From an uncultured cyanobacterium (GTDB lineage: Bacteria; Cyanobacteriota; Cyanobacteriia; Cyanobacteriales; Microcystaceae): a DNA stretch of 64,000 nt. The stretch is taken from positions 32,001-96,000 of the forward strand of contig CAWEDJ010000075.1 of assembly GCA_963807635.1 (NCBI GenBank), read 5' to 3'. Positions 1 to 64,000 of the stretch are shown in pieces. A program made the position numbers and the translations under genes. Each line of letters begins with the position of its first letter. Positions within the stretch are counted from its first letter, which is position 1. The notes under the pieces are model-generated. The model saw only the letters and a program-made list of their open reading frames with translations, did not search any database and was not told the DNA's origin.

Positions 1-53
1 GATCAAATTTTTAAACCTTAAATTATCCGATTTAAATGTTTTTAATTCACACA

Positions 54-494
54 ATGAAAATAAAAATTAAACGATTAAAAGAACAAGCTATTCTTCCTTT
101 TTATGAACATTTATATGACTCAGGACTAGACCTAATTTCCATCGAAGAAATAGAAATCCTACCAGGAAATAGTGATTTAATCCCAACAGGAATCGCGATA
201 GAACTTCCCCCAGGAACCGAAGCCCAGATCCGTCCTCGGAGTGGATTAGCCCTTAAACATCAAATTACTGTGTTGAATACGCCTGGAACCATTGATGAAG
301 GTTATCGCGGAGAAATTGGCGTTATTTTGATTAATCATGGTAAACAAACTTTTAAAGTGACCAAGGGCATGAAAATTGCTCAGATGGTCATTGCTCCCGT
401 GATTCGAGTGGAAATTGAAGAAGTTGATCAACTCAGTGATAGCTCTAGGGGATCGGGAGGATTTGGCTCAACGGGAATGCTCGTTCAGGAATAG
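54..494 (+). CDS. dut: dUTP diphosphatase (dUTPase)
   Basis: Motifs [41 protein letters not shown] at 54 chosen over 36. Confidence 0.95.
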
Positions 495-656
495 GGCCTA
501 TTGATTTTTGAATAGAAAGATTAGTCATCGTTTTTTAGAAATAATAAAGAAGGGGCTTTGTTTATTTTGTCAGGTTTAAAAGTGGCGATCGCTGTTAATA
601 GATTAATTGGGAAAAGAGCGATATTATAATTTTGTTGAAATACCTAATAATAGAAA

Positions 657-2690
657 TTATATTGATGATACATTTTGCGATTGAGAAAAATCATTAAATG
701 GATTTATATCATCGTCAAAAAGATTTCCTTGTTCGTTATTTTGTAATTCCTGAAGTGTTTCATCCAGATAATAATCAGGTTCTTGAACTGACTCAATTTT
801 TCTAAGCAAATTAAAAGTTCTTGCATGCGCCCGTCGAAGAATAGTATTGTAAGTTCTAGGATGAATAACTGTATTTTTTCCGTCGGTGAGCGTATCTTCA
901 TCAAGAGAATTTACATAAGTTCCAAGAACATAGCACACTATTTTAGTTGATTGATTGATTTTTCCACTTCTTCTAAGTTCTTTTGCATATTTTTGCGCTT
1001 GAGTCTTTTCTTCATCTGTAATTGTGAATCCTCCTTTTTTCAGTTCTACTATGACAACTGATCTAAAACCAATAACTTCATGGTTTTCATTAAAATCATC
1101 ACAACCATATATCCCGATAGAACTGTCGGGAAGAACAACAAAATCTGGTCTCTTTCTCGGATGTTCCAAACTTGCTTCTCCAAAAAACTTTTTTACGACG
1201 GTTGCTAATGAACGATTCGATGTAAAACTTATAGACTCAAACTCTGGCCCAAATATCCATAAACCTTTGGCAAATAAAGGTTGTAAGTCATGTAGTTCAT
1301 CTGAAGTATGTTTCTCTACTAAATTCTCAAGTTGCTTGATTAAATCAAGACGATAACGGAGTTCATCAAGAACTTTTTTTGCATCAGTTACACTCCATTC
1401 CTGAAGTATAACCTCTAATTGTTCTAAATCATTAAACGCTAATCGAGATAGTTTTTCGAGAAGAGCATACCCAGATCGAACTTTTTCTAGATTAGCAAGA
1501 ACTTGCACTGTATTATCTAAATCTCTTTGTTGCATTGTTGGGCAAAGAACTTGAACCTCATCTACAAATTGAACGATTTGCTTTTGAGACAATAAAGGGA
1601 GCTTCTTAATATTATCTTTATTGACTTTCATTGCTTCGCGTTTACGCTCTTTTCTTATATCACTTAGCAAAAGACGTAAATCATTTTCGACAAAATCTGA
1701 TACTTGTCTGCTAAGAGAGTTAACAATTGGTGACTGATAAAAACCTGACCAGTCAGGCTTAATATCTCCAAGCAACTGATCAGCTTCAATAACATAAGTA
1801 AACTGTTTTCCTACTGAAGTTCGAGCATCTAATAATGGACGTTCGTAAATTTCCCAAGACGGAATACCAACAAGACGACGGTTTACCCACCAAGCGATAC
1901 CGCTCTGCTTGCTTGTCCGACCCTTTTTTTGGCTATCGAATCGACGAATTTTTAACTCACCATGTTCTGTCAGAAGAGAACTCGTTTCACAAAGATGCTC
2001 AATATCTTCTAATGAAACAAGATTATTATTTACATATATATTAAATTCTGGATCTGCGACAAAACGAGAACCGATTAGTTCTGAAACTTGTGAAGCACTA
2101 AAATCAAACAGTTCTTTTCTTGCTTCAGTATAAATTTTAGTCCCATGTCCATCTTTATTTTTTTTCTCTTCAAGAGTTAATCTAAAAGGAGTTTCCATTA
2201 AACTTCTTTCAACTCTGATTCGATGATATTCACCATTCTTTGTTGTTTCTACAAAATACTTAGACGCAAAACAAAACATTGCATGTCTTCCAACACCATT
2301 ACGCCCAAAAGCAGTTCTTTTTCGTTTTGACGATTTAGGAGGGAATTCTACATTTGTACCCTGCTGTTTTAATCGATTGTAATTTAACTGTGTCCATCTT
2401 TGAGTAAACTCTTCATATGTCATTCCAGTACCATTATCTTCAATGGAGATACAATTGCTGCCGTCTTTCAGCCATTCAATTTTTACCTCATCTGCCCCTG
2501 CATCCCAAGAATTAGCAACGAGTTCAACTAGAGCATAATGTGGATCAGCGATAATATTTCCTGCATGATGTTCAAGAAATTTGTCGCCGAATGTCAATGG
2601 CAGATCGAGTTGCTGATTAATCATATTGGCTAACAGGCTTGTTGTATGTTGTTTTTGATCAGAGTGTTCAGAAATAAGTATTGAAGTCAA
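657..2690 (-). CDS. GHKL (MORC/HSP90-like) ATPase fused to C-terminal PD-(D/E)xK nuclease-like domain
   Basis: N-terminal ELVANSWDA, DNGTGM, GRNGVG, GT Bergerat-fold motifs. C-terminal RPDFVV...VELKK...QAQKY. AT-rich, no HIP1 seen. Confidence 0.75.
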   Translation of the reverse strand: MTSILISEHSDQKQHTTSLLANMINQQLDLPLTFGDKFLEHHAGNIIADPHYALVELVANSWDAGADEVKIEWLKDGSNCISIEDNGTGMTYEEFTQRWTQLNYNRLKQQGTNVEFPPKSSKRKRTAFGRNGVGRHAMFCFASKYFVETTKNGEYHRIRVERSLMETPFRLTLEEKKNKDGHGTKIYTEARKELFDFSASQVSELIGSRFVADPEFNIYVNNNLVSLEDIEHLCETSSLLTEHGELKIRRFDSQKKGRTSKQSGIAWWVNRRLVGIPSWEIYERPLLDARTSVGKQFTYVIEADQLLGDIKPDWSGFYQSPIVNSLSRQVSDFVENDLRLLLSDIRKERKREAMKVNKDNIKKLPLLSQKQIVQFVDEVQVLCPTMQQRDLDNTVQVLANLEKVRSGYALLEKLSRLAFNDLEQLEVILQEWSVTDAKKVLDELRYRLDLIKQLENLVEKHTSDELHDLQPLFAKGLWIFGPEFESISFTSNRSLATVVKKFFGEASLEHPRKRPDFVVLPDSSIGIYGCDDFNENHEVIGFRSVVIVELKKGGFTITDEEKTQAQKYAKELRRSGKINQSTKIVCYVLGTYVNSLDEDTLTDGKNTVIHPRTYNTILRRAHARTFNLLRKIESVQEPDYYLDETLQELQNNEQGNLFDDDINPFNDFSQSQNVSSI

Positions 2691-2698
2691 TTCAATTT

Positions 2699-5290
2699 TT
2701 AACTAGCAACAAAATTAACCAACTTGCCAGGGACAACAATGACTTTTTTAATCTCTTTGCCCTTTAAAAACTTCTGGAAAATCTCAGAATTACGGGCATA
2801 GTTTTCTAGATCTTCCTTAGTTGCTGCTGATGGAACTTGAATGGTTCCTTTAGTTTTTCCCATGACTTGAATCACTAAGGTAATTTCACCAACCACCAAG
2901 GCTTGGGGATCAAAAGTTAACCAAGTTTGTTGATGAACAGAATCATTGTGTCCCAATTGATGCCAAAGTTCCTCACTAATATGGGGCGCAAAGGGAGCTA
3001 ATAAAATTAACAAAGCTTCGATCGCCTCTTGATAAGCGGGAGACTGTAAACAGTTGGCAGAATTAAGAGCATTATTGAGCTTCATTAATTCGGAAATGGC
3101 GGTATTAAATTGATAATCTCCGTCTAAATCTTCAGCAATTTCTTTGATGGCATGGTGAACCGCTCTGTGTAGGTCTTTTTCGGCTTTAGAATTAAGATTT
3201 TGCAGTTTGGCAGAATTAATCGTTGAGGATTTTTGACCCTGTTTTTCAATATATTCTGTCACTAATCGCCAAACCCGATTGAGGAAGCGAAATTGTCCTT
3301 CTACATCGGCATCGTCCCATTCCAAGTCTTTTTCAGGGGGAGCTTTAAAGAGAATAAACATTCGTGCGGTATCGGCTCCGTATTTCCCTAAAACGGTCTG
3401 GGGATCGACACCGTTGTATTTAGATTTAGACATTTTTTCATAGAAAAATTCCAACTTTTCACCCGTTTCAGCATCAAAATAGAGTTTGTCCCCTTTATCA
3501 ACTCTTACCTTATCAGAAGGAACATATTTACCCGTTTTCGGATTTTTATAGGTTAATGCCTGAACCATGCCCTGGGTTAATAACTTCTCAAAGGGTTCAT
3601 CCACATTCACCAAACCGCGATCGCGTAAAACTTTTGTAAAGAAACGAGAATAAAGCAAATGTAAAATCGCGTGTTCAATGCCGCCCACATACTGATCAAC
3701 TCCCATCCAACCGTTAACTTTCGCTAAATTAAAGGCTTCCTGGGGATTTTGGGCATCGGTATAACGTAAGAAATACCAAGAAGAATCAATAAAAGTGTCC
3801 ATCGTGTCCGTTTCCCGTTTGGCAGGTTCACCACAACTCGGACAGGCTACATTCACCCAACTTTCTAACTTAGCTAAGGGCGATCCTCCCCGACTGCTAA
3901 ATTGGACATTTTCGGGCAATTTAACGGGTAAATCCTCATCAGGAACGGGAACAGTCCCACAGCTAGGGCAATGAATCACAGGAATCGGACAACCCCAATA
4001 ACGTTGACGAGAAATCAACCAATCCCTTAAGCGATACTGAATTCGCGCTTTTCCATAGCCCTGATTTTCGGCATACTTCACAATGGCTGACTTGGCTTTG
4101 GGGGAATCCATGCCAATAAAGCGATCGCTGTTGACGAGGGTTCCTGTGTCCGTATAGGCAGATAATAGACAAATATCCTCATTATCCGCGTCATCAGGCA
4201 GAATAACGACCTTTATGGGTAAATTATTTTCCTTCGCAAATTTAAAATCTCGCACATCATGGGCAGGAACTCCCATCACCGCACCCGTTCCGTATTCATA
4301 AAGGACGTAATTTGCAATCAAAATAGGAATTTCTTCCTCATTAAAGGGATTAATCGCTATTCCTCCTGTTAAAACGCCTTTTTTGGGTTTATCTTCGGCA
4401 GTACGTTCAATTTCGCTCTCACTCTTCACTTCTTGGATAAACGCTTCAACGGCAGATCGGCGATCGCTGGTTGTGACTTGCAGGGTTAACGGATGTTCAG
4501 GAGCCAGGACAAGGTAGGTAACACCATAAACCGTATCGGGACGGGTCGTAAAAACGGCAATTTTCTCTGTGCTATCCTTAATCGGAAATTCTAAATAGGC
4601 TCCGACCGACTTCCCGATCCAGTTCGCCTGCATGGTTTTCACCCGTTCTGGCCAACCCGATAATTTATCCAAATCATTTAATAATTGTTCGGCATAGTCC
4701 GTAATTTTCAGAAACCACTGCCGCAATAATTTTCGTTCAACCTTTGCCCCCGATCGCCAGGATTTTCCCTCACTATCCACCTGCTCATTAGCCAGCACCG
4801 TTTGATCAATCGGGTCCCAATTCACCGCCGCTTCTTTTTGGTAAGCCAAACCTGCTTCATAAAATTGCAAAAATAACCACTGCGTCCATCGGTAATAATC
4901 AGGGGAACAGGTCGCCACTTCCCGATCCCAATCAATGGATAACCCTAATTGTTGGAGTTGCTGCTTCATCTGGAGCATATTTTGATTCGTCCATTCAGCA
5001 GGGGGTATTCCCCGATCAATGGCGGCATTTTCTGCGGGCAAACCAAAGGCATCCCAGCCCATTGGATGTAACACCCGATATCCCTGCATCCGTTTGACGC
5101 GAGCGATCACATCCGTAATCGTGTAATTGCGCACATGGCCCATGTGGAGACTGCCCGAAGGATAGGGAAACATCGACAGCGCGTAAAATTTGGGGAGGCT
5201 AGAATCTTCTGGGGTTTGGTCTAATCCCATGTCAGCCCAGTTTTTTTGCCATTTTTGCTCAATGTCCGCAGGGTTATATGGGGATGCCAC
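2699..5290 (-). CDS. leuS: leucine--tRNA ligase
   Basis: [25 protein letters not shown] editing domain, KMSKS. 863 aa. Confidence 0.98.
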
Positions 5291-5394
5291 GATGACTGGT
5301 GCGCTCCTATGCTCAGGTGATTACAGATTTGTCATTGTAACATTGTTGGTAAGGGCATAGTTGATAAGGGATAATTGTTAATTAGAAAGGTTGA

Positions 5395-5823
5395 TTAATT
5401 ATTGCTCAAATAAATCTCTATATTTCTCGTATTCCAGGTAGCAATACCAACTCCAAAAAAGTCTTGATCTTCAGTCCAAACTGGACTATTCAAGGATAAA
5501 GTGAGAGCGAGTATTGACCAATCATTTAAGTCTTGTTCTCCTATCCTTTTTTTTGCATCGTCTTCATACTCACTATAAATTTCCTGGGCAATCGGTATCA
5601 CTATTTTTGTGAGTTTTTCAATAGCATCTGAGAACGTTTCTAACGGCAGGTTTTGTTTCTGGAGAATCTGTGGTAAGTGATTACTTAATTCTTGATAGCA
5701 CAATGCAGGAGTTACAAATTTACAATGAAAATGATATTTTTCTAGTAAAATAGGAACTCTCTCCCCTAAGATTGCTCGAATCAGAATATTAGTGTCAAGG
5801 ACAATCAATTTGCTCATCGTCAT
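5395..5823 (-). CDS. PIN-domain (VapC-like) toxin
   Basis: VLDTNILI...D.ND...VWTEDQDF acidic PIN motifs. Overlaps the upstream small gene by 4 nt. Confidence 0.85.
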   Translation of the reverse strand: MTMSKLIVLDTNILIRAILGERVPILLEKYHFHCKFVTPALCYQELSNHLPQILQKQNLPLETFSDAIEKLTKIVIPIAQEIYSEYEDDAKKRIGEQDLNDWSILALTLSLNSPVWTEDQDFFGVGIATWNTRNIEIYLSNN

Positions 5824-6080
5824 CGGGCATTTTTCTGAGCATTTTGAAAATCAGCTAATAAGTCATCTTCAGTAATTCCTTTTGTTTCTAATAGTTGTCT
5901 AATTTTTTGGGCAGCTTCTTGCAGGGCGATAAAGTCTTGTTTTTGTGGGGTTTGTTGGGTTGGTATGTAGTAACCGATAGGTACACCATGAGAAGTAATG
6001 GCGATCGGCTCCGAGGTTTGCTTTGTGTATTTTTGTAAGTTAGCCCGAAATTCTTTAATCCCAACAGATTGGATTTCCAT
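5820..6080 (-). CDS. Phd/YefM-like antitoxin
   Basis: MEIQSVGIKEFRANL...PIAITSHG pattern, coupled to the PIN gene. ATG at 6080 chosen. Confidence 0.75.
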   Translation of the reverse strand: MEIQSVGIKEFRANLQKYTKQTSEPIAITSHGVPIGYYIPTQQTPQKQDFIALQEAAQKIRQLLETKGITEDDLLADFQNAQKNAR

Positions 6081-6097
6081 AACAGTCACGCTCCAAA

Positions 6098-6109
6098 ATG
6101 TGTACACAT
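6098..6109. promoter_or_regulatory. palindromic operator candidate upstream of the Phd-PIN TA pair
   Basis: Perfect 12-bp palindrome ATGTGTACACAT, 18 nt upstream of the antitoxin start. Confidence 0.45.
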
Positions 6110-6217
6110 GGTTACACTATAGCATGGGATAATATTAAAGGCGATCGCTTTCCAGACAATTTTGCTATGATTTTACTCGTAGAAAGATCATCTGAAAATC
6201 AGTGAGATTAAAAATTA

Positions 6218-6536
6218 ATGACAAAATACACAACTTTATCTGAGGAGTTAAGTCAACTTCCCAGGGAACGACAAGAAGCTATTCAGACAAGAGCTTCTGA
6301 GATTTATAAGGAGGATAAACGAGAAGTATTGATTGATGAAATTCTCCACAAAAAATAACATGATTCAAGTTGTTTTTGATACTCATATTTTAATTTCTGC
6401 TCTATTGCCCATAAATACAAATCAAAGATTTAAATCCATTTCTGGCGTAGTGATACTATCTCTATATTCTCGTAAATTTTCAACAAAAATTAAGGCTTTT
6501 TCATATCTAGAATCTTGCTCTAAAATACCTTGTTGA
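6218..6536 (+). pseudogene. fused remnants of TA genes (HigA-like N-terminus, then PIN N-terminus)
   Basis: 6218-6358 reads MTKYTTLSEELSQLPRERQEAIQTRASEI...stop. 6360 reads MIQVVFDTHILISALL, the first PIN strand, then loses similarity. Confidence 0.45.
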
Positions 6537-6577
6537 GCTAGTTTTTTCATTTGTTTAATAAAATTAGTTAGAAGATC

Positions 6578-9184
6578 TCAGCATTGGGCCTCTTCATTTT
6601 TCAAAACTTTTCTATGGGAACTAATCCTTTGTCTTGTTTTCCAATCACGAGTTCCCACTAAGATATTTTTAATCTCATTATCATTATATTCTATCGAGTC
6701 ATCAGGTAAAACTTCGATAATTTCTATAAAAGTAGGATAGTTGATCTTTCCTGTTTGAGTAAAATGTGGGTTTATGGATGCAATATCGATCCCTAGTGAT
6801 ATTAATGCAATTGGAATTAATTCCCTAGTTTGTGAGCATATATTTCTATAATTTTCGACAATATTTTTAACACCTAAAGTATTGCTATTGCTCAACAATT
6901 CTTCCATTGATGATAAAAGTAAATATCTAGATAAAGAATTGTCTTGACAAGAAGAATGTAAACAATTTCTCCAATTATCTATATTTTTCGTCGAAGTAGA
7001 ACAAGCTGTCCAAAGCTGATCGTTCATTACATTTCCCACATTATCAGACCATTGAATCAAATCGTCACCTACACATTTTTGCAAAAGATTTTTGAATATT
7101 ACTATAGATTGCTGGAGATTCCGAAGCATAAATGATGTGCATATATCATCATTTGATTCTATGAATATTCGTGATCCAGAATAGGCATAAGAAACGTTAT
7201 CATGCATCTTTATATTTACATCACTTTTGATAATTTTCAGTAAAAATATGCGAAGTGATTCCCTTGAAAATCTATCATATTGATCATGGATAATACCATA
7301 GGCTAAATCCCATTGTTGTATCTCGATACATTGTTCAATGAATGACTCAACATCAACTATTGGTGCAAGTCCAGCCCATAGAAAAATAACAGTATTCCAC
7401 TTATCATCATTACGATGTTCAAATAAACAAAGGCGGTCTATCCTATGTCCAAATTCATCTCTTTGATTTCCTTGAAAAACACATTCAGCAACGAAGTATT
7501 CAGCTAGGCTCTTATGTACAAAGCTGTAAGTACCAGGCCCGATAATTAGCCCTGATCTCTCTCGAAGAGATGAAAGTACATCTTCTTCAGAAAAAGTTTT
7601 TCTCATTTTTGTAAGTAATTGCTTCATAATTTCTAATGCTGTCGATTCCTCTATTTGTTCTTCTTCTCGAAGAAACATTTTTAGAGCTAATCCTTGCATT
7701 AGTTGTCGTTTCTCTTCTAAAGAAAGTTCTATAGAAGTTGCATTGACTGTTCGACGACTATCCCATACACCTAACATGCCGTCAACATAACGTTGATAAA
7801 GTTTGGAACGTCCATTAGGAAGACTACCATCAAGGTGATGAACCGTTAATAATGTTGATAGTAATAATGGATTTCCTGTCAAAAAACCAAGTGTGGGATC
7901 GTTAAGCCAGTTTGAAGCAAGTTCAGAAGCATTAATTTCACGACTTTTATCCTGAAGCAATGGCGTATATTTATACCAACGCTGCATATAATCAATAATT
8001 CGCTCTTGATCAAAAGGTTCTATATTCCATAATCGAAAACTAGACTGTAATCGTTCTAGGTGATCTGTTGTTATGGGACGGGATGTTAATATAATCGGAC
8101 ACTTTTCTAGTACAAGGAGTAAGACATTGACCCAATCGCAAACTAAATCTCTGGCATCATGACGAATTTCATCAAAACCATCTAAAATAAAAATAATCTG
8201 TTTTTCTTCAATCCATTTCTTAATTCGTTCTGAAGTAATGTCTTCCGATAAATGCTGCCCAACCTCGGTTCTGATTATGTCTTGATAAGATGGCAAAAGC
8301 AAAGACTTATTTAATAAATTTCGTAATTCAACCCTTATACAAATTCCATCCCATTTAGGGCTTAAAGCTTCTCTTTGCAACCATTTTGCCCAAGTAGATT
8401 TTCCTGCACCAGATTGACCAGTAATAATTGTTTTGTTGTTATTAATCGCAAATAATCTAAAACTTTCGTCATTTGTTCCAACGACATTGCCCAGCTTTGA
8501 ATCATTTTTCTCTTGAATTTTTTCTTTAATCTCAGGATGTACAAAAAAGTTCTCAAATTTTCCCGAAGTTACGTTTTCTGACCTTAAGCCTGTTAAATCA
8601 AGCTCACGTAATTCAATTTTTTGAGTAAGTTTTTGTCGTACTATTTTTAGAGTTGAGTCCGCCAACTTTGACTATGACGTTGCCAATTCATCAACTTTTT
8701 CAAATATTGTTTTTAATTGAGTTGTAAGTTCATCAAAACGTCTATAACTCTCTGACCAAGCTTCACTTTCCCAATCTTTTACAACCGAAGGTATTTTACA
8801 GAGTAAAGTTGCTATATGAGGAAATAAAATTGCGTAAATTTCCGTTAATCCATCTTCAATCACTACTGTTGGCAGAGAGCGATCAACATAACAATCATCA
8901 AAAATATTTTGCCCGTTAAGAGAACCTTTAAACAACAAGTCAGGTGTTTGTGTAAGGGGTCGTAATTCTTCAACACAAGTCTCAATTAAGCGACGTTGTT
9001 TATCCTCAGATATTTTTTCTTGAGAAAGAAATGGTAAAATCGGTTCCACAACTTCTGCTATCACAGTTTCTACCTGATTTTTGATTTTTCGCTGTTTGAA
9101 AAAATCAAGATTCTTATATTTGGTAGAAATCACCTCCGACACGAGGTTTGTAATAATCCCAAAAATAAATTCTGCTAATCCCAT
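6578..9184 (-). pseudogene. NACHT/STAND NTPase with N-terminal helical domain, interrupted by one in-frame TAG
   Basis: Walker A GQSGAGKST, Walker B FILDGFDEI, LTSRP, NPLLL, FVHKSLAEYF. ORFs 8672-9184 and 6578-8665 are in the same frame, separated by TAG at 8672-8674. Confidence 0.8.
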
Positions 9185-9617
9185 CGTTAGTCAATGTTTA
9201 TTTTTCGTAGTTTCGCTATTTTACAATGTAGCAGATCTCATACTAATTTTCAAAAGTCATGTCGTAGATCAGGCTAGTCAGAGCCTTACCCAGAAAAGAT
9301 CACCTTCGTCATCACTAAAGAAAAATGATATTAGTCAAATCAGGGGAGCCTAAAACCTTATAAGTCAATTATTATAAAGCTCGTGAGTTGCCCTCACTAC
9401 AATGAAAACTTCTACAGAATGCGATCGCCCTTTTAAATGAGATTGATACCAAATTCTGTTGTAAGATCCCACTTAAAATCAAGGCAGAATTACGATATAA
9501 AGATTTTGCGACACAAGGAGTTGAGAAGTTTTTTTTCAAAATAGAAGAAAAAATCCCACCTGAACTTTTCAGATGGAACTACTTGGGTTTTACTATACAA
9601 GTTCTGAGATGTTAGTC

Positions 9618-9947
9618 CTATCGGGCAACGCTCGCCGCCGCAACAGGAGTCTTTGCTGGAGGAGCAGGAGGCTGATATTCTTTTAAGCTGGGGAAAAGAA
9701 AATGATTCTCTTCGACATACTGGGCACCGAATAATCCTTTTTCGGCCCAAAAATATCGGTCGGTAGTATGCTCATTTCGTTTTACAATTAGCAAAGCAGG
9801 AGGTTGAATTCCCACGGACTGAATATATTTGCGAGCGGCAGTAACGGGTTTGTCTTCGCCACTCTCAATGCTATATTGGGGTACTAACTCTAGAATTTTG
9901 CGTCCTTCCTGGCGGCGACGACTTTTGCGTTTACGTTTCCTTGCCAA
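9618..9947 (-). CDS. conserved cyanobacterial protein (DUF3155-like)
   Basis: MARKRKRKSRRRQEGRKILE...HTTDRYFWAEKGLFGAQY resembles this family. Confidence 0.8.
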   Translation of the reverse strand: MARKRKRKSRRRQEGRKILELVPQYSIESGEDKPVTAARKYIQSVGIQPPALLIVKRNEHTTDRYFWAEKGLFGAQYVEENHFLFPSLKEYQPPAPPAKTPVAAASVAR

Positions 9948-10178
9948 CCCAATTACCTCCTGTTCCAGCTACATGCTGTAATTATAGTTACAAAATTTGT
10001 TCTGATTGTATCCGTTTTAACTTAGAAAATCAAGGGGATCAGAGGAGTTTTTAGGGAGAAAAAAAAGAAAAAACAACCATCGTTCCTTGGCTTATTGACT
10101 TCTTTGTTGAACAAAGGGACTATTTATGCCTTGCAGGAAAATTAATATTTCTTAACAAAACGCGATTTTAGGGTTTTC

Positions 10179-11527
10179 ATGTCTTCCTCTGAATGTTTGC
10201 CAAACTTGCCCAGTCCCGAATTCGTCACTCTATGTCAGGCGCAGTCTCGGCTTGTTCAGCAGGGTTTTCAAGTGGATTGGTGTGGCGTTTATTTAACCCG
10301 CTCTCACTCTGAGGTAGAAGATTCTGAGTTAATTCCTATTGTGGTTTATCCCTCATCGGAGGCAACTTCCTATGCCAGTTCACCGTTAATCACCCTAACG
10401 AGACAAAAAGAAAATAATCCCCTAACGTTGCCTGGATTATTACTCTCAGTGCAGGATTCCGTTGAAACTTGGGATTCGGAGGAGATTCTGCCCTATTCAT
10501 CGGGGGAGCATCCCCAATTGGTTTTTCCGTTAGTTTACCAAGAAGTGATGTTGGGAGTATTGGTAACGGGACGGGAATCTGCGCCCTGGCAAGCAGAAGA
10601 GGTTGCTCAGTTAGAAAATATTGCCCATACCCTAGCGATCGCCTGTTTTTTAGACCAACAAAAAAGCTGGTATTTAACCCAATTAAGACAACAGCAAAGG
10701 CGACGGGAGTGGGAACGGGATCACTTGGATGATCTATTCCATCAATTACGAAATCCCCTGACGGCGTTGCGGACTTTTAGTAAATTATTGCTCAAACGGT
10801 TTTGGGGAGATGATAAAACCCAAGCGGTGATTGAAGGGATTGGGCGGGAAAGTTATCATCTTCAGGAATTACTTCGGCCTTCGAGGGAGATTTGGCTCGG
10901 AGTGATCAAGAAATTACGGTTCCGATTTGGGACACGGAAACGCTACCAGAAAATGTGTTGGCTCCTGTTTCGACTTTTTTATTACCCAGTTCTAGCCTTC
11001 CTTTGAGTCCCGTTGATTTAACGACGGTGCTTAGGCCGATTTTGTCTTGTGAAGAAGCGATCGCCCAGGAAAAACAGATTGAATTAGATGGGATTCTTCC
11101 TGATCATTTATCTCCGATTTTAGGAAATGCGGCGGCTCTTAGGGAAATTTTTAGTAATTTAATCGATAATGCCTTGAAATATACTCCATCAGGAGGCAAG
11201 GTTCGAGTGACAATGGGACTCATGGCTTCTTTTGAAACCGAACAATGGCAGGGAGTAGAAATTGCTGATACGGGCTACGGTATCCCCAAAAAAGACCAGG
11301 ATCACGTTTTTGAACGACATTATCGGGGAATTCAATCCGAGGGGGATATTCCAGGGACGGGATTAGGTCTGGCGATCGTCAAGGAATTAGTGGAAAAAAT
11401 GCGGGGAAAAATTGAAATTACTAGTCCCAATCATTTGAGTCTTGATGTCCAATATCCAGGGACGAGCGTTACCCTTTGGTTTTTGTTAGAGAATCAAAAA
11501 ATGGGAGTTGCACTAGATCAAGATTAG
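10179..11527 (+). CDS. GAF-domain sensor histidine kinase (Hik2/CSK-like), one frameshift near 10875
   Basis: GAF region, H-box FHQLRNPLTAL in the first ORF. NLIDNALKYT, DTGYGI, GTGLGL in the second, overlapping ORF. Confidence 0.85.
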
Positions 11528-11595
11528 GACAAGATGGGGTAGGAAAGGCGATCGCCCGCTATCTTCGCTTAAATTTACAGCGTGTTTAATCAAGA

Positions 11596-12382
11596 GAGAG
11601 TTTCAAGCAAGTAATGCTAACTTCCAGTTGCGTAACAAATGAATACTACCATTGACTCTAAATCTGGCGAATAAAGCCATAGTCAGGTCAACCATTTCTA
11701 CTGAGCGAGACACAACTTTCGTTTTTCGATGAAAACGGGCAAACCAATGGCGATTATCCGAATTATTCCTTTCTATCCCTACTGTTTCGCTCTTCGTAAT
11801 TACATGAAACGCATCGGGATGCTCGTCTAGCAATTCTCTATAGGGCTTCCAATCATCTGTGCAGTAGACGGTTACTTTCCATGACAACAACCGTTTCAGC
11901 ATTTTTGCTAAGGTTTGACTATCACGACCTCCTAACTCCCAGTCGATAAGTCTCCCACTATTACGGTCATAAGCTTTCCACACCCACAATTTATTCTTTT
12001 TTTTTCTATGAAATGCCAGAGTTCGTCTAACTCAACAACTACGGCTATCCCAGGTTCTGGCTTTTCTTTGTTCAGCTTAGCGAAATCTCTAATCCAATTT
12101 AAGACGGCTTGAGCGGAAACATTGAGATGATTAGCGATGGCGTTCATCGACATCCCTCCTAAATAGAGTAAGACGGCATCGAGTTTCATCCAGAGGGGCT
12201 TACCTCGTTCTGTTGTTGGTTGAGTAAATTGGTAATTACAGGATTTACACTTATATCGCTGCTTTCCCTTGACAAAGCCACTTTTGATGATGTGCTGATG
12301 TTCGCATTTTGGACATTGGTTCATCATTCTGTTCCTTGAACTTTACTCTTTTACAGACTAGCATTATCTACTTGATACTCTC
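11596..12382 (-). mobile_element. IS1-family insertion sequence (InsA 11932-12327, InsB-like 11603-11989)
   Basis: CPKC...QRYKCKSC zinc finger, VELDELW, TDDW, IERNN. A9 slippery run at 11997-12005 joins the two frames. Imperfect 24-bp terminal IRs GAGAGTTTCAAGCAAGTAATGCTA and TAGCATTATCTACTTGATACTCTC. No target duplication seen. Confidence 0.9.
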
Positions 12383-12979
12383 GGTAACTCAGGGAGATAA
12401 CAAAAATAATGCTGATAATAGTGAGGATAAACTGATATAGAAACCGATTTTTGCTAATCCAGTGACTAAAACCAAAATTTTTCATGCCCAACTTGTCTTA
12501 AAGGTCGCGATTATTTTAACATCTCATCGCTAATTCACCGTTATCTTGCTTTTTTTGCGTTTTTCGCTACATCGGAATATACTATGAAAAGTCTAGGTCA
12601 AAACGAGTCTTGATTGAACGCGATCGCCGTTTAAGACTTGTGCAACTCGATGACCAAAACGAAAAATCAGATAGTCAAACGTTCATTTCTGTAAATTAGT
12701 CCTGAAGATAACAACAAAAATTTAATAGTATTCAATTCTTATAAAATGCTTCAAAATTCTGTAGAAACATAATACTGTTATGTCCTTAAGCGATCGCCTG
12801 TTAATCAAATTGTCTTTGGAGAGAAAAAAGGGGTTAAAATGTCGGTAGGGATGTAAGGCTCGCACAAAAAAAGGTTGATCGCCTTTAAATCCCCCTAAAA
12901 ATCAAAATTTGGTAGGGGTTTGGTTGCCAAATTCATTGGTTATATTGCTACAATTTGATGGTTTTCTAAAGCAAAGATT

Positions 12980-13005
12980 GTAGGACTTGGAGACCAAGCA
13001 CCTAC
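12980..13005. repeat. GTAG-type REP-like palindrome
   Basis: GTAGGACTTGGAGACCAAGCACCTAC hairpin. Degenerate GTAGGG starts also near 12845 and 12912. Confidence 0.5.
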
Positions 13006-13187
13006 GTTAAATTAGAATTATTCAACCCATTACAAATCAAAAAATTAAGACGGAATTATAACCCTAGAAGCGCGATTGCGGATTGTAATGATTAAATGCG
13101 ATCGCGTTTATTCATTCACCTGTTGCCAAGAAAGTTTATAGTATAATGAGTCTAAAATATTCTCATTATTGAGCATTGGTAGTGATT

Positions 13188-13841
13188 ATGCCGATTGGTT
13201 TACCTGAATTTATTGAAAATCAAGAAAATCGTTGTCCTGTCATTTTTGTGTTAGATACGTCGGGATCTATGCAAGGCGCACCGATCGCGGCTTTGAATGA
13301 AGGCCTTAAAACCTTTAAGCAAGATGTTTTGCGCGATACCCAGGCGATGTTGAGTGTGGAAGCCAGCATTATTACCTTTGGGGATGGAGTTAAGCAAATT
13401 CAGGATTTTGTGACAATTGACCATTTTGAACCTCCTCAATTAAGGGCTGATGGTTTAACGCCAATGGGAGAAGCGATTAATCTTGCGTTGAATGTTTTAG
13501 AACAGCGTAAGGCAGTCTATAAAACTAACGGGATTCCCTATTATCGTCCTTGGGTCTTTTTAATTACAGATGGTGCGCCAACGGATGCTTGGCAAGGGGC
13601 GGCTCAAAATTTACGACAAGCCGAAGCAGAAAATCGTTTGTTGTTCTTTTCAGTAGCGGTTCAAGGGGCCAATATGGAAATTCTCAAACAAATTTCGCTG
13701 AGACCACCTGTTTTATTAAATGGTCTTGATTTTCGGGATTTATTTATCTGGCTCAGTAGTTCGATGAAGCGGGTTTCGAGTGGCAAGATTGGGGAGGCGA
13801 TCGCGTTACCGCCTGTAACTTGGGGTCAAATCACAACTTAA
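13188..13841 (+). CDS. TerY/YegL-type von Willebrand A protein
   Basis: RCPVIFVLDTSGSM MIDAS motif, GLTPMGEA, YYRPWVFLITDGAPTD, FIWLSSSM. Confidence 0.9.
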   Translation: MPIGLPEFIENQENRCPVIFVLDTSGSMQGAPIAALNEGLKTFKQDVLRDTQAMLSVEASIITFGDGVKQIQDFVTIDHFEPPQLRADGLTPMGEAINLALNVLEQRKAVYKTNGIPYYRPWVFLITDGAPTDAWQGAAQNLRQAEAENRLLFFSVAVQGANMEILKQISLRPPVLLNGLDFRDLFIWLSSSMKRVSSGKIGEAIALPPVTWGQITT

Positions 13842-13878
13842 ATTTTTAACCAAATATGATATTTTCTAGGAGGAAAGT

Positions 13879-14109
13879 ATGCGTAAACAAAGAATTGAAT
13901 ATTCTTCGCCGTTAGATGCGTTGATTGCAGTTACAAAGCGTCTCAGTGTTTATGAAAATAAATATCAATGGGATTCAGAAGATTTTTTTGATCGCTATAA
14001 CAAGGGATGTTTAACGGATGAGGTTGATTTTATCGAATGGTCTAATGATTACCGCCATTATCTAGCGTTACGTTTAGAATTAGCCAATTTATTAGCCCAT
14101 GCTGCATAA
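13879..14109 (+). CDS. putative antitoxin (TumA-like)
   Basis: 76 aa, YENKYQWDSEDFF...DFIEW pattern. Overlaps the downstream DUF6516-like gene. Confidence 0.65.
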   Translation: MRKQRIEYSSPLDALIAVTKRLSVYENKYQWDSEDFFDRYNKGCLTDEVDFIEWSNDYRHYLALRLELANLLAHAA

Positions 14110-14479
14110 AATTTTAGAGGATTATTTAAAAGATATTGAACTGGCTTTACTGGCTTTAGAGCAGGTTTATATTGAGCGTTATACTGAAGAAATATTAACA
14201 CCGACTAGAGTCAATTTACGACTTCGTATTCGTTGGAATTTGGGGTATTTACTGGAAATTAATGAAGCGGTTATTGTTGAAAATAATGTTTTGACATTCT
14301 TAGATTATCGTTATCACTGTCAAGATAGGCACAATATCCTAATTTTTCGTTATGATAGCACCCCTCATTTTCCTGATTTATCGAGCTTTCCCCATCATAA
14401 ACATTTGCCAAAAGATGTAATTGCTTGCGAAAAACCTGATCTTATTCAAGTGTTGCAGGAAGTTACAGTTTTAATTTAG
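14099..14479 (+). CDS. DUF6516/TumE-like toxin
   Basis: YRYHCQD...IFRYDSTPHFPDLSSFPHHKH motif. Confidence 0.75.
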   Translation: MLHKILEDYLKDIELALLALEQVYIERYTEEILTPTRVNLRLRIRWNLGYLLEINEAVIVENNVLTFLDYRYHCQDRHNILIFRYDSTPHFPDLSSFPHHKHLPKDVIACEKPDLIQVLQEVTVLI

Positions 14480-14541
14480 TTTTAAATCTAATTAAATTTA
14501 TCCCATTTTACAATATTTAGTTTATTTGATGATCAGAAAAA

Positions 14542-16608
14542 ATGACCAAATTGTTCTGTAGTAAAACGAATCAGGCAGTTACGTTAACGGTTTCTATTGC
14601 CCAGAGTGGGGAAGGAGAAGTTTGGCGGACGGATCGCTCTGGTCTGTTGGCGAAAATTTATCATGTTCCCGCAAGCAATGAGAAAGAAAAGTTAGCCCAG
14701 ATGAAAGATCGGGTGGCGAAGTTAGAGGTGATGGTGAAGCGGGTTCCGAAAGATCCGAATGCTCACCAGAATCATATTTCCTTTGCTTCACGCGATCGCT
14801 TCTCAAGAATAGCGGTGGGGAAGTGGTGGGCTTTCTGATGCCAGAGGTGGAGAATAGCCTGGATTTATTGAAGGTTTGTACGCCGAGAATGCGGAAATCT
14901 TTGGGGGTTGATGCGAATTGGTATTTTCTCCATGTGGTCGCCCGAAATATTGCAGGAATTATTCAAGCGATTCATGATGAGGGTTATGTTTTAGGGGATA
15001 TTAAGTTACAAAATATTCTGGTGAATAACCGCGCTTTACCGACGATTATTGATACGGATTCTTTTCAGGTTGTTGATCCTGTTCAAAATAAGGTTTATCG
15101 GTGTTTGGTTGCTTCGGAAGGGTTTACACCATCTGAGTTAATTGGTAAGAATATTGACTCGATTACTCAATCTGCGGTGCATGATCGTTTTCGGTTGGGC
15201 GTGGTTATTTATTATCTTTTGTTTGGTGGGGCCACCGTTTCGGGGAAGTTGGCAGGGTTCGGGTGATCCGCCTGAGCAAGTGGAGTTAATTCGTCGCGGT
15301 TTTTGGCCCTGTGCACCGAATAGTTTAATTCAGCCGAGTAATAATACGATTCCTTTGGATATCATTCATCCTGAGCTTCAACGGTGTTTTTTGCTGTGTT
15401 TTAATGATGGTCATTTCAATCCTTCTAAACGTCCGAGTGCGAGGGTTTGGTTGGAGGCGTTAGAGGTTGCGTTTAATGAGTTACAGTCTTGTGGAAAAGT
15501 TGATAGTCATTTTTATGGTTTGAGTTATGGGCGTTGTTATTGGTGCGATCGCGCTCAGAATTTAGGGGTTGATATTTTGCAAGGGAAGTTGATGGTGAAA
15601 CCCCAACCTATCAAGCCTCTATCTCAAACTAAACCCCAGCCTACTGTTGTTAAACCAATCGTCCCTAATCGGCCAATAACGTATCAACCACCACCACCAC
15701 AACTTTTTTTAACAAGAAGAAAGATTCTAGTCGGGATGGGTTTACTTGGGACTGGAGGAGCAATCACCTGGATAGGATCAAAAAAAACTCAATCCACATC
15801 TCTCCTGACTCCAACACCAAATCCAACACCAACACCAAATCCAACACCAACACCAAGTCCAAAGGCTACACCAATTATTATTAAATCATTAACAAATTAT
15901 ACAGAAGCTCTACCAGGGGGAGTCAAACTGAAAATGATCGCCATTCCTGCGGGTAAATTCCTAATGGGATCGCCCGATACCGATTCTGATGCCTCAGATG
16001 AAGAAAAGCCCCAACACCAAGTTGAATTAACTAGTTTTTGGATGGGGAAATATCCTGTGACTCAGGAGCAATATCAAGCCATAATGGGGATTAATCCGTC
16101 ATATTTTAAAGATAATCCCTATAACCCAGTGGAAAAAGTAACTTGGGATAATGCTCAGGAGTTCTGCCAAAGATTAAGTGAAAAAACAGGAAAAAAATAT
16201 CGTCTTCCCAGTGAAGCAGAGTGGGAATATGCCTGTCGAGCGGGAAGCCAAACCCGTTTTTATTTTGGAGATGATGAAAAGCAATTAGAAAAATATGCTT
16301 GGTATAAAGAAAATTCAGGTTCAAAAAACCACCCAGTCGGGCAGAAAAAGCCAAATAATTGGGGACTATTTGATATGAGTGGAAATGTGTGGGAGTGGTG
16401 TGACGATGTTTGGCATGAAAATCATGAAAATGCGCCAAAGGATGGAAGAAGTTGGAATAATAACTATTCTCAATCCCCTGTGAAACTAATGCGCGGTGGT
16501 TCTTGGGGAAGCGTTTCAAGGGGCTGTCGCTCGGCGGCGAGGGTCGGGATCGGTGCGGACTACTGGAGCAACAGCTACGGTTTTCGGCTTGCTCTTGGCT
16601 CTTTCTAG
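14542..16608 (+). CDS. YegI/TerY-associated Ser/Thr kinase - Zn ribbon - TM - FGE-sulfatase (CLec) fusion, two frameshifts near 14790 and 15230
   Basis: SGEGEVW, LAKIY, GDIKLQNILV, IDTDSFQ, HDRFRLG, CGK...CYWC, TM ILVGMGLLGTGGAITWI, then FLMGS, YPVTQEQY, RLPSEAEWEYACRAG, DMSGNVWEW, RGGSW, GFRL. Three overlapping ORFs join into one domain series. Confidence 0.85.
15808..15861 (+). repeat. tandem repeat encoding a Pro-Thr linker
   Basis: CCAACACCAAATCCAACACCAACACCAAAT... encodes TPTPNPTPTPNPTPTPSP. Confidence 0.85.
16492..16608 (+). other. candidate DGR variable region at the CLec C-terminus
   Basis: RGGSW...CRSA...GFRL segment. Hand count gives 14 A in 117 nt (12%) and 62% GC, against 33% A and 42% GC over 16381-16480. 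Many NNC/NNT codons at the variable positions. Confidence 0.6.
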
Positions 16609-16627
16609 TGCGATCGCCTGTTTCATT

Positions 16628-16750
16628 TATAGAGTCCATTTGGTATCTTTCTCACAACCTTTGCCCAGTATGGATTAGAGAGAATTAGCCAAAATGCCTG
16701 TAATTCTTATCAGCTAAGCGTTACAAGAGAGATACCAAATAGGTTCTATA
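16628..16750. mobile_element. 123-bp MITE-like element with 24-bp imperfect terminal IRs
   Basis: TATAGAGTCCATTTGGTATCTTTC ... GAGAGATACCAAATAGGTTCTATA. TA at both ends. Confidence 0.6.
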
Positions 16751-16778
16751 ACGAACACATATAATCAAAGGGAATAAA

Positions 16779-17594
16779 ATGAGCAACTATGTAACTAAAT
16801 CGATCAATGGTGATATATTTCAATATTATATCGATACATACGCAGGACTAAACCAAGCCGACACAAACCTAAAATTATTCTCAAATACACATGAGCGAAT
16901 ACTTTGCCATATATATTTTAATCCCAGCATAATCACCCCAGATATTAACGCAGATATTTTAGAAGGACATAAATCTACATTAGTTCTAACAGATTCATGG
17001 TTTTTATTTGAATCACTCAACTCATTAATAAAATTTTATGAATATATAAAACCAAAACCCTCATCTTCTTCTACACACAAAACCAGCTACGCGACGTATG
17101 ATGATGCTTATTTAGAACCTAAAAACTATAATTATACTAGAATACCGTATGGCCCACCCGAAATTTTTGATTATACATCAATAAAAAATGCTTACTTAGA
17201 ATATCTATTAGATTCATTGCTGGAAGAATACGAAAAAAATATGAGAAGCATATTCGATTTGCGAAAATCTCAAGATGAACTATTAGAATATTTTATGTAT
17301 CTTGAAAAATTTGCCTACCAATCACAGAGAGAATATCTTTTAACTGCATACAACCAAATATTTCAGAATTTCAATATCTTTCCACAATATCCTCTTTCGA
17401 TCTCATACGCGATAAGAAATCAATACGTTCATAATGGTGAGCCTGCTTCTACAGGATTTTCCACTCCCTTTCTGAAAACACAATTTATTAACGCACACCA
17501 CAAATTTGTCTTAAATTATTCTTTAATTGTTGTCACTGAATTAATTGAAAATGAAATTAACTTACGCAATAAAAACAATCTACCTAGTTGTTGA
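16779..17594 (+). CDS. AT-rich protein with HEPN-like RxxxxH motif
   Basis: YAIRNQYVHNG near the C-terminus of a helical protein. No HIP1 seen. Confidence 0.55.
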   Translation: MSNYVTKSINGDIFQYYIDTYAGLNQADTNLKLFSNTHERILCHIYFNPSIITPDINADILEGHKSTLVLTDSWFLFESLNSLIKFYEYIKPKPSSSSTHKTSYATYDDAYLEPKNYNYTRIPYGPPEIFDYTSIKNAYLEYLLDSLLEEYEKNMRSIFDLRKSQDELLEYFMYLEKFAYQSQREYLLTAYNQIFQNFNIFPQYPLSISYAIRNQYVHNGEPASTGFSTPFLKTQFINAHHKFVLNYSLIVVTELIENEINLRNKNNLPSC

Positions 17595-17671
17595 CCACTT
17601 CTAGTGCGATCACCATTACTGTCTTTATTCAAACGCATCTTATTTAATATTCGTTAAATCCGTAATATTTT

Positions 17672-17700
17672 GTGCGTTACGTTGTGCTAACATACCCTAC
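17672..17700 (-). repeat. GTAG-type REP-like palindrome
   Basis: Minus strand reads GTAGGGTATGTTAGCACAACGTAACGCAC. Confidence 0.5.
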
Positions 17701-17702
17701 AA

Positions 17703-18227
17703 CTACTTCAAAACTGTCGCCAAAATTAAATTTAAAGCAGATAAAAAAGTCGCAATAACAAAAACGGTTCCTGATAAAATTAATTGCTGACTTTTCCAAG
17801 CACTCAATATACTCAAACTGTTAATACTTTGCTCATACTGATCAATAAACAATAATTTATATCCATCTTCTGTTAATTCTAGACACTTTTCAACCTGTTC
17901 ATTAGGAGAAATAATTGAATCTTGTCCACCCTATTTTTGTAAAATACCAATCAAACTGATGCCCGCCGATGCAAACAACAATAATAAACTGAGTATTTTT
18001 AAAACCGAACAACTATAGCAAGGTAATGAATCTTGAATAAGAATACTTTGATCAGGTAAATCATCTGCAAACTTGATTAAAGCCGCACTAAAACCTGCTA
18101 CTGCACTTAATTGAGTATTAAGAATATTAACCCGACTATCAAGCACTTTAATCGACTCTTGAGCATCGGTAAAAATAAGCTCTATAATTTGAGTATAACT
18201 ATTATTTAGACGAGGCTCATCATTCAT
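17703..18227 (-). pseudogene. 3-TM membrane protein (Pycsar-effector-like topology) with one in-frame TAG
   Basis: The frame continues past TAG at 17931-17933 as GGQDSIISPNE...WKSQQLILSGTVFVIATFLSALNLILATVLK, with a stop at 17703. Confidence 0.6.
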
Positions 18228-18591
18228 GTCTGATATGAGTAATCTAGAAACATCCTCCCAGAATACTGCTCAATCTACACAAAGTAAACCACAACGCCCC
18301 AAAAAACCTGAAATTTATTTTTTAAGAACCTATCCGTTTAGAGATGATAGCTCTCACCATCATCCTCAAGAAGAGAATTATTGGAATGAAACCGTTGAAG
18401 CAGAAACATCCCAAGGTGAAAAACTTAATATAGAAGCTTATTTGTTGCGAGTTTATCCGACTACCTTCAATGAATATGATGCCTATATGGATATTCCCAT
18501 AAGCTACAATTCTGATATTAAATCTGATATTAAAAAAATACGATCATCACGTCTTGGGAAAACCTGGAACGTTGTTGCTGGGCCCCATTGA
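18226..18591 (+). CDS. hypothetical protein
   Basis: 121-aa ORF with an internal repeat, EIYFLRTYP / EAYLLRVYP. Confidence 0.5.
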   Translation: MSDMSNLETSSQNTAQSTQSKPQRPKKPEIYFLRTYPFRDDSSHHHPQEENYWNETVEAETSQGEKLNIEAYLLRVYPTTFNEYDAYMDIPISYNSDIKSDIKKIRSSRLGKTWNVVAGPH

Positions 18592-18744
18592 ATCTATCCC
18601 TATGGGCTATTTTCGTGGTGATTACGGTAACAATAATCCACCAGCTTGGATATTTGGACTTTGCTTGAGTCGAGAATAATAAATTTGATTATCATAGTCG
18701 CATTGCATCGGTTAAATTAACAAAACGAATTACCTTTTACTGAC

Positions 18745-20989
18745 TCAATTTAAAACATTTTTCATATAAGTTCCCCAAAGACTAGCGGCCTGTGCGCTAC
18801 TGCCCGCCGTAGGAGAATTATTATCATTGCCCAACCAAACCCCCGTCACTAAATTTCGTTGGGGAATGAGACCAATAAACCACAGATCAACCCCCTTATT
18901 CGTGGTTCCCGTTTTTCCTGCGGCCCCCATCCCAATATTCGCCCCCTTACCCGTTCCCCCTGTGACTGCCCCGCGTAACATTTCCGTCATCGTGTTGGCA
19001 ACGCCTGGAGAAATCGCCTGGTGATGACCATTCTGATCCTGAGCAAAGACATAAATTTCGCGACAGGTTTCTGGTTTTTCGTAATTCTGGCAATCTCCAC
19101 CGTCCAGAATGCGTCGAATAGCGTGGGGACGATTCCACATTCCTTGATTGGCAAAGGTGGCATAGGCTCCTGTCATTTCCAGCACAGTTACCTCACTTTC
19201 ACCTAAAACTAACCCTGGAACGGGATTGAGATTGGAACGAATGCCCATCCGCTCGGCCATATTGACCACCTGATCCAATCCGACCCGTTGAGCGACCCGA
19301 AGCGCGATCGCGTTTTCCGATTGAGCTAAACCGTGAGCCATTGTAATCTCGCCACTACTGCGTTCACAGGGTTTATAGTCCTGCCCTTGCCAACGCAATG
19401 CTCCACAGGAATAGGTGCTATTAGCAGATAAGCCATCCTCTAGGGCCGCCGTGTAAGTAAACGCTTTGAAGGTAGAACCTGGTTGGCGTTTGGCTTGGGT
19501 TACACGATTATATTGACTGGTTTTGTAATCGGAACCACCGACTAAGGCGAGAATTTCCCCCGATCGCGTATCGAGAGTCACTAAGGCTCCCTGGGAAAAG
19601 CGAAAACGGGTTCCTACAGATTGAATCCCTGTTTTGAGAGATTTTTCGGCTTTGAGTTGCATTTTGGGGTCTAGGCTACTTTCCACAATAAAATTCCCTT
19701 CTTTAGCCACATCTTCCCCCAATAACTGTTGTAATTCCTGAAAAACATAACTATAAAAATAGGGAGCCAACATTTTCGAGAGAGCTTGATTTGCCTTGGG
19801 ACTGACCTTAATCCGCGATCGCCTGGCTCTGGCCCCTTCCTGTTCACTAATCATCCCCAAACTGACCATGCGATTAATGACTCGATTTCGTAATTGCACC
19901 GATGTTTGATAATCCTGGACGGGATTGTAGAGATTAGGAGCGGGTAACATGGCCACCAGGGTTGCCGCTTCCGAGATATCAAGATTTTTAGCGGATTTAT
20001 CAAAATAAAATTGAGCCGCATCCTCAAACCCGTAACTCCCGACCCCTAGATAAACCCGATTGAGATAGGTTTTTAAAATCTCATTTTTACTATAAAAAGC
20101 CTCTAATTTGAGGGCGACTAACATTTCTCGAATTTTACGACCCGCCGTATTTTCGCGACCCACGACCGTAAACAAACTGCGAGCCAACTGTTGAGTCAGA
20201 GTACTGGCTCCCTGGCGAATCCCCTTATCGGAGGTATTGATTAAAACTGCCCGCGCCACGCCCAAGGGATCTACGCCAAAGTGCCAATAAAAACGACTAT
20301 CTTCGGAGGCAATGACTGCTTTCGGGAGGTAGGGAGAAAAATCACTGAGTTTTTTTAATTCGTGGTGATTTTCTCGTTTTAGGGGATTCAGTAGGGTTTT
20401 TCCATCTTTTGCATAGATAACCACTGGCCCAACCACCCCAGCAGGTAAGGGATGAACCTCAATTTTTCTCCATTCCCAACCGATCCAAGCAATTAATAAA
20501 CTACTGATGACCGCCGTTCCATAAAGACCATAACGCAAGGTTTTCAGCCAAAGGGGAGGCGGATCTCGGTAAATGAGTTGGGTAATGTCTTCTAGTTCGG
20601 GCAGTCCCAGATTAATGACATCGCCATGTCTGAGGGGAAAGGTTTGCAGGCGTTTTCTCCCAAAAAAGAGTCCATTGGTCGAATCTTCATCCTTGAGATA
20701 GAAATGATTGGGATGATCGGGATCTCGATGTAAAGAGCAGTGGGTCTGACTGACAACGGCATTTTTGATGAGAATATCGCAGGTGCGAGAACTTCTGCCA
20801 ATAATGTAGCGATCGCCGAGCAGAGGATATTTTTCGACTTTTTTAGAATCTTGATTTTCTTTAACCCAGAGTTCGGGAACCCTAGCCCCCTTTTTGATCG
20901 CAGGTTTCGGCCCCGTTCAAACCGACCAATTTCTGGACGGCTTGGGTAACGAGTTGACTCAGGGGTTGGCGGCTGGGGTGTTGGGTCAT
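18745..20989 (-). CDS. FHA-domain class A penicillin-binding protein (PBP1A-like), one frameshift near 20910
   Basis: EDSRFY, QGASTLTQQL, RKIRE transglycosylase motifs. PGSTFK, SEN, KTG transpeptidase motifs. The frame extends upstream of 20538 through an FHA domain (IGR...VSQTH...DEDSTNG). The ATG at 20989 is in a shifted frame. Confidence 0.88.
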
Positions 20990-21059
20990 CGGCGATCTTT
21001 GCAAGGGTTCTATTAAAACACACTCAATGTTTTAAGGAGATGGATCTTAAACGTTATAA

Positions 21060-21110
21060 GATCCCCCCGTCCTACGGACACCCCCCTTATTAAGGGGGGC
21101 AGGGGGGATC
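21060..21110. repeat. cyanobacterial CCCCCTT-n-AAGGGGG palindromic repeat
   Basis: GATCCCCCCGTCCTACGGACACCCCCCTTATTAAGGGGGGCAGGGGGGATC, nested inverted repeats. Confidence 0.8.
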
Positions 21111-21357
21111 GAGTGAAAAAACTATTCTCAGTTTAATGGTAACTAGCTACTTAGATAAAAAGGGATTGATGATCACGATTCTAATCGATCGCGACATGAC
21201 GTTAAAGTTGTAATAAGTCGTTAAATTTGTCTGACAGCATTAGAAGTATTCTAAATAAATGGGGTGTCGATTACGCGATCGCGCGAAAAATCTAGGATAG
21301 CCCTTATTACATAAAAATAAAGAATATCATTGCAAATTGCCAAGGAAGCTAGTCAAA

Positions 21358-22212
21358 ATGCTCAATAAAATTTTATATGCTGACGCGGGAACCTCCCAAA
21401 CCCAGGAAATGCTGAAAGCCTTGATGGATTTGCCTGCCTTCAAAAAAGCGGCTATCACGGTTCTACACGTCGTTCCTCCCCAAATTACGGCGGATGCTTT
21501 GACTGAAAAATGGGATGAAGGGGGCAAAATCATTGCCGACATTCTCAAAAATATTGACATTGACCCCAGCAAGGTTTCGACCGTATTGCGTCAAGGGGAA
21601 CCTAAAACAACCGTTTGTGAGGTCGCCGATGAAATAGGTGCGGATTTGATTCTGATGGGATCACGGGGCTTGAAGCGGTTAGAGGCAATCCTCGAAAACT
21701 CCGTGAGTCAATACGTTTTTCAATTGACGAATCATGCCATGTTATTGGTCAGGGATGATATCTATGTCAAACGCATCAAACGGATTATGGTCGCCTTAGA
21801 CAAATCTGCCGCCGCCGAATATACCCTCGATCTCGCGCTTTATTTGTTGAAAGATTATCCAGAAGCTGAATTGATTTTGGCACGGGTGAATCCAGATCTC
21901 AAACCTGATTTACTCCCCCTTTCCCGCCAGGAAATCGAAAATAATCCCGTCCTAGCTCCCGCGATCGCCAAGGCAAAACGCTATGGCATTAACTATCGCT
22001 CTATTGTGACAGGTGGCAAGCCAGGGGAAAAAATCTGTGAATTAGCCGATGAATATAGTGTGGATTTATTAATGATCGGTTCCCCCGATCGCCGTCCGTC
22101 GGTTGCCAGGAGCTTACCTGACCTAGACCGTCTGTTGGGAACCTCTTTGTCGGACTATATCCGAGTCAATGCCAATTGTCCCGTTCTTTTAGCCCGTAAC
22201 GAAGGCGTATAA
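21358..22212 (+). CDS. tandem universal stress protein (Usp)
   Basis: Two Usp domains: ADLILMGSRG...NSVS and DLLMIGS...GTSLSDY...CPVLL. Confidence 0.9.
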   Translation: MLNKILYADAGTSQTQEMLKALMDLPAFKKAAITVLHVVPPQITADALTEKWDEGGKIIADILKNIDIDPSKVSTVLRQGEPKTTVCEVADEIGADLILMGSRGLKRLEAILENSVSQYVFQLTNHAMLLVRDDIYVKRIKRIMVALDKSAAAEYTLDLALYLLKDYPEAELILARVNPDLKPDLLPLSRQEIENNPVLAPAIAKAKRYGINYRSIVTGGKPGEKICELADEYSVDLLMIGSPDRRPSVARSLPDLDRLLGTSLSDYIRVNANCPVLLARNEGV

Positions 22213-22253
22213 CGATTGGTTATAACGGGTGGTTTAAGCGTCAAAAAAAAGTA

Positions 22254-23162
22254 ATGGAAAAGCCTCAAGTACTCGGTATTGATTTAGGGGGAACGGCGAT
22301 TAAATTAGGCAGATTTCTGGAAGATGGAACCTGTTTACAATCCCTCTCCCTACCCACCCCCCAACCCGCCTTACCGATCGCTGTTTTTGAAACCTTGATG
22401 CAAGGGATTCATTTACTCAAAACGGAGCATTGCATCGCGATCGGTATTGGTACTCCAGGCCCTTCGGATAAAACGGGACGCATTGCCAAACTTGCCATTA
22501 ATTTACCCGAATGGGTCAATATTCCCCTAGCCGATTGGGTAGAAAAGGAAACCCATTTACCCACAACCCTCAGTAATGATGCCAATTGTGCAGGTTTAGG
22601 GGAAGCTTGGTTAGGGGCTGGTAGGAGGTTTCAAAATTTTATTTTATTAACCCTCGGTACGGGCGTAGGGGGAGCGGTTTTCTTGAATGGTGAACTCTTT
22701 ACAGGGTTACAGGGAGCGGGGGGAGAATTGGGTTTAATCTCCATTAATTTCGATGGCCCCATCTGTAATAGTGGAAATCGTGGCTCCTTGGAACAATATG
22801 TTTCCCTTCAAGGCATTCGACGAGAGACAGGAAAGGAAGGATTGGAGTTAGCGGAATTAGCCGAAAAAGGAGATCCAGAAGCCTTAGCTTTTTGGCAACA
22901 TTACGGCCAATTGTTGGGAGTAGGGGTAGCGAATTTGGTTTATATCCTAACTCCAGAGGCAGTGATTCTCGGTGGTGGTCTCAGTGCTAGTGCGAAGTTT
23001 TTTTTGCCTGCCATGATAACGGAATTAAATCAACGGGTTTTAAGTCCCTCTAGGGAAAATTTGGCGATCGCAGTAGCAGAGTTGGGTAATGATGCGGGGA
23101 TGTTGGGGGCGGCTAAATTGGCTTGGCAGATGGTCAAAAGTTGGGACTTAAAGTTACCGTAA
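22254..23162 (+). CDS. glk: ROK-family sugar kinase (glucokinase)
   Basis: GIDLGGT, NDANCAGLGE, LTLGTGVGG, CNSGNRGSLE, AGMLGAA. Confidence 0.85.
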   Translation: MEKPQVLGIDLGGTAIKLGRFLEDGTCLQSLSLPTPQPALPIAVFETLMQGIHLLKTEHCIAIGIGTPGPSDKTGRIAKLAINLPEWVNIPLADWVEKETHLPTTLSNDANCAGLGEAWLGAGRRFQNFILLTLGTGVGGAVFLNGELFTGLQGAGGELGLISINFDGPICNSGNRGSLEQYVSLQGIRRETGKEGLELAELAEKGDPEALAFWQHYGQLLGVGVANLVYILTPEAVILGGGLSASAKFFLPAMITELNQRVLSPSRENLAIAVAELGNDAGMLGAAKLAWQMVKSWDLKLP

Positions 23163-23384
23163 TAAACCCTTGTTTGGGAATAATAAGTGTGTTTTCTGGA
23201 TTGGGAGGGTGATACTCGAAAGGTGCAGAAATTCAGTCATTACGGTAATTTGAACACTTTAATGATTGACGATGATAACCGACATCAGCACCAGTCGGAA
23301 GTGACGAATATTTTGGCGGATCTGGTTTAGTAGGCGATCGCGCTAAATTTGTAGGTTATTGAATTTCACATTGTATTTAAAGTT

Positions 23385-24589
23385 TTAATCAGGAAAATAT
23401 GATAAAAGACTCTCAATAGATCCTGTTGGAGCCAAATGAAAGGCTTGAATAGCTGGTGCTTGATTTCTTACTTCATTAATTAAGGCGGATATATAACTTA
23501 ATTTTTTATCATTATGAGGCTCTGTTTGTAATTTCATAAAAGAGGGTAAAGAAGTCCCATCAAATTCTTCTATGCGGTATGCTCTAAAATATCCTGTCAG
23601 CACAGATGCTCTTACGGAATAGTATACAAAAAATTCATTTATATTATTAAAGTAGCTTGATGATTGTGTTATTGAAATAATCTCCAATATTTTTCGCAAT
23701 GAGTATTGTATTGCTATTTCACTACGTATGACTGGGTGGGGATGTTTACCTTGCGTTAATTCAAGGTCTTCGTTGTAAGTACCATAAAATCTTTGAAACA
23801 TACACTCCATAGAGCATAATAAAAAGTAAAATGGGATATGATTTAATCGGTTTGTCCTCCAAAGTTGAAAAAAGTAAAATCTATGGCTTGTACATCAGCA
23901 AGGATTTCACGTGCCTGCCCTTTCAAATTAGTCTCATGATTGACGTTATAATTTATTTCTGATATTTCCACAGTTTGGGTATCTATATTTTTAATCTGCT
24001 CGTTTAATAAATAATGTTGCTGAACAATATGACCTAACTCATGAAAAAAAGTCCAAATTAGCATTAGTTCAAACATTAAAAATCTACAATTCACATCATT
24101 TTTATCAATTCGGGAATCGTTTGCCTGTTCTACAGTTTCACCAAAAATAATGCAATAATCAATTAAATCAGAAGAGATAAAGCTTTCATGAACTTCGGGT
24201 ATTCCAGTATTAAATGTAAATGAGGCATTGGTAAATGCACTATGAGACATATGCAGGTTTTCAATTGCATTTGTTTCTTTTGCAATGCGTTTGCAAAATA
24301 GTGGGAATGTGAAAGAATCTCTGTAAATTTCGATTAATAATGACAATTCAAGTTCAATTTTGGGATTAAATGGTTTATCTGTATATATGATAGCTCTTGC
24401 GTTGGGCCTTCCACTAAATACTTTGATTTCATATGTTAATTCACCATTTTTGGGATTGAATATTTTCTCGTTTACAATATTTTTGAGATTGTTTAATATT
24501 TTTAATGATATTTCCTCAATAAATTCTACATTCATATAATCGATCTCTTTCTCAAGCCTAAGAATTTTCGTTGCATCTTTTATGTTCAT
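23385..24589 (-). CDS. HExxH metallopeptidase, Lit/peptidase U49-like, one frameshift near 23870
   Basis: FFHELGHIVQQH, REILADVQA, HPHPVIR. Adding one T in the T run at 23868-23872 joins the two ORFs. AT-rich. Confidence 0.55.
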
Positions 24590-24784
24590 CGTATATTCAG
24601 AGTAATAAGGGCTGTTGTTTGAAGATAATTGTCCAAAATGAGTGACGGTCACGATATTTGGAAAAAGACGATCAAATACTCAGTTCGTCCGCGACACTAA
24701 CGTATTATAATCGCTAGTTCTTCTATTAGTTTAATATCTTTGGAGTAAGGTTTGAGTAGATCTGATCGACCCAAATCCAAAGAA

Positions 24785-24910
24785 TGCCAACCTCGACAAT
24801 GCTAAAAACTTAACCAATAGTCAGATGAAAACGGCCTGTAATTTGGGAAAAGCCATATACACTAAAGCAAAATTTGATTAAACAAGATAAAGCCTCAGAC
24901 CCTAAAAAAC
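24785..24910 (+). pseudogene. C-terminal remnant of a pentapeptide-repeat protein
   Basis: Reads ANLDNAKNLTNSQMKTACNLGKAIY...KQDKASDPKK across a break. Confidence 0.35.
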
Positions 24911-24986
24911 CTTCTAGTCTCTCAATATGAAAGTAAAAACACATCCTATCCCGTCAAACCGAGTCATCAACCCAGTCCAAATCATA

Positions 24987-25057
24987 GCTATCTACCCCGT
25001 TGAGATGATCCGAACAAACTAAATGGGGATCGTGGGCATAAAATAAACTGCGATCGC
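24987..25057. repeat. 71-bp imperfect direct repeat, copy 1, ending in HIP1
   Basis: Shares GATGATCCGAACAAACTAA, TGGGCATA and GCGATCGC with 25727-25797. Confidence 0.85.
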
Positions 25058-25104
25058 GTTTTTTAAATCATCTGTAAAATGGCAAAAAGTCCCAATTTTG
25101 CGAA

Positions 25105-25383
25105 TTACGATTGATGTTTAACGTAGGTTCGCAATACATCATTAATAAGCGTTTGATAGCCTTTTTCTTGAGCATGACTCCTGAACCACTCTAGAATTTC
25201 CGTCTCTATTCTGATACTAATTTGCTCTGTCTTAGGGCTTCGTTTGACCAGTTTAGCATTCTTGAAAAACTCATCATCTAAGGGGGGAATATCCGAATAA
25301 TCGATATCTTCATCGGACATTGCTAGGAATTTCTTTTGTCGCTCTTCAAGAGATATATCAGATGAAAATTTATTGTCGCTCAT
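25105..25383 (-). CDS. BrnA-family antitoxin
   Basis: DIDYSDIPPL, ISIRIETEILEWFR, GYQTLINDVLR. Confidence 0.9.
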   Translation of the reverse strand: MSDNKFSSDISLEERQKKFLAMSDEDIDYSDIPPLDDEFFKNAKLVKRSPKTEQISIRIETEILEWFRSHAQEKGYQTLINDVLRTYVKHQS

Positions 25384-25657
25384 GGCGTTTCCTCTCTCGT
25401 TCATTAGCTTTTCTGGCTGATATCAGACGAATTGTTTGATTTCTTTGGGTATGAATAACCACGATGATCACCGTCTTTTCTTGGGTAACGAGAATTATTT
25501 GTCCTATTGAAACAAATCTCGTTTCTCCATAGTTGAATCGAGTGTCTTCATAGTTCAGGATATTGGGATCATCAAAGATAGCGATCGCTTCCTCGAAGCT
25601 GATACCGTGTTTGGCAATGTTGCTTTGGTTTTTGTTGTTGTCCCAATCGAAGTTCAT
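25370..25657 (-). CDS. BrnT-family toxin
   Basis: FDWDNNKNQSNIAKHGISFEEA, ETRF, IRLISARKAN. Confidence 0.9.
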   Translation of the reverse strand: MNFDWDNNKNQSNIAKHGISFEEAIAIFDDPNILNYEDTRFNYGETRFVSIGQIILVTQEKTVIIVVIHTQRNQTIRLISARKANERERKRHERQ

Positions 25658-25674
25658 ATTATATATATACATTA

Positions 25675-25686
25675 TTGTATATACAA
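25675..25686. promoter_or_regulatory. palindromic operator candidate upstream of brnT
   Basis: Perfect palindrome TTGTATATACAA. Confidence 0.5.
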
Positions 25687-25726
25687 AATCAAGCGTCAGG
25701 GAAACAGCAAATTTTAGGTTGCGATC

Positions 25727-25797
25727 GCTATTTACCCCATTGGGGATGATCCGAACAAACTAATCGGGGTCATGGGCATAGGATAGGCAGCGATCGC
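25727..25797. repeat. 71-bp imperfect direct repeat, copy 2, bounded by HIP1 at 25721 and 25790
   Basis: Aligns with 24987-25057. Confidence 0.85.
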
Positions 25798-25828
25798 ACC
25801 CTTTAAGATCAAAAAAAGATCAAAGGTT

Positions 25829-26863
25829 CTATTGGACTGATCCCAGGCTTTTTTGTGATGTTGAGACAGGAATATTTTTAACTAAGCGAAAACCAATGTG
25901 CGATGTTCCCGTATTTGTTTCTTCCGCTTCCCTTGCGGCGGGACGATAACGACTACAATAATTTTTAGCACAGAGAAAGGAACCCCCTTTGATAACGTGC
26001 TTGGCAACCCCTGGTTCCCTGGGATCAAGACTGTCTGATGGATTTTCCACTAATGGATCGGTTTTTCCTGATTTATTTTCATGGCTTACTTGATACCAAT
26101 CCTTTGTCCATTCCCAAACATTACCTGTCATATCATAAAGCCCATAGCCGTTAGCAGGAAAAGACCCGACTTTAGCAGTTCCTAAAAATTCATCTTCTTC
26201 CGTATTAAAAAAAGGAAATACCCCCTGCCAGGTATTGGCCTTTTTAGCGGAATATTGATTGCCCCAGCTATAGGTCATTTTAGATAAGCCTCCTCGTGCG
26301 GCGTATTCCCATTGGGCTTCGCTGGGTAAGGATTTTCCAGCCCATTTTGCATAACTCTCGGCATCTTCAAAGGCGATTTGTACGACGGGATGATTTTCTT
26401 TACCGACAATAGAACTGTTTCGCCCCTGGGGATGTTGCCAGTCTGCTCCCTGTACCCAATGCCACCAACTAAGCGGTTCAATTTCGGTGACTCCTGCTTC
26501 GGGAGGAATGAAAACGAGGGAACCAGGCTGACGTTCTTCGGGTTTTAGGGTTGGAAATTCTTCGACGGAAAGGGGACGTTCAGCGACAGTTTTGTAACCT
26601 GTTTCTGACACAAATTGAGCGAATTGGGCGTTAGTGACTTCGTGGCGGTCTATACAAAAATCCCTTACTTTGACTTGATTGACACTTTTTTCTTCTGCAT
26701 AAAATTCATCGGAACCCATCCGAAAAGTTCCCTCCTGAATGGCTGCCATATTGTCAGGACAGGTAAGAGTTTCTGCGAATGCCTGGGGATTAACAATCCA
26801 AGAAGTTGTAAAAACAAGAAGGGCGATCGCGGTAATTAGGATTAATTTAAAATTAGCAATCAT
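25829..26863 (-). CDS. exported formylglycine-generating enzyme family protein (SUMF1)
   Basis: Signal peptide, FRMGS, LPSEAQWEYAARGG, DMTGNVWEW, KGGSFLCAKNYCSRYRPAAR. Confidence 0.9.
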   Translation of the reverse strand: MIANFKLILITAIALLVFTTSWIVNPQAFAETLTCPDNMAAIQEGTFRMGSDEFYAEEKSVNQVKVRDFCIDRHEVTNAQFAQFVSETGYKTVAERPLSVEEFPTLKPEERQPGSLVFIPPEAGVTEIEPLSWWHWVQGADWQHPQGRNSSIVGKENHPVVQIAFEDAESYAKWAGKSLPSEAQWEYAARGGLSKMTYSWGNQYSAKKANTWQGVFPFFNTEEDEFLGTAKVGSFPANGYGLYDMTGNVWEWTKDWYQVSHENKSGKTDPLVENPSDSLDPREPGVAKHVIKGGSFLCAKNYCSRYRPAAREAEETNTGTSHIGFRLVKNIPVSTSQKSLGSVQ

Positions 26864-26873
26864 AGATAAACAA

Positions 26874-27461
26874 TTAATTAGGGGATTTATCAAATATCAC
26901 GTTTTCATAGAGTTCGGGAAAAGAAATTTGAAATTCAACTGAATTGAGAGAGAGGATAGAATTAACTCCCATATATTCAGATAACAACCATTTTCCTTTC
27001 TGGGTTTTATTAAACTGCATCACATAATATTGATCCTGACTAATCAAAATATATTCTTGAAATTGAGGAATAGAACGATAGTAGAAAAATTTATCCCCCT
27101 GATCATAATTTTGGGTCGATTTTGATAAAACTTCAACGATTAGGGAAGGATTCAGCACAGTCGTTTTTCCGCTACCGTAATAGATAGATTCCCCTTGAAT
27201 TAACATTACGTCGGGGTATGTTCCTTGACGATAGGTTGGAATCCACAGTTTTACGTCACCGATAAAAATATCATATTGCTTGCGTTTTAAGGTGAATTTC
27301 AAATTCGAGGCAAAATTGAGGGCGATTTTATTATGCTCCGTTGTTTCGCTTGTTATTGATACTATTTCTCCATCTTGATATTCGTGTTTATCGTCTGCCG
27401 TTTCTTCGAGTGCAAGATATTCCTCAAAGCTGTAATGTTTTTTTTCTAGGGCAACTGTCAT
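26874..27461 (-). CDS. Uma2/DUF820 family endonuclease-like protein
   Basis: EEYLALE...HEY.DGEI, YPDVM, VEVLSKST...D.GDKF..Y. Confidence 0.9.
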   Translation of the reverse strand: MTVALEKKHYSFEEYLALEETADDKHEYQDGEIVSITSETTEHNKIALNFASNLKFTLKRKQYDIFIGDVKLWIPTYRQGTYPDVMLIQGESIYYGSGKTTVLNPSLIVEVLSKSTQNYDQGDKFFYYRSIPQFQEYILISQDQYYVMQFNKTQKGKWLLSEYMGVNSILSLNSVEFQISFPELYENVIFDKSPN

Positions 27462-27742
27462 AATTTATGCCTGAGTTATTAAACTAATTTAATGATATAG
27501 AAAAACATAACGCGATCGCCTTTTATCTTTCAATAAGACACGATGTTGCTGTCAGCCAATTCTTTGCTCACAAGCGGGCTGAATCTCTAGAAACCGTTTA
27601 TTTACCGATTCAACCCAGATCGCCTACGACAATCTCGATCAATAACGACCCCTGCACAGAAAATTCTTTTCAGAAGATGGAGGGATGTACCATAGAATCT
27701 TGTCGATGTCCCTATCCTCCGCTATTAAGTTGCTATAAGTTT

Positions 27743-28420
27743 ATGACCCTAATTCTCACCAACGACGATGGCATTGATGCCCCTGGAATTTTGGCCCTCA
27801 GCCAAGCAGTCCAAGGTAAAGGAGTGATTGTCGCACCAAAAGAACACCATTCGGGCTGTGGTCATCAAATTACAGCCTATAATCCCATCCATGTCGAAAA
27901 ACGTTCCGCAACGGTCTTTGCTGTTGGTGGGACTCCCGCCGATTGCACCCGTTTAGGACTCACTCATCTCCATCCCCAGGCCGAATGGGTTTTGTCGGGT
28001 ATTAATGCGGGGGGAAATTTGGGGGTTGATGCCTATATTTCTGGAACCGTTGCCGCCGTTCGAGAAGCGGCTATGTTGGGGTTTAAAGCGATCGCCTTTT
28101 CCCATTGGATTAAGCGTCCTCTAGAAATTGATTGGCAACTGGCAAGCCTCTGGACAGCCGATGTTTTAGAAAAATTATGGACATTACCCCTACCCGCTAA
28201 ACATTTTTGGAATGTAAATTTACCCCACCTCGAAAAGGGTTTACCGACTCCAGAAATCGTTTTTTGTGAACCGAGTACCGATCCTCTGCCCGTTTCCTAC
28301 GAAATAGAGGGAGAATCCTACCGCTATCGGGGAGAATATGCCAAACGCGATCGCACATTAGGAACCGATGTGGATATTTGTTTTTCGGGGAAAATTGCCA
28401 TTACTCAGTTAAGGGTTTAA
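27743..28420 (+). CDS. surE: 5'/3'-nucleotidase SurE
   Basis: LTNDDGIDAPGI, GTPADC, SGINAGGNLG, SGTVAA. Confidence 0.93.
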   Translation: MTLILTNDDGIDAPGILALSQAVQGKGVIVAPKEHHSGCGHQITAYNPIHVEKRSATVFAVGGTPADCTRLGLTHLHPQAEWVLSGINAGGNLGVDAYISGTVAAVREAAMLGFKAIAFSHWIKRPLEIDWQLASLWTADVLEKLWTLPLPAKHFWNVNLPHLEKGLPTPEIVFCEPSTDPLPVSYEIEGESYRYRGEYAKRDRTLGTDVDICFSGKIAITQLRV

Positions 28421-28465
28421 TTCTTTAATCGCGATCGCTGGTGAATGGTTAATCACTTTAAATCA

Positions 28466-28699
28466 TTATTTTGGATTAGAGGGCAACATTTTTTGAATCA
28501 TCGCGGGAAGATTTAAAATTTCTGCCCAAAGTTTTTCGGGACTAATGCCAAAAGCAAACTGCAAAACGAGGACAATTAGGGCAATACTAATCGCTGTTTT
28601 TAGGCTGACTTTAATGACATTTAATAACCAACCAAAAATTAACCAAGCAACGATCACCGCTCCAATTAAAAGGACAATTTGCATAGTGTTTGCTGTCAT
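28466..28699 (-). CDS. small 2-TM membrane protein
   Basis: 77-aa hydrophobic ORF downstream of dxr. Confidence 0.7.
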   Translation of the reverse strand: MTANTMQIVLLIGAVIVAWLIFGWLLNVIKVSLKTAISIALIVLVLQFAFGISPEKLWAEILNLPAMIQKMLPSNPK

Positions 28700-28718
28700 C
28701 TAATAGGTTATTTCGATT

Positions 28719-29915
28719 CTAGCTAACGGAAATGATGCGATCGCCCTTTTGGAGAGATTGACTCGCATTCAGTAGGGTTTCCCTAGCCCATTCATCAGCA
28801 AAAAGAATATCCTCTAAACTCGGCGTAGCAGTATTTTGAGTCGTAAAGCGATCGCAAGTAGTTTCAATTAACCGAGGAATATCCAAAAAGCTGATTTTTT
28901 CGTCTAAAAAGAGAGCCACCGCCTGTTCATTGGCCGCATTTAAAACCGCAGGCATCGCTCCCCCCGTCCGACCTGCCGCGTAGGCCAACTGCATACAGGG
29001 ATATTTATGATGATCGGGTTCACGGAAAGTTAAATTCCCCGCTTTGACCAGATCTAATGGTTCCCAATCCGTATGAAGGCGATCGGGCCAGGAAAGAGCG
29101 TAAAGTAGGGGTAAACGCATATCAGGCCAGCCTAATTGAGCTAAAACCGAGGTATCCTGCACTTCAATCAGGGAATGAATAATACTTTGGGGATGGATGA
29201 CAATATCGATCGCATCGTAATCTACCCCAAAGAGATAATGAGCTTCAATGACTTCCAAGCCCTTATTCATCAGGGTTGCCGAATCGATGGTGATTTTGCG
29301 ACCCATTGACCAATTTGGATGTTTGAGGGCATCTTGCACCGTCACAAAGGGCAACTGTTCCACCGACCAATCACGGAACGCGCCCCCCGAAGCTGTTAAA
29401 ATAATGCGTCGCAGCCCACCGTCGGGAACGCCCTGCAAACATTGAAAAATAGCGGAATGTTCTGAATCGGCGGGTAATAATTTGACTCCATGTTTTTCTA
29501 CCAATGGCAAAACCACTGGCCCGCCCGCAATCAAGGTTTCCTTATTGGCTAGGGCAATATCTTTTCCTGCTTCAATAGCGGCGATCGTCGGCAACAAGCC
29601 CGCACAACCCACAATGCCTGTGACCACACTTTCTGCATCGCCATAACGAGCGACTTCTACCATGCCATTTTCGCCTGTGACAAATTCGGGTTGGTAGTTT
29701 AAATCCGCGATCGCGACTTTGAGTTCATTGAGGCGAGACTCATGGCTAATGGCAACGATTTCTGGTCGAAAGGTGCGAATTTGTTGAGATAATAGCTGTA
29801 TATTATTCCCTGCGGCTAAACCGACCACCTGAAATTGTTCTGGGTATTGGGTGACAATATCGAGGGTCTGAGTACCGATGGAGCCAGTCGAGCCAAGAAT
29901 AGAAATGCGTTTCAC
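28719..29915 (-). CDS. dxr: 1-deoxy-D-xylulose 5-phosphate reductoisomerase
   Basis: [46 protein letters not shown] at 29915 chosen. Confidence 0.97.
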
Positions 29916-30011
29916 AATTATTGCTTGAACGGAGATCACCTTTTAATATAGAAGGTTAGGTTACATCTGAGAAGCTTTCTGTACTTTTTCTGGCGACTAA
30001 TTCAAGCGTAG

Positions 30012-30206
30012 TTATAAATTTTCATCATTCATCAGTTGAGATTTACCTTTAGCAATTTCCTGTTTAGCTTGTTTGACGGCTTTAATCAAATTATTTTAGG
30101 TTTTGCTAACAAGGTTATTCCATTCTAGTTCATTTTGAAGACTAGCAATATATTCTCGAAGATGTTCAATAATTTGGGGAATGGTGGCTATATTTTCGGA
30201 AAACAT
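30012..30206 (-). pseudogene. antitoxin-like remnant with internal TAA
   Basis: IIEHLREYIASLQNELEWNNLVSKT*NNLIKAVKQAKQEIAKGKS, with the stop at 30096-30098. Confidence 0.45.
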
Positions 30207-30257
30207 CGGTTAAATTTAGATTTTCAATTAGTCGCAAAAACAAAATAAAAAACTCAA

Positions 30258-30593
30258 TCAATTAACAGCATATTCTGTAAATTGACGCATAAAGGAGGAA
30301 TGAAAGCCAACCACAATATCCTGTTTTGGAACTCCTGCTTTAACTAATTCTTCGGCAAAATCAATTTCAGTTCCGTTATATTGGAGCCAGATTTTTCCAT
30401 CTTTTATATCAAAGTGTAGAATACAGCCATAAATGCGATGATTGTCTTCCCAACCAACGTTAACAATTTGATAGTGATCTCGTTCTACATCAAAAATTAA
30501 TTCTCTATCTACATTTTGGCGTTGATAATCATCACTAACATAGTCTTTTAAAAGGTTTTGAATAATGTCTCGATAGGTGTTTATTTTATCCAT
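30258..30593 (-). CDS. xisI: XisI family protein
   Basis: IFDVERDHYQ, GWE...YGCILHFDIKDGKIWLQ, GVPKQDIVVGF. Confidence 0.92.
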   Translation of the reverse strand: MDKINTYRDIIQNLLKDYVSDDYQRQNVDRELIFDVERDHYQIVNVGWEDNHRIYGCILHFDIKDGKIWLQYNGTEIDFAEELVKAGVPKQDIVVGFHSSFMRQFTEYAVN

Positions 30594-30646
30594 TGTTGAA
30601 TAACCTCCTGATCGGGATTATAAACAATTAATTTGATATTAATGTT
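30581..30646 (-). pseudogene. xisH: 3' remnant of xisH
   Basis: NINIKLIVYNPDQEVIQQWIK* overlaps the xisI start as in xisHI pairs. The upstream part is missing. Confidence 0.65.
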
Positions 30647-30830
30647 AAAAGTGAGTAGTGAAGTAGATCGCTCTAGCCCTTACGAAAGAGAAGAGTCTTC
30701 ATCAAAGGAATTTTGAGGGATTTCATTCCAAGACCATCGTTCAAAGTAGTCATCAAGCAATCGGTTCATTTCTGGCTGGGCTGTTTGATAGCCGTCTTTT
30801 GTCCTTCGAGGCGATCGCGGGATAAATTTA

Positions 30831-31148
30831 TTACGTTTTTTCAACCAAATCACCTCCCAAATATTTGTGCATCACATCCTGCACTACGGCAGAAACCGAC
30901 ATTCCTAACTGCTCCGCCAAATCATAAAGCTGATTGCTGTCCTGCATAGATAAATTAACCTCAATCTTTTGTCTAGCAATTTGCGCTCTTGCAATCTCTT
31001 GATACCGTTTCATTTCCTCTTCCACATTAGGAACACTAACCCATTCATCATTTTCAATACTCTCCATCAATTCTCTTTCTTCTTCATCTAACTTGAGTGC
31101 AACAGCAATTTCATCAAGGGTCATATTGTCAAAATCTAAATGTTGCAT
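30831..31148 (-). CDS. putative antitoxin (CopG/RHH-like C-terminus)
   Basis: LDEEERELMESIENDEW...INLS...LAEQLGM...MHKYL. Lies 5 nt downstream of a toxin-like gene. Confidence 0.7.
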   Translation of the reverse strand: MQHLDFDNMTLDEIAVALKLDEEERELMESIENDEWVSVPNVEEEMKRYQEIARAQIARQKIEVNLSMQDSNQLYDLAEQLGMSVSAVVQDVMHKYLGGDLVEKT

Positions 31149-31153
31149 AGGGT

Positions 31154-31429
31154 TTACTCTCCAAAATAGCGTTTTTTCATTTTTCGATTAGGAAAAATAG
31201 TTTTTAAGAAAATAGTTGATTCACTTTCAACAAAAGGTACACAATAAACATAGCCCCTAAGATTAATAACAAAAGTTGATTGGTTAGGATATCTATCTGA
31301 ATTGGGATTTTTAATCGTATCAATCAGTCGTCCATTGTTAATCGCTTCAAATACTTCCTCAAAAGAAACACCTCGTTGCTGTTTAAGCTGTCGATTTTTG
31401 TCTTCGTTCCAAAGGTAGTCTTTCATCAT
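31154..31429 (-). CDS. BrnT/DUF4258-like toxin
   Basis: WNEDKNRQLKQQRGVSFEEV, YPNQ, VPFV, FLKTIFPNRK. Confidence 0.75.
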   Translation of the reverse strand: MMKDYLWNEDKNRQLKQQRGVSFEEVFEAINNGRLIDTIKNPNSDRYPNQSTFVINLRGYVYCVPFVESESTIFLKTIFPNRKMKKRYFGE

Positions 31430-31480
31430 TAAATCAGAGTAGAGAGGGGTCAGAAAACCAACCCCTTTAGCGATTATAGC

Positions 31481-34400
31481 CTAACTACCGCCAATTCTTG
31501 CTACATCTCGCGCATTCTCCTCAAACGCCGCATTAAGGGCATCATCCCCACTTAAACCAGCCTCCAACGCATTCTTAATCGCCTGGAGAACCCGCTTATA
31601 ATCCTTCGGCATCACCTTCACAAACTTAGGAATCATCGACTCCCAATCCGCCAGAACAGCCTGAGCTTTTTCACTCTGGGTATAGGTGACATGGCTTTGA
31701 ATCAGATCATAAAGATCCTGGATTTCTTCGGGGTCTTCCAAAGATTCCAAACCCACCATCGACTGATTACAACGAGTCGCAAAATCTCCCGACTCATCGA
31801 GGATATAGGCCACACCGCCACTCATCCCCGCCGCAAAATTACGACCCGTCAAGCCAAGGACAACAACCTTACCGCCCGTCATGTATTCGCAACCGTGATC
31901 ACCGACAGCTTCCACCACCGTATTGACCCCCGAATTACGAACCCCAAAACGTTCGCCCGCCATCCCTGCAATATAGGCCTCACCACTGGTTGCACCGTAT
32001 AACGCCACATTGCCAATGATGATATTTTCCGACGCGGCAAAAGTGGAACCCACAGGCGGATAAACAATCAACTTACCACCGCTTAAACCCTTGCCCAGAT
32101 AGTCGTTGGCATCGCCTTCTAGTTCGAGGGTGACACCTTTCGGCACAAAGGCTCCAAAACTTTGACCCGCACTGCCTTGGAAGTGCAGATGGATGGTGTC
32201 TTCGGGTAAGCCTTCCCAGTTACGTTTGGTGATTTCATTGCCGACAATAGTTCCTACCACGCGGTTAATGTTTTTGATGGGTAAAGTGGCTTTGACTTTT
32301 TCACCCTTTTCGATCGCAGGTTTACAGAGATCTAATAACGTGGTGATGTCCAAAGACTTCTCTAAACCATGATCCTGAGCCATTTGGCAATAACGACCGA
32401 CTTCGGCCAACTTCGGGCTGGTACAGAATGGCCGAGAGATCAATCCCCTTGGCTTTCCAATGGTCAACGGCCTTTTTCGGCTCCAGAATATCGGTGCGAC
32501 CGACCATTTCGGTAAGCGTGCGGAAACCCAATTGGGCCATGATTTCTCGCATCTCTGTGGCGATAAAAGTCATAAAATTCACCGCATGGGCAGGATCGCC
32601 TGTGAATTTAGCCCGTAATTCGGGGTTTTGAGTGGCAATTCCTACTGGACAGGTATTGAGATGACAAACCCGCATCATAATACAACCGAGAGAAACTAGG
32701 GGAGCCGTCGAAAAACCAAATTCCTCTGCACCGAGTAAGGCCCCGATGATCACATCCCGTCCCGTTTTCATTTGACCATCGGTTTCGACTACAATCCGCG
32801 ATCGCAGATTATTGAGAACGAGGGTTTGATGGGTTTCAGCCAGTCCCAATTCCCAGGGTAATCCTGCGTGTTTAATCGAAGTTTGGGGAGAAGCTCCAGT
32901 TCCACCGTCATAGCCTGAAATTAAGACCACATCCGCATGGGCTTTGGCTACACCCGTCGCGATCGTTCCCACACCGACTTCAGAAACCAATTTGACGTTA
33001 ATGCGAGCCGCACGATTGGCATTTTTCAGATCATGAATCAACTCGGCTAAATCTTCAATGGAATAAATATCGTGGTGGGGCGGGGGCGAAATTAAACCCA
33101 CACCAGGGAGTCGAGTGGCGCACCTTGGCAATCCAGGGATAGACTTTTTTGCCTGGTAATTGACCGCCTTCCCCTGGTTTCGCGCCCTGGGCCATTTTGA
33201 TTTGGATTTCCTGGGCTTGGAGAGATACAGACTGGTTACCCCAAAGCGTCCCGATGCGACTTGTTTAATGGCACTATTTTTCGAGTCGCCCTGTTCATTT
33301 GTCCAGGTATAACGTTCAGGATCTTCACCCCCTTCGCCTGTGTTGGATTTACCACCGATTCGATTCATCGCGATCGCCAAGGATTCGTGGGCTTCCTTGG
33401 AAATAGACCCGTAACTCATGGCTCCCGTTTTAAAACGTTTCATGATCGCTTCAATGGGTTCCACTTCTTCGAGAGGAATGGGTTCCCGTTGCTTGAAGTC
33501 TAGTAAACCGCGCAGGGTATAGAATTTTTTGTCCTGTTCATTCACCAGCTTGGCATACTCTTTATAAACCGCGTAATTGCCTTCTCGCACCGCTTTTTGC
33601 AGATTATGGATAGTCTGGGGATTGAAAAGATGTTCTTCTCCATCCTTACGCCACTGATATTCACCGCCCACATCCAGGGACTGAATATCCCCCAAATGGT
33701 CGGGAAAAGCGTGTTGATGACGTAATACCGCTTCTTTGGTCAGAATATCAATGTCTGAACCCGCAATGCGCGATGCTGTCCAGGTAAAATATTTATCAAT
33801 CACGGATTTATTTAAACCGATCGCCTCAAAAATTTGTGCGCCGCGATAACTTTGGATAGTAGAAATCCCAATTTTAGAGGCAACTTTAATCACGCCCTTG
33901 GTTGCCGCTTTGATGTAATTTTTACAAGCCGTATAATAATCTACGCCTGGCAATAAACCATCGGCAATCATGCCCTCAAAGGTTTCAAACACCATATAGG
34001 GATTGATCGCACCGCAACCATAGCCAATCAAGACAGCATGGTGATGAACTTCACGGGGTTCGCCTGATTCTAAAACCAGACCAACACGGGTACGAGTTCC
34101 AACCCGAATTAAATGGTGATGTAAGCCCGAAACTGCGAGTAAAGCAGGAATAGCCGCTTTGTCCGCACTCACTCCTCGGTCAGACAGAATGATAATATTC
34201 ATGCCCTCCGCGATCGCCTGATTAGCCTGACTGCATAGATCATCAATAACCGATTCCAAACCCTGACTACCTTGCTTGGGATCGAATAAAATTGGCAAGG
34301 TAATTGATTTAAATTCTCCCCCTTTACTATCAGCGTTGCCCCCCTTATCAAGGGGGGTTAGGGGGGATCCCAACGCTTTCAATTTAGCCAACTCTTCATT

Positions 34401-36130
34401 GGTAATAATGGGCGTTTTTAACTCAATTAAATGGCAACTTTGAGGCGTAGGATTTAACAAATTTCCTTCGGAACCAATGGTCGTATCAGGAGAGGTAATA
34501 ATTTCTTCCCGAATCGAGTCAATAGGCGGATTGGTGACTTGAGCAAATAACTGTTGGAAGTAGTTATAAAGTAATTTCGGCTTATCCGACAAAACGGCGA
34601 TCGGCGTATCTGCACCCATTGAACCCGTTGCTTCTACCCCATCGCGGGCCATGGGCGTTAATAAAATCCGCAAATCTTCAAAGGTATAACCAAAGGCCAG
34701 TTGACGTTGTAACAGCGATAAATCCGTCTGCTCTAAGGCCGTTTGCCCATCCCCAGGCAATTGATCCAAAGAAACTAGATTTTCTTGCAACCATTCACTG
34801 TAGGGATGCTCAGAGATGATTTTTGCTTTAACTTCATCATCTGCAATAATCCTTCCTTCCTTGGTATCAACCAGAAACATTTTGCCAGGTTGCAAACGAC
34901 CCTTGGACAAAACTCGTTCGGGTTCAATCGGTAAAACCCCCGCTTCCGAAGCCATGATCACTAAATCATCTTTCGTCACGTAATAACGGGAAGGGCGTAA
35001 ACCATTCCGATCCAAGACTGCACCCATCATCGTGCCATCGGTAAAGGCGATCGCGGCGGGGCGATCCAGGGTTCCATCAAACAGGAATGATATTTATAAA
35101 ACGCCTTTTTTTCTGCACTCATGGACTCATGGGCTGTCCAGGGTTCTGGAATCATCATCATCACCGCATGGGGCAAGGAACGACCCGATAAATAGAGTAA
35201 TTCCAACGCATTATCAAAAATAGTCGAGTCACTCCCTGCCACATTGATCACAGGTTTCGCCTTTTCCATGTCTTCTCCAAAAAGCGGCGACTCAAACAGG
35301 GCTTGACGAGCGTGCATCCAATTGGTATTTCCCCGCATGGTATTGATTTCCCCATTATGGGCAATGTAGCGGTAGGGGTGTGATCGCTCCCAACTAGGGA
35401 AAGTGTTGGTACTAAAACGGGAATGAACTAGGGCCAAAGCACTTTCCATCTCAGGATCATGCAATTCAGGATAATAATCGCCCACCTGCACAGGCATTAA
35501 CATCCCTTTATAGACCAGAGTTCGGGCAGAAAGACTGGAAATATACCAAAAATTATCAATATTAGTGGCACGAATCTCCGTATGGGCCAGTTTACGGATG
35601 ATAAATAATTTACGCTCAAAGTCCAGATCATCACTCAGTTCCGAGGGACGAGCGATAAAAACCTGCTGCATAAAGGGTTCACTGGCCTTAGCTGTTTCTC
35701 CCAGGGAAGCATTATTGGTCGGCACATTCCGCCATCCCAATACCTTTAACCCTTCTTTTTTAGCTAAATTCTCAAACAGTTGTCGTCCTTCTTCCCTGGC
35801 AACGCGATCGGGAGAACTATAAACATTCCCCACACCGTATTGTCCAAATTCAGGGAGTGTAAAACCTTCTGCGATCGCCTTTTTTGCTAAAAATTTATGG
35901 GGAACCTGCATCAAAATTCCCGCTCCATCCCCCGTATTCGCTTCACAACCGCACGCGCCACGATGATCCAGATTGAGCAAAATGGTCAACGCCTGTTCCA
36001 CAATGTCGTGGGATTGCTTTCCTTTGATATGAACAATAAAGCCGACACCACAAGCATCATGCTCGAACTGTGGATCATAAAGTCCTTGTTGGGCGGGCGG
36101 TAAAATTTGGGTATTAGCTAGATTGTTCAT
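31481..36130 (-). CDS. gltB: glutamate synthase large subunit, at least four frameshifts
   Basis: EHDACGVG GATase start, [38 protein letters not shown] domain, C-terminal [13 protein letters not shown]. Breaks near 35060, 33220, 33105 and 32400. Confidence 0.93.
34316..34370. repeat. CCCCCTT-n-AAGGGGG repeat inserted in frame in gltB
   Basis: CCCCCCTTATCAAGGGGGGTTAGGGGGGATC, same family as 21060-21110. Encodes [19 protein letters not shown]. Confidence 0.85.
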
Positions 36131-36337
36131 AGATTTTCAATCATATACGTCTGTTGTGAGCAAGCCATTGGTAGGGGTAGGGGCAAAAGTCGGGCGATGC
36201 CTGTCCCCTAGTCTTAGAATTGTAACGGGCGTGAATCGGAAAAGCCAGATCTGCTTAATGAAACTATTAAGTTTTCTTGAAATTTGCGGCGTTAATGGGC
36301 TAAACGGTATCAAATTTAACCAAAAAATCAACCTTCT

Positions 36338-36360
36338 GTAGGGGCGCATTGCGTGCGCCC
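36338..36360 (+). repeat. REP upstream of RAYT
   Basis: GTAGGGGCGCATTGCGTGCGCCC, the exact reverse complement of 36687-36709. Confidence 0.85.
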
Positions 36361-36378
36361 TATTGACAAAAATCTGTC

Positions 36379-36966
36379 ATGAAATTCGATCCAGAAAAAC
36401 ATCATCGTCGTTCTATTCGTCTTAGAAATTACAATTATTCCCAGCCAGGATATTATTTTTTAACTATCTGCACTTATAAAAAACAATGTTGGTTTGGAGA
36501 AATTAAAAATGATCGAATGCACCTTAATCAAATCGGAAAAATTGTTATGGAGGAATGGTTAAATACACCTAAAATTAGACAAAATTTTCAATTAGATTAA
36601 TGGATTATTATGCCTAATCATTTACACGGTATTGTGATTATTAATGAGAATATTTTAAAATCAGGTGAGGAGAATATACATCTTTTGGGCGCACGCAATG
36701 CGCCCCTACGGCAGGAACCGAATTCTATTTCGTCTTTTGTTGCGGGATTTAAATCGGCTGTTACCAAACGGATCAATTTGTTACGAAATAATCGAGATAT
36801 TCCCATTTGGCAAAGAAATTATTATGAATCAATTATTCGAGATGAACAATCATTAATAGCGATTCAGAAATATATTTTGAATAATTCTTTTCACTGGGAA
36901 AAAGACCCTGATAATCCAAAAAATGATCCATCAGAGCAATTATTAAATTTGGATTTATATTTTTGA
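36379..36966 (+). mobile_element. REP-associated tyrosine (Y1/HUH) transposase, RAYT, with in-frame TAA at 36598-36600
   Basis: HHRRSIRL, YFLTICT, MPNHLHG HUH motif, FKS, WQRNYYESIIR, YILNN. The two ORFs are in the same frame. Confidence 0.88.
36687..36709 (-). repeat. REP inside the RAYT coding sequence
   Basis: GGGCGCACGCAATGCGCCCCTAC, encodes GARNAPL. Confidence 0.85.
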
Positions 36967-37050
36967 AGATGATCGCTATTTTGAATTTAGCCAATGAGAA
37001 GCGATCGCGAAAATCGTTCAATAACAATTCCTTAATCCATTATAAATTAT

Positions 37051-37460
37051 TTAATTGTCTGTAAAAAGTCCACTGGAACCCATCGTTTGACAATAATGAA
37101 GGAAAGATAGAAAATCTGTTTCGCAGTCGATCGCAATAATCCTAGCTCCAATTTCGTCGTACTGTTCATTGCGAACCTTGCGCCAGACAGGATGAACCGT
37201 CACTTTAACTTCAGGTAATGACTCGGTATCACCCCGCTTGAGAATAATAGAAAAAGAGTCTTCCTGGGCCAAGTATTCGGTAAACTAAGACAAATGCCCG
37301 TTTCCGTTATATCAAAAGAGACACCGACAAAATGACCAGATTCATCTAGAATTTGGCAAAATGCTAGAACTCTCTCTACTTTTCGCCGTTCTTGCATCCG
37401 TTGCTCAAATTCAAATTGAGATAAGGAATCGTTTGCGTGGGGGGCTAGCTGCTCATTCAT
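37051..37460 (-). CDS. PilZ-domain protein, one frameshift near 37270
   Basis: ERRKVER and DITETG c-di-GMP motifs. The second ORF supplies VW...EIG. Confidence 0.75.
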
Positions 37461-37729
37461 AATTCAGTTATACCTCGATAAAGCCGATAGTTTTAATCTC
37501 AAAATTGTGATGATAATTCCTATTATGCAATCTAAGTCAAGGACTTTCATGTGATATAGATCATGAGTTAGTCCTTAAGGATTGAACCTCGGAGATGGAT
37601 TTAGCGTCTCAAGATCTGAGGAAACCCAATTATCTCGTCTTTAAGGGGAAATCCAACCATCAATTTCTGATTAATTTTAATAGTCTCACCGCCCGTTCAA
37701 CCTGTGATTTTCAGTCGAGCCTGATTCCC

Positions 37730-38716
37730 ATGTTTCAATTTCAGATCCAAAACGATAGCGATATTTCGGCTTCTAAACAACTTTTTGACCAGATTCGCTT
37801 TGCGATCGCCTGCCGTCAGTATTCTCCTGGTCATCGTTTACCCAGTACCCGCCAATTGGCCATGATCACTGGTTTACACCGCAACACCATTAGCAAAGTT
37901 TACCAACAACTGGAAGAATCGGGACTAGTGGAATCGATCGCGGGGTCGGGCATTTATGTGAAAGTACAAAACCAGGAAAACAAAGTCGCTTCCCTAGATT
38001 CTCCAATTTTTCAGCAATACCCTGAAGCCAGTCAGCTTATCCAAAAAAATCTGGATGAATTGTTACTCAAAGGATTAAGTTTGTCCCAGGTGCGGGAATT
38101 ATTTCTGGCAACCATCGATTGGCGATTGCGTTCTATGGCCAAGGTTTTGGTGACAACTCCCCAACGAGATTTTGGGGCGGGAGAATTAATTTTGCAGGAA
38201 TTGGAGCAATTTCTCGATATTCCTGTGCAATTAGTCCCAATGGAGGAGTTGAGCCACACGCTTTCTGAAACCCAATCGGGAACGGTGGTAACGAGTCGTT
38301 ATTTTCTGGCAGAGGCCGAATCTCTGGCGGCTCCCTTTGGTATTCGGGTCATTCCTGTGGATATTTACGATTACAGTAAGGAATTAGCCATGATCAAAAA
38401 ATTACCCAAGGATACTTGCTTAGGCGTGGTGAGTCTCAGTCCTGGTATTTTAAGCATTGCCGAAATTTTGATCCATAGTCTGCGGGGGGAAGAGATTTTT
38501 GTTAAGTGTGCCCAGGTCAGCGATCGCTTAAAATTAAGAACCGTCGTCCGTTCTGCCCGCATCATTCTGTCCGATCTCGCCAGTCATCCCTTGGTTATGC
38601 AAGCGATCGCCGAAAATCGAGATGATTTAATTCGTTTCCCTGAAGTGATTTGTAGTGAACCCTACATCGGCGAAAAATCGATTAATACCTTAAAATTAGA
38701 GCTAGGATTAGGATAA
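37730..38716 (+). CDS. plmA: GntR-family regulator PlmA
   Basis: IQNDSDISASKQL, RLPSTRQLAMITGLHRNTISKVY, GSGIYV, C-terminal LELGLG. Confidence 0.88.
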   Translation: MFQFQIQNDSDISASKQLFDQIRFAIACRQYSPGHRLPSTRQLAMITGLHRNTISKVYQQLEESGLVESIAGSGIYVKVQNQENKVASLDSPIFQQYPEASQLIQKNLDELLLKGLSLSQVRELFLATIDWRLRSMAKVLVTTPQRDFGAGELILQELEQFLDIPVQLVPMEELSHTLSETQSGTVVTSRYFLAEAESLAAPFGIRVIPVDIYDYSKELAMIKKLPKDTCLGVVSLSPGILSIAEILIHSLRGEEIFVKCAQVSDRLKLRTVVRSARIILSDLASHPLVMQAIAENRDDLIRFPEVICSEPYIGEKSINTLKLELGLG

Positions 38717-38726
38717 GTAAAAAAAA

Positions 38727-39407
38727 ATGGCTCAGGGTGACCAAATCTACGTTTATCGAGAACTCCTGAATTTAGAAGGGGTCTATGAACATCATGGCAT
38801 TGATTGCGGTGATGGGACGGTGATTCATTATCGTAAACCCAGCGAAACGATTGAACGGACGAGTTGGCAGGTTTTTAAACGGGGAAATCCGATTTATCGC
38901 AAAAAGCATGAGCAACAATTTTGTTTTTTACCCGATATCGTTATTAATCGAGCCGAAAGTCGTTTAGGAGAACAAAAATATCATTTACTATTCAATAATT
39001 GCGAACATTTTGCGAACTGGTGTAAAACAGGTATCAGCGAAAGCAAACAAATTCGGGACTTTTTACCCTTTATTACCCAATTAAATCCAGAAAAATTACC
39101 CCAGTTTTTCCAGGAAGTTTTTAAAGATAGTGATCCCGATAAGGCTCAACGCTTGCTCAAGGATGCCCTCGGTGATTTAAAAGAAGTTTGGGACGACATT
39201 CAGCCCCGCTATCAATCCGCTCGTTTGGAATCCGCTAGTTGGCAACGGGTCGCTCAGGAAGCATTAAAGGGCGATCGCGAAGATCTGGCGCGGGCTGCGA
39301 TCGCTAAAAAACAGGATTATCAACGGCAAGCCGATCAATTTGAAACCCAATTAAAAGAGTTGGGTCTGCTCACCGAAAAAATTTTGAAACAGACCTTGTT
39401 ACCCTGA
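38727..39407 (+). CDS. LRAT/NC-domain protein with PspA/IM30-like C-terminal coiled coil
   Basis: YEHHGID.GDGTVIHY, YHLLFNNCEHFA, then WQRVAQEALKGDREDLARAAIAKK. Confidence 0.8.
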   Translation: MAQGDQIYVYRELLNLEGVYEHHGIDCGDGTVIHYRKPSETIERTSWQVFKRGNPIYRKKHEQQFCFLPDIVINRAESRLGEQKYHLLFNNCEHFANWCKTGISESKQIRDFLPFITQLNPEKLPQFFQEVFKDSDPDKAQRLLKDALGDLKEVWDDIQPRYQSARLESASWQRVAQEALKGDREDLARAAIAKKQDYQRQADQFETQLKELGLLTEKILKQTLLP

Positions 39408-39451
39408 GAATAGTTTCTTATCAGAAAATTTTTAAACAAGTTTCAAGTTAC

Positions 39452-39600
39452 CGCTGTTCTATCACTCTAGAGAGAAAATAGATAGAAACCACAAGGAAAA
39501 ATTATCTTCAACAGAGAATTTGTTAGTTTACTTAACTGGAAGAATAAACGGCAAAATACTCGCAGAATTTGAGGTGTAAAAATTACGACTAACCAAGGTT
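39452..39600 (-). mobile_element. 3' remnant of an IS701-like element, inverted copy
   Basis: Reverse complement is about 90% identical to 40919-41068. Confidence 0.75.
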
Positions 39601-40665
39601 TACAGCAAATTTCGTTCAAACCCGCTACAAGTATGGTAACATGAAAAAAACTTAAAAAAATTAATGAGATATGGCAGCATATTCGCTAGATTTACGCCAA
39701 AGAATACTAACGGCATGGCAAAACCAAGAAAATACTCAAAGAGGTTTAGCAAAACGATTTAAGGTTAGCTTATCTTTCGTTCGCGATTTTTTACGTCGGT
39801 ATCGACAAACAAATGAAATAGCACCCAAACCCCAAGGGGGAGATCGCCGTTCAAAGATAAAGGGTGAAGACGAAGAATTATTAAAAAAAATAGTTGCAGA
39901 ACAAAATGATATATATTTACGAGAAATCCAAGAAAAATTGCAACAAGAGAAAGGAATAGAAGTAAGTATATCGGGGGTAAGTCGAACTCTTACACGTTTA
40001 GAATTAGGGCGTAAAAAAAAAACATTAGTAGCAAGTGAGCAAGGCACAGAAAAGGTTAAAGAATCGCGTTATGAATTTAGACGTTGGCTAGAGACGATAG
40101 ATATAAGAAACCTGATATTCATTGATGAGACGGGTCTTAATCTAGCGATGGTAAGACTCTATGCGCGTTGTCTGGGAGGAGAAAGGGTTTATGATGAGCG
40201 TCCAGGAAATAAAGGACAAAACATCACTTTAATTGGGGCGATGAGTGATGAAGGTTTGATTGCCTCAATGACCTTTCCTGGCAGTCTAAATACCGATAGT
40301 TTTTTAGTCTTTATTGAGCAAGTATTATTACCTCAGTTATGGGCAGGGGCAATTGTCGTGATGGATAATTTGTCTGTACATTACGCTACCGTCACTACAA
40401 ATCTGATTGAATCTGTTGGAGCCAAGGTTAAATTTTTACCTTCCTATTCGCCAGATTTATCACCAATTGAGTTGTGTTGGTCTAAATTAAAAGAAATTAT
40501 TCGCTCTGCTAAAGCTCGAACAATCGAGGCTCTTGACGAAGCTATTACTAATGCGATCAATACCATTACTGATGAAAATGCTCTTGATTGGTTCCAACAT
40601 TGTGGTCTCTATTTTGAGCCTTTGAGATAGCTTTTTTGTAGTGCGTTTGATCGGAAATTGCTGTA
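39601..40665 (+). mobile_element. IS630-family insertion sequence (transposase 39671-40630)
   Basis: AYSLDLR HTH, FIDETG, VMDNLSVH, LPSYSPDLSPIE. IRs TACAGCAAATTTCGTTCAAACCCGCTACA and TGTAGTGCGTTTGATCGGAAATTGCTGTA, with TA ends. Confidence 0.95.
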
Positions 40666-41068
40666 GGATGGGCAGATTTTCGAGTAACAGAATATAAAAA
40701 AATTGAAAAGTGGTGGGAACTGGTCATGAGTGCTTACTTAATGGTGAGTCTTCAATCAGAAGCCTTGAACAAATCCAGAAAACCTCCTGATACATTAGCT
40801 GAATCTGCTCAAGAAGAAATGCAGAAACACCCAAAATGGAATAAGGGAAAGGGCTGGAAAAATACCCTCAATAATTTACGATTGTTTATTCAGCCATTAT
40901 GTTACTTCAATCTGCTTAAACCTTGGTTAGTCGTGATTTTTACTCCTCAAATACTGCGAGTATTTTGTCGTCTATTCTTCCAGTTAAGTAAACTAACAAA
41001 TTCTCTGTTGGAGATGATTTTTCCGCGTGATTTCTATCTATCTTCTGCCTAGATTGATAGAACAGCGC
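40666..41068 (+). mobile_element. 3' part of an IS701-like transposase, truncated by IS630
   Basis: GWADFRVTEYKKIEKWWELVMSAYLMVSL...HPKWNKGKGWKNTLNNLRL begins right at the IS630 TA. Confidence 0.75.
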
Positions 41069-41108
41069 TAAATAGCGATCGCATAGTGTCACTCTTGTGA
41101 TCGCAGTT

Positions 41109-41348
41109 TTAGGGATTAGGGAAAAAACCAAACTTAATAATGGCTCCTACTACGGCAACGATGAGAACCCAAATTTGCGATCGCTGGCTCCCTCTTAAAT
41201 CTTTGACATCTTCTTTAACCGTTGTGACATAAGCTTTTAGGGTTGCTATATCAATTTTTATTGTGGTTACATCGCTTTCAATAGCTCCCAATCTTTTATC
41301 AATTCGGTCTAGGATTTCCTTAAGGTCGGTTTCAATCGTGGTTGCCAT
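41109..41348 (-). CDS. small coiled-coil protein with C-terminal TM anchor
   Basis: Heptad-rich body, QIWVLIVAVVGAII tail, AAGGA RBS. Confidence 0.75.
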   Translation of the reverse strand: MATTIETDLKEILDRIDKRLGAIESDVTTIKIDIATLKAYVTTVKEDVKDLRGSQRSQIWVLIVAVVGAIIKFGFFPNP

Positions 41349-41425
41349 GATGTATTATTCCTTTAAGTTTTTGATTGAAGGGAAAAGTTAGCCGCTTCTT
41401 TTTTCTATTTTATGGGTTAATTTAT
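41320..41425 (-). repeat. duplicated promoter/leader plus first codons, copy 1
   Basis: Leader about 90% identical to that in 41828-41933. Confidence 0.85.
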
Positions 41426-41556
41426 GGGAGCGAGGTTATGATCGCGTGGCGGTATTGGGCGATCGCACTAATTGGAATTTGTTCTAAAAAATATTTTCAT
41501 TTAAGCAAAAATAAGGTTGTGGCGATCGTACTTTTTCTAATGATTTTGATCGCAGT

Positions 41557-41856
41557 TTAAGGACGGATACCACCGCTTTTAAGAAACCAGCCGATAGTTC
41601 CCCCAATAGTTCCACTGAAGATCGAACTAATCATTGCAGTAGCGATAATCAAACCAATTTGTTTCCAGTTTTTGAGTTCTCCTACTTTTTCGGCTAGGTC
41701 TGGAATTTTCTGGAGATTAGGTTGTTGAGATTGTAGAGTGGCCTCTATTTTCCCAACACTAACTTTAAGGTCGGTTATTTCCGCATCAAGACGACTAAAG
41801 CCAGATGTAATTAAATCTTTTAATTCTTTAAGGTCGGTATCGGTGACGGTTGCCAT
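41557..41856 (-). CDS. small coiled-coil protein with C-terminal TM anchor
   Basis: MATVTDTDLKEL start resembles the neighbouring gene. LAEKVGELKNWKQIGLII tail. Confidence 0.75.
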   Translation of the reverse strand: MATVTDTDLKELKDLITSGFSRLDAEITDLKVSVGKIEATLQSQQPNLQKIPDLAEKVGELKNWKQIGLIIATAMISSIFSGTIGGTIGWFLKSGGIRP

Positions 41857-41933
41857 GATGTATGATTCCTTTCGTTTTTGATTGAAGGGAGAAGTTGGCC
41901 GCTTCTTTTTTCTATTTTATAGGGTAATCTATT
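41828..41933 (-). repeat. duplicated promoter/leader plus first codons, copy 2
   Basis: Aligns with 41320-41425. Confidence 0.85.
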
Positions 41934-41977
41934 ACATCGCGGCACTGTATAATCGCACTGCGCCAACTTATAACGCT

Positions 41978-42736
41978 CTATTTTTTTTCTCTGAGCTTGC
42001 GCTGGAATGCTCTGATGCTGTCTTTAATAATAGCGTTCAAATTGATACCTACACCTGCAATATTAGGCTTAAGTTCTAGCCATTCGGATTTATCAGCAAT
42101 ATCATCGGCAATCGCCTTTCGGGCTTTGGGTGGAATAATCTCGTAATCAAGCAGCTTGGATACGGCATTAGTTGAATCACAGTAATCTAAATACTCTGAA
42201 GCTTTTGCTGGCTCAAATACTTTTGCCTGTCCAAGAAGAATGAAAGAAAATGACTCCCATCTTGAAGAGAGACGCATAGTAGTCAGTGAAGTATTACAAG
42301 TCGTATCCCAAACAGTATCATACTGGTAATGTCTTTTCTTCTGCACCTCTGGGTTGGTTTTATCATATGGATCAACAATATGTAGCTCCGTAAACTTGAA
42401 GTTAGGAGGTAACACTAGATTGTAAAATCCACCAGATCCTTGTCGTGGAGAACCGACGGGAAGCCCCATGTGTTCCCAATAAAAATTTATAGCTGTTTCT
42501 GAATCATTTATTTGGAATTTTCTTAATTTTGTTTTTTGGATCTGAATTGAACAAGTTGATGCGTTGTAGACTCTTGATCCACCTATATTTATAGAATCTG
42601 AGCTATCAAACTCAATCTCAATGTCACGAAGACGATCAATAACGACCGAAGCATTATCGTCAAGTGGTGTAATTTTATACGTTGTAAGAACACCGTCAGG
42701 ACTTATGTAATCAATCAGGGCAACAGCTATGTACAT
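41978..42736 (-). CDS. hypothetical protein (accessory)
   Basis: 252-aa ORF, no HIP1 seen, C-terminal WLELKPNIAGVGINLNAII. Confidence 0.65.
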   Translation of the reverse strand: MYIAVALIDYISPDGVLTTYKITPLDDNASVVIDRLRDIEIEFDSSDSINIGGSRVYNASTCSIQIQKTKLRKFQINDSETAINFYWEHMGLPVGSPRQGSGGFYNLVLPPNFKFTELHIVDPYDKTNPEVQKKRHYQYDTVWDTTCNTSLTTMRLSSRWESFSFILLGQAKVFEPAKASEYLDYCDSTNAVSKLLDYEIIPPKARKAIADDIADKSEWLELKPNIAGVGINLNAIIKDSIRAFQRKLREKK

Positions 42737-43035
42737 ACATTAAATACTTGAGTTTTGAATTATTAATATTACTTGAGTATTCTGCCGATCACTTTTCAAG
42801 GATTCTCGGTTGACAACTGCAAACTATATTGAGACTGAACGCTAACAGGCAAGGTTCATAATGGGTCTCACCGATTATTTAGATGTTTAACTGTGAATTA
42901 TACAGGGATTTTTTATATATTAGCCTAAATCGACTATTAGCCTAAATAGACGATCAGAAGAAACATTTCTTATAATACCCTTTAAAACGTGTTATGCAGA
43001 TTAATCACAATGATATTTAGTAACAATAATAAAGC

Positions 43036-43965
43036 TCACTTTTCAGTACCGCATAACATATCTCCGTCTAATATTCTGATCCCAGATGTTTCAATCCCTC
43101 TCGCAATTTCATGCCCCCATCTATCACTCAATGTATGAATACCCTGTTCACCAAATTCTTGATGATATCCATCAGGTGCAGTCCACACTTCTTTTTCGTC
43201 ATACTTTGTGTATTTAGGATCTAAGTATTCTGTAGGTACATATGTCAATAAATCAGAGCATTCTTTTTTTGTGAGATTCTTTTTCAAAGAACGTATGATT
43301 AAAGTTCCTTGATGTCCACAGTCATCACACACGATATAATCGATAGCGTATGGCGGTAAATTTTTTATAATTCTTTCTCTTTCTTTTTTTTCAGCTTGAG
43401 CTTGTAGATCAGCAATCTGTTGTTGATGAATTGATTTTTTTGTAGCAACCTCCTTATCACAGGCTAAACCTATATCATTTCTTTTTTTACCAGCTTTCTC
43501 ATAGTCCTTAGAGATACAGGAAGTATCCTTCGTTATTTTTGGAGCGTAATACTTATGAAAAATATCTATACCAGGAGCAATTCTAGAGTTTAAATAAATA
43601 GCCTCTTTTAAGGATAATTTGCCACTAATAGCATTTTGTTTATAAGCATATTTTTGTTTTTGAATCGAATTATAATCTACTAAAATAACACTTATTAAAG
43701 TAATGAAGAATAAAGCATATACAAAATACAAAAAAGGATACTTTTTAGTATATTTTATAAAAAATTGTATAATTGTTACAATCGCGATGAATAAAAAACT
43801 AAGTGCTTTTAAAATTGTTAGCAGTATAAAACATACTATCCAAAGAATAGTACATCCTAAAAAAAAGTAAACGAAAGCCCAAAATAAAAGGTAAAATCCC
43901 ATTAGCATTGAATATTTAGTCCTTTGTAACAGTAAATGAATTATTTTATCTAAAAATAGCATCAA
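43036..43965 (-). CDS. hypothetical membrane-anchored protein (accessory)
   Basis: 309 aa, very AT-rich hydrophobic N-terminus, Cys-containing soluble C-terminus. Confidence 0.6.
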   Translation of the reverse strand: MMLFLDKIIHLLLQRTKYSMLMGFYLLFWAFVYFFLGCTILWIVCFILLTILKALSFLFIAIVTIIQFFIKYTKKYPFLYFVYALFFITLISVILVDYNSIQKQKYAYKQNAISGKLSLKEAIYLNSRIAPGIDIFHKYYAPKITKDTSCISKDYEKAGKKRNDIGLACDKEVATKKSIHQQQIADLQAQAEKKERERIIKNLPPYAIDYIVCDDCGHQGTLIIRSLKKNLTKKECSDLLTYVPTEYLDPKYTKYDEKEVWTAPDGYHQEFGEQGIHTLSDRWGHEIARGIETSGIRILDGDMLCGTEK

Positions 43966-44134
43966 ACCGCAAAAAAGAAAGTAATGTGTTTTTACTCGAA
44001 ATTCATTACCTTTTTAGCTTGAAATAACAGAGAAAGTATGCTATGCACAAACCTTTCCAGAATATAGCCACTATAATCGCTGCCAAGAATAGATCCTAGC
44101 TACTGTCTATAATTTCGTCCTTAGTTCAAAAAAA

Positions 44135-45487
44135 TCAGAGTAAAGCTAAAGCCAAAGCTCGAAAATCATCACCTCGATGCTCAAAACTTTGATATTGGTC
44201 AAAACTCGCACAAGCAGGAGACAACAAAACCACCTTCGCGCCTTTTTCGGGAGCTAACTCCAATCCTCTTTTAACCGCGATCGCCATCGTTTCGACAATT
44301 TCATAATCGTAATAACCTGATTTTTTGAACTGTTCAGCAAAAGCAGAAGCCGCTTCCCCAATCAGTAAAACCGTAGCCGCTTTCTCCTTAATTTCCGCAA
44401 TCCATTGACTATCATCCCCCTCCTTCGCTTCACCCCCTGCAATCAGAATAGCGGGACTACTTACCGACGCTAAACCCACCGCCGCAGCATCATAATTTGT
44501 CGCCTTACTATCATTAATAAAATCGACACCTTTGATCGTACAAATTCTTTCTAAACGGTGAGAAACTCCCGAAAAAGTCGCCATCGCATCGGTGATAGCT
44601 TTCTTATCAATTTTCGCCAAACGAGCCGCCGCCGTTGCCATCAGTAAATTTTGTTGATTATGACGACCCACCATTTTAAACAGATTAATTGGCAAAATTA
44701 ATTCCCCAAAAGCACAAACCCAGTTATCTTGCAGATAAACGCCCTTTGCAGATTCACAGAGTAATTGCTCTTTTCCTTGCACACTTGTCCAATAAGCATC
44801 ATTCCATTCCTGTTGACCCACGCTGGCTAAATGGGCATCATCTCCATTAAAAATCTGTAATTTAGACCGTTTTAATAAAGACGCTTTGATGTTGTAATAA
44901 TTTTCCAGGGTTTTATGACGACTTAGATGGTCAGGGGTAAAAGTTGTCCAGAGGCCAATTTTAGGCGCGAGTTCGGGGGAAGATTCAATTTGATAACTAC
45001 TGATTTCGGCAATAATCCAATCAAAGGACTGATTTTGTAAAACCAATTCACAGGCCGCATAACCGATATTGCCACAAGCAGGAGCATTTAAACCTGCGGA
45101 TTTAAAAATTGCGTTGATTAATGCGGTCGTTGTCGTTTTTCCATTGGTTCCTGTAATGCCGACCCAGGGAGTACTTTTCAAATACCGCCAAGCAAGTTCT
45201 AATTCACCAATGACATCAATACCTTTTTCTCTGGCTTGCACAAGAGCAGGTAAATCCCAGGGAACGCCAGGACTGACGACAATTAATTGGGGTAAATCAT
45301 CCAAATCTAAGGTTAATCGATGGCCTAAATCAAGCTGGATATCTTCTTTTTCTAACGGTTTACCCATTGCCTGCAAACTCTCGTTATTTGCGCGATCGCT
45401 GAGAACAACATCCCATCCTTCCCGTTTCAAAACTCTAGCGGCGGCAATTCCCGAACGTCCCAACCCGATAATGTTAGCCTTGGCCAT
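44135..45487 (-). CDS. murD: UDP-N-acetylmuramoyl-L-alanine--D-glutamate ligase
   Basis: [37 protein letters not shown]. Confidence 0.97.
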
Positions 45488-45579
45488 CCTAATCCTGATT
45501 TAACCTTATGTTAATTACTAAGCACAACATTCTATCCTAACCGTGCGGGGTATCTGTAACCGATTAGAATTTTTGTAAT

Positions 45580-46968
45580 TTAATCAAACTGTAATGGTTT
45601 GCCTCTGACTTGATCGAAAAATTGACCGCGCTCAAAAGCAATCTGACCATTCACCATCGTTACTACTGGCCAACCCGTCAAATTCCAACCTTCAAAGGGA
45701 CTCCAACCGCATTTAGTCTGTAATTCTGACCGCAAAACCTCATGATATTGGTTTAAATCGACTAAAACTAAATCCGCATCATAGCCCACCGCGATCGCAC
45801 CTTTATTGGGAATTTTGTAAGCTTTGGCCACATTCGCAGACATCCAGTTTGCCACCTGAGCAACGGTACATTTTCCTTGCATGGCTTGGGTCAACATCAA
45901 GGGTAAAGCCGTTTCGACTCCAGGCATTCCCGAAGGAACATTGGCAGGTTCCAGAAAGACCGTATCCGCCGAAGATATTTCCGATGGAGTCGAGATTGAT
46001 ATTTCTTCAGCCTGACCTTTTTCTGCTAGGGTATGGGGCGCGTGATCCGTTGCAATAAAATCAATCACTCCATCCAGTAGGGCCTGCCAAAGGATTTCTT
46101 GATCATGCAGCGATCGCAGGGGCGGATTCATCTTGGCAAAAGACCCAATTTTTTCATAGGCACTGGTATTCAGTAATAAATGCTGGGGCGTAACTTCTGC
46201 CGTTACCCAGGTCGGCTTATCTTGTCGTAATAATTCGGCTTCCTCGGCAGTGGACATATGCAGAATGTGTAATCGCCGTTGATATTTTTTGGAAAGTTTT
46301 AACGCCAGTTGGGTGGCATTCAGGGCCGCTTGATTATCCTGAATAATCGAATGAATCGCAGGATCAAGATTTCCCGCAAATTGTTGACGACGTTGGGCGA
46401 TCCGTGCTTGATCTTCGGCATGAACCGCAATTAGGCGATCGCCCTGGGAAAAAATTTTATCCAAAACGTCTTCTTGATCCAGTAATAAAGCCCCGTGCAT
46501 CGATCCCATAAACACCTTAATGCCACAGGTCGGATGAGCCGTTAGTAAATCAGGTAAAATTTCTGCCGTCGCCCCAATAAAAAAACCATAATTGACCAAA
46601 GACTTCTGGGCGGCTCGTTCTAATTTGTCATCTAAGGCTGCTTGAGTCGTGGTTAAAGGGCGGGTATTGGGCATCTCCAGAAAACTAGTGACTCCTCCTC
46701 TAGCGCAGGCCCGACTCGCTGTGGCCAAATCTTCCTTGTGTTCTAAACCAGGCTCACGGAAATGCACCTGGGGATCAATCACGCCTGGTAACAAAGTCAA
46801 TCCTGTTGCGTCTATAATCTGACTAGCCTGGGCATCCGCTATACTAGGAGAAATTTCTCGAATTGTTCCCCCTTCTATGAGGACATCCCCTTTGAAAAAC
46901 TCGCCACTGGGTAACAAAATCCGTGCATGGCGAATCAATAACGGTGATGGAGAAACCATTAGCCTCAT
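45580..46968 (-). CDS. pyrC: dihydroorotase
   Basis: PGVIDPQVHFREPG, EMPNT, EVTPQHL, KMNPPLR, ATDHAPH. Confidence 0.9.
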   Translation of the reverse strand: MRLMVSPSPLLIRHARILLPSGEFFKGDVLIEGGTIREISPSIADAQASQIIDATGLTLLPGVIDPQVHFREPGLEHKEDLATASRACARGGVTSFLEMPNTRPLTTTQAALDDKLERAAQKSLVNYGFFIGATAEILPDLLTAHPTCGIKVFMGSMHGALLLDQEDVLDKIFSQGDRLIAVHAEDQARIAQRRQQFAGNLDPAIHSIIQDNQAALNATQLALKLSKKYQRRLHILHMSTAEEAELLRQDKPTWVTAEVTPQHLLLNTSAYEKIGSFAKMNPPLRSLHDQEILWQALLDGVIDFIATDHAPHTLAEKGQAEEISISTPSEISSADTVFLEPANVPSGMPGVETALPLMLTQAMQGKCTVAQVANWMSANVAKAYKIPNKGAIAVGYDADLVLVDLNQYHEVLRSELQTKCGWSPFEGWNLTGWPVVTMVNGQIAFERGQFFDQVRGKPLQFD

Positions 46969-47087
46969 CCTCGATTTAAGAATAACTTTATTATCCTATC
47001 GTTGACCTTCGTTAAACTAGAAGAGACACGATTTTTAATGCTCTTATCCTTACCGTACCCAACTTTATTTTTGGTAGTAGCCCCACT

Positions 47088-47717
47088 ATGACGCGAAGCT
47101 TAGATCAAAAGCCTGTGAAAACGACCCTATCTTACGAAACTTGGGTAGAAGCCGCTAAAACCATCATCACCGCAGGAATTTTAGCCGTTGGGATTCGGAC
47201 ATTCGTTGCTGAGGCGCGTTATATCCCTTCTTCCTCAATGGAACCGACCCTTCAAATTAACGATCGCCTGATTATTGAAAAAATTAGTTACCATCTTCAT
47301 GATCCAAAACGGGGTGATGTGGTTGTCTTTAATCCGACCGATGCTTTAAAAGCCAGAAACTTTAAAGATGCTTTTATTAAACGGATTATCGGTTTACCTG
47401 GCGATACTATTAAAATTTCCAACGGCATAGTTTATGTCAATGGTGGTAAGCTTTCGGAAGATTATATTGCCCAAAAACCTGATTACGAATTTGGCCCCGT
47501 CAAGGTTCCTGAAGGTCAATATTTAGTATTAGGCGATAACCGCAATAATAGTTACGATTCCCATTACTGGGGTTTTGTCCCCAAAGATAAGTTTGTGGGT
47601 CGTGCCTTTGTTCGTTTTTGGCCTTTTACTCGTTTAGGAACGCTAGACCAACATTCGGGAGAACAACCCGCTCCTGCAAATGCTCCTAATACTGATACAG
47701 TCAAATCTCTGAAATAA
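47088..47717 (+). CDS. lepB: signal peptidase I
   Basis: IPSSSMEPTL, FIKRIIGLPGD, GDNRNNSYDSHYWG. Confidence 0.95.
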   Translation: MTRSLDQKPVKTTLSYETWVEAAKTIITAGILAVGIRTFVAEARYIPSSSMEPTLQINDRLIIEKISYHLHDPKRGDVVVFNPTDALKARNFKDAFIKRIIGLPGDTIKISNGIVYVNGGKLSEDYIAQKPDYEFGPVKVPEGQYLVLGDNRNNSYDSHYWGFVPKDKFVGRAFVRFWPFTRLGTLDQHSGEQPAPANAPNTDTVKSLK

Positions 47718-47851
47718 TTCTTCAAAATACAATACTTTCTATCCAAATCTCAGACTCTAAATTTAACGAATAAAAATGCGATCGCTTTCTCTTCTTTTCG
47801 TTATAGATTCTGAGATTTACTATTGATAAGCATAAAACGAAAAAACTAAAC

Positions 47852-48790
47852 TTACTTGGGTGTGGTGACTCCATTCGTGCCAACTTGAACATTGGGAGCT
47901 TGGATAATGGTGGCTTGTTGGCCATTCCACTTTTCAATTCTGGCTCGTTCAACCCGCAGACGTTCTAATTCAATCAATTGGGGCGTAACGGAAGACGATC
48001 GCAGACGATTGGATTCTGATTCTGCACGAGCCTGTTCAATGGTCACTTGGGCTTCACCTTTGGCTTTTGCGACATTTGCGGCGGCTTCTGCTTGCACCTT
48101 ACGACGATTTGCTTCAGAAGTTTGGGCGGCTTGTTGAGCGGCAAATTGTTCATCAATACTCTTTTGAATATCGGGTGGCAAACGTAACGGGCCTAGCAAA
48201 GAAATATCTTGAACGGTAATAATCGGAAATCGTTTTTGGGTGCAATTAACCACTGCCGCAACTAATTTTTGCTGATTATAGGGTAACATTGAAGGAGTTA
48301 ATTTTAAATCTTCTGAAACTTCTGAAAAACAATTTCTCAGACCATTTCGTAATTCATTTGCTCGAAAAGCATCGGGGGTTTTGCGATAGGTTTTATAAAA
48401 TTGATGCAGTTTGGTTTCCGTACTATTGGGAACTGCTTCAGTGGTAAATCCAAAGGACACACCCACATCCGCAGAGACAGGACTTCCCCCCACAGAAAAA
48501 ACAATCGATTCATCGGTTGGAGAACCTTCGATAGAGGATTTTGTAAAAGGATAGGTATTAATATAGGTGGGAAAAATAACCACCTCTTCGGTGTAGGCAT
48601 TGTACCAAACTCGACCCGTTACCAATTGAGCATTTTCGATGCCTTTTTCTCCGCCATAGAGTTGTATTTTTAGTCCTGCAAAGCCTGGTTCAACAGTGGC
48701 AATACTGGTTCCTGGGATAACGCCACAGGAACTTAATCCGCTAGCAATTAATACTAGTAAACTGGTTTTTATAAGGTTAGACTTTAGCAT
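47852..48790 (-). CDS. SPFH/band 7 family lipoprotein
   Basis: Lipobox LSSC, VEPGFAGLKI, Ala/Glu-rich coiled coil, IEKWNG. Confidence 0.8.
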   Translation of the reverse strand: MLKSNLIKTSLLVLIASGLSSCGVIPGTSIATVEPGFAGLKIQLYGGEKGIENAQLVTGRVWYNAYTEEVVIFPTYINTYPFTKSSIEGSPTDESIVFSVGGSPVSADVGVSFGFTTEAVPNSTETKLHQFYKTYRKTPDAFRANELRNGLRNCFSEVSEDLKLTPSMLPYNQQKLVAAVVNCTQKRFPIITVQDISLLGPLRLPPDIQKSIDEQFAAQQAAQTSEANRRKVQAEAAANVAKAKGEAQVTIEQARAESESNRLRSSSVTPQLIELERLRVERARIEKWNGQQATIIQAPNVQVGTNGVTTPK

Positions 48791-49170
48791 TATTTTTCCT
48801 GTTTTAATACATCAATCAATGAAATTTCTAAATCATCAAAATTTGGATCATCATTGATAGCTTTTAAGAGTTGTAAATTTTGTTGAATTTGAGTGACCGA
48901 GAATCCTAAAAAGGGATCAATTCCTAAATAAGTATAATTTGGAAAATGTCGAATAAATAGGGATCGCGCTTTCTGGGCATTTTTGATTTTGACAGCAGCA
49001 TAAATGCCAGAAGTGCCTAATAAGCTGGGAACCAATAGCCAAATCCCAAAACCGATTAGGGGTTTATCGGAATTCAAAAAAATAGGTGCGATCGCAATCA
49101 GAAAAAAAGATAAAATAATTTCAGTAATCCCGATCGCAAACCATTTCTGGAGGGTCGTCAGGTGCTTCAA
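48790..49170 (-). CDS. 2-TM membrane protein coupled to the SPFH gene
   Basis: TAATG stop/start overlap at 48790. Confidence 0.7.
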   Translation of the reverse strand: MKHLTTLQKWFAIGITEIILSFFLIAIAPIFLNSDKPLIGFGIWLLVPSLLGTSGIYAAVKIKNAQKARSLFIRHFPNYTYLGIDPFLGFSVTQIQQNLQLLKAINDDPNFDDLEISLIDVLKQEK

Positions 49171-49334
49171 TCTATCCTCCTGATGACGGCTAAAAAGTTT
49201 AATTATGGGGATATTTTTAGTTTAACCCCAAAAATCGCGATCGCCGACGCACTTCAATATTTCGTAAAATTAAGGGGTAGGGAGCAAGTCTATCCTGTTA
49301 AAATTACGCTGATCGCTATCATTTGCATCACAAC

Positions 49335-49718
49335 CTAACTTTTTAAATAATTGCTAATAATTTCTGTGGTAACTTGTTCTATATTGGGAATTTCAGAAGG
49401 AATAATTTTATCTTCAATATGTTTATGATTGAGATAACCTAAATCAGGTTTATATTTTGCATTATCATAGCGAAATATTAGGTTACTATCTCGGTCTTGA
49501 TAGTGGAATGAATAGGATAGTTTTTCGATGGAATTTTGCAAGTTAATGTATTCTTTGAAGAATAAATGGGAATCATCCCGAAATTCTAGGCTTCCTTGAA
49601 TAAAACCGATATAAGTTGATCTGGAATCGACGGAAAACTCAAAAGAGAGAATCCAACCTTCATTCACATATTTTTGAATAGTAGTGATGAAATTCGATTG
49701 GTATTGATTAAGGAACAT
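49335..49718 (-). CDS. DUF6516/TumE-like toxin
   Basis: YSFHYQD...LIFRYDNA...HKH. Confidence 0.75.
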   Translation of the reverse strand: MFLNQYQSNFITTIQKYVNEGWILSFEFSVDSRSTYIGFIQGSLEFRDDSHLFFKEYINLQNSIEKLSYSFHYQDRDSNLIFRYDNAKYKPDLGYLNHKHIEDKIIPSEIPNIEQVTTEIISNYLKS

Positions 49719-50031
49719 ACTCGATCTCTTCTAATTTTTGTAGGGCATTCATTAACTTTTTCTTGATTTGTATTTCTCCTGCCCAACTCACATATTCATC
49801 ATCCCCTCCTTCCAGATTTTCTGCTGTCCAATGGGTAATAAAAAAATCGGAAGATATTTGATATTTATCTTCAAATTTAAGTAATATATGATTGGTTTTT
49901 TCCAAGGAGCGTAATAAACTTTTTATTTCGGATTCAATAGCATTTTTGACTAAGCTTTTAACACTCTCGACATCGGAAGAATCGGATTTTATTTGTAGTT
50001 GTAGCATGAGATTTTTTAGGAAATGGGACAA
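49708..50031 (-). CDS. putative antitoxin partner of the DUF6516 gene
   Basis: FEDKYQISSDFF...DEYVSWAGE. Overlaps the toxin start by 11 nt. Confidence 0.7.
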   Translation of the reverse strand: MSHFLKNLMLQLQIKSDSSDVESVKSLVKNAIESEIKSLLRSLEKTNHILLKFEDKYQISSDFFITHWTAENLEGGDDEYVSWAGEIQIKKKLMNALQKLEEIEYVP

Positions 50032-50167
50032 GATTCAGGTTAATTATTTGTCATTAGGATAAGGCGATCGCGTTTCAGATTTTCTAATGGTGCTATTATA
50101 AGCCGATCACTAAAGTTTTGGTCATCCATTCTACATTTGATTTCAAGTAGTTACTACTATTCAGAAT

Positions 50168-51073
50168 TTAAACGGGTAAGAAACAAGCTAAAGGAAAAAG
50201 AATATATTCCAAGAAAAATAGCTTCCAAATAAATTGATAAAAGTCGGCGATCGCACTTTTTTGAGTCAGATCAACCCCTCGACTGCGCCACCACAATAGA
50301 CCCAATAAAACTAGGTGAAAACCCACAAAAAAAGGCACATTAATCAAACCCAATCCCAAAATTCCGACTAATGCCATCCCTAAATAACAAATAGTAATTA
50401 CCCAACGAGTCAGATTAAAAATCACCGATGGCCCCCAAATTAGGGTAAAGGTCTGAATTTGATATTTTTTATCCCCTTCCAAATCGGGTACATCTTTAAA
50501 AACCGCGATCGCGATCGTGAAGATCAAAACAAAGAAAGTCAGTACCCAAACAACAGGCGGAATCAATACGGGTAACGTGACAGCCCCATTAAACTGTAAA
50601 AATAAACCTAAATTGACAATAATTCCCCGCACCGTCAAAATACAAAATGCCGCCAATAGGGGAAAACGTTTCAATCGAATCGGTGGAACGGAATAGGCAG
50701 TGCCAATCAATAAACTAATGCCAACGGTCAGCCATAGCCAAAAACCGACTAAAGAAGCGATTACAATGGCGAAAAATCCTGTTAAACCGACAATCCATTG
50801 ACCTTGTTTGAGGGAAAATTGCCCACTGGCCAACGGTAAATCGGGTTTATTGACCTGATCAATTTCCACATCATAGAGTTGATTTAAGCCAACAATGTAA
50901 ATATTTCCGCATAAACAAGCTGTCCAGGCTCCTAAAAGCTCTTTTAACTGATCAACGCTAATGGTATTTTGATTGGTTGCAAGGGCAATAAAATAGAGGG
51001 CAAAAACACTCAAACTTGTCCCAAGAATGGTATGAGGGCGGGAAAATTTCCAAAAACTTGATAAATAGGACAT
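50168..51073 (-). CDS. hpt: homogentisate phytyltransferase (tocopherol synthesis)
   Basis: FWKFSRPHT, GLNQLYDVEIDQVNKP, KDVPDLEGD, FYQFIWKLFFLEY. Confidence 0.93.
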   Translation of the reverse strand: MSYLSSFWKFSRPHTILGTSLSVFALYFIALATNQNTISVDQLKELLGAWTACLCGNIYIVGLNQLYDVEIDQVNKPDLPLASGQFSLKQGQWIVGLTGFFAIVIASLVGFWLWLTVGISLLIGTAYSVPPIRLKRFPLLAAFCILTVRGIIVNLGLFLQFNGAVTLPVLIPPVVWVLTFFVLIFTIAIAVFKDVPDLEGDKKYQIQTFTLIWGPSVIFNLTRWVITICYLGMALVGILGLGLINVPFFVGFHLVLLGLLWWRSRGVDLTQKSAIADFYQFIWKLFFLEYILFPLACFLPV

Positions 51074-51256
51074 TAATTCAGAATTTATGATTTGGGTAAA
51101 GGGATTTTCCTAATTTAGCGTTTTTCAAGGGACTCAGGAACACAGCCCAATGAGACCAATCATTTTCAGATATTTTCAGAAGAAAGACCCAAAATCGGCG
51201 ATCGCGTAGGCTTTTATATTACAATTTGTAAATAAATGTTTGGGGAATAGGACTAA

Positions 51257-52715
51257 ATGCGAGTCGCGATCGTTGGTGCAGGATTAGCGGGAATGGCAAC
51301 TGCTATTGACTTAGTAGATGCAGGATGTGAAGTTGAAATGTTTGAATCCCGCCCCTTTGTGGGAGGTAAAGTCAGCAGTTGGAAAGATTCTGATGGAAAC
51401 CATATTGAAATGGGATTACACGTCTTTTTTGGCTGTTATTACAACCTATTTACCCTTATGGAAAAAGTCGGGGCGGGCAATGCGCTACGACTCAAGGAAC
51501 ATACCCATACCTTTGTTAATAAAGGCGGCAGACTGGGAGAACTGGATTTTCGTTTTATCACAGGTGCGCCTTTCAACGGATTAAAAGCCTTTTTTACCAC
51601 TTCCCAACTGTCTGCTGGCGATAAAGTGGCCAATTTCTGCCCTCGGAACCAGTCCCATTGTGCGGGCTTTAGTGGATTTTGACGGAGCCATGACCACCAT
51701 TCGCAAACTCGATTCCATTAGCTTTGCCGATTGGTTTCGCAGTCACGGTGGCAACAATGGCAGTCTGCGAAAAATGTGGGACCCGATCGCCTACGCCCTG
51801 GGTTTTATCGATACAGAAAATATTTCAGCCCGTTGTATGCTGACGATTTTTCAATTTTTTGCCACTAAAACTGAAGCTTCTGTGTTGCGAATGTTGGAAG
51901 GTTCCCCCGATGAATATTTACATAAACCGATTGTTAACTATCTAGAAACCAGGGGCGTAAAAATTCATACCCGTCGTCAGGTTCGAGAAATTTTATTTAC
52001 CGAAAAAGATGATCAAGCAAAGGTAACAGGACTCGCGATCGCCGATGGAGAAAATACGGAAACCATTACCGCCGATGCCTACGTTTGCGCCTGTGATATC
52101 CCAGGAATTCAGCGACTATTACCCCAAGCCTGGCGGAAGTGGCCAATTTTCGACAATATTTATCAATTAACTGCCGTTCCTGTCGCTACCGTTCAATTAC
52201 GCTTTGATGGTTGGGTCACGGAATTGCATGATCCCGTTAAACGCAAACAACTCGAAAAAGCCGAAGGTCTGGATAATTTACTCTATACCCCCGACGCGGA
52301 TTTTTCCTGTTTTGCCGATCTCGCTCTCACTAGTCCCGCCGACTATTACCGAGAGGGGGAAGGGTCCTGATTGCAACTGGTTTTAACGCCTGGCGATCCC
52401 TTTATTAAGGAAAAAAATGAAGATATTGCCAATCACGTTCTAGCACAGGTTCGAGAATTATTTCCTTCGGCACGGGATTTAAATATGACCTGGTATAGCG
52501 TGGTGAAATTAGCCCAGTCTCTTTATCGAGAGGCTCCTGGCATGGATGTCTATCGTCCTTCCCAAAAAACCGCGATCGGCAACTTTTTCCTAGCAGGAAG
52601 TTATACCCAACAGGACTATATTGACAGCATGGAAGGCGCAACCCTTTCAGGCAAACAAGCGGCTCAAGTCATCCTAAAAAGTGCAGTCGCAATTAAAGAA
52701 TTATCTCAATTTTAG
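51257..52715 (+). CDS. crtQ: zeta-carotene desaturase, two frameshifts near 51640 and 52368
   Basis: [45 protein letters not shown]. Confidence 0.92.
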
Positions 52716-52731
52716 AATCCCCAACAAAAAA

Positions 52732-53178
52732 ATGGCAAACTGGTTAGAACATAGCGTACAGATCGAAGTCGATGCACCCATCGATTTAGTGTGGGAATTG
52801 TGGTCAGATTTAGAACAAATGCCCCGTTGGATGAAGTGGATTGAATCAGTTACGGTCTTAGAAGAAAATCCCGATTTATCCCGTTGGAAACTTGCGACCA
52901 CAGGTTTAGAATTTACCTGGTTATCTCGAATTACTAAGTTATCTCCCCGCCAAATTATCCAATGGGAATCAGTGGATGGTTTACCGAATCGGGGAGCCGT
53001 GCGTTTTTATGGCAGTCAGAATAAAAGCGTTGTTCGCCTAACGATTGCCTACGCAATTCCAGGTTGGTTGGGTAAATTAATGGATAACTTATTTTTAGGT
53101 AGAGCAGTAGAATCGACAATTCAAGCAGATTTAGAACGATTTAAGGAATATATCACCAAACTTCAAGCCGAAGCTTAA
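52732..53178 (+). CDS. SRPBCC/cyclase-family protein
   Basis: MANWLEHSVQIEV, QMPRWMKWI, GLPNRGAVRFY. Usual neighbour of crtQ. Confidence 0.88.
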   Translation: MANWLEHSVQIEVDAPIDLVWELWSDLEQMPRWMKWIESVTVLEENPDLSRWKLATTGLEFTWLSRITKLSPRQIIQWESVDGLPNRGAVRFYGSQNKSVVRLTIAYAIPGWLGKLMDNLFLGRAVESTIQADLERFKEYITKLQAEA

Positions 53179-53194
53179 CGAGTTAACTCTAAAC

Positions 53195-53611
53195 TTGCCA
53201 ATGCTCTATTCTCGAACCATTCGTTTAAGCGATACAGATGCGGCGGGAGTGACTTATTTTGCGTCCCTATTGTCCATTTGTCATGAAGCCTACGAAGATC
53301 GCCTTCTTCAATCAGGGATTAATCTCAAAACTTTTTTTCGGAATACAGAAACCGCCTTACCCATCGTTCATGGGGAAATCGATTTTTTTCAACCCCTCTT
53401 TTGTGGCGATCGCATTGAGATTCAATTGATCCCCTACCGAATTAATGAACATAGTTTTGAAATTAGCTACCAGATTTTTTTATGCCAATCTCCTGACAAA
53501 AAAATTGCCCAGGGAAAAACCAAACACGTCTGTATCAATCCCCTCTCTCGTGAGAAAAAAGCACTCCCTGAGCCTATTCAAAAAGCGGTCTTCCGTGACT
53601 CAGATCACTGA
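53195..53611 (+). CDS. hotdog thioesterase (DHNA-CoA hydrolase-like)
   Basis: DTDAAGVTYF, CHEAYE, LPIVH...DFFQPL. Confidence 0.85.
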   Translation: MPMLYSRTIRLSDTDAAGVTYFASLLSICHEAYEDRLLQSGINLKTFFRNTETALPIVHGEIDFFQPLFCGDRIEIQLIPYRINEHSFEISYQIFLCQSPDKKIAQGKTKHVCINPLSREKKALPEPIQKAVFRDSDH

Positions 53612-53691
53612 TAATTAAAGAAATGGATCACGGATGATTTCACAATACTCTTTATAATTAGGCAAATCATCAAAATCAGTTTTTTTCCGCC

Positions 53692-53916
53692 GTGAATGAT
53701 ATGGCAAAACTATCTAGTCAGCCCTTGAAACCGAACCCTTTCATAACTCGTCGCGACCCCAAAACGGGAATGTGGCTTGTCATCGAACCTGAATCAACAG
53801 AAAAATTGCCAGAAAATGACAAGAATCATTCAAAAGACTTAGTTAACGACCAACCTCAAGCTCTCCATTCTACGGCCCGATTTAGATGTCCTCTGCAAAA
53901 ATCTATACATTCTTAG
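53692..53916 (+). CDS. small hypothetical protein
   Basis: PNPFITRRDPKTGMWLVI segment, 74 aa. Confidence 0.45.
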   Translation: MNDMAKLSSQPLKPNPFITRRDPKTGMWLVIEPESTEKLPENDKNHSKDLVNDQPQALHSTARFRCPLQKSIHS

Positions 53917-53925
53917 CATAAAGAG

Positions 53926-53955
53926 TTGACATCGCGTCTCAAATATCGGTACTAT
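53926..53955 (+). promoter_or_regulatory. sigma70-type promoter of the str operon
   Basis: TTGACA-18 nt-TACTAT upstream of rpsL. Confidence 0.65.
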
Positions 53956-54017
53956 GGTAATTTGTCAACGATTTTATTGATACCTGGGAGTTTGTTTTAA
54001 TCTTCCTGAAATAACCC

Positions 54018-54386
54018 ATGCCCACCATTCAGCAGTTAATTCGCAGCGAACGCTCGAAAATCAAGAAAAAGACAAAATCCCCCGCACTAAAGCAGTGTCC
54101 TCAGCGTCGGGGTGTTTGTACGCGGGTTTATACAACAACCCCGAAAAAGCCTAACTCTGCCCTACGGAAAGTAGCTAGGGTTCGTTTGACCTCTGGCTTT
54201 GAAGTTACCGCTTATATTCCAGGAATTGGTCATAACTTACAAGAACACTCCGTCGTGTTGATCCGAGGCGGACGGGTAAAAGATTTACCTGGGGTGAGAT
54301 ATCACATCATTCGCGGAACCTTAGACGCAACGGGAGTTAAAAATCGTAAGCAAGGCCGTTCCAAATACGGAACCAAGCGCGATTAG
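54018..54386 (+). CDS. rpsL: 30S ribosomal protein S12
   Basis: [30 protein letters not shown]. Confidence 0.99.
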
Positions 54387-54574
54387 AAAGGATCAGATAT
54401 TTCCGACTCTTTATTTTTAACTTATCGAGATATCCCCTTAACATCAACTATTCTCGTCGTTATTGCGAAATCAATAGCGATCGCTGAATCTCTCCCTCAA
54501 ATTTCCTAAACAGAACCCAAGGGAGATTATTAGAGCGTCTTATTTACCATTATTAAAGGAAACATCAGGAAATT

Positions 54575-55045
54575 ATGTCTCGTCGCGGAAACATCAAAAA
54601 GCGAACCGTTCCTGCCGACCCGGTCTATAACAGTTGCCTCGTCAACATGACCATCCGTCGGGTAATGAAAAGCGGAAAAAAATCCCTTGCATCTCGCATT
54701 GTCTATGATGCCTTGGAAAATGTCGGCGCAAAAACTGGCAACGAACCCCTAGAAGTTTTTGAAAAAGCCATCAAAAATCTTACTCCCCTAGTGGAAGTAA
54801 AAGCTCGTCGGGTCGGTGGAGCAACCTACCAAGTCCCGATGGAAGTTCGTTCTGCCAGAGGAACCGCCCTAGCACTGCGGTGGTTGATCCATTATTCTCG
54901 CGCTCGTGGCGGAAAAACAATGGCTAGTAAATTAGCCAACGAAATCCTAGACGCAGCCAATGAAACGGGAGCCGCCGTTAAAAAACGGGAAGAAACCCAT
55001 CGCATGGCAGATGCGAACAAAGCCTTTGCTCATTACCGCTATTAA
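54575..55045 (+). CDS. rpsG: 30S ribosomal protein S7
   Basis: [26 protein letters not shown]. Confidence 0.99.
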
Positions 55046-55172
55046 AGATTTGGGCGGTTATCCGCCTACTTTGTCAGCATTTTTAGCAAAGAAACGTATA
55101 GAATTGTAAATAGTGTAAACCAATACAAAGACTTATCCGAAGACTAGACGGGCAAGAACTAAGGAGGTAGCT

Positions 55173-57260
55173 GTGGCACGTACGATCCCGCTAGAGCGAG
55201 TGCGTAATATCGGCATCGCCGCGCATATAGATGCGGGCAAGACAACAACAACGGAACGAATCCTATTTTATTCAGGGGTAGTTCACAAAATCGGGGAAGT
55301 CCACGATGGTACGGCTGTTACCGACTGGATGGAACAGGAACGGGAACGCGGTATTACGATCACTGCTGCTGCGATTAGCACCAGTTGGAAGGATCACCGC
55401 ATTAATATTATTGATACTCCCGGTCACGTTGACTTCACCATTGAAGTTGAACGCTCCATGCGGGTATTGGACGGGGTGATTGCTGTCTTCTGTTCCGTTG
55501 GTGGTGTTCAGCCCCAATCTGAAACAGTTTGGCGACAAGCGGATCGTTACAAAGTGCCTCGGATTGCTTTCATTAATAAAATGGATCAGGACAGGGGCTA
55601 ACTTTTATAAAGTTTATGAGCAAATGCGCGATCGCCTCAGAGCAAATGCTGTTCCCATCCAACTTCCCATTGGTAGCGAAGGTGAATTTAAAGGCATTGT
55701 CGATTTAGTCGAACTGAAAGCCTATCATCTACGCAAATGATTTGGGGACAGAAATCCAAGAAACCGCGATTCCCGAAGACCTAAAAGACTTGGTTGACGA
55801 ATATCGAGTCAAATTGGTCGAAGCCGTCGCCGAAAGCGAAGATGTTCTCATGGAGAAATACCTAGAGGGCGAAGAACTCACCGAACGAAGAAATTAAAAA
55901 AGGTCTTCGAGGTCGGGACAATTACTGGTGCGATCGTGCCAGTCCTCTGTGGTTCTGCTTTCAAAAACAAAGGCGTACAGTTAATGCTGGATGCGGTGAT
56001 CGACTATCTGCCTTCTCCGACAGAAGTTCCTGCTATTCAAGGGGTAATTCCCAGATGGGGAAACCGAAGAACTGGAAAGCAGACGATGAAGCACCCATTG
56101 TCTGCCCTGGCCTTCAAGATTATGGCTGATCCCTACGGTCGTTTGACCTTTGTTCGGGTTTATTCAGGGAGTTTTGAAAAAAGGCAGCTACGTCCTGAAT
56201 TCAACCAAAAATAAAAAAGAGCGGATTTCCCGATTGATTATTCTCAAAGCGGATGATCGGATTGAAGTCGATGAGCTTCGTGCAGGAGATCTGGGGCAGT
56301 GCTGGGACTCAAAGATACCTTGACAGGGGATACCCTCTGTGATGAAAGTCGATCCCATCATCCTGGAATCCTTGTTCATTCCTGAACCCGTTATTTCGGT
56401 GGCAGTCGAACCCAAGACCAAAGCAGGACATGGAAAAGCTCTCCAAAGCTCTACAGGCACTTTCCGAAGAAGATCCCACCTTCCGCGTTAGACTTGACCC
56501 TGAAACCAATCAGACCGTCATTGCAGGCATGGGTGAACTCCACTTAGAAATTATGGTGGATCGGATGATGCGAGAATTTAAGGTAGAAGCGAACGTGGGT
56601 GCAGCCCCAAGTTGCCTACCGAGAAACTATCCGCAAGCCTGTTCAAAGCAGAAGGCAAATTTATTCGTCAAAGTGGTGGTAAAGGTCAATACGGTCATGT
56701 GGTGATTGAAGCTTGAGCCAGGAGAAGCCGGATCGGGATTTGTATTTGTCTCTAAAATTGTCGGCGGGATCGTTCCCAAAGAATATATCAGTCCTGCCGA
56801 ACAAGGGATGAAAGAAGCTTGCGAAACGGGTATTATTAGCGGGTTATCCAGTGATTGATCTTAAAGCGACTTTGGTGGATGGTTCTTTCCACGATGTAGA
56901 CTCTTCCGAAATGGCTTTCAAAATTGCTGGATCGATGGCGATTCAAAACTGCCGTCAAGAAGGCGACTCCCGTTCTCTTGAGCCGATGATGAAAGTTGAA
57001 GTTGAAGTCCCTGAAGACTTTATCGGTAATGTCATCGGCGATCTCAACTCCCGTCGTGGTCAAATCGAAGGACAAGGAACGGAACAGGGATTAGCGAAGG
57101 TTTCTGCCAAAGTTCCCTGGCAGAAATGTTTGGTTATGCGACCGATATTCGGTCTAAAACCCAAGGTCGGGGTATCTTCTCGATGGAGTTTAGCCATTAT
57201 GAAGAAATTCCTCGCAATGTTGCTGAAGCGATCATCGCAAGAAGCAAAGGGAACGCTAAT
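55173..57260 (+). CDS. fusA: elongation factor G, many frameshifts, end approximate
   Basis: [53 protein letters not shown] spread over successive frames. Confidence 0.95.
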
Positions 57261-57349
57261 AGTCAAATTAGGATCGTTTTAGTTCATGAAATTCAATCAG
57301 TTGTGAACAGGTCTAAACTCCTAAACTAAGCGAAATACAAATTATATTC

Positions 57350-58589
57350 ATGGCACGCGCAAAATTTGAACGGAAAAAACCCCACGTTAATATCGGTACC
57401 ATTGGTCACGTTGACCACGGCAAAACAACCTTAACGGCTGCTATCACCAATGTCTTTAGCAAAGAAGGTGATGGCAAGGCTCAGAAAGTATGATGAAATC
57501 GATGCCGCGCCTGAAGAAAAAGCCCGTGGTATCACCATCAATACAGCCCACGTTGAATATGAAACTGAAGATCGTCACTATGCTCACGTAGATTGCCCTG
57601 GTCACGCTGACTATGTGAAAAACATGATCACTGGTGCGGCTCAAATGGATGGAGCCATTTTGGTGGTTCGGCTGCAGATGGCCCCATGCCCCAAACCCGT
57701 GAGCATATTCTTTTGGCAAAACAGGTTGGTGTTCCTAGCCTAGTTGTTTTCCTGAATAAGTCCGACATGGTTGACGATGAAGAATTATTGGAACTGGTAG
57801 AACTAGAGGTTCGCGAACTTCTCACCGACTATGACTTCCCCGGTGATGATATTCCTGTCATTCGCGGTTCAGGATTCAAGGCTTTAGAAGGTGATGCCGA
57901 AATGGGAAGAAACCAGTCGTCGAGATTGATGAAGGCGGTTGATGACTTATATTCCTACTCCTGAACGCGATGTGGATAAACCTTTCTTGATGGCGGTTGA
58001 AGACGTATTCTCGATCACTGGTCGGGGAACCGTCGCAACAGGTCGGATTGAACGCGGAAAGATCAAGGTCGGCGAAAACGTTGAATTGGTCGGCATTAAG
58101 AATACTCGTAGCACCACTGTTACTGGTATCGAAATGTTCCAAAAATCCTTAGAAGAAGGGATGGCTGGAGATAATGCGGGTCTGCTCCTTCGTGGTATTC
58201 AGAAAGAAGATATTGAACGGGGCATGGTTATTGCTAAACCTGGTTCGATTACCCCTCATACTCAGTTTGAAGGCGAAGTTTATGTCCTCAAGAAAGAAGA
58301 AGGTGGCCGTCATACCCCTTTCTTTGCCAACTATCGTCCCCAATTTTATGTGCGGACAACCGATGTAACAGGAACAATCCAGAGTTACACGGCTGATGAT
58401 GGAAGCGCAGTAGAAATGGTGATGCCTGGCGATCGCATTAAAATGACCGTCGAACTGATCAATCCGATCGCGATCGAACAGGGAATGCGCTTTGCTATCC
58501 GTGAAGGTGGACGAACCATCGGTGCGGGTGTCGTTTCCAAAATTCTGGAAGATGCCAAGGTTGATCCCAAGGCAGCTAAGAAAAAATAA
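57350..58589 (+). CDS. tufA: elongation factor Tu, several frameshifts
   Basis: [27 protein letters not shown] from 57350, [31 protein letters not shown]. Confidence 0.97.
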
Positions 58590-58742
58590 TGCTGAGCTAG
58601 GATTCAGTGATCAAGCAATGGTTTTAGGAAAAAAATTGAGTTTATCTGTTTGATTTCCTGTAAACTAAGAACTTGGTCACTGATTACTGCTGACCGACAA
58701 TTAAACAATTCTGAACCTTGAAAACTTAAGAAGTTTAAGATT

Positions 58743-59060
58743 ATGGCAACTCTCCAACAACAAAAAATTCGTATTCGTTTGAAAGCTTTTGACCGTCGTT
58801 TATTGGATACATCTTGCGACAAAATTGTAGAAACCGCCAATCGAACAAATGCGACGGCGATTGGCCCCATTCCCTTACCCACTAAACGTAAAATTTATTG
58901 TTTATTGCGGTCTCCCCACGTTGATAAGGATGCACGGGAGCATTTTGAAACCCGTACCCATCGCCGCATTATTGATATTTATCAACCCTCTTCTAAGACG
59001 ATTGATGCTTTGATGAAATTAGATTTACCTGCTGGTGTTGATATTGAAGTAAAACTTTAG
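58743..59060 (+). CDS. rpsJ: 30S ribosomal protein S10
   Basis: [31 protein letters not shown]. Confidence 0.99.
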
Positions 59061-59090
59061 TATTGAGATAGAATTAATCTGTTATGGATT

Positions 59091-59114
59091 CCCCGCTAAT
59101 ATGGTGGGGTTTTT
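59091..59114 (+). terminator. intrinsic terminator after rpsJ
   Basis: CCCCGCTA-ATA-TGGTGGGG stem followed by a T run. Confidence 0.65.
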
Positions 59115-59290
59115 GATTTTATAATGTTTGTCATAAGTCCTTTGTCGCTGTGTGTTTTAGATGATTACTTAGAGAGAAAAAGTTTGAAAATAGTTGAACA
59201 TTGCTGAAAAGAAATAAGGTAAGAATAAAAAAATAATCATAGCATCAAGCAATATTTACAACACTATATCGTTAACGATTAAACAGAACC

Positions 59291-61129
59291 ATGTCAACCT
59301 TGGTCAATTCTCTACCGAATCTTGAAACCTATTTAAAATATTTCTTTGGCTATGACCAATTCCGTCCTGAACAGCGCAAAATTATTGAGAATGCCCTGGC
59401 AGATCGGGATTTATTAGTCATCATGCCAACGGGAGGCGGAAAGTCCCTTTGCTTTCAATTACCAGCATTACTGAAACCTGGATTAATGATTGTTATTTCC
59501 CCTTTAATTGCGTTGATGCAAGACCAGGTAGATGCTCTCCAAGATAATGGCATTGGAGCGACCTATTTAAACAGTAGTTTAAGTTTTTTAGAAGTTCAAG
59601 AACGAGAAAAGCAGATTTTTGAGAATAAAATTAGTTACTTTATGTTGCTCCCGAACGGTTATTAGGCGATCGCTTTCAAGATTTTTTCCATCGTCTGATT
59701 ACCCAGATAGGCGTTTCGGCCTTTGCCATTGATGAAGCCCATTGTGTTTCCGAATGGGGCCATGAGTTTCCGTCCTGATATTCGCCAATTGAGCCAACTA
59801 CGCCAACAATATCCCCAAATTCCTATCTTTGCTTTTACGGCGACCGCCACAAAACGAGTCCAGAAAGATATTATTGACCAATTAAAATTATATAAACCCA
59901 GTGTCCACCTCACCAGCTTTAATCGACCCAATCTTTATTACGAAATTATCCCCAAAGAAAAAAGAAGCTATGAGCAATTACTTAAATTTATTAAAACCCT
60001 AAAAGGTTCAGGTATTATTTATTGTATGAGTCGTAAAATGGTCGATGAGATTAGCGATCACTTACAAGAAGATGGCATCAAAGCGTTACCCTATCATGCG
60101 GGCATGGGAGATAAAAATAGGAGAATAAATCAGACTCAATTTATTCGAGATGAAGTCAGAATTATCGTTGCAACGGTAGCCTTTGGCATGGGAATTAATA
60201 AACCCGATGTCCGCTTTGTCATTCATTATGATTTACCCCGCAATCTCGAAAGTTATTACCAAGAATCAGGGCGGGCAGGACGAGATAATGAACCCGCTAA
60301 ATGCTTACTCTTTTTTAGTTTTGGGGACTTGAAAAAAATCGAATATATTATTCAACAAAAAGCTCCCTCAGAACAACAAAAGTCTCGTCAGCAATTACGA
60401 CAAATTGTCGATTATTCAGAAGGATTAGCCTGTCGGCGAACGATTGTTTTACGCTATTTTGGAGAAGATTTTCCAGGAAACTGTGGAAATTGTGATAATT
60501 GTTGCTACCCTAGACCCCTAGAAGATTGGACAATTGAAACCCAGAAATTTCTCTCCTGTGTTGCCCGTTGCAAAGAAAGATTTGGCATGATGCACATTAT
60601 TGATGTCTTGCGAGGTTCCCGTAAGCAAAAAATTGAACAGTATCAACATCATTTATTATCTACCTATGGTATTGGGAAAGATCGAACTTTAGATGAGTGG
60701 AAACAATTAGGGGTATTTCTGATTCATCAAGGCTTTTTGGATGAAACAACTGATGGTTATTCTATTTTAAAACTCAATGCCTATAGCTGGGAAATACTAC
60801 GAAAACAGCGTAATGTTACCCTTGCAGTCAAGTTTAAAGTTAAAGAAAAAACAGATACGAGAGATAATCCTAGAGCTAGGGATGCAGAATTATTATTTGA
60901 ATCTTTAAGGAGCCTCAGACGACGGATTGCCAAGAGCCAGGGTATTGCTCCCTATGTTGTTTTTGGGGATTCTAGTTTAAAATTAATGAGCCAATCAAAA
61001 CCCACGACCCTAGAAGAATTTGCGTCAATTTCTGGAGTAGGTCGTTATAAATTACAGCAATATGGTGAGCAGTTCGTCAAAGAAATTTGTACTTTTTGTC
61101 AACAGGATGATGATAGTCTTTCGTTTTAA
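59291..61129 (+). CDS. recQ: ATP-dependent DNA helicase RecQ, frameshifts between 59625 and 59765
   Basis: MPTGGGKSLC, IDEAHC in a shifted frame, ATVAFGMGINK, QESGRAGRD, Zn-binding CGNCDNC, RQC and HRDC domains. Confidence 0.93.
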
Positions 61130-61230
61130 TTTTAACTTCACTTTTTTAAGCAGTTTTAACGATATCTTTAGATTGCGAAAAGAACAGAAATCAGTTATTG
61201 TACCCATACAATCAGTAATATTAAAAAGAA

Positions 61231-61937
61231 ATGACAACTAAGACGATCGCCTATACCCCAGATTATTTTCAGAGCTTGGCTTTTGACACGGATTACCAGA
61301 CCCTGGCTTCCTATATTGTAGAAATTTATCACCCCAAAACAGTGGTGGAATTCGGTTGCAGGCAGGACACCTCAGCCGAGAATTGGCCAAATTAGGAGTA
61401 GAGGTGACAGCCGTTGATGGTTTTTCCCGTCCCGATTTTACAGATCTGTCGGTAGAATTCTCTCCCCTCGATCTGAATAATCCCGACGCGATCGCCGCTT
61501 TTTTGGCAGATAAACGGTTTGATCTCGCGGTTTCTTTGGAAGTGGCAGAACATTTACAGCCCGAAAGCTCCCCGACCTTAGTTCAATGGCTCACCCAAGT
61601 TGCTCCTGTTGTCGTCTTCTCTGCCGCCGTCCCCTGTCAAGATGGTCATGGACACATTAATCTGCAACCCCGTGACTATTGGCACAAACTCTTTACCCAA
61701 GCTAATTTTCTCATCGGCGATCGCATTCGTGAAAAATTACGCGCCCACCCCAGCGTAGCTCCCTGGTATCGCTACAATGTTTTGGACTATGTTCATGCGA
61801 GCCATCCCCAAGCCCCCTCACTTACCGAAGTCATTGATCGGCTGATCGCTTCTGAATCTGCGGCGGCAACAGGTTATTACGATGAATCTAGAAAACTTTA
61901 TCTTTTAGAACAAAAGACAGGAATTACCAACTCATAA
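61231..61937 (+). CDS. class I SAM-dependent methyltransferase, one frameshift near 61360
   Basis: VVEFGC|GAGHL, FDLAVSLEVAEHL, FSAA...GHGHIN. Confidence 0.8.
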
Positions 61938-62000
61938 CTGCTTAAAGTCCCAATTCGGCAGAAAAGATAAAGAAGAAGATCGTTTTAGATGTTACCCAAA

Positions 62001-63227
62001 TTATTCATCAGGAAGATTTAAGGGACTATCACTATCCCTGGTCGTTCTTATCCAATTTTTTTCAGGATTAACTAAAAAACCTAAATAAATAGGGATTTTC
62101 CATAATAAATAAAAAGGAACAGATAAGAGCGCGAGTCCAGAAATAATTTTACGGCCAAATTTTATCCAGGCAAAGAAAATCGCCAAGAAAATCATTGCCC
62201 CCATAATGGTAAAAAGCATCACTGCAAATGAGCCTGTTCCCAATAAACTGACCAAAATAGCCCCCGTCATTCCCAATCCCCAAAAAATTACCAGCAGAGA
62301 TAGGGGAGGAACCGACAACTCCAAAGCTAAAGCCAACAATTCCCACCGTCTAAATTGAATTGCACTCCGAAGTAAATAGGGAACTTGGGTAAGGAGTATT
62401 TGCAGATTGCCATGCTCCCATCGAGTTCTTTGCACCGTTGCAACGCTCTGCTCCTTGGGTAATCGTCCCGTCACTTGAATCTGGGGACAAAAAATCGGTG
62501 GATAACCCGCTAAGGTCAGATCAATTCCCAATTGCAGATCTTCTACGATATTTCCACTGGCTAAGGACACACTTTTAATCGCCTTCCAGGGAAACGCCAT
62601 CCCCGTACCATTTAACAAACTGGGTAATCCGAGTTTCATCAATCCTGTAGAGCGGACAACGTTTTTAACCAAAAAAGCCAACGCTGAAATTAAATCCTTC
62701 GTACTGGGGTTTTTAGGGGATTCCATTAAGTAGGCGGCTTGGACGGGACGATTGGTTTTCTTAGAAATAGCTGCCAAAGTTTGTAAACAATCTGCTTGGC
62801 CAGAGCAATCTGCATCAATAATAATAAGGACATCGGGCGGATTGGATTCTAGAAAACTGAGGCCATAGTCCAAGGCATAGCCTTTGCCCCGCTTCTCTGG
62901 GTTGTTCCGTTCAATAACCATCGCTCCATACTGTTGAGCAACTAGAGCCGTATTATCAGTACAATTATCCGCAATAACGATCAAACGGTCATTATTTTGG
63001 AGTTGGGGGATCAAGTTTTCTAGGGTTATGCCAATTTCGGCCGCTTCATTATGAGCAGGGATAAGCACAGCAAGCTTGATCCGCTCAATCTGACCCAAAT
63101 TCTGCTGGGGACGATGGGGAAAAAGGGCGGCCAGACATTCCACGAACAAAACCGTAACAGGTACAAACAACAGGTAACCAATTACAATAAGTAGAAAGGA
63201 AGAGAAAGAAACAAATAGACTAATCAA
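62001..63227 (-). CDS. family 2 glycosyltransferase (membrane)
   Basis: LIPAHNE, IADNCTD, GKGYAL, IIDADC, VED, QRTRW. Confidence 0.9.
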   Translation of the reverse strand: MISLFVSFSSFLLIVIGYLLFVPVTVLFVECLAALFPHRPQQNLGQIERIKLAVLIPAHNEAAEIGITLENLIPQLQNNDRLIVIADNCTDNTALVAQQYGAMVIERNNPEKRGKGYALDYGLSFLESNPPDVLIIIDADCSGQADCLQTLAAISKKTNRPVQAAYLMESPKNPSTKDLISALAFLVKNVVRSTGLMKLGLPSLLNGTGMAFPWKAIKSVSLASGNIVEDLQLGIDLTLAGYPPIFCPQIQVTGRLPKEQSVATVQRTRWEHGNLQILLTQVPYLLRSAIQFRRWELLALALELSVPPLSLLVIFWGLGMTGAILVSLLGTGSFAVMLFTIMGAMIFLAIFFAWIKFGRKIISGLALLSVPFYLLWKIPIYLGFLVNPEKNWIRTTRDSDSPLNLPDE

Positions 63228-63753
63228 TAGCTTTACAGAAAATGTAGATATTTAGTCATATCAAACAGTCCTTGAGATGGATAGGGCATGGAAAGAGACC
63301 ACTTTAATCCTCAAAATGGCTACCCACTCTTTTGATAAAATTGGTATTATCCTCTGTTTGATTGAGACCGTTCACTTTGGCAAAATACTGAAGAACCATC
63401 GCTACTGATTGTAGCCTATCGCTTCTATGAGATCTAGCAATGTTAATGTCAAGATTTATTTTTAAGCCAGTGCTACTTCTAAAATTTTGCGGCTAATTTC
63501 CTGGGGAACGCTTTCTTGCTCTTCTATCCTGTTTACTCTATTCCTTGATAGATCGGAATTCGCGATCGCTGAAAGTTTGTGAATTTATGAATACTGGAGT
63601 CTGTACAGTTTTGTCAATGATAAACAAACATCAAATAAAGTCCAGTCAAAAAAGAGATTAGGGCCAAGGGGAAAGGTTGTCTAAGGTCTTATTTTGAATG
63701 TATAAAATGACTAGCGATTCCAAACTAAATCTTAGTCACACTAGCTTTTAATA

Positions 63754-64000
63754 TTAATTTAACTGTAATTGACGTAAATCGTTAGATTTTTGGGCAGATT
63801 GGCCCACTTTGGTTAAAATAGGCTCTTTGAGTAGATTAGCCAATTCTTGTAATTGGCTGATGGCTTCTGCGCCTTCTAACTTCATTAACTCTCGGTCATC
63901 CCGCATTTCTGTCCAAGTGATCCCGTAATCAGACACCAAAAAGCGAATGAGATGATTCTCTCCCAAGCTCACCATAAACGATGCGCTATTCATCTGTCCG
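63754..64000 (-). CDS. DUF1815-like cyanobacterial protein, 5' end outside the window
   Basis: SASFMVSLGENHLIRFLVSDYGITWTEMRDDRELMKLEGAEAI. Confidence 0.75.
   Translation of the reverse strand, partial: GQMNSASFMVSLGENHLIRFLVSDYGITWTEMRDDRELMKLEGAEAISQLQELANLLKEPILTKVGQSAQKSNDLRQLQLN

Follow-up and report, generated by a model that had tools for sequence, protein, structure and literature searches.

A TerY-P kinase locus of Microcystaceae whose lectin-fold tip is a likely product of retroelement mutagenesis

What do TerY-P systems sense, and what do the targets of cyanobacterial DGRs bind? The two questions join in one small operon that lies in the 64,000-nt stretch of cyanobacterial DNA analysed here (the window) and keeps its synteny throughout the major bloom-forming genus Microcystis. 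We favour, with moderate confidence, the reading that it is an accessory TerY-P module with a predicted receptor kinase, whose lectin-fold (CLec) tip, likely DGR-written, would serve as an exchangeable binding site, and whose window copy is probably not diversifying.

According to the accessible parts of the literature, the TerY-P triad consists of a TerY vWA protein, a PP2C and a Ser/Thr kinase with a Zn ribbon, represented by YegL, PphC and YegI in E. coli (PMC10542128, PMC4978471, PMC7699616, bioRxiv 10.1101/819920), and is reportedly active against T7-like phages (PMC7699616). All parts named in the initial annotation of the locus, i.e., the vWA protein, a toxin-antitoxin (TA) pair, the kinase–Zn-ribbon–TM–PT-linker–FGE gene, a HEPN-motif gene and a 3-TM gene on the minus strand, were recovered (Table 1). 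Its assignment to the TerY type held for the vWA protein and the kinase. The vWA protein is 54% identical to YegL (over 180 aa), 74% to that of the Microcystis-type G015 locus and 69% to a paralogue in its own genome (contig C41), while the kinase is 27% identical to YegI over 340 aa (E 2e-32, frame breaks read through with X), with the K, GDIKLQN, DTD and Cys/His ribbon aligned. The non-canonical GD..QN and DxD motifs, the Zn ribbon and the gene order are common to the window locus and the E. coli triad as far as the latter is described in the accessible text; E. coli K-12 has yegJ inserted directly before the kinase, in the position of the slot genes here. The assignment did not hold for PP2C, which the locus lacks; the sole TerY-type match for PP2C in the genome is found beyond the window, ~38 kb upstream (G000:C75:6718-7515), so that the window copy is a two-gene derivative, short of the full triad. 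Orthologous Microcystis loci do carry PP2C in the operon; G404 and G489 have vWA, slot, kinase and FGE likewise without PP2C and with intact frames. Two further differences from the triad as described in those sources are the TA cassettes in the pre-kinase slot and the kinase end, a CLec with a DGR-type variable repeat (VR) where the anti-phage version is reported with an OB-fold. PADLOC gave no TerY-P model match at the locus.

Table 1. Features of the locus, with positions in the window.
Feature	Position	Strand	Evidence or remark
TerY/YegL-type vWA protein	13188..13841	+	PF00092 match; MIDAS DTSGS
TumA antitoxin, variable slot upstream of kinase	13879..14109	+	NF045776 131 bits, cut-off 100; PDC-M44A
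TumE (DUF6516) toxin	14099..14479	+	NF045777 196 bits, cut-off 90; PF20126
Full kinase–CxxxxxxH..CxxC Zn-ribbon–hydrophobic helix–PT linker–FGE-sulfatase gene	14542-16608	+	two frame breaks
YegI-type Ser/Thr kinase and Zn-ribbon	14542..15578	+	motifs AKIY, LGDIKLQN, DTD
RRK, then one hydrophobic helix, predicted single TM	15715..15780	+	Kyte-Doolittle 1.44
Pro/Thr linker	15805..15870	+	sequence
FGE-sulfatase / C-type-lectin-fold domain	15931..16608	+	PF03781 E 4e-53; best PDB match 2y3c (TvpA) E 2.7e-34
DGR-type variable repeat (VR), probable orphan	16492..16608	+	GC 62% vs 41% in FGE core
HIP1-containing 16-bp repeat at kinase stop	16603..16618	+	second copy, 1 mismatch, at 17599-17614
MITE-like element, 123 bp, terminal inverted repeats	16628..16750	none	99% copy at G000:C16:33739
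271-aa low-GC (30%) protein, likely HEPN RNase, accessory	16779..17594	+	RNQYVH, residues 213-218
3-TM protein, PycTM-like (weak)	17700..18227	-	in-frame TAG 17931-17933; intact in G004
Protein of no assigned family, head-to-head with 3-TM gene	18226..18679	+	+1 break at GGCC (~18585) cuts to 121 aa

The combination of a TerY-type vWA gene with a YegI-type kinase–FGE fusion recurs: a single Microcystaceae clade (support 100/96) takes in every FGE-bearing TerY-P kinase, and the fusion persists in three genera. Among PDB sequences, the CLec domain best matches TvpA, a DGR variable protein of Treponema denticola. TvpA is a stand-alone lipoprotein and not a kinase fusion. In the 103 proteins of the Microcystis set, the kinase is 86-100% identical, and the 84 complete VRs fall into 62 distinct ones, a diversity inflated by the use of 90%-identity cluster representatives; one VR is still common to 13 proteins. 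Entropy (75 aligned) is 1.96 bits in the VR, against 0.37 for the FGE core and 0.14 for the kinase, and the residues K, E, Q, M and W, which are out of reach of AAY mutagenesis, account for 12 of 1172 VR residues compared with 474 of 1940 at variable FGE-core columns. Two of 12 kinase VRs match a template (TR) from the genus with differences at adenines only (G438 VR2 against the G445 TR, 17/30 A and 0/84 non-A; G442 VR against the G015 TR, 15/32 A and 0/82 non-A) and two more differ at 1/84 non-A positions, all of these matches being cross-genome. No kinase VR has an adenine-only match to its own genome's template (G445, 6/84 non-A and 6 codon gaps; G015, 16/82; the TRs of G436, G445 and G446 were recovered in part), which speaks against the favoured explanation as far as current DGR activity on the kinase gene is concerned. 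A pyrimidine tract and a GC hairpin follow all seven Microcystis kinase ends read and that of G487; Avd was found in just 5 of 17 Microcystis genomes and the kinase in 11. Judged by these sequence patterns, the Microcystis kinase looks like a remote DGR target, with a tip that a mutagenic retroelement is likely to have written, and the kinase-CLec proteins may as a family be adaptable sensors.

A possible though unlikely alternative is that the CLec tail is one of many swappable kinase tails, with a VR copied from paralogous DGR targets and no TerY-specific sensing; the triad would then serve in ordinary stress signalling, with the TA genes as selfish passengers. Tails differ freely past the Zn ribbon: the TPR-tailed G004 kinase is sister to the window kinase, and the two genes are 95% identical at the nucleotide level up to 15578, where homology stops, which indicates that tails swap after the ribbon. 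Recombination also appears frequent from the one to five tandem CLec copies per kinase and from the gain and loss of the TM helix, which is missing in 24 of 117 homologues and leaves the sensing compartment not fixed. Most cyanobacterial triads have tails of WD40, TPR, PQQ, GUN4 or TM only and lie among housekeeping genes, a setting that fits general stress signalling. The class survey scored 3 candidates per genome, and its counts are lower bounds. Moreover, FGE cores cluster by genus, with local targets, and not by kinase, although support in the FGE tree is mostly weak (its row G015_remote2 was out of frame and ignored); gene conversion from other DGR targets could explain the tips, which counts against our favoured explanation. 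On the other hand, the fusion has been retained across three genera within a single clade, the 3′ hairpin is kept at the terminal VR in 7/7 Microcystis loci read, and the kinase and FGE core are conserved. Among 53 viral loci bearing a similar CLec, none was found to have a TerY-P kinase. HIP1-driven tail swapping was also considered; HIP1-like sites are found 25 nt ahead of the swap point and at either end of the HEPN cassette, where the 16-bp repeat pair brackets the MITE and the HEPN-like gene, but such sites occur at 1.2 per kb genome-wide and we do not claim this route.

A possible passenger status of the toxin-like neighbours bears on the same alternative. The association of the kinase clade with TA genes does recur, with the pre-kinase slot TA-filled in 12 of 13 loci by five toxin families, whereas a recurrence of the TumE/DUF6516 or HEPN neighbours, raised for testing in the initial annotation, was not borne out. 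The window's TumE-TumA pair has the gene order described in the accessible text of Durairaj 2023 (PMC10584680), antitoxin then toxin, with both HMMs above their curated NCBIfam cut-offs; it sits inside a TerY operon here, a link seen in 0/5 other TumAE loci read. The slot is empty in the X1 and X3 contigs (from one study), where the vWA end joins straight to the kinase start, and thus can be empty in natural populations, as expected of selfish passengers. On these grounds, TumAE was rejected as a fixed member, as was the HEPN gene, in whose place G004 has an HNH gene; the HEPN gene region was almost uncovered in four runs, with low cover being no sign of absence. The recurring unit is the slot, not a particular toxin, and it is more probable that the TA and HEPN genes ride along in a conflict hotspot than that they are wired effectors.

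The kinase frame is broken twice, by -1 at ~14790 and by +1 at ~15228, and with the phosphatase gone from the locus one might see here a decaying pseudogene island with broken neighbours. The TAG in the TM gene, the break in the last ORF, an HNH remnant, the MITE and an upstream IS1 would suit this reading, as would the split of the G004 copy of the locus across contig ends and the fact that the best public run contains 0.37 of words, the runs used being other than the source reads. We nevertheless regard it as improbable. GGCC is the site of both breaks and of 21 of the 52 break events counted across the genome (background 2.5%). Of 96 control genes, 38 have a net frameshift versus G004, whose orthologue has neither kinase break. 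Contigs from public runs corrected the first break in 4/4 runs at full local depth and the second in 4/4 at part or all of depth, and the frames of the likewise PP2C-less G404 and G489 loci argue against decay as well. Because of the GGCC context and the independent contigs restoring the frame, both frameshifts are probably assembly errors; programmed frameshifting was rejected since the breaks follow the assembly's GGCC error pattern. One X4 contig spans 15528-16231 and bridges the kinase to the FGE domain; together with the unbroken G004 frame and the corrected contigs, it confirms that the two are one gene, as had been proposed.

Is the tip of the window copy itself still variable? Compared with its nearest template (G003:C19), the window VR has mismatches at 21/30 A and 10/72 non-A positions (Fisher p 6e-8, a contrast to which protein constraint adds). 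The claim of a DGR-like hypervariable tip thus stands for the VR-type pattern and for the hypervariable Microcystis orthologues but not for the window copy, from which the X1 and X3 contigs show just 2 differences over 16356-16609. Adenine-only matches to genus templates were found for Microcystis orthologues. In the own assembly (93.7% complete), no matching TR was found by an A-wildcard scan of the whole assembly, pattern search or blastn, no DGR RT (the RT matches being group II intron ORFs at two loci) and no Avd (the highest score was 24.5 bits, cut-off 80). Neither the pyrimidine tract nor the GC hairpin is present 3′ of the window VR, where HIP1 and the MITE lie in their place. The window copy is, by this sequence evidence, probably an orphan DGR target that no longer diversifies, and it adds little beyond the persistence of tips after retroelement loss. 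That a DGR outside the assembly or on an unbinned mobile element still acts on it as a remote target is very improbable: the incompleteness of the assembly, the complete DGRs in the congeners G001 and G003, the latter with the template closest to the window VR, and an inverted repeat that is not universal among DGRs (34% in the accessible text of PMC5758913) speak for it, but a GC hairpin does follow the congener targets, the VR is nearly identical in the X1 and X3 contigs, the other VRs of G000 are all of divergent types, and the exact degenerate pattern of the window VR family had 0 matches in metagenome contigs, the pattern being strict and hence weak evidence.

The favoured reading, a receptor kinase with an exchangeable tip, suggests the following course. 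Ligand binding by the CLec tip would cluster or release the kinase, which would autophosphorylate and then phosphorylate the vWA protein, for which the near-invariant Ser198 is a candidate site; PP2C would reset the module, in cis in Microcystis and in trans in the window genome. The most likely ligand would be a foreign protein from a phage or competitor, and a passing DGR may rewrite the tip, the allele outliving the loss of the DGR. The vWA protein is predicted to dock on the kinase C-lobe: the complex model of the G015 pair scored 0.86 versus 0.01 for the best control (the mark was reached by 116/157 solved pairs and 2/215 mismatched pairs), its runs agreed in at least 98% of contacts, and partner pLDDT was at least 81. 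A sequence search found no solved relative of either chain, and the predicted interface is a first structural hypothesis for TerY-P. A bolder and distinctly unlikely version is an adaptive immune receptor built from TerY-P in Microcystaceae, in which a mobile DGR would from time to time rewrite the 1-5 CLec tips, recognition of a phage protein would lead to phosphorylation of the bound vWA protein, release of any RNase toxin that the slot holds and abortive infection, and phages would counter with captured stand-alone CLec copies serving as decoys. With dozens of natural tip alleles on a near-constant kinase, VR-swap, phage-challenge and phosphorylation tests become direct.

Part of this picture is already known. 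In PMC7517822, P0004 (AKE64189.1), whose sequence equals that of the G015 TerY-P kinase, appears among the remote variable proteins and is given as putatively non-cytoplasmic, so that one orthologue already counts there as a remote target, with no TerY-P context in the accessible text. The kinases of that study likewise have a C-terminal CLec with a VR remote from the RT. They differ in being Hanks-type signalling kinases in its terms, with vWA appearing only as a VWA-CoxE domain; the accessible text does not describe the TerY-P operon, the TA slot or within-genus VR diversity, and the window copy, for its part, is without a TR. DGR-diversified putative antigen sensors from multicellular bacteria (Dore 2024, PMC10907252) resemble our case in the CLec VR on predicted conflict systems and in the adaptive sensing proposed, but are STAND/NACHT and MoxR-vWA ternary systems, with "TerY" occurring 0 times in the accessible text. 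Our literature search found no TerY–DGR link, the co-mention found concerning unrelated islands; subscription papers and most supplements may describe one.

The 271-aa protein downstream of the kinase is likely a HEPN RNase. R213, N214, Y216 and H218 are invariant in 11 homologues (the word-indexed search gave 2 and the full profile search 13, of which a 4941-aa repeat match and a 69-aa fragment were omitted from the alignment). HEPN_Apea matched weakly in 2 of the 11, and Atlas Abi/HEPN leads were obtained. In the structure search with its model (pLDDT 83), a designed filament ranked first, and five chains titled HEPN or Csm6 were among the top 14 rows, together with three further chains that we take to be HEPN-fold (eight in all); HEPN chains had Z 5.2-6.2 and rmsd 3.8-4.7 over 117-128 aligned residues, under the tool's bar for helical folds, and Foldseek gave no match. 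The G004 copy of the 3-TM gene matches PADLOC PycTM (E 9e-5), and the Atlas gave PF18967 on 10% of one cluster; the gene and its head-to-head partner are also paired in G014, away from TerY genes.

The locus combines a kinase of the TerY-P type with a C-terminal FGE/CLec tip of the kind diversified by DGRs (see Table). The vWA/PP2C/kinase triad cited in the initial annotation is only partly present. Besides the YegL-like vWA, the kinase aligns with E. coli YegI at 27% identity over 340 aa (with X placed at its breaks to read through) and has the unusual YegI catalytic-loop motif, the DxD motif and the Zn ribbon, but PP2C is absent from the locus and the genome's copy (34% identical to PphC) lies ~38 kb upstream. 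In its working the module would resemble a TerY-P switch fitted with a receptor of DGR type; at this locus it is not a full triad. Because the genus also retains an older, dispersed set of vWA, PP2C and kinase-TPR genes, we consider the locus a second, accessory copy. A lone 610-bp fragment with 92% identity to the window kinase lies outside the window (contig C31, 17893-18502). The helix at 15715-15780 is preceded in 87/117 homologues by S/T-R-R-x-x-L, which we take to be reminiscent of a twin-arginine motif.

Features of the window locus and its surroundings
Feature	Position (strand)	Remark
NACHT-type gene, split	6581-9184 (-)	170-aa NNH1 part (PF22733, score below cut-off) plus a frame of 697 codons; the assembly is probably broken here too
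Histidine kinase	10179-11527 (+)	in two frames; consistent with an assembly indel error
IS1-family transposase	11603-12327 (-)	precedes the vWA gene by ~860 bp
vWA gene	13188-13841	54% identical to E. coli YegL
TumA and TumE genes		both exceed curated cut-offs
Kinase-to-FGE gene	14542-16608	spread over three frames
271-aa ORF		between the kinase and 3-TM genes
3-TM gene	within 17700-18679 (-)	head-to-head with the next ORF
ORF of unknown kind	within 17700-18679	paired with the 3-TM gene
Separate FGE-family gene	~25880-26392 (-)	Cys-containing core (FLCAKNYCSRYR), not VR-like

The two breaks in the kinase gene are very probably assembly errors, judging from sequence comparison: the orthologue in the congener G004 is open and 95% identical, with a one-base difference at each break, and both frames are restored in contigs of four public runs, none of which is clearly the source sample. 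One of these contigs spans the kinase tail into the FGE domain, which bears out the reading of both parts as one gene. As a control, 148 G004 genes were tested, and 38 of the 96 that aligned at ≥90% had a net frameshift in the window assembly. Of these frameshift events, 21/52 fell at GGCC, compared with a background of 2.5%, and G004 has GGCC at both kinase break sites. The TAG that interrupts the 3-TM gene arose by substitution and is possibly genuine.

The final 117 bases of the window kinase gene are GC-rich. Compared with the TR of a complete DGR in the congener G003, the VR has mismatches at 21/30 adenines and at 10/72 non-adenine positions; the two targets of G003 itself show 0/72 non-adenine mismatches. 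The adenine bias agrees with the DGR-like tip noted initially, but the corresponding machinery was not located in the assembly: the RT matches, found at two loci, belonged to ORFs of group II introns, Avd matches stayed below the cut-off, and three template searches returned no TR. After the stop codon of most confirmed DGR targets in the genus, a pyrimidine tract and GC hairpin follow, an element that may also be a terminator; the window kinase has a HIP1 site, abundant in this genome, and a 123-bp MITE in its place. The window VR also occurs in contigs of two runs from one study, which differ from it at 2 positions over 254 nt. On sequence grounds the most fitting reading of the copy is an orphan, frozen DGR target, and by the tests run it is not an active one. 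Outside the window, at C75:1886-5454 and C46:15474-19658, a group II intron RT/HNH ORF lies between the two parts of another intron ORF, a twintron-like arrangement in two copies.

TerY-P triads are common across cyanobacteria, and their kinases diverge directly after the Zn ribbon. The FGE fusion occurred in 2/46 cyanobacterial TerY-P loci surveyed, the remaining kinases bearing WD40, TPR, PQQ, GUN4 or TM tails, and as a single frame in at least three of 401 genomes of the class (G383, G404 and the window's G000). FGE-type kinases were found in 11/17 Microcystis genomes (one merely a contig-end fragment), 5/14 genomes of genus g18 in the same family and 2/6 of the window's genus. In a tree of 37 kinase domains every FGE-bearing kinase falls into one clade (support 100/96), with the TPR-tailed kinase of G004 as sister of the window kinase. 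CLec copies per kinase range from one to five, and the TM is missing from 24/117 homologues. One TerY-P kinase of 1672 codons (L172:4797-9812, G447) carries five CLec domains in tandem, no two of which share a VR.

The tip is hypervariable in Microcystis. Among the matches listed (120 of 936), 103 proteins had 86-100% kinase identity; 84 contained a complete VR, 62 of them distinct, a diversity inflated by the use of 90% cluster representatives. Within the 75 of these listed matches that were aligned, mean column entropy was 1.96 bits in the VR, 0.37 in the FGE core and 0.14 in the kinase, and residues that AAY codons cannot reach occupied 12/1172 VR positions versus 474/1940 at variable FGE-core columns. 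Among the 17 Microcystis genomes, a TR was detected by pattern in 4 and Avd in 5. Two of 12 kinase VRs compared differ from a genus TR at adenines only (non-A 0/84 and 0/82) and two more at 1/84 non-A with codon gaps, a pattern already described for DGRs. All close matches were cross-genome, and the G445 and G015 kinase VRs did not match a TR of their own genome. In 7/7 Microcystis loci read, and also in genome G487, the 3′ hairpin lies just after the final VR. A supplement of PMC7517822 already includes the G015 kinase (AKE64189.1) among the remote variable proteins, and the portions of that article's text available do not mention its operon. In 53 viral loci from IMG/VR (L258-L310), CLec genes 46-79% like the CLec domain of the Microcystis kinase are often arranged in tandem and have VR-like tips; the locus DNA examined contained no HIP1 site, TerY kinase, DGR RT or Avd. 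These genes are possibly captured decoys.

The intact G015 kinase domain was modeled in complex with its vWA at a score of 0.86, versus 0.01 for the best control. The score mark was passed by 116/157 solved and 2/215 mismatched pairs, a rough benchmark here, since own-built alignments were used. Contact agreement between runs was at least 98% and partner pLDDT at least 81; searched by sequence, neither family has a solved structure. The interface includes catalytic-loop residues D144, K146 and E148 of the kinase and residues 196-204 of the vWA, with Ser198 (kept in 35/37 sequences); conservation at the interface does not exceed the average (0.78 vs 0.75; 0.66 vs 0.65). The catalytic-loop patch may face the 196-204 patch, and Ser198 may be the phospho-acceptor. 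In such a switch, a ligand bound by the CLec tip would turn on the kinase, which would phosphorylate the bound vWA, and PP2C would reset the system.

A pre-kinase gap of >300 bp was present in 13/13 loci of the FGE-kinase clade versus 1/44 other rows with a measurable gap (9 rows had none measurable, and at least two are duplicates). In 12/13 clade loci, eight of the 13 being Microcystis and hence not independent, this slot contains TA-family genes (HepT, BrnT, PIN, YoeB or TumE toxins), with a complete pair in seven. Public-run contigs indicate that in natural populations the slot is sometimes empty or has another insert. Downstream of the kinase, G004 has an HNH gene at the place where, in the window, the 271-aa ORF is probably a HEPN gene; a 16-bp repeat of HIP1 type flanks the latter. 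The locus is thus a conflict hotspot to which no particular toxin is tied: the toxin-like neighbours of the initial annotation hold as a class, but its DUF6516 and HEPN genes are not recurrent partners. At ~17625-17640 the window retains a short 3′-end remnant of the HNH gene that is intact at the same place in G004. The 3-TM/unknown pair recurs in genome G014 beside a VirD4-like gene (L032:6515-7523) and is therefore regarded as a separate mobile pair. Both the TerY-P module and the DGR-type kinase-CLec tip are already known; the literature searched yielded no description of the two combined, of the TA slot or of the predicted complex between vWA and kinase. By analogy and from its toxin-rich context, the module may serve in defence. 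Outside the window, G000:C77:11000-32000 looks like a separate conflict locus, with what we take to be a Pkn2-type kinase-FGE cluster with divergent VR-like ends and, presumably, AAA ATPase, vWA, FHA and PP2C-like genes, an AIPR-like ORF and a TA pair.
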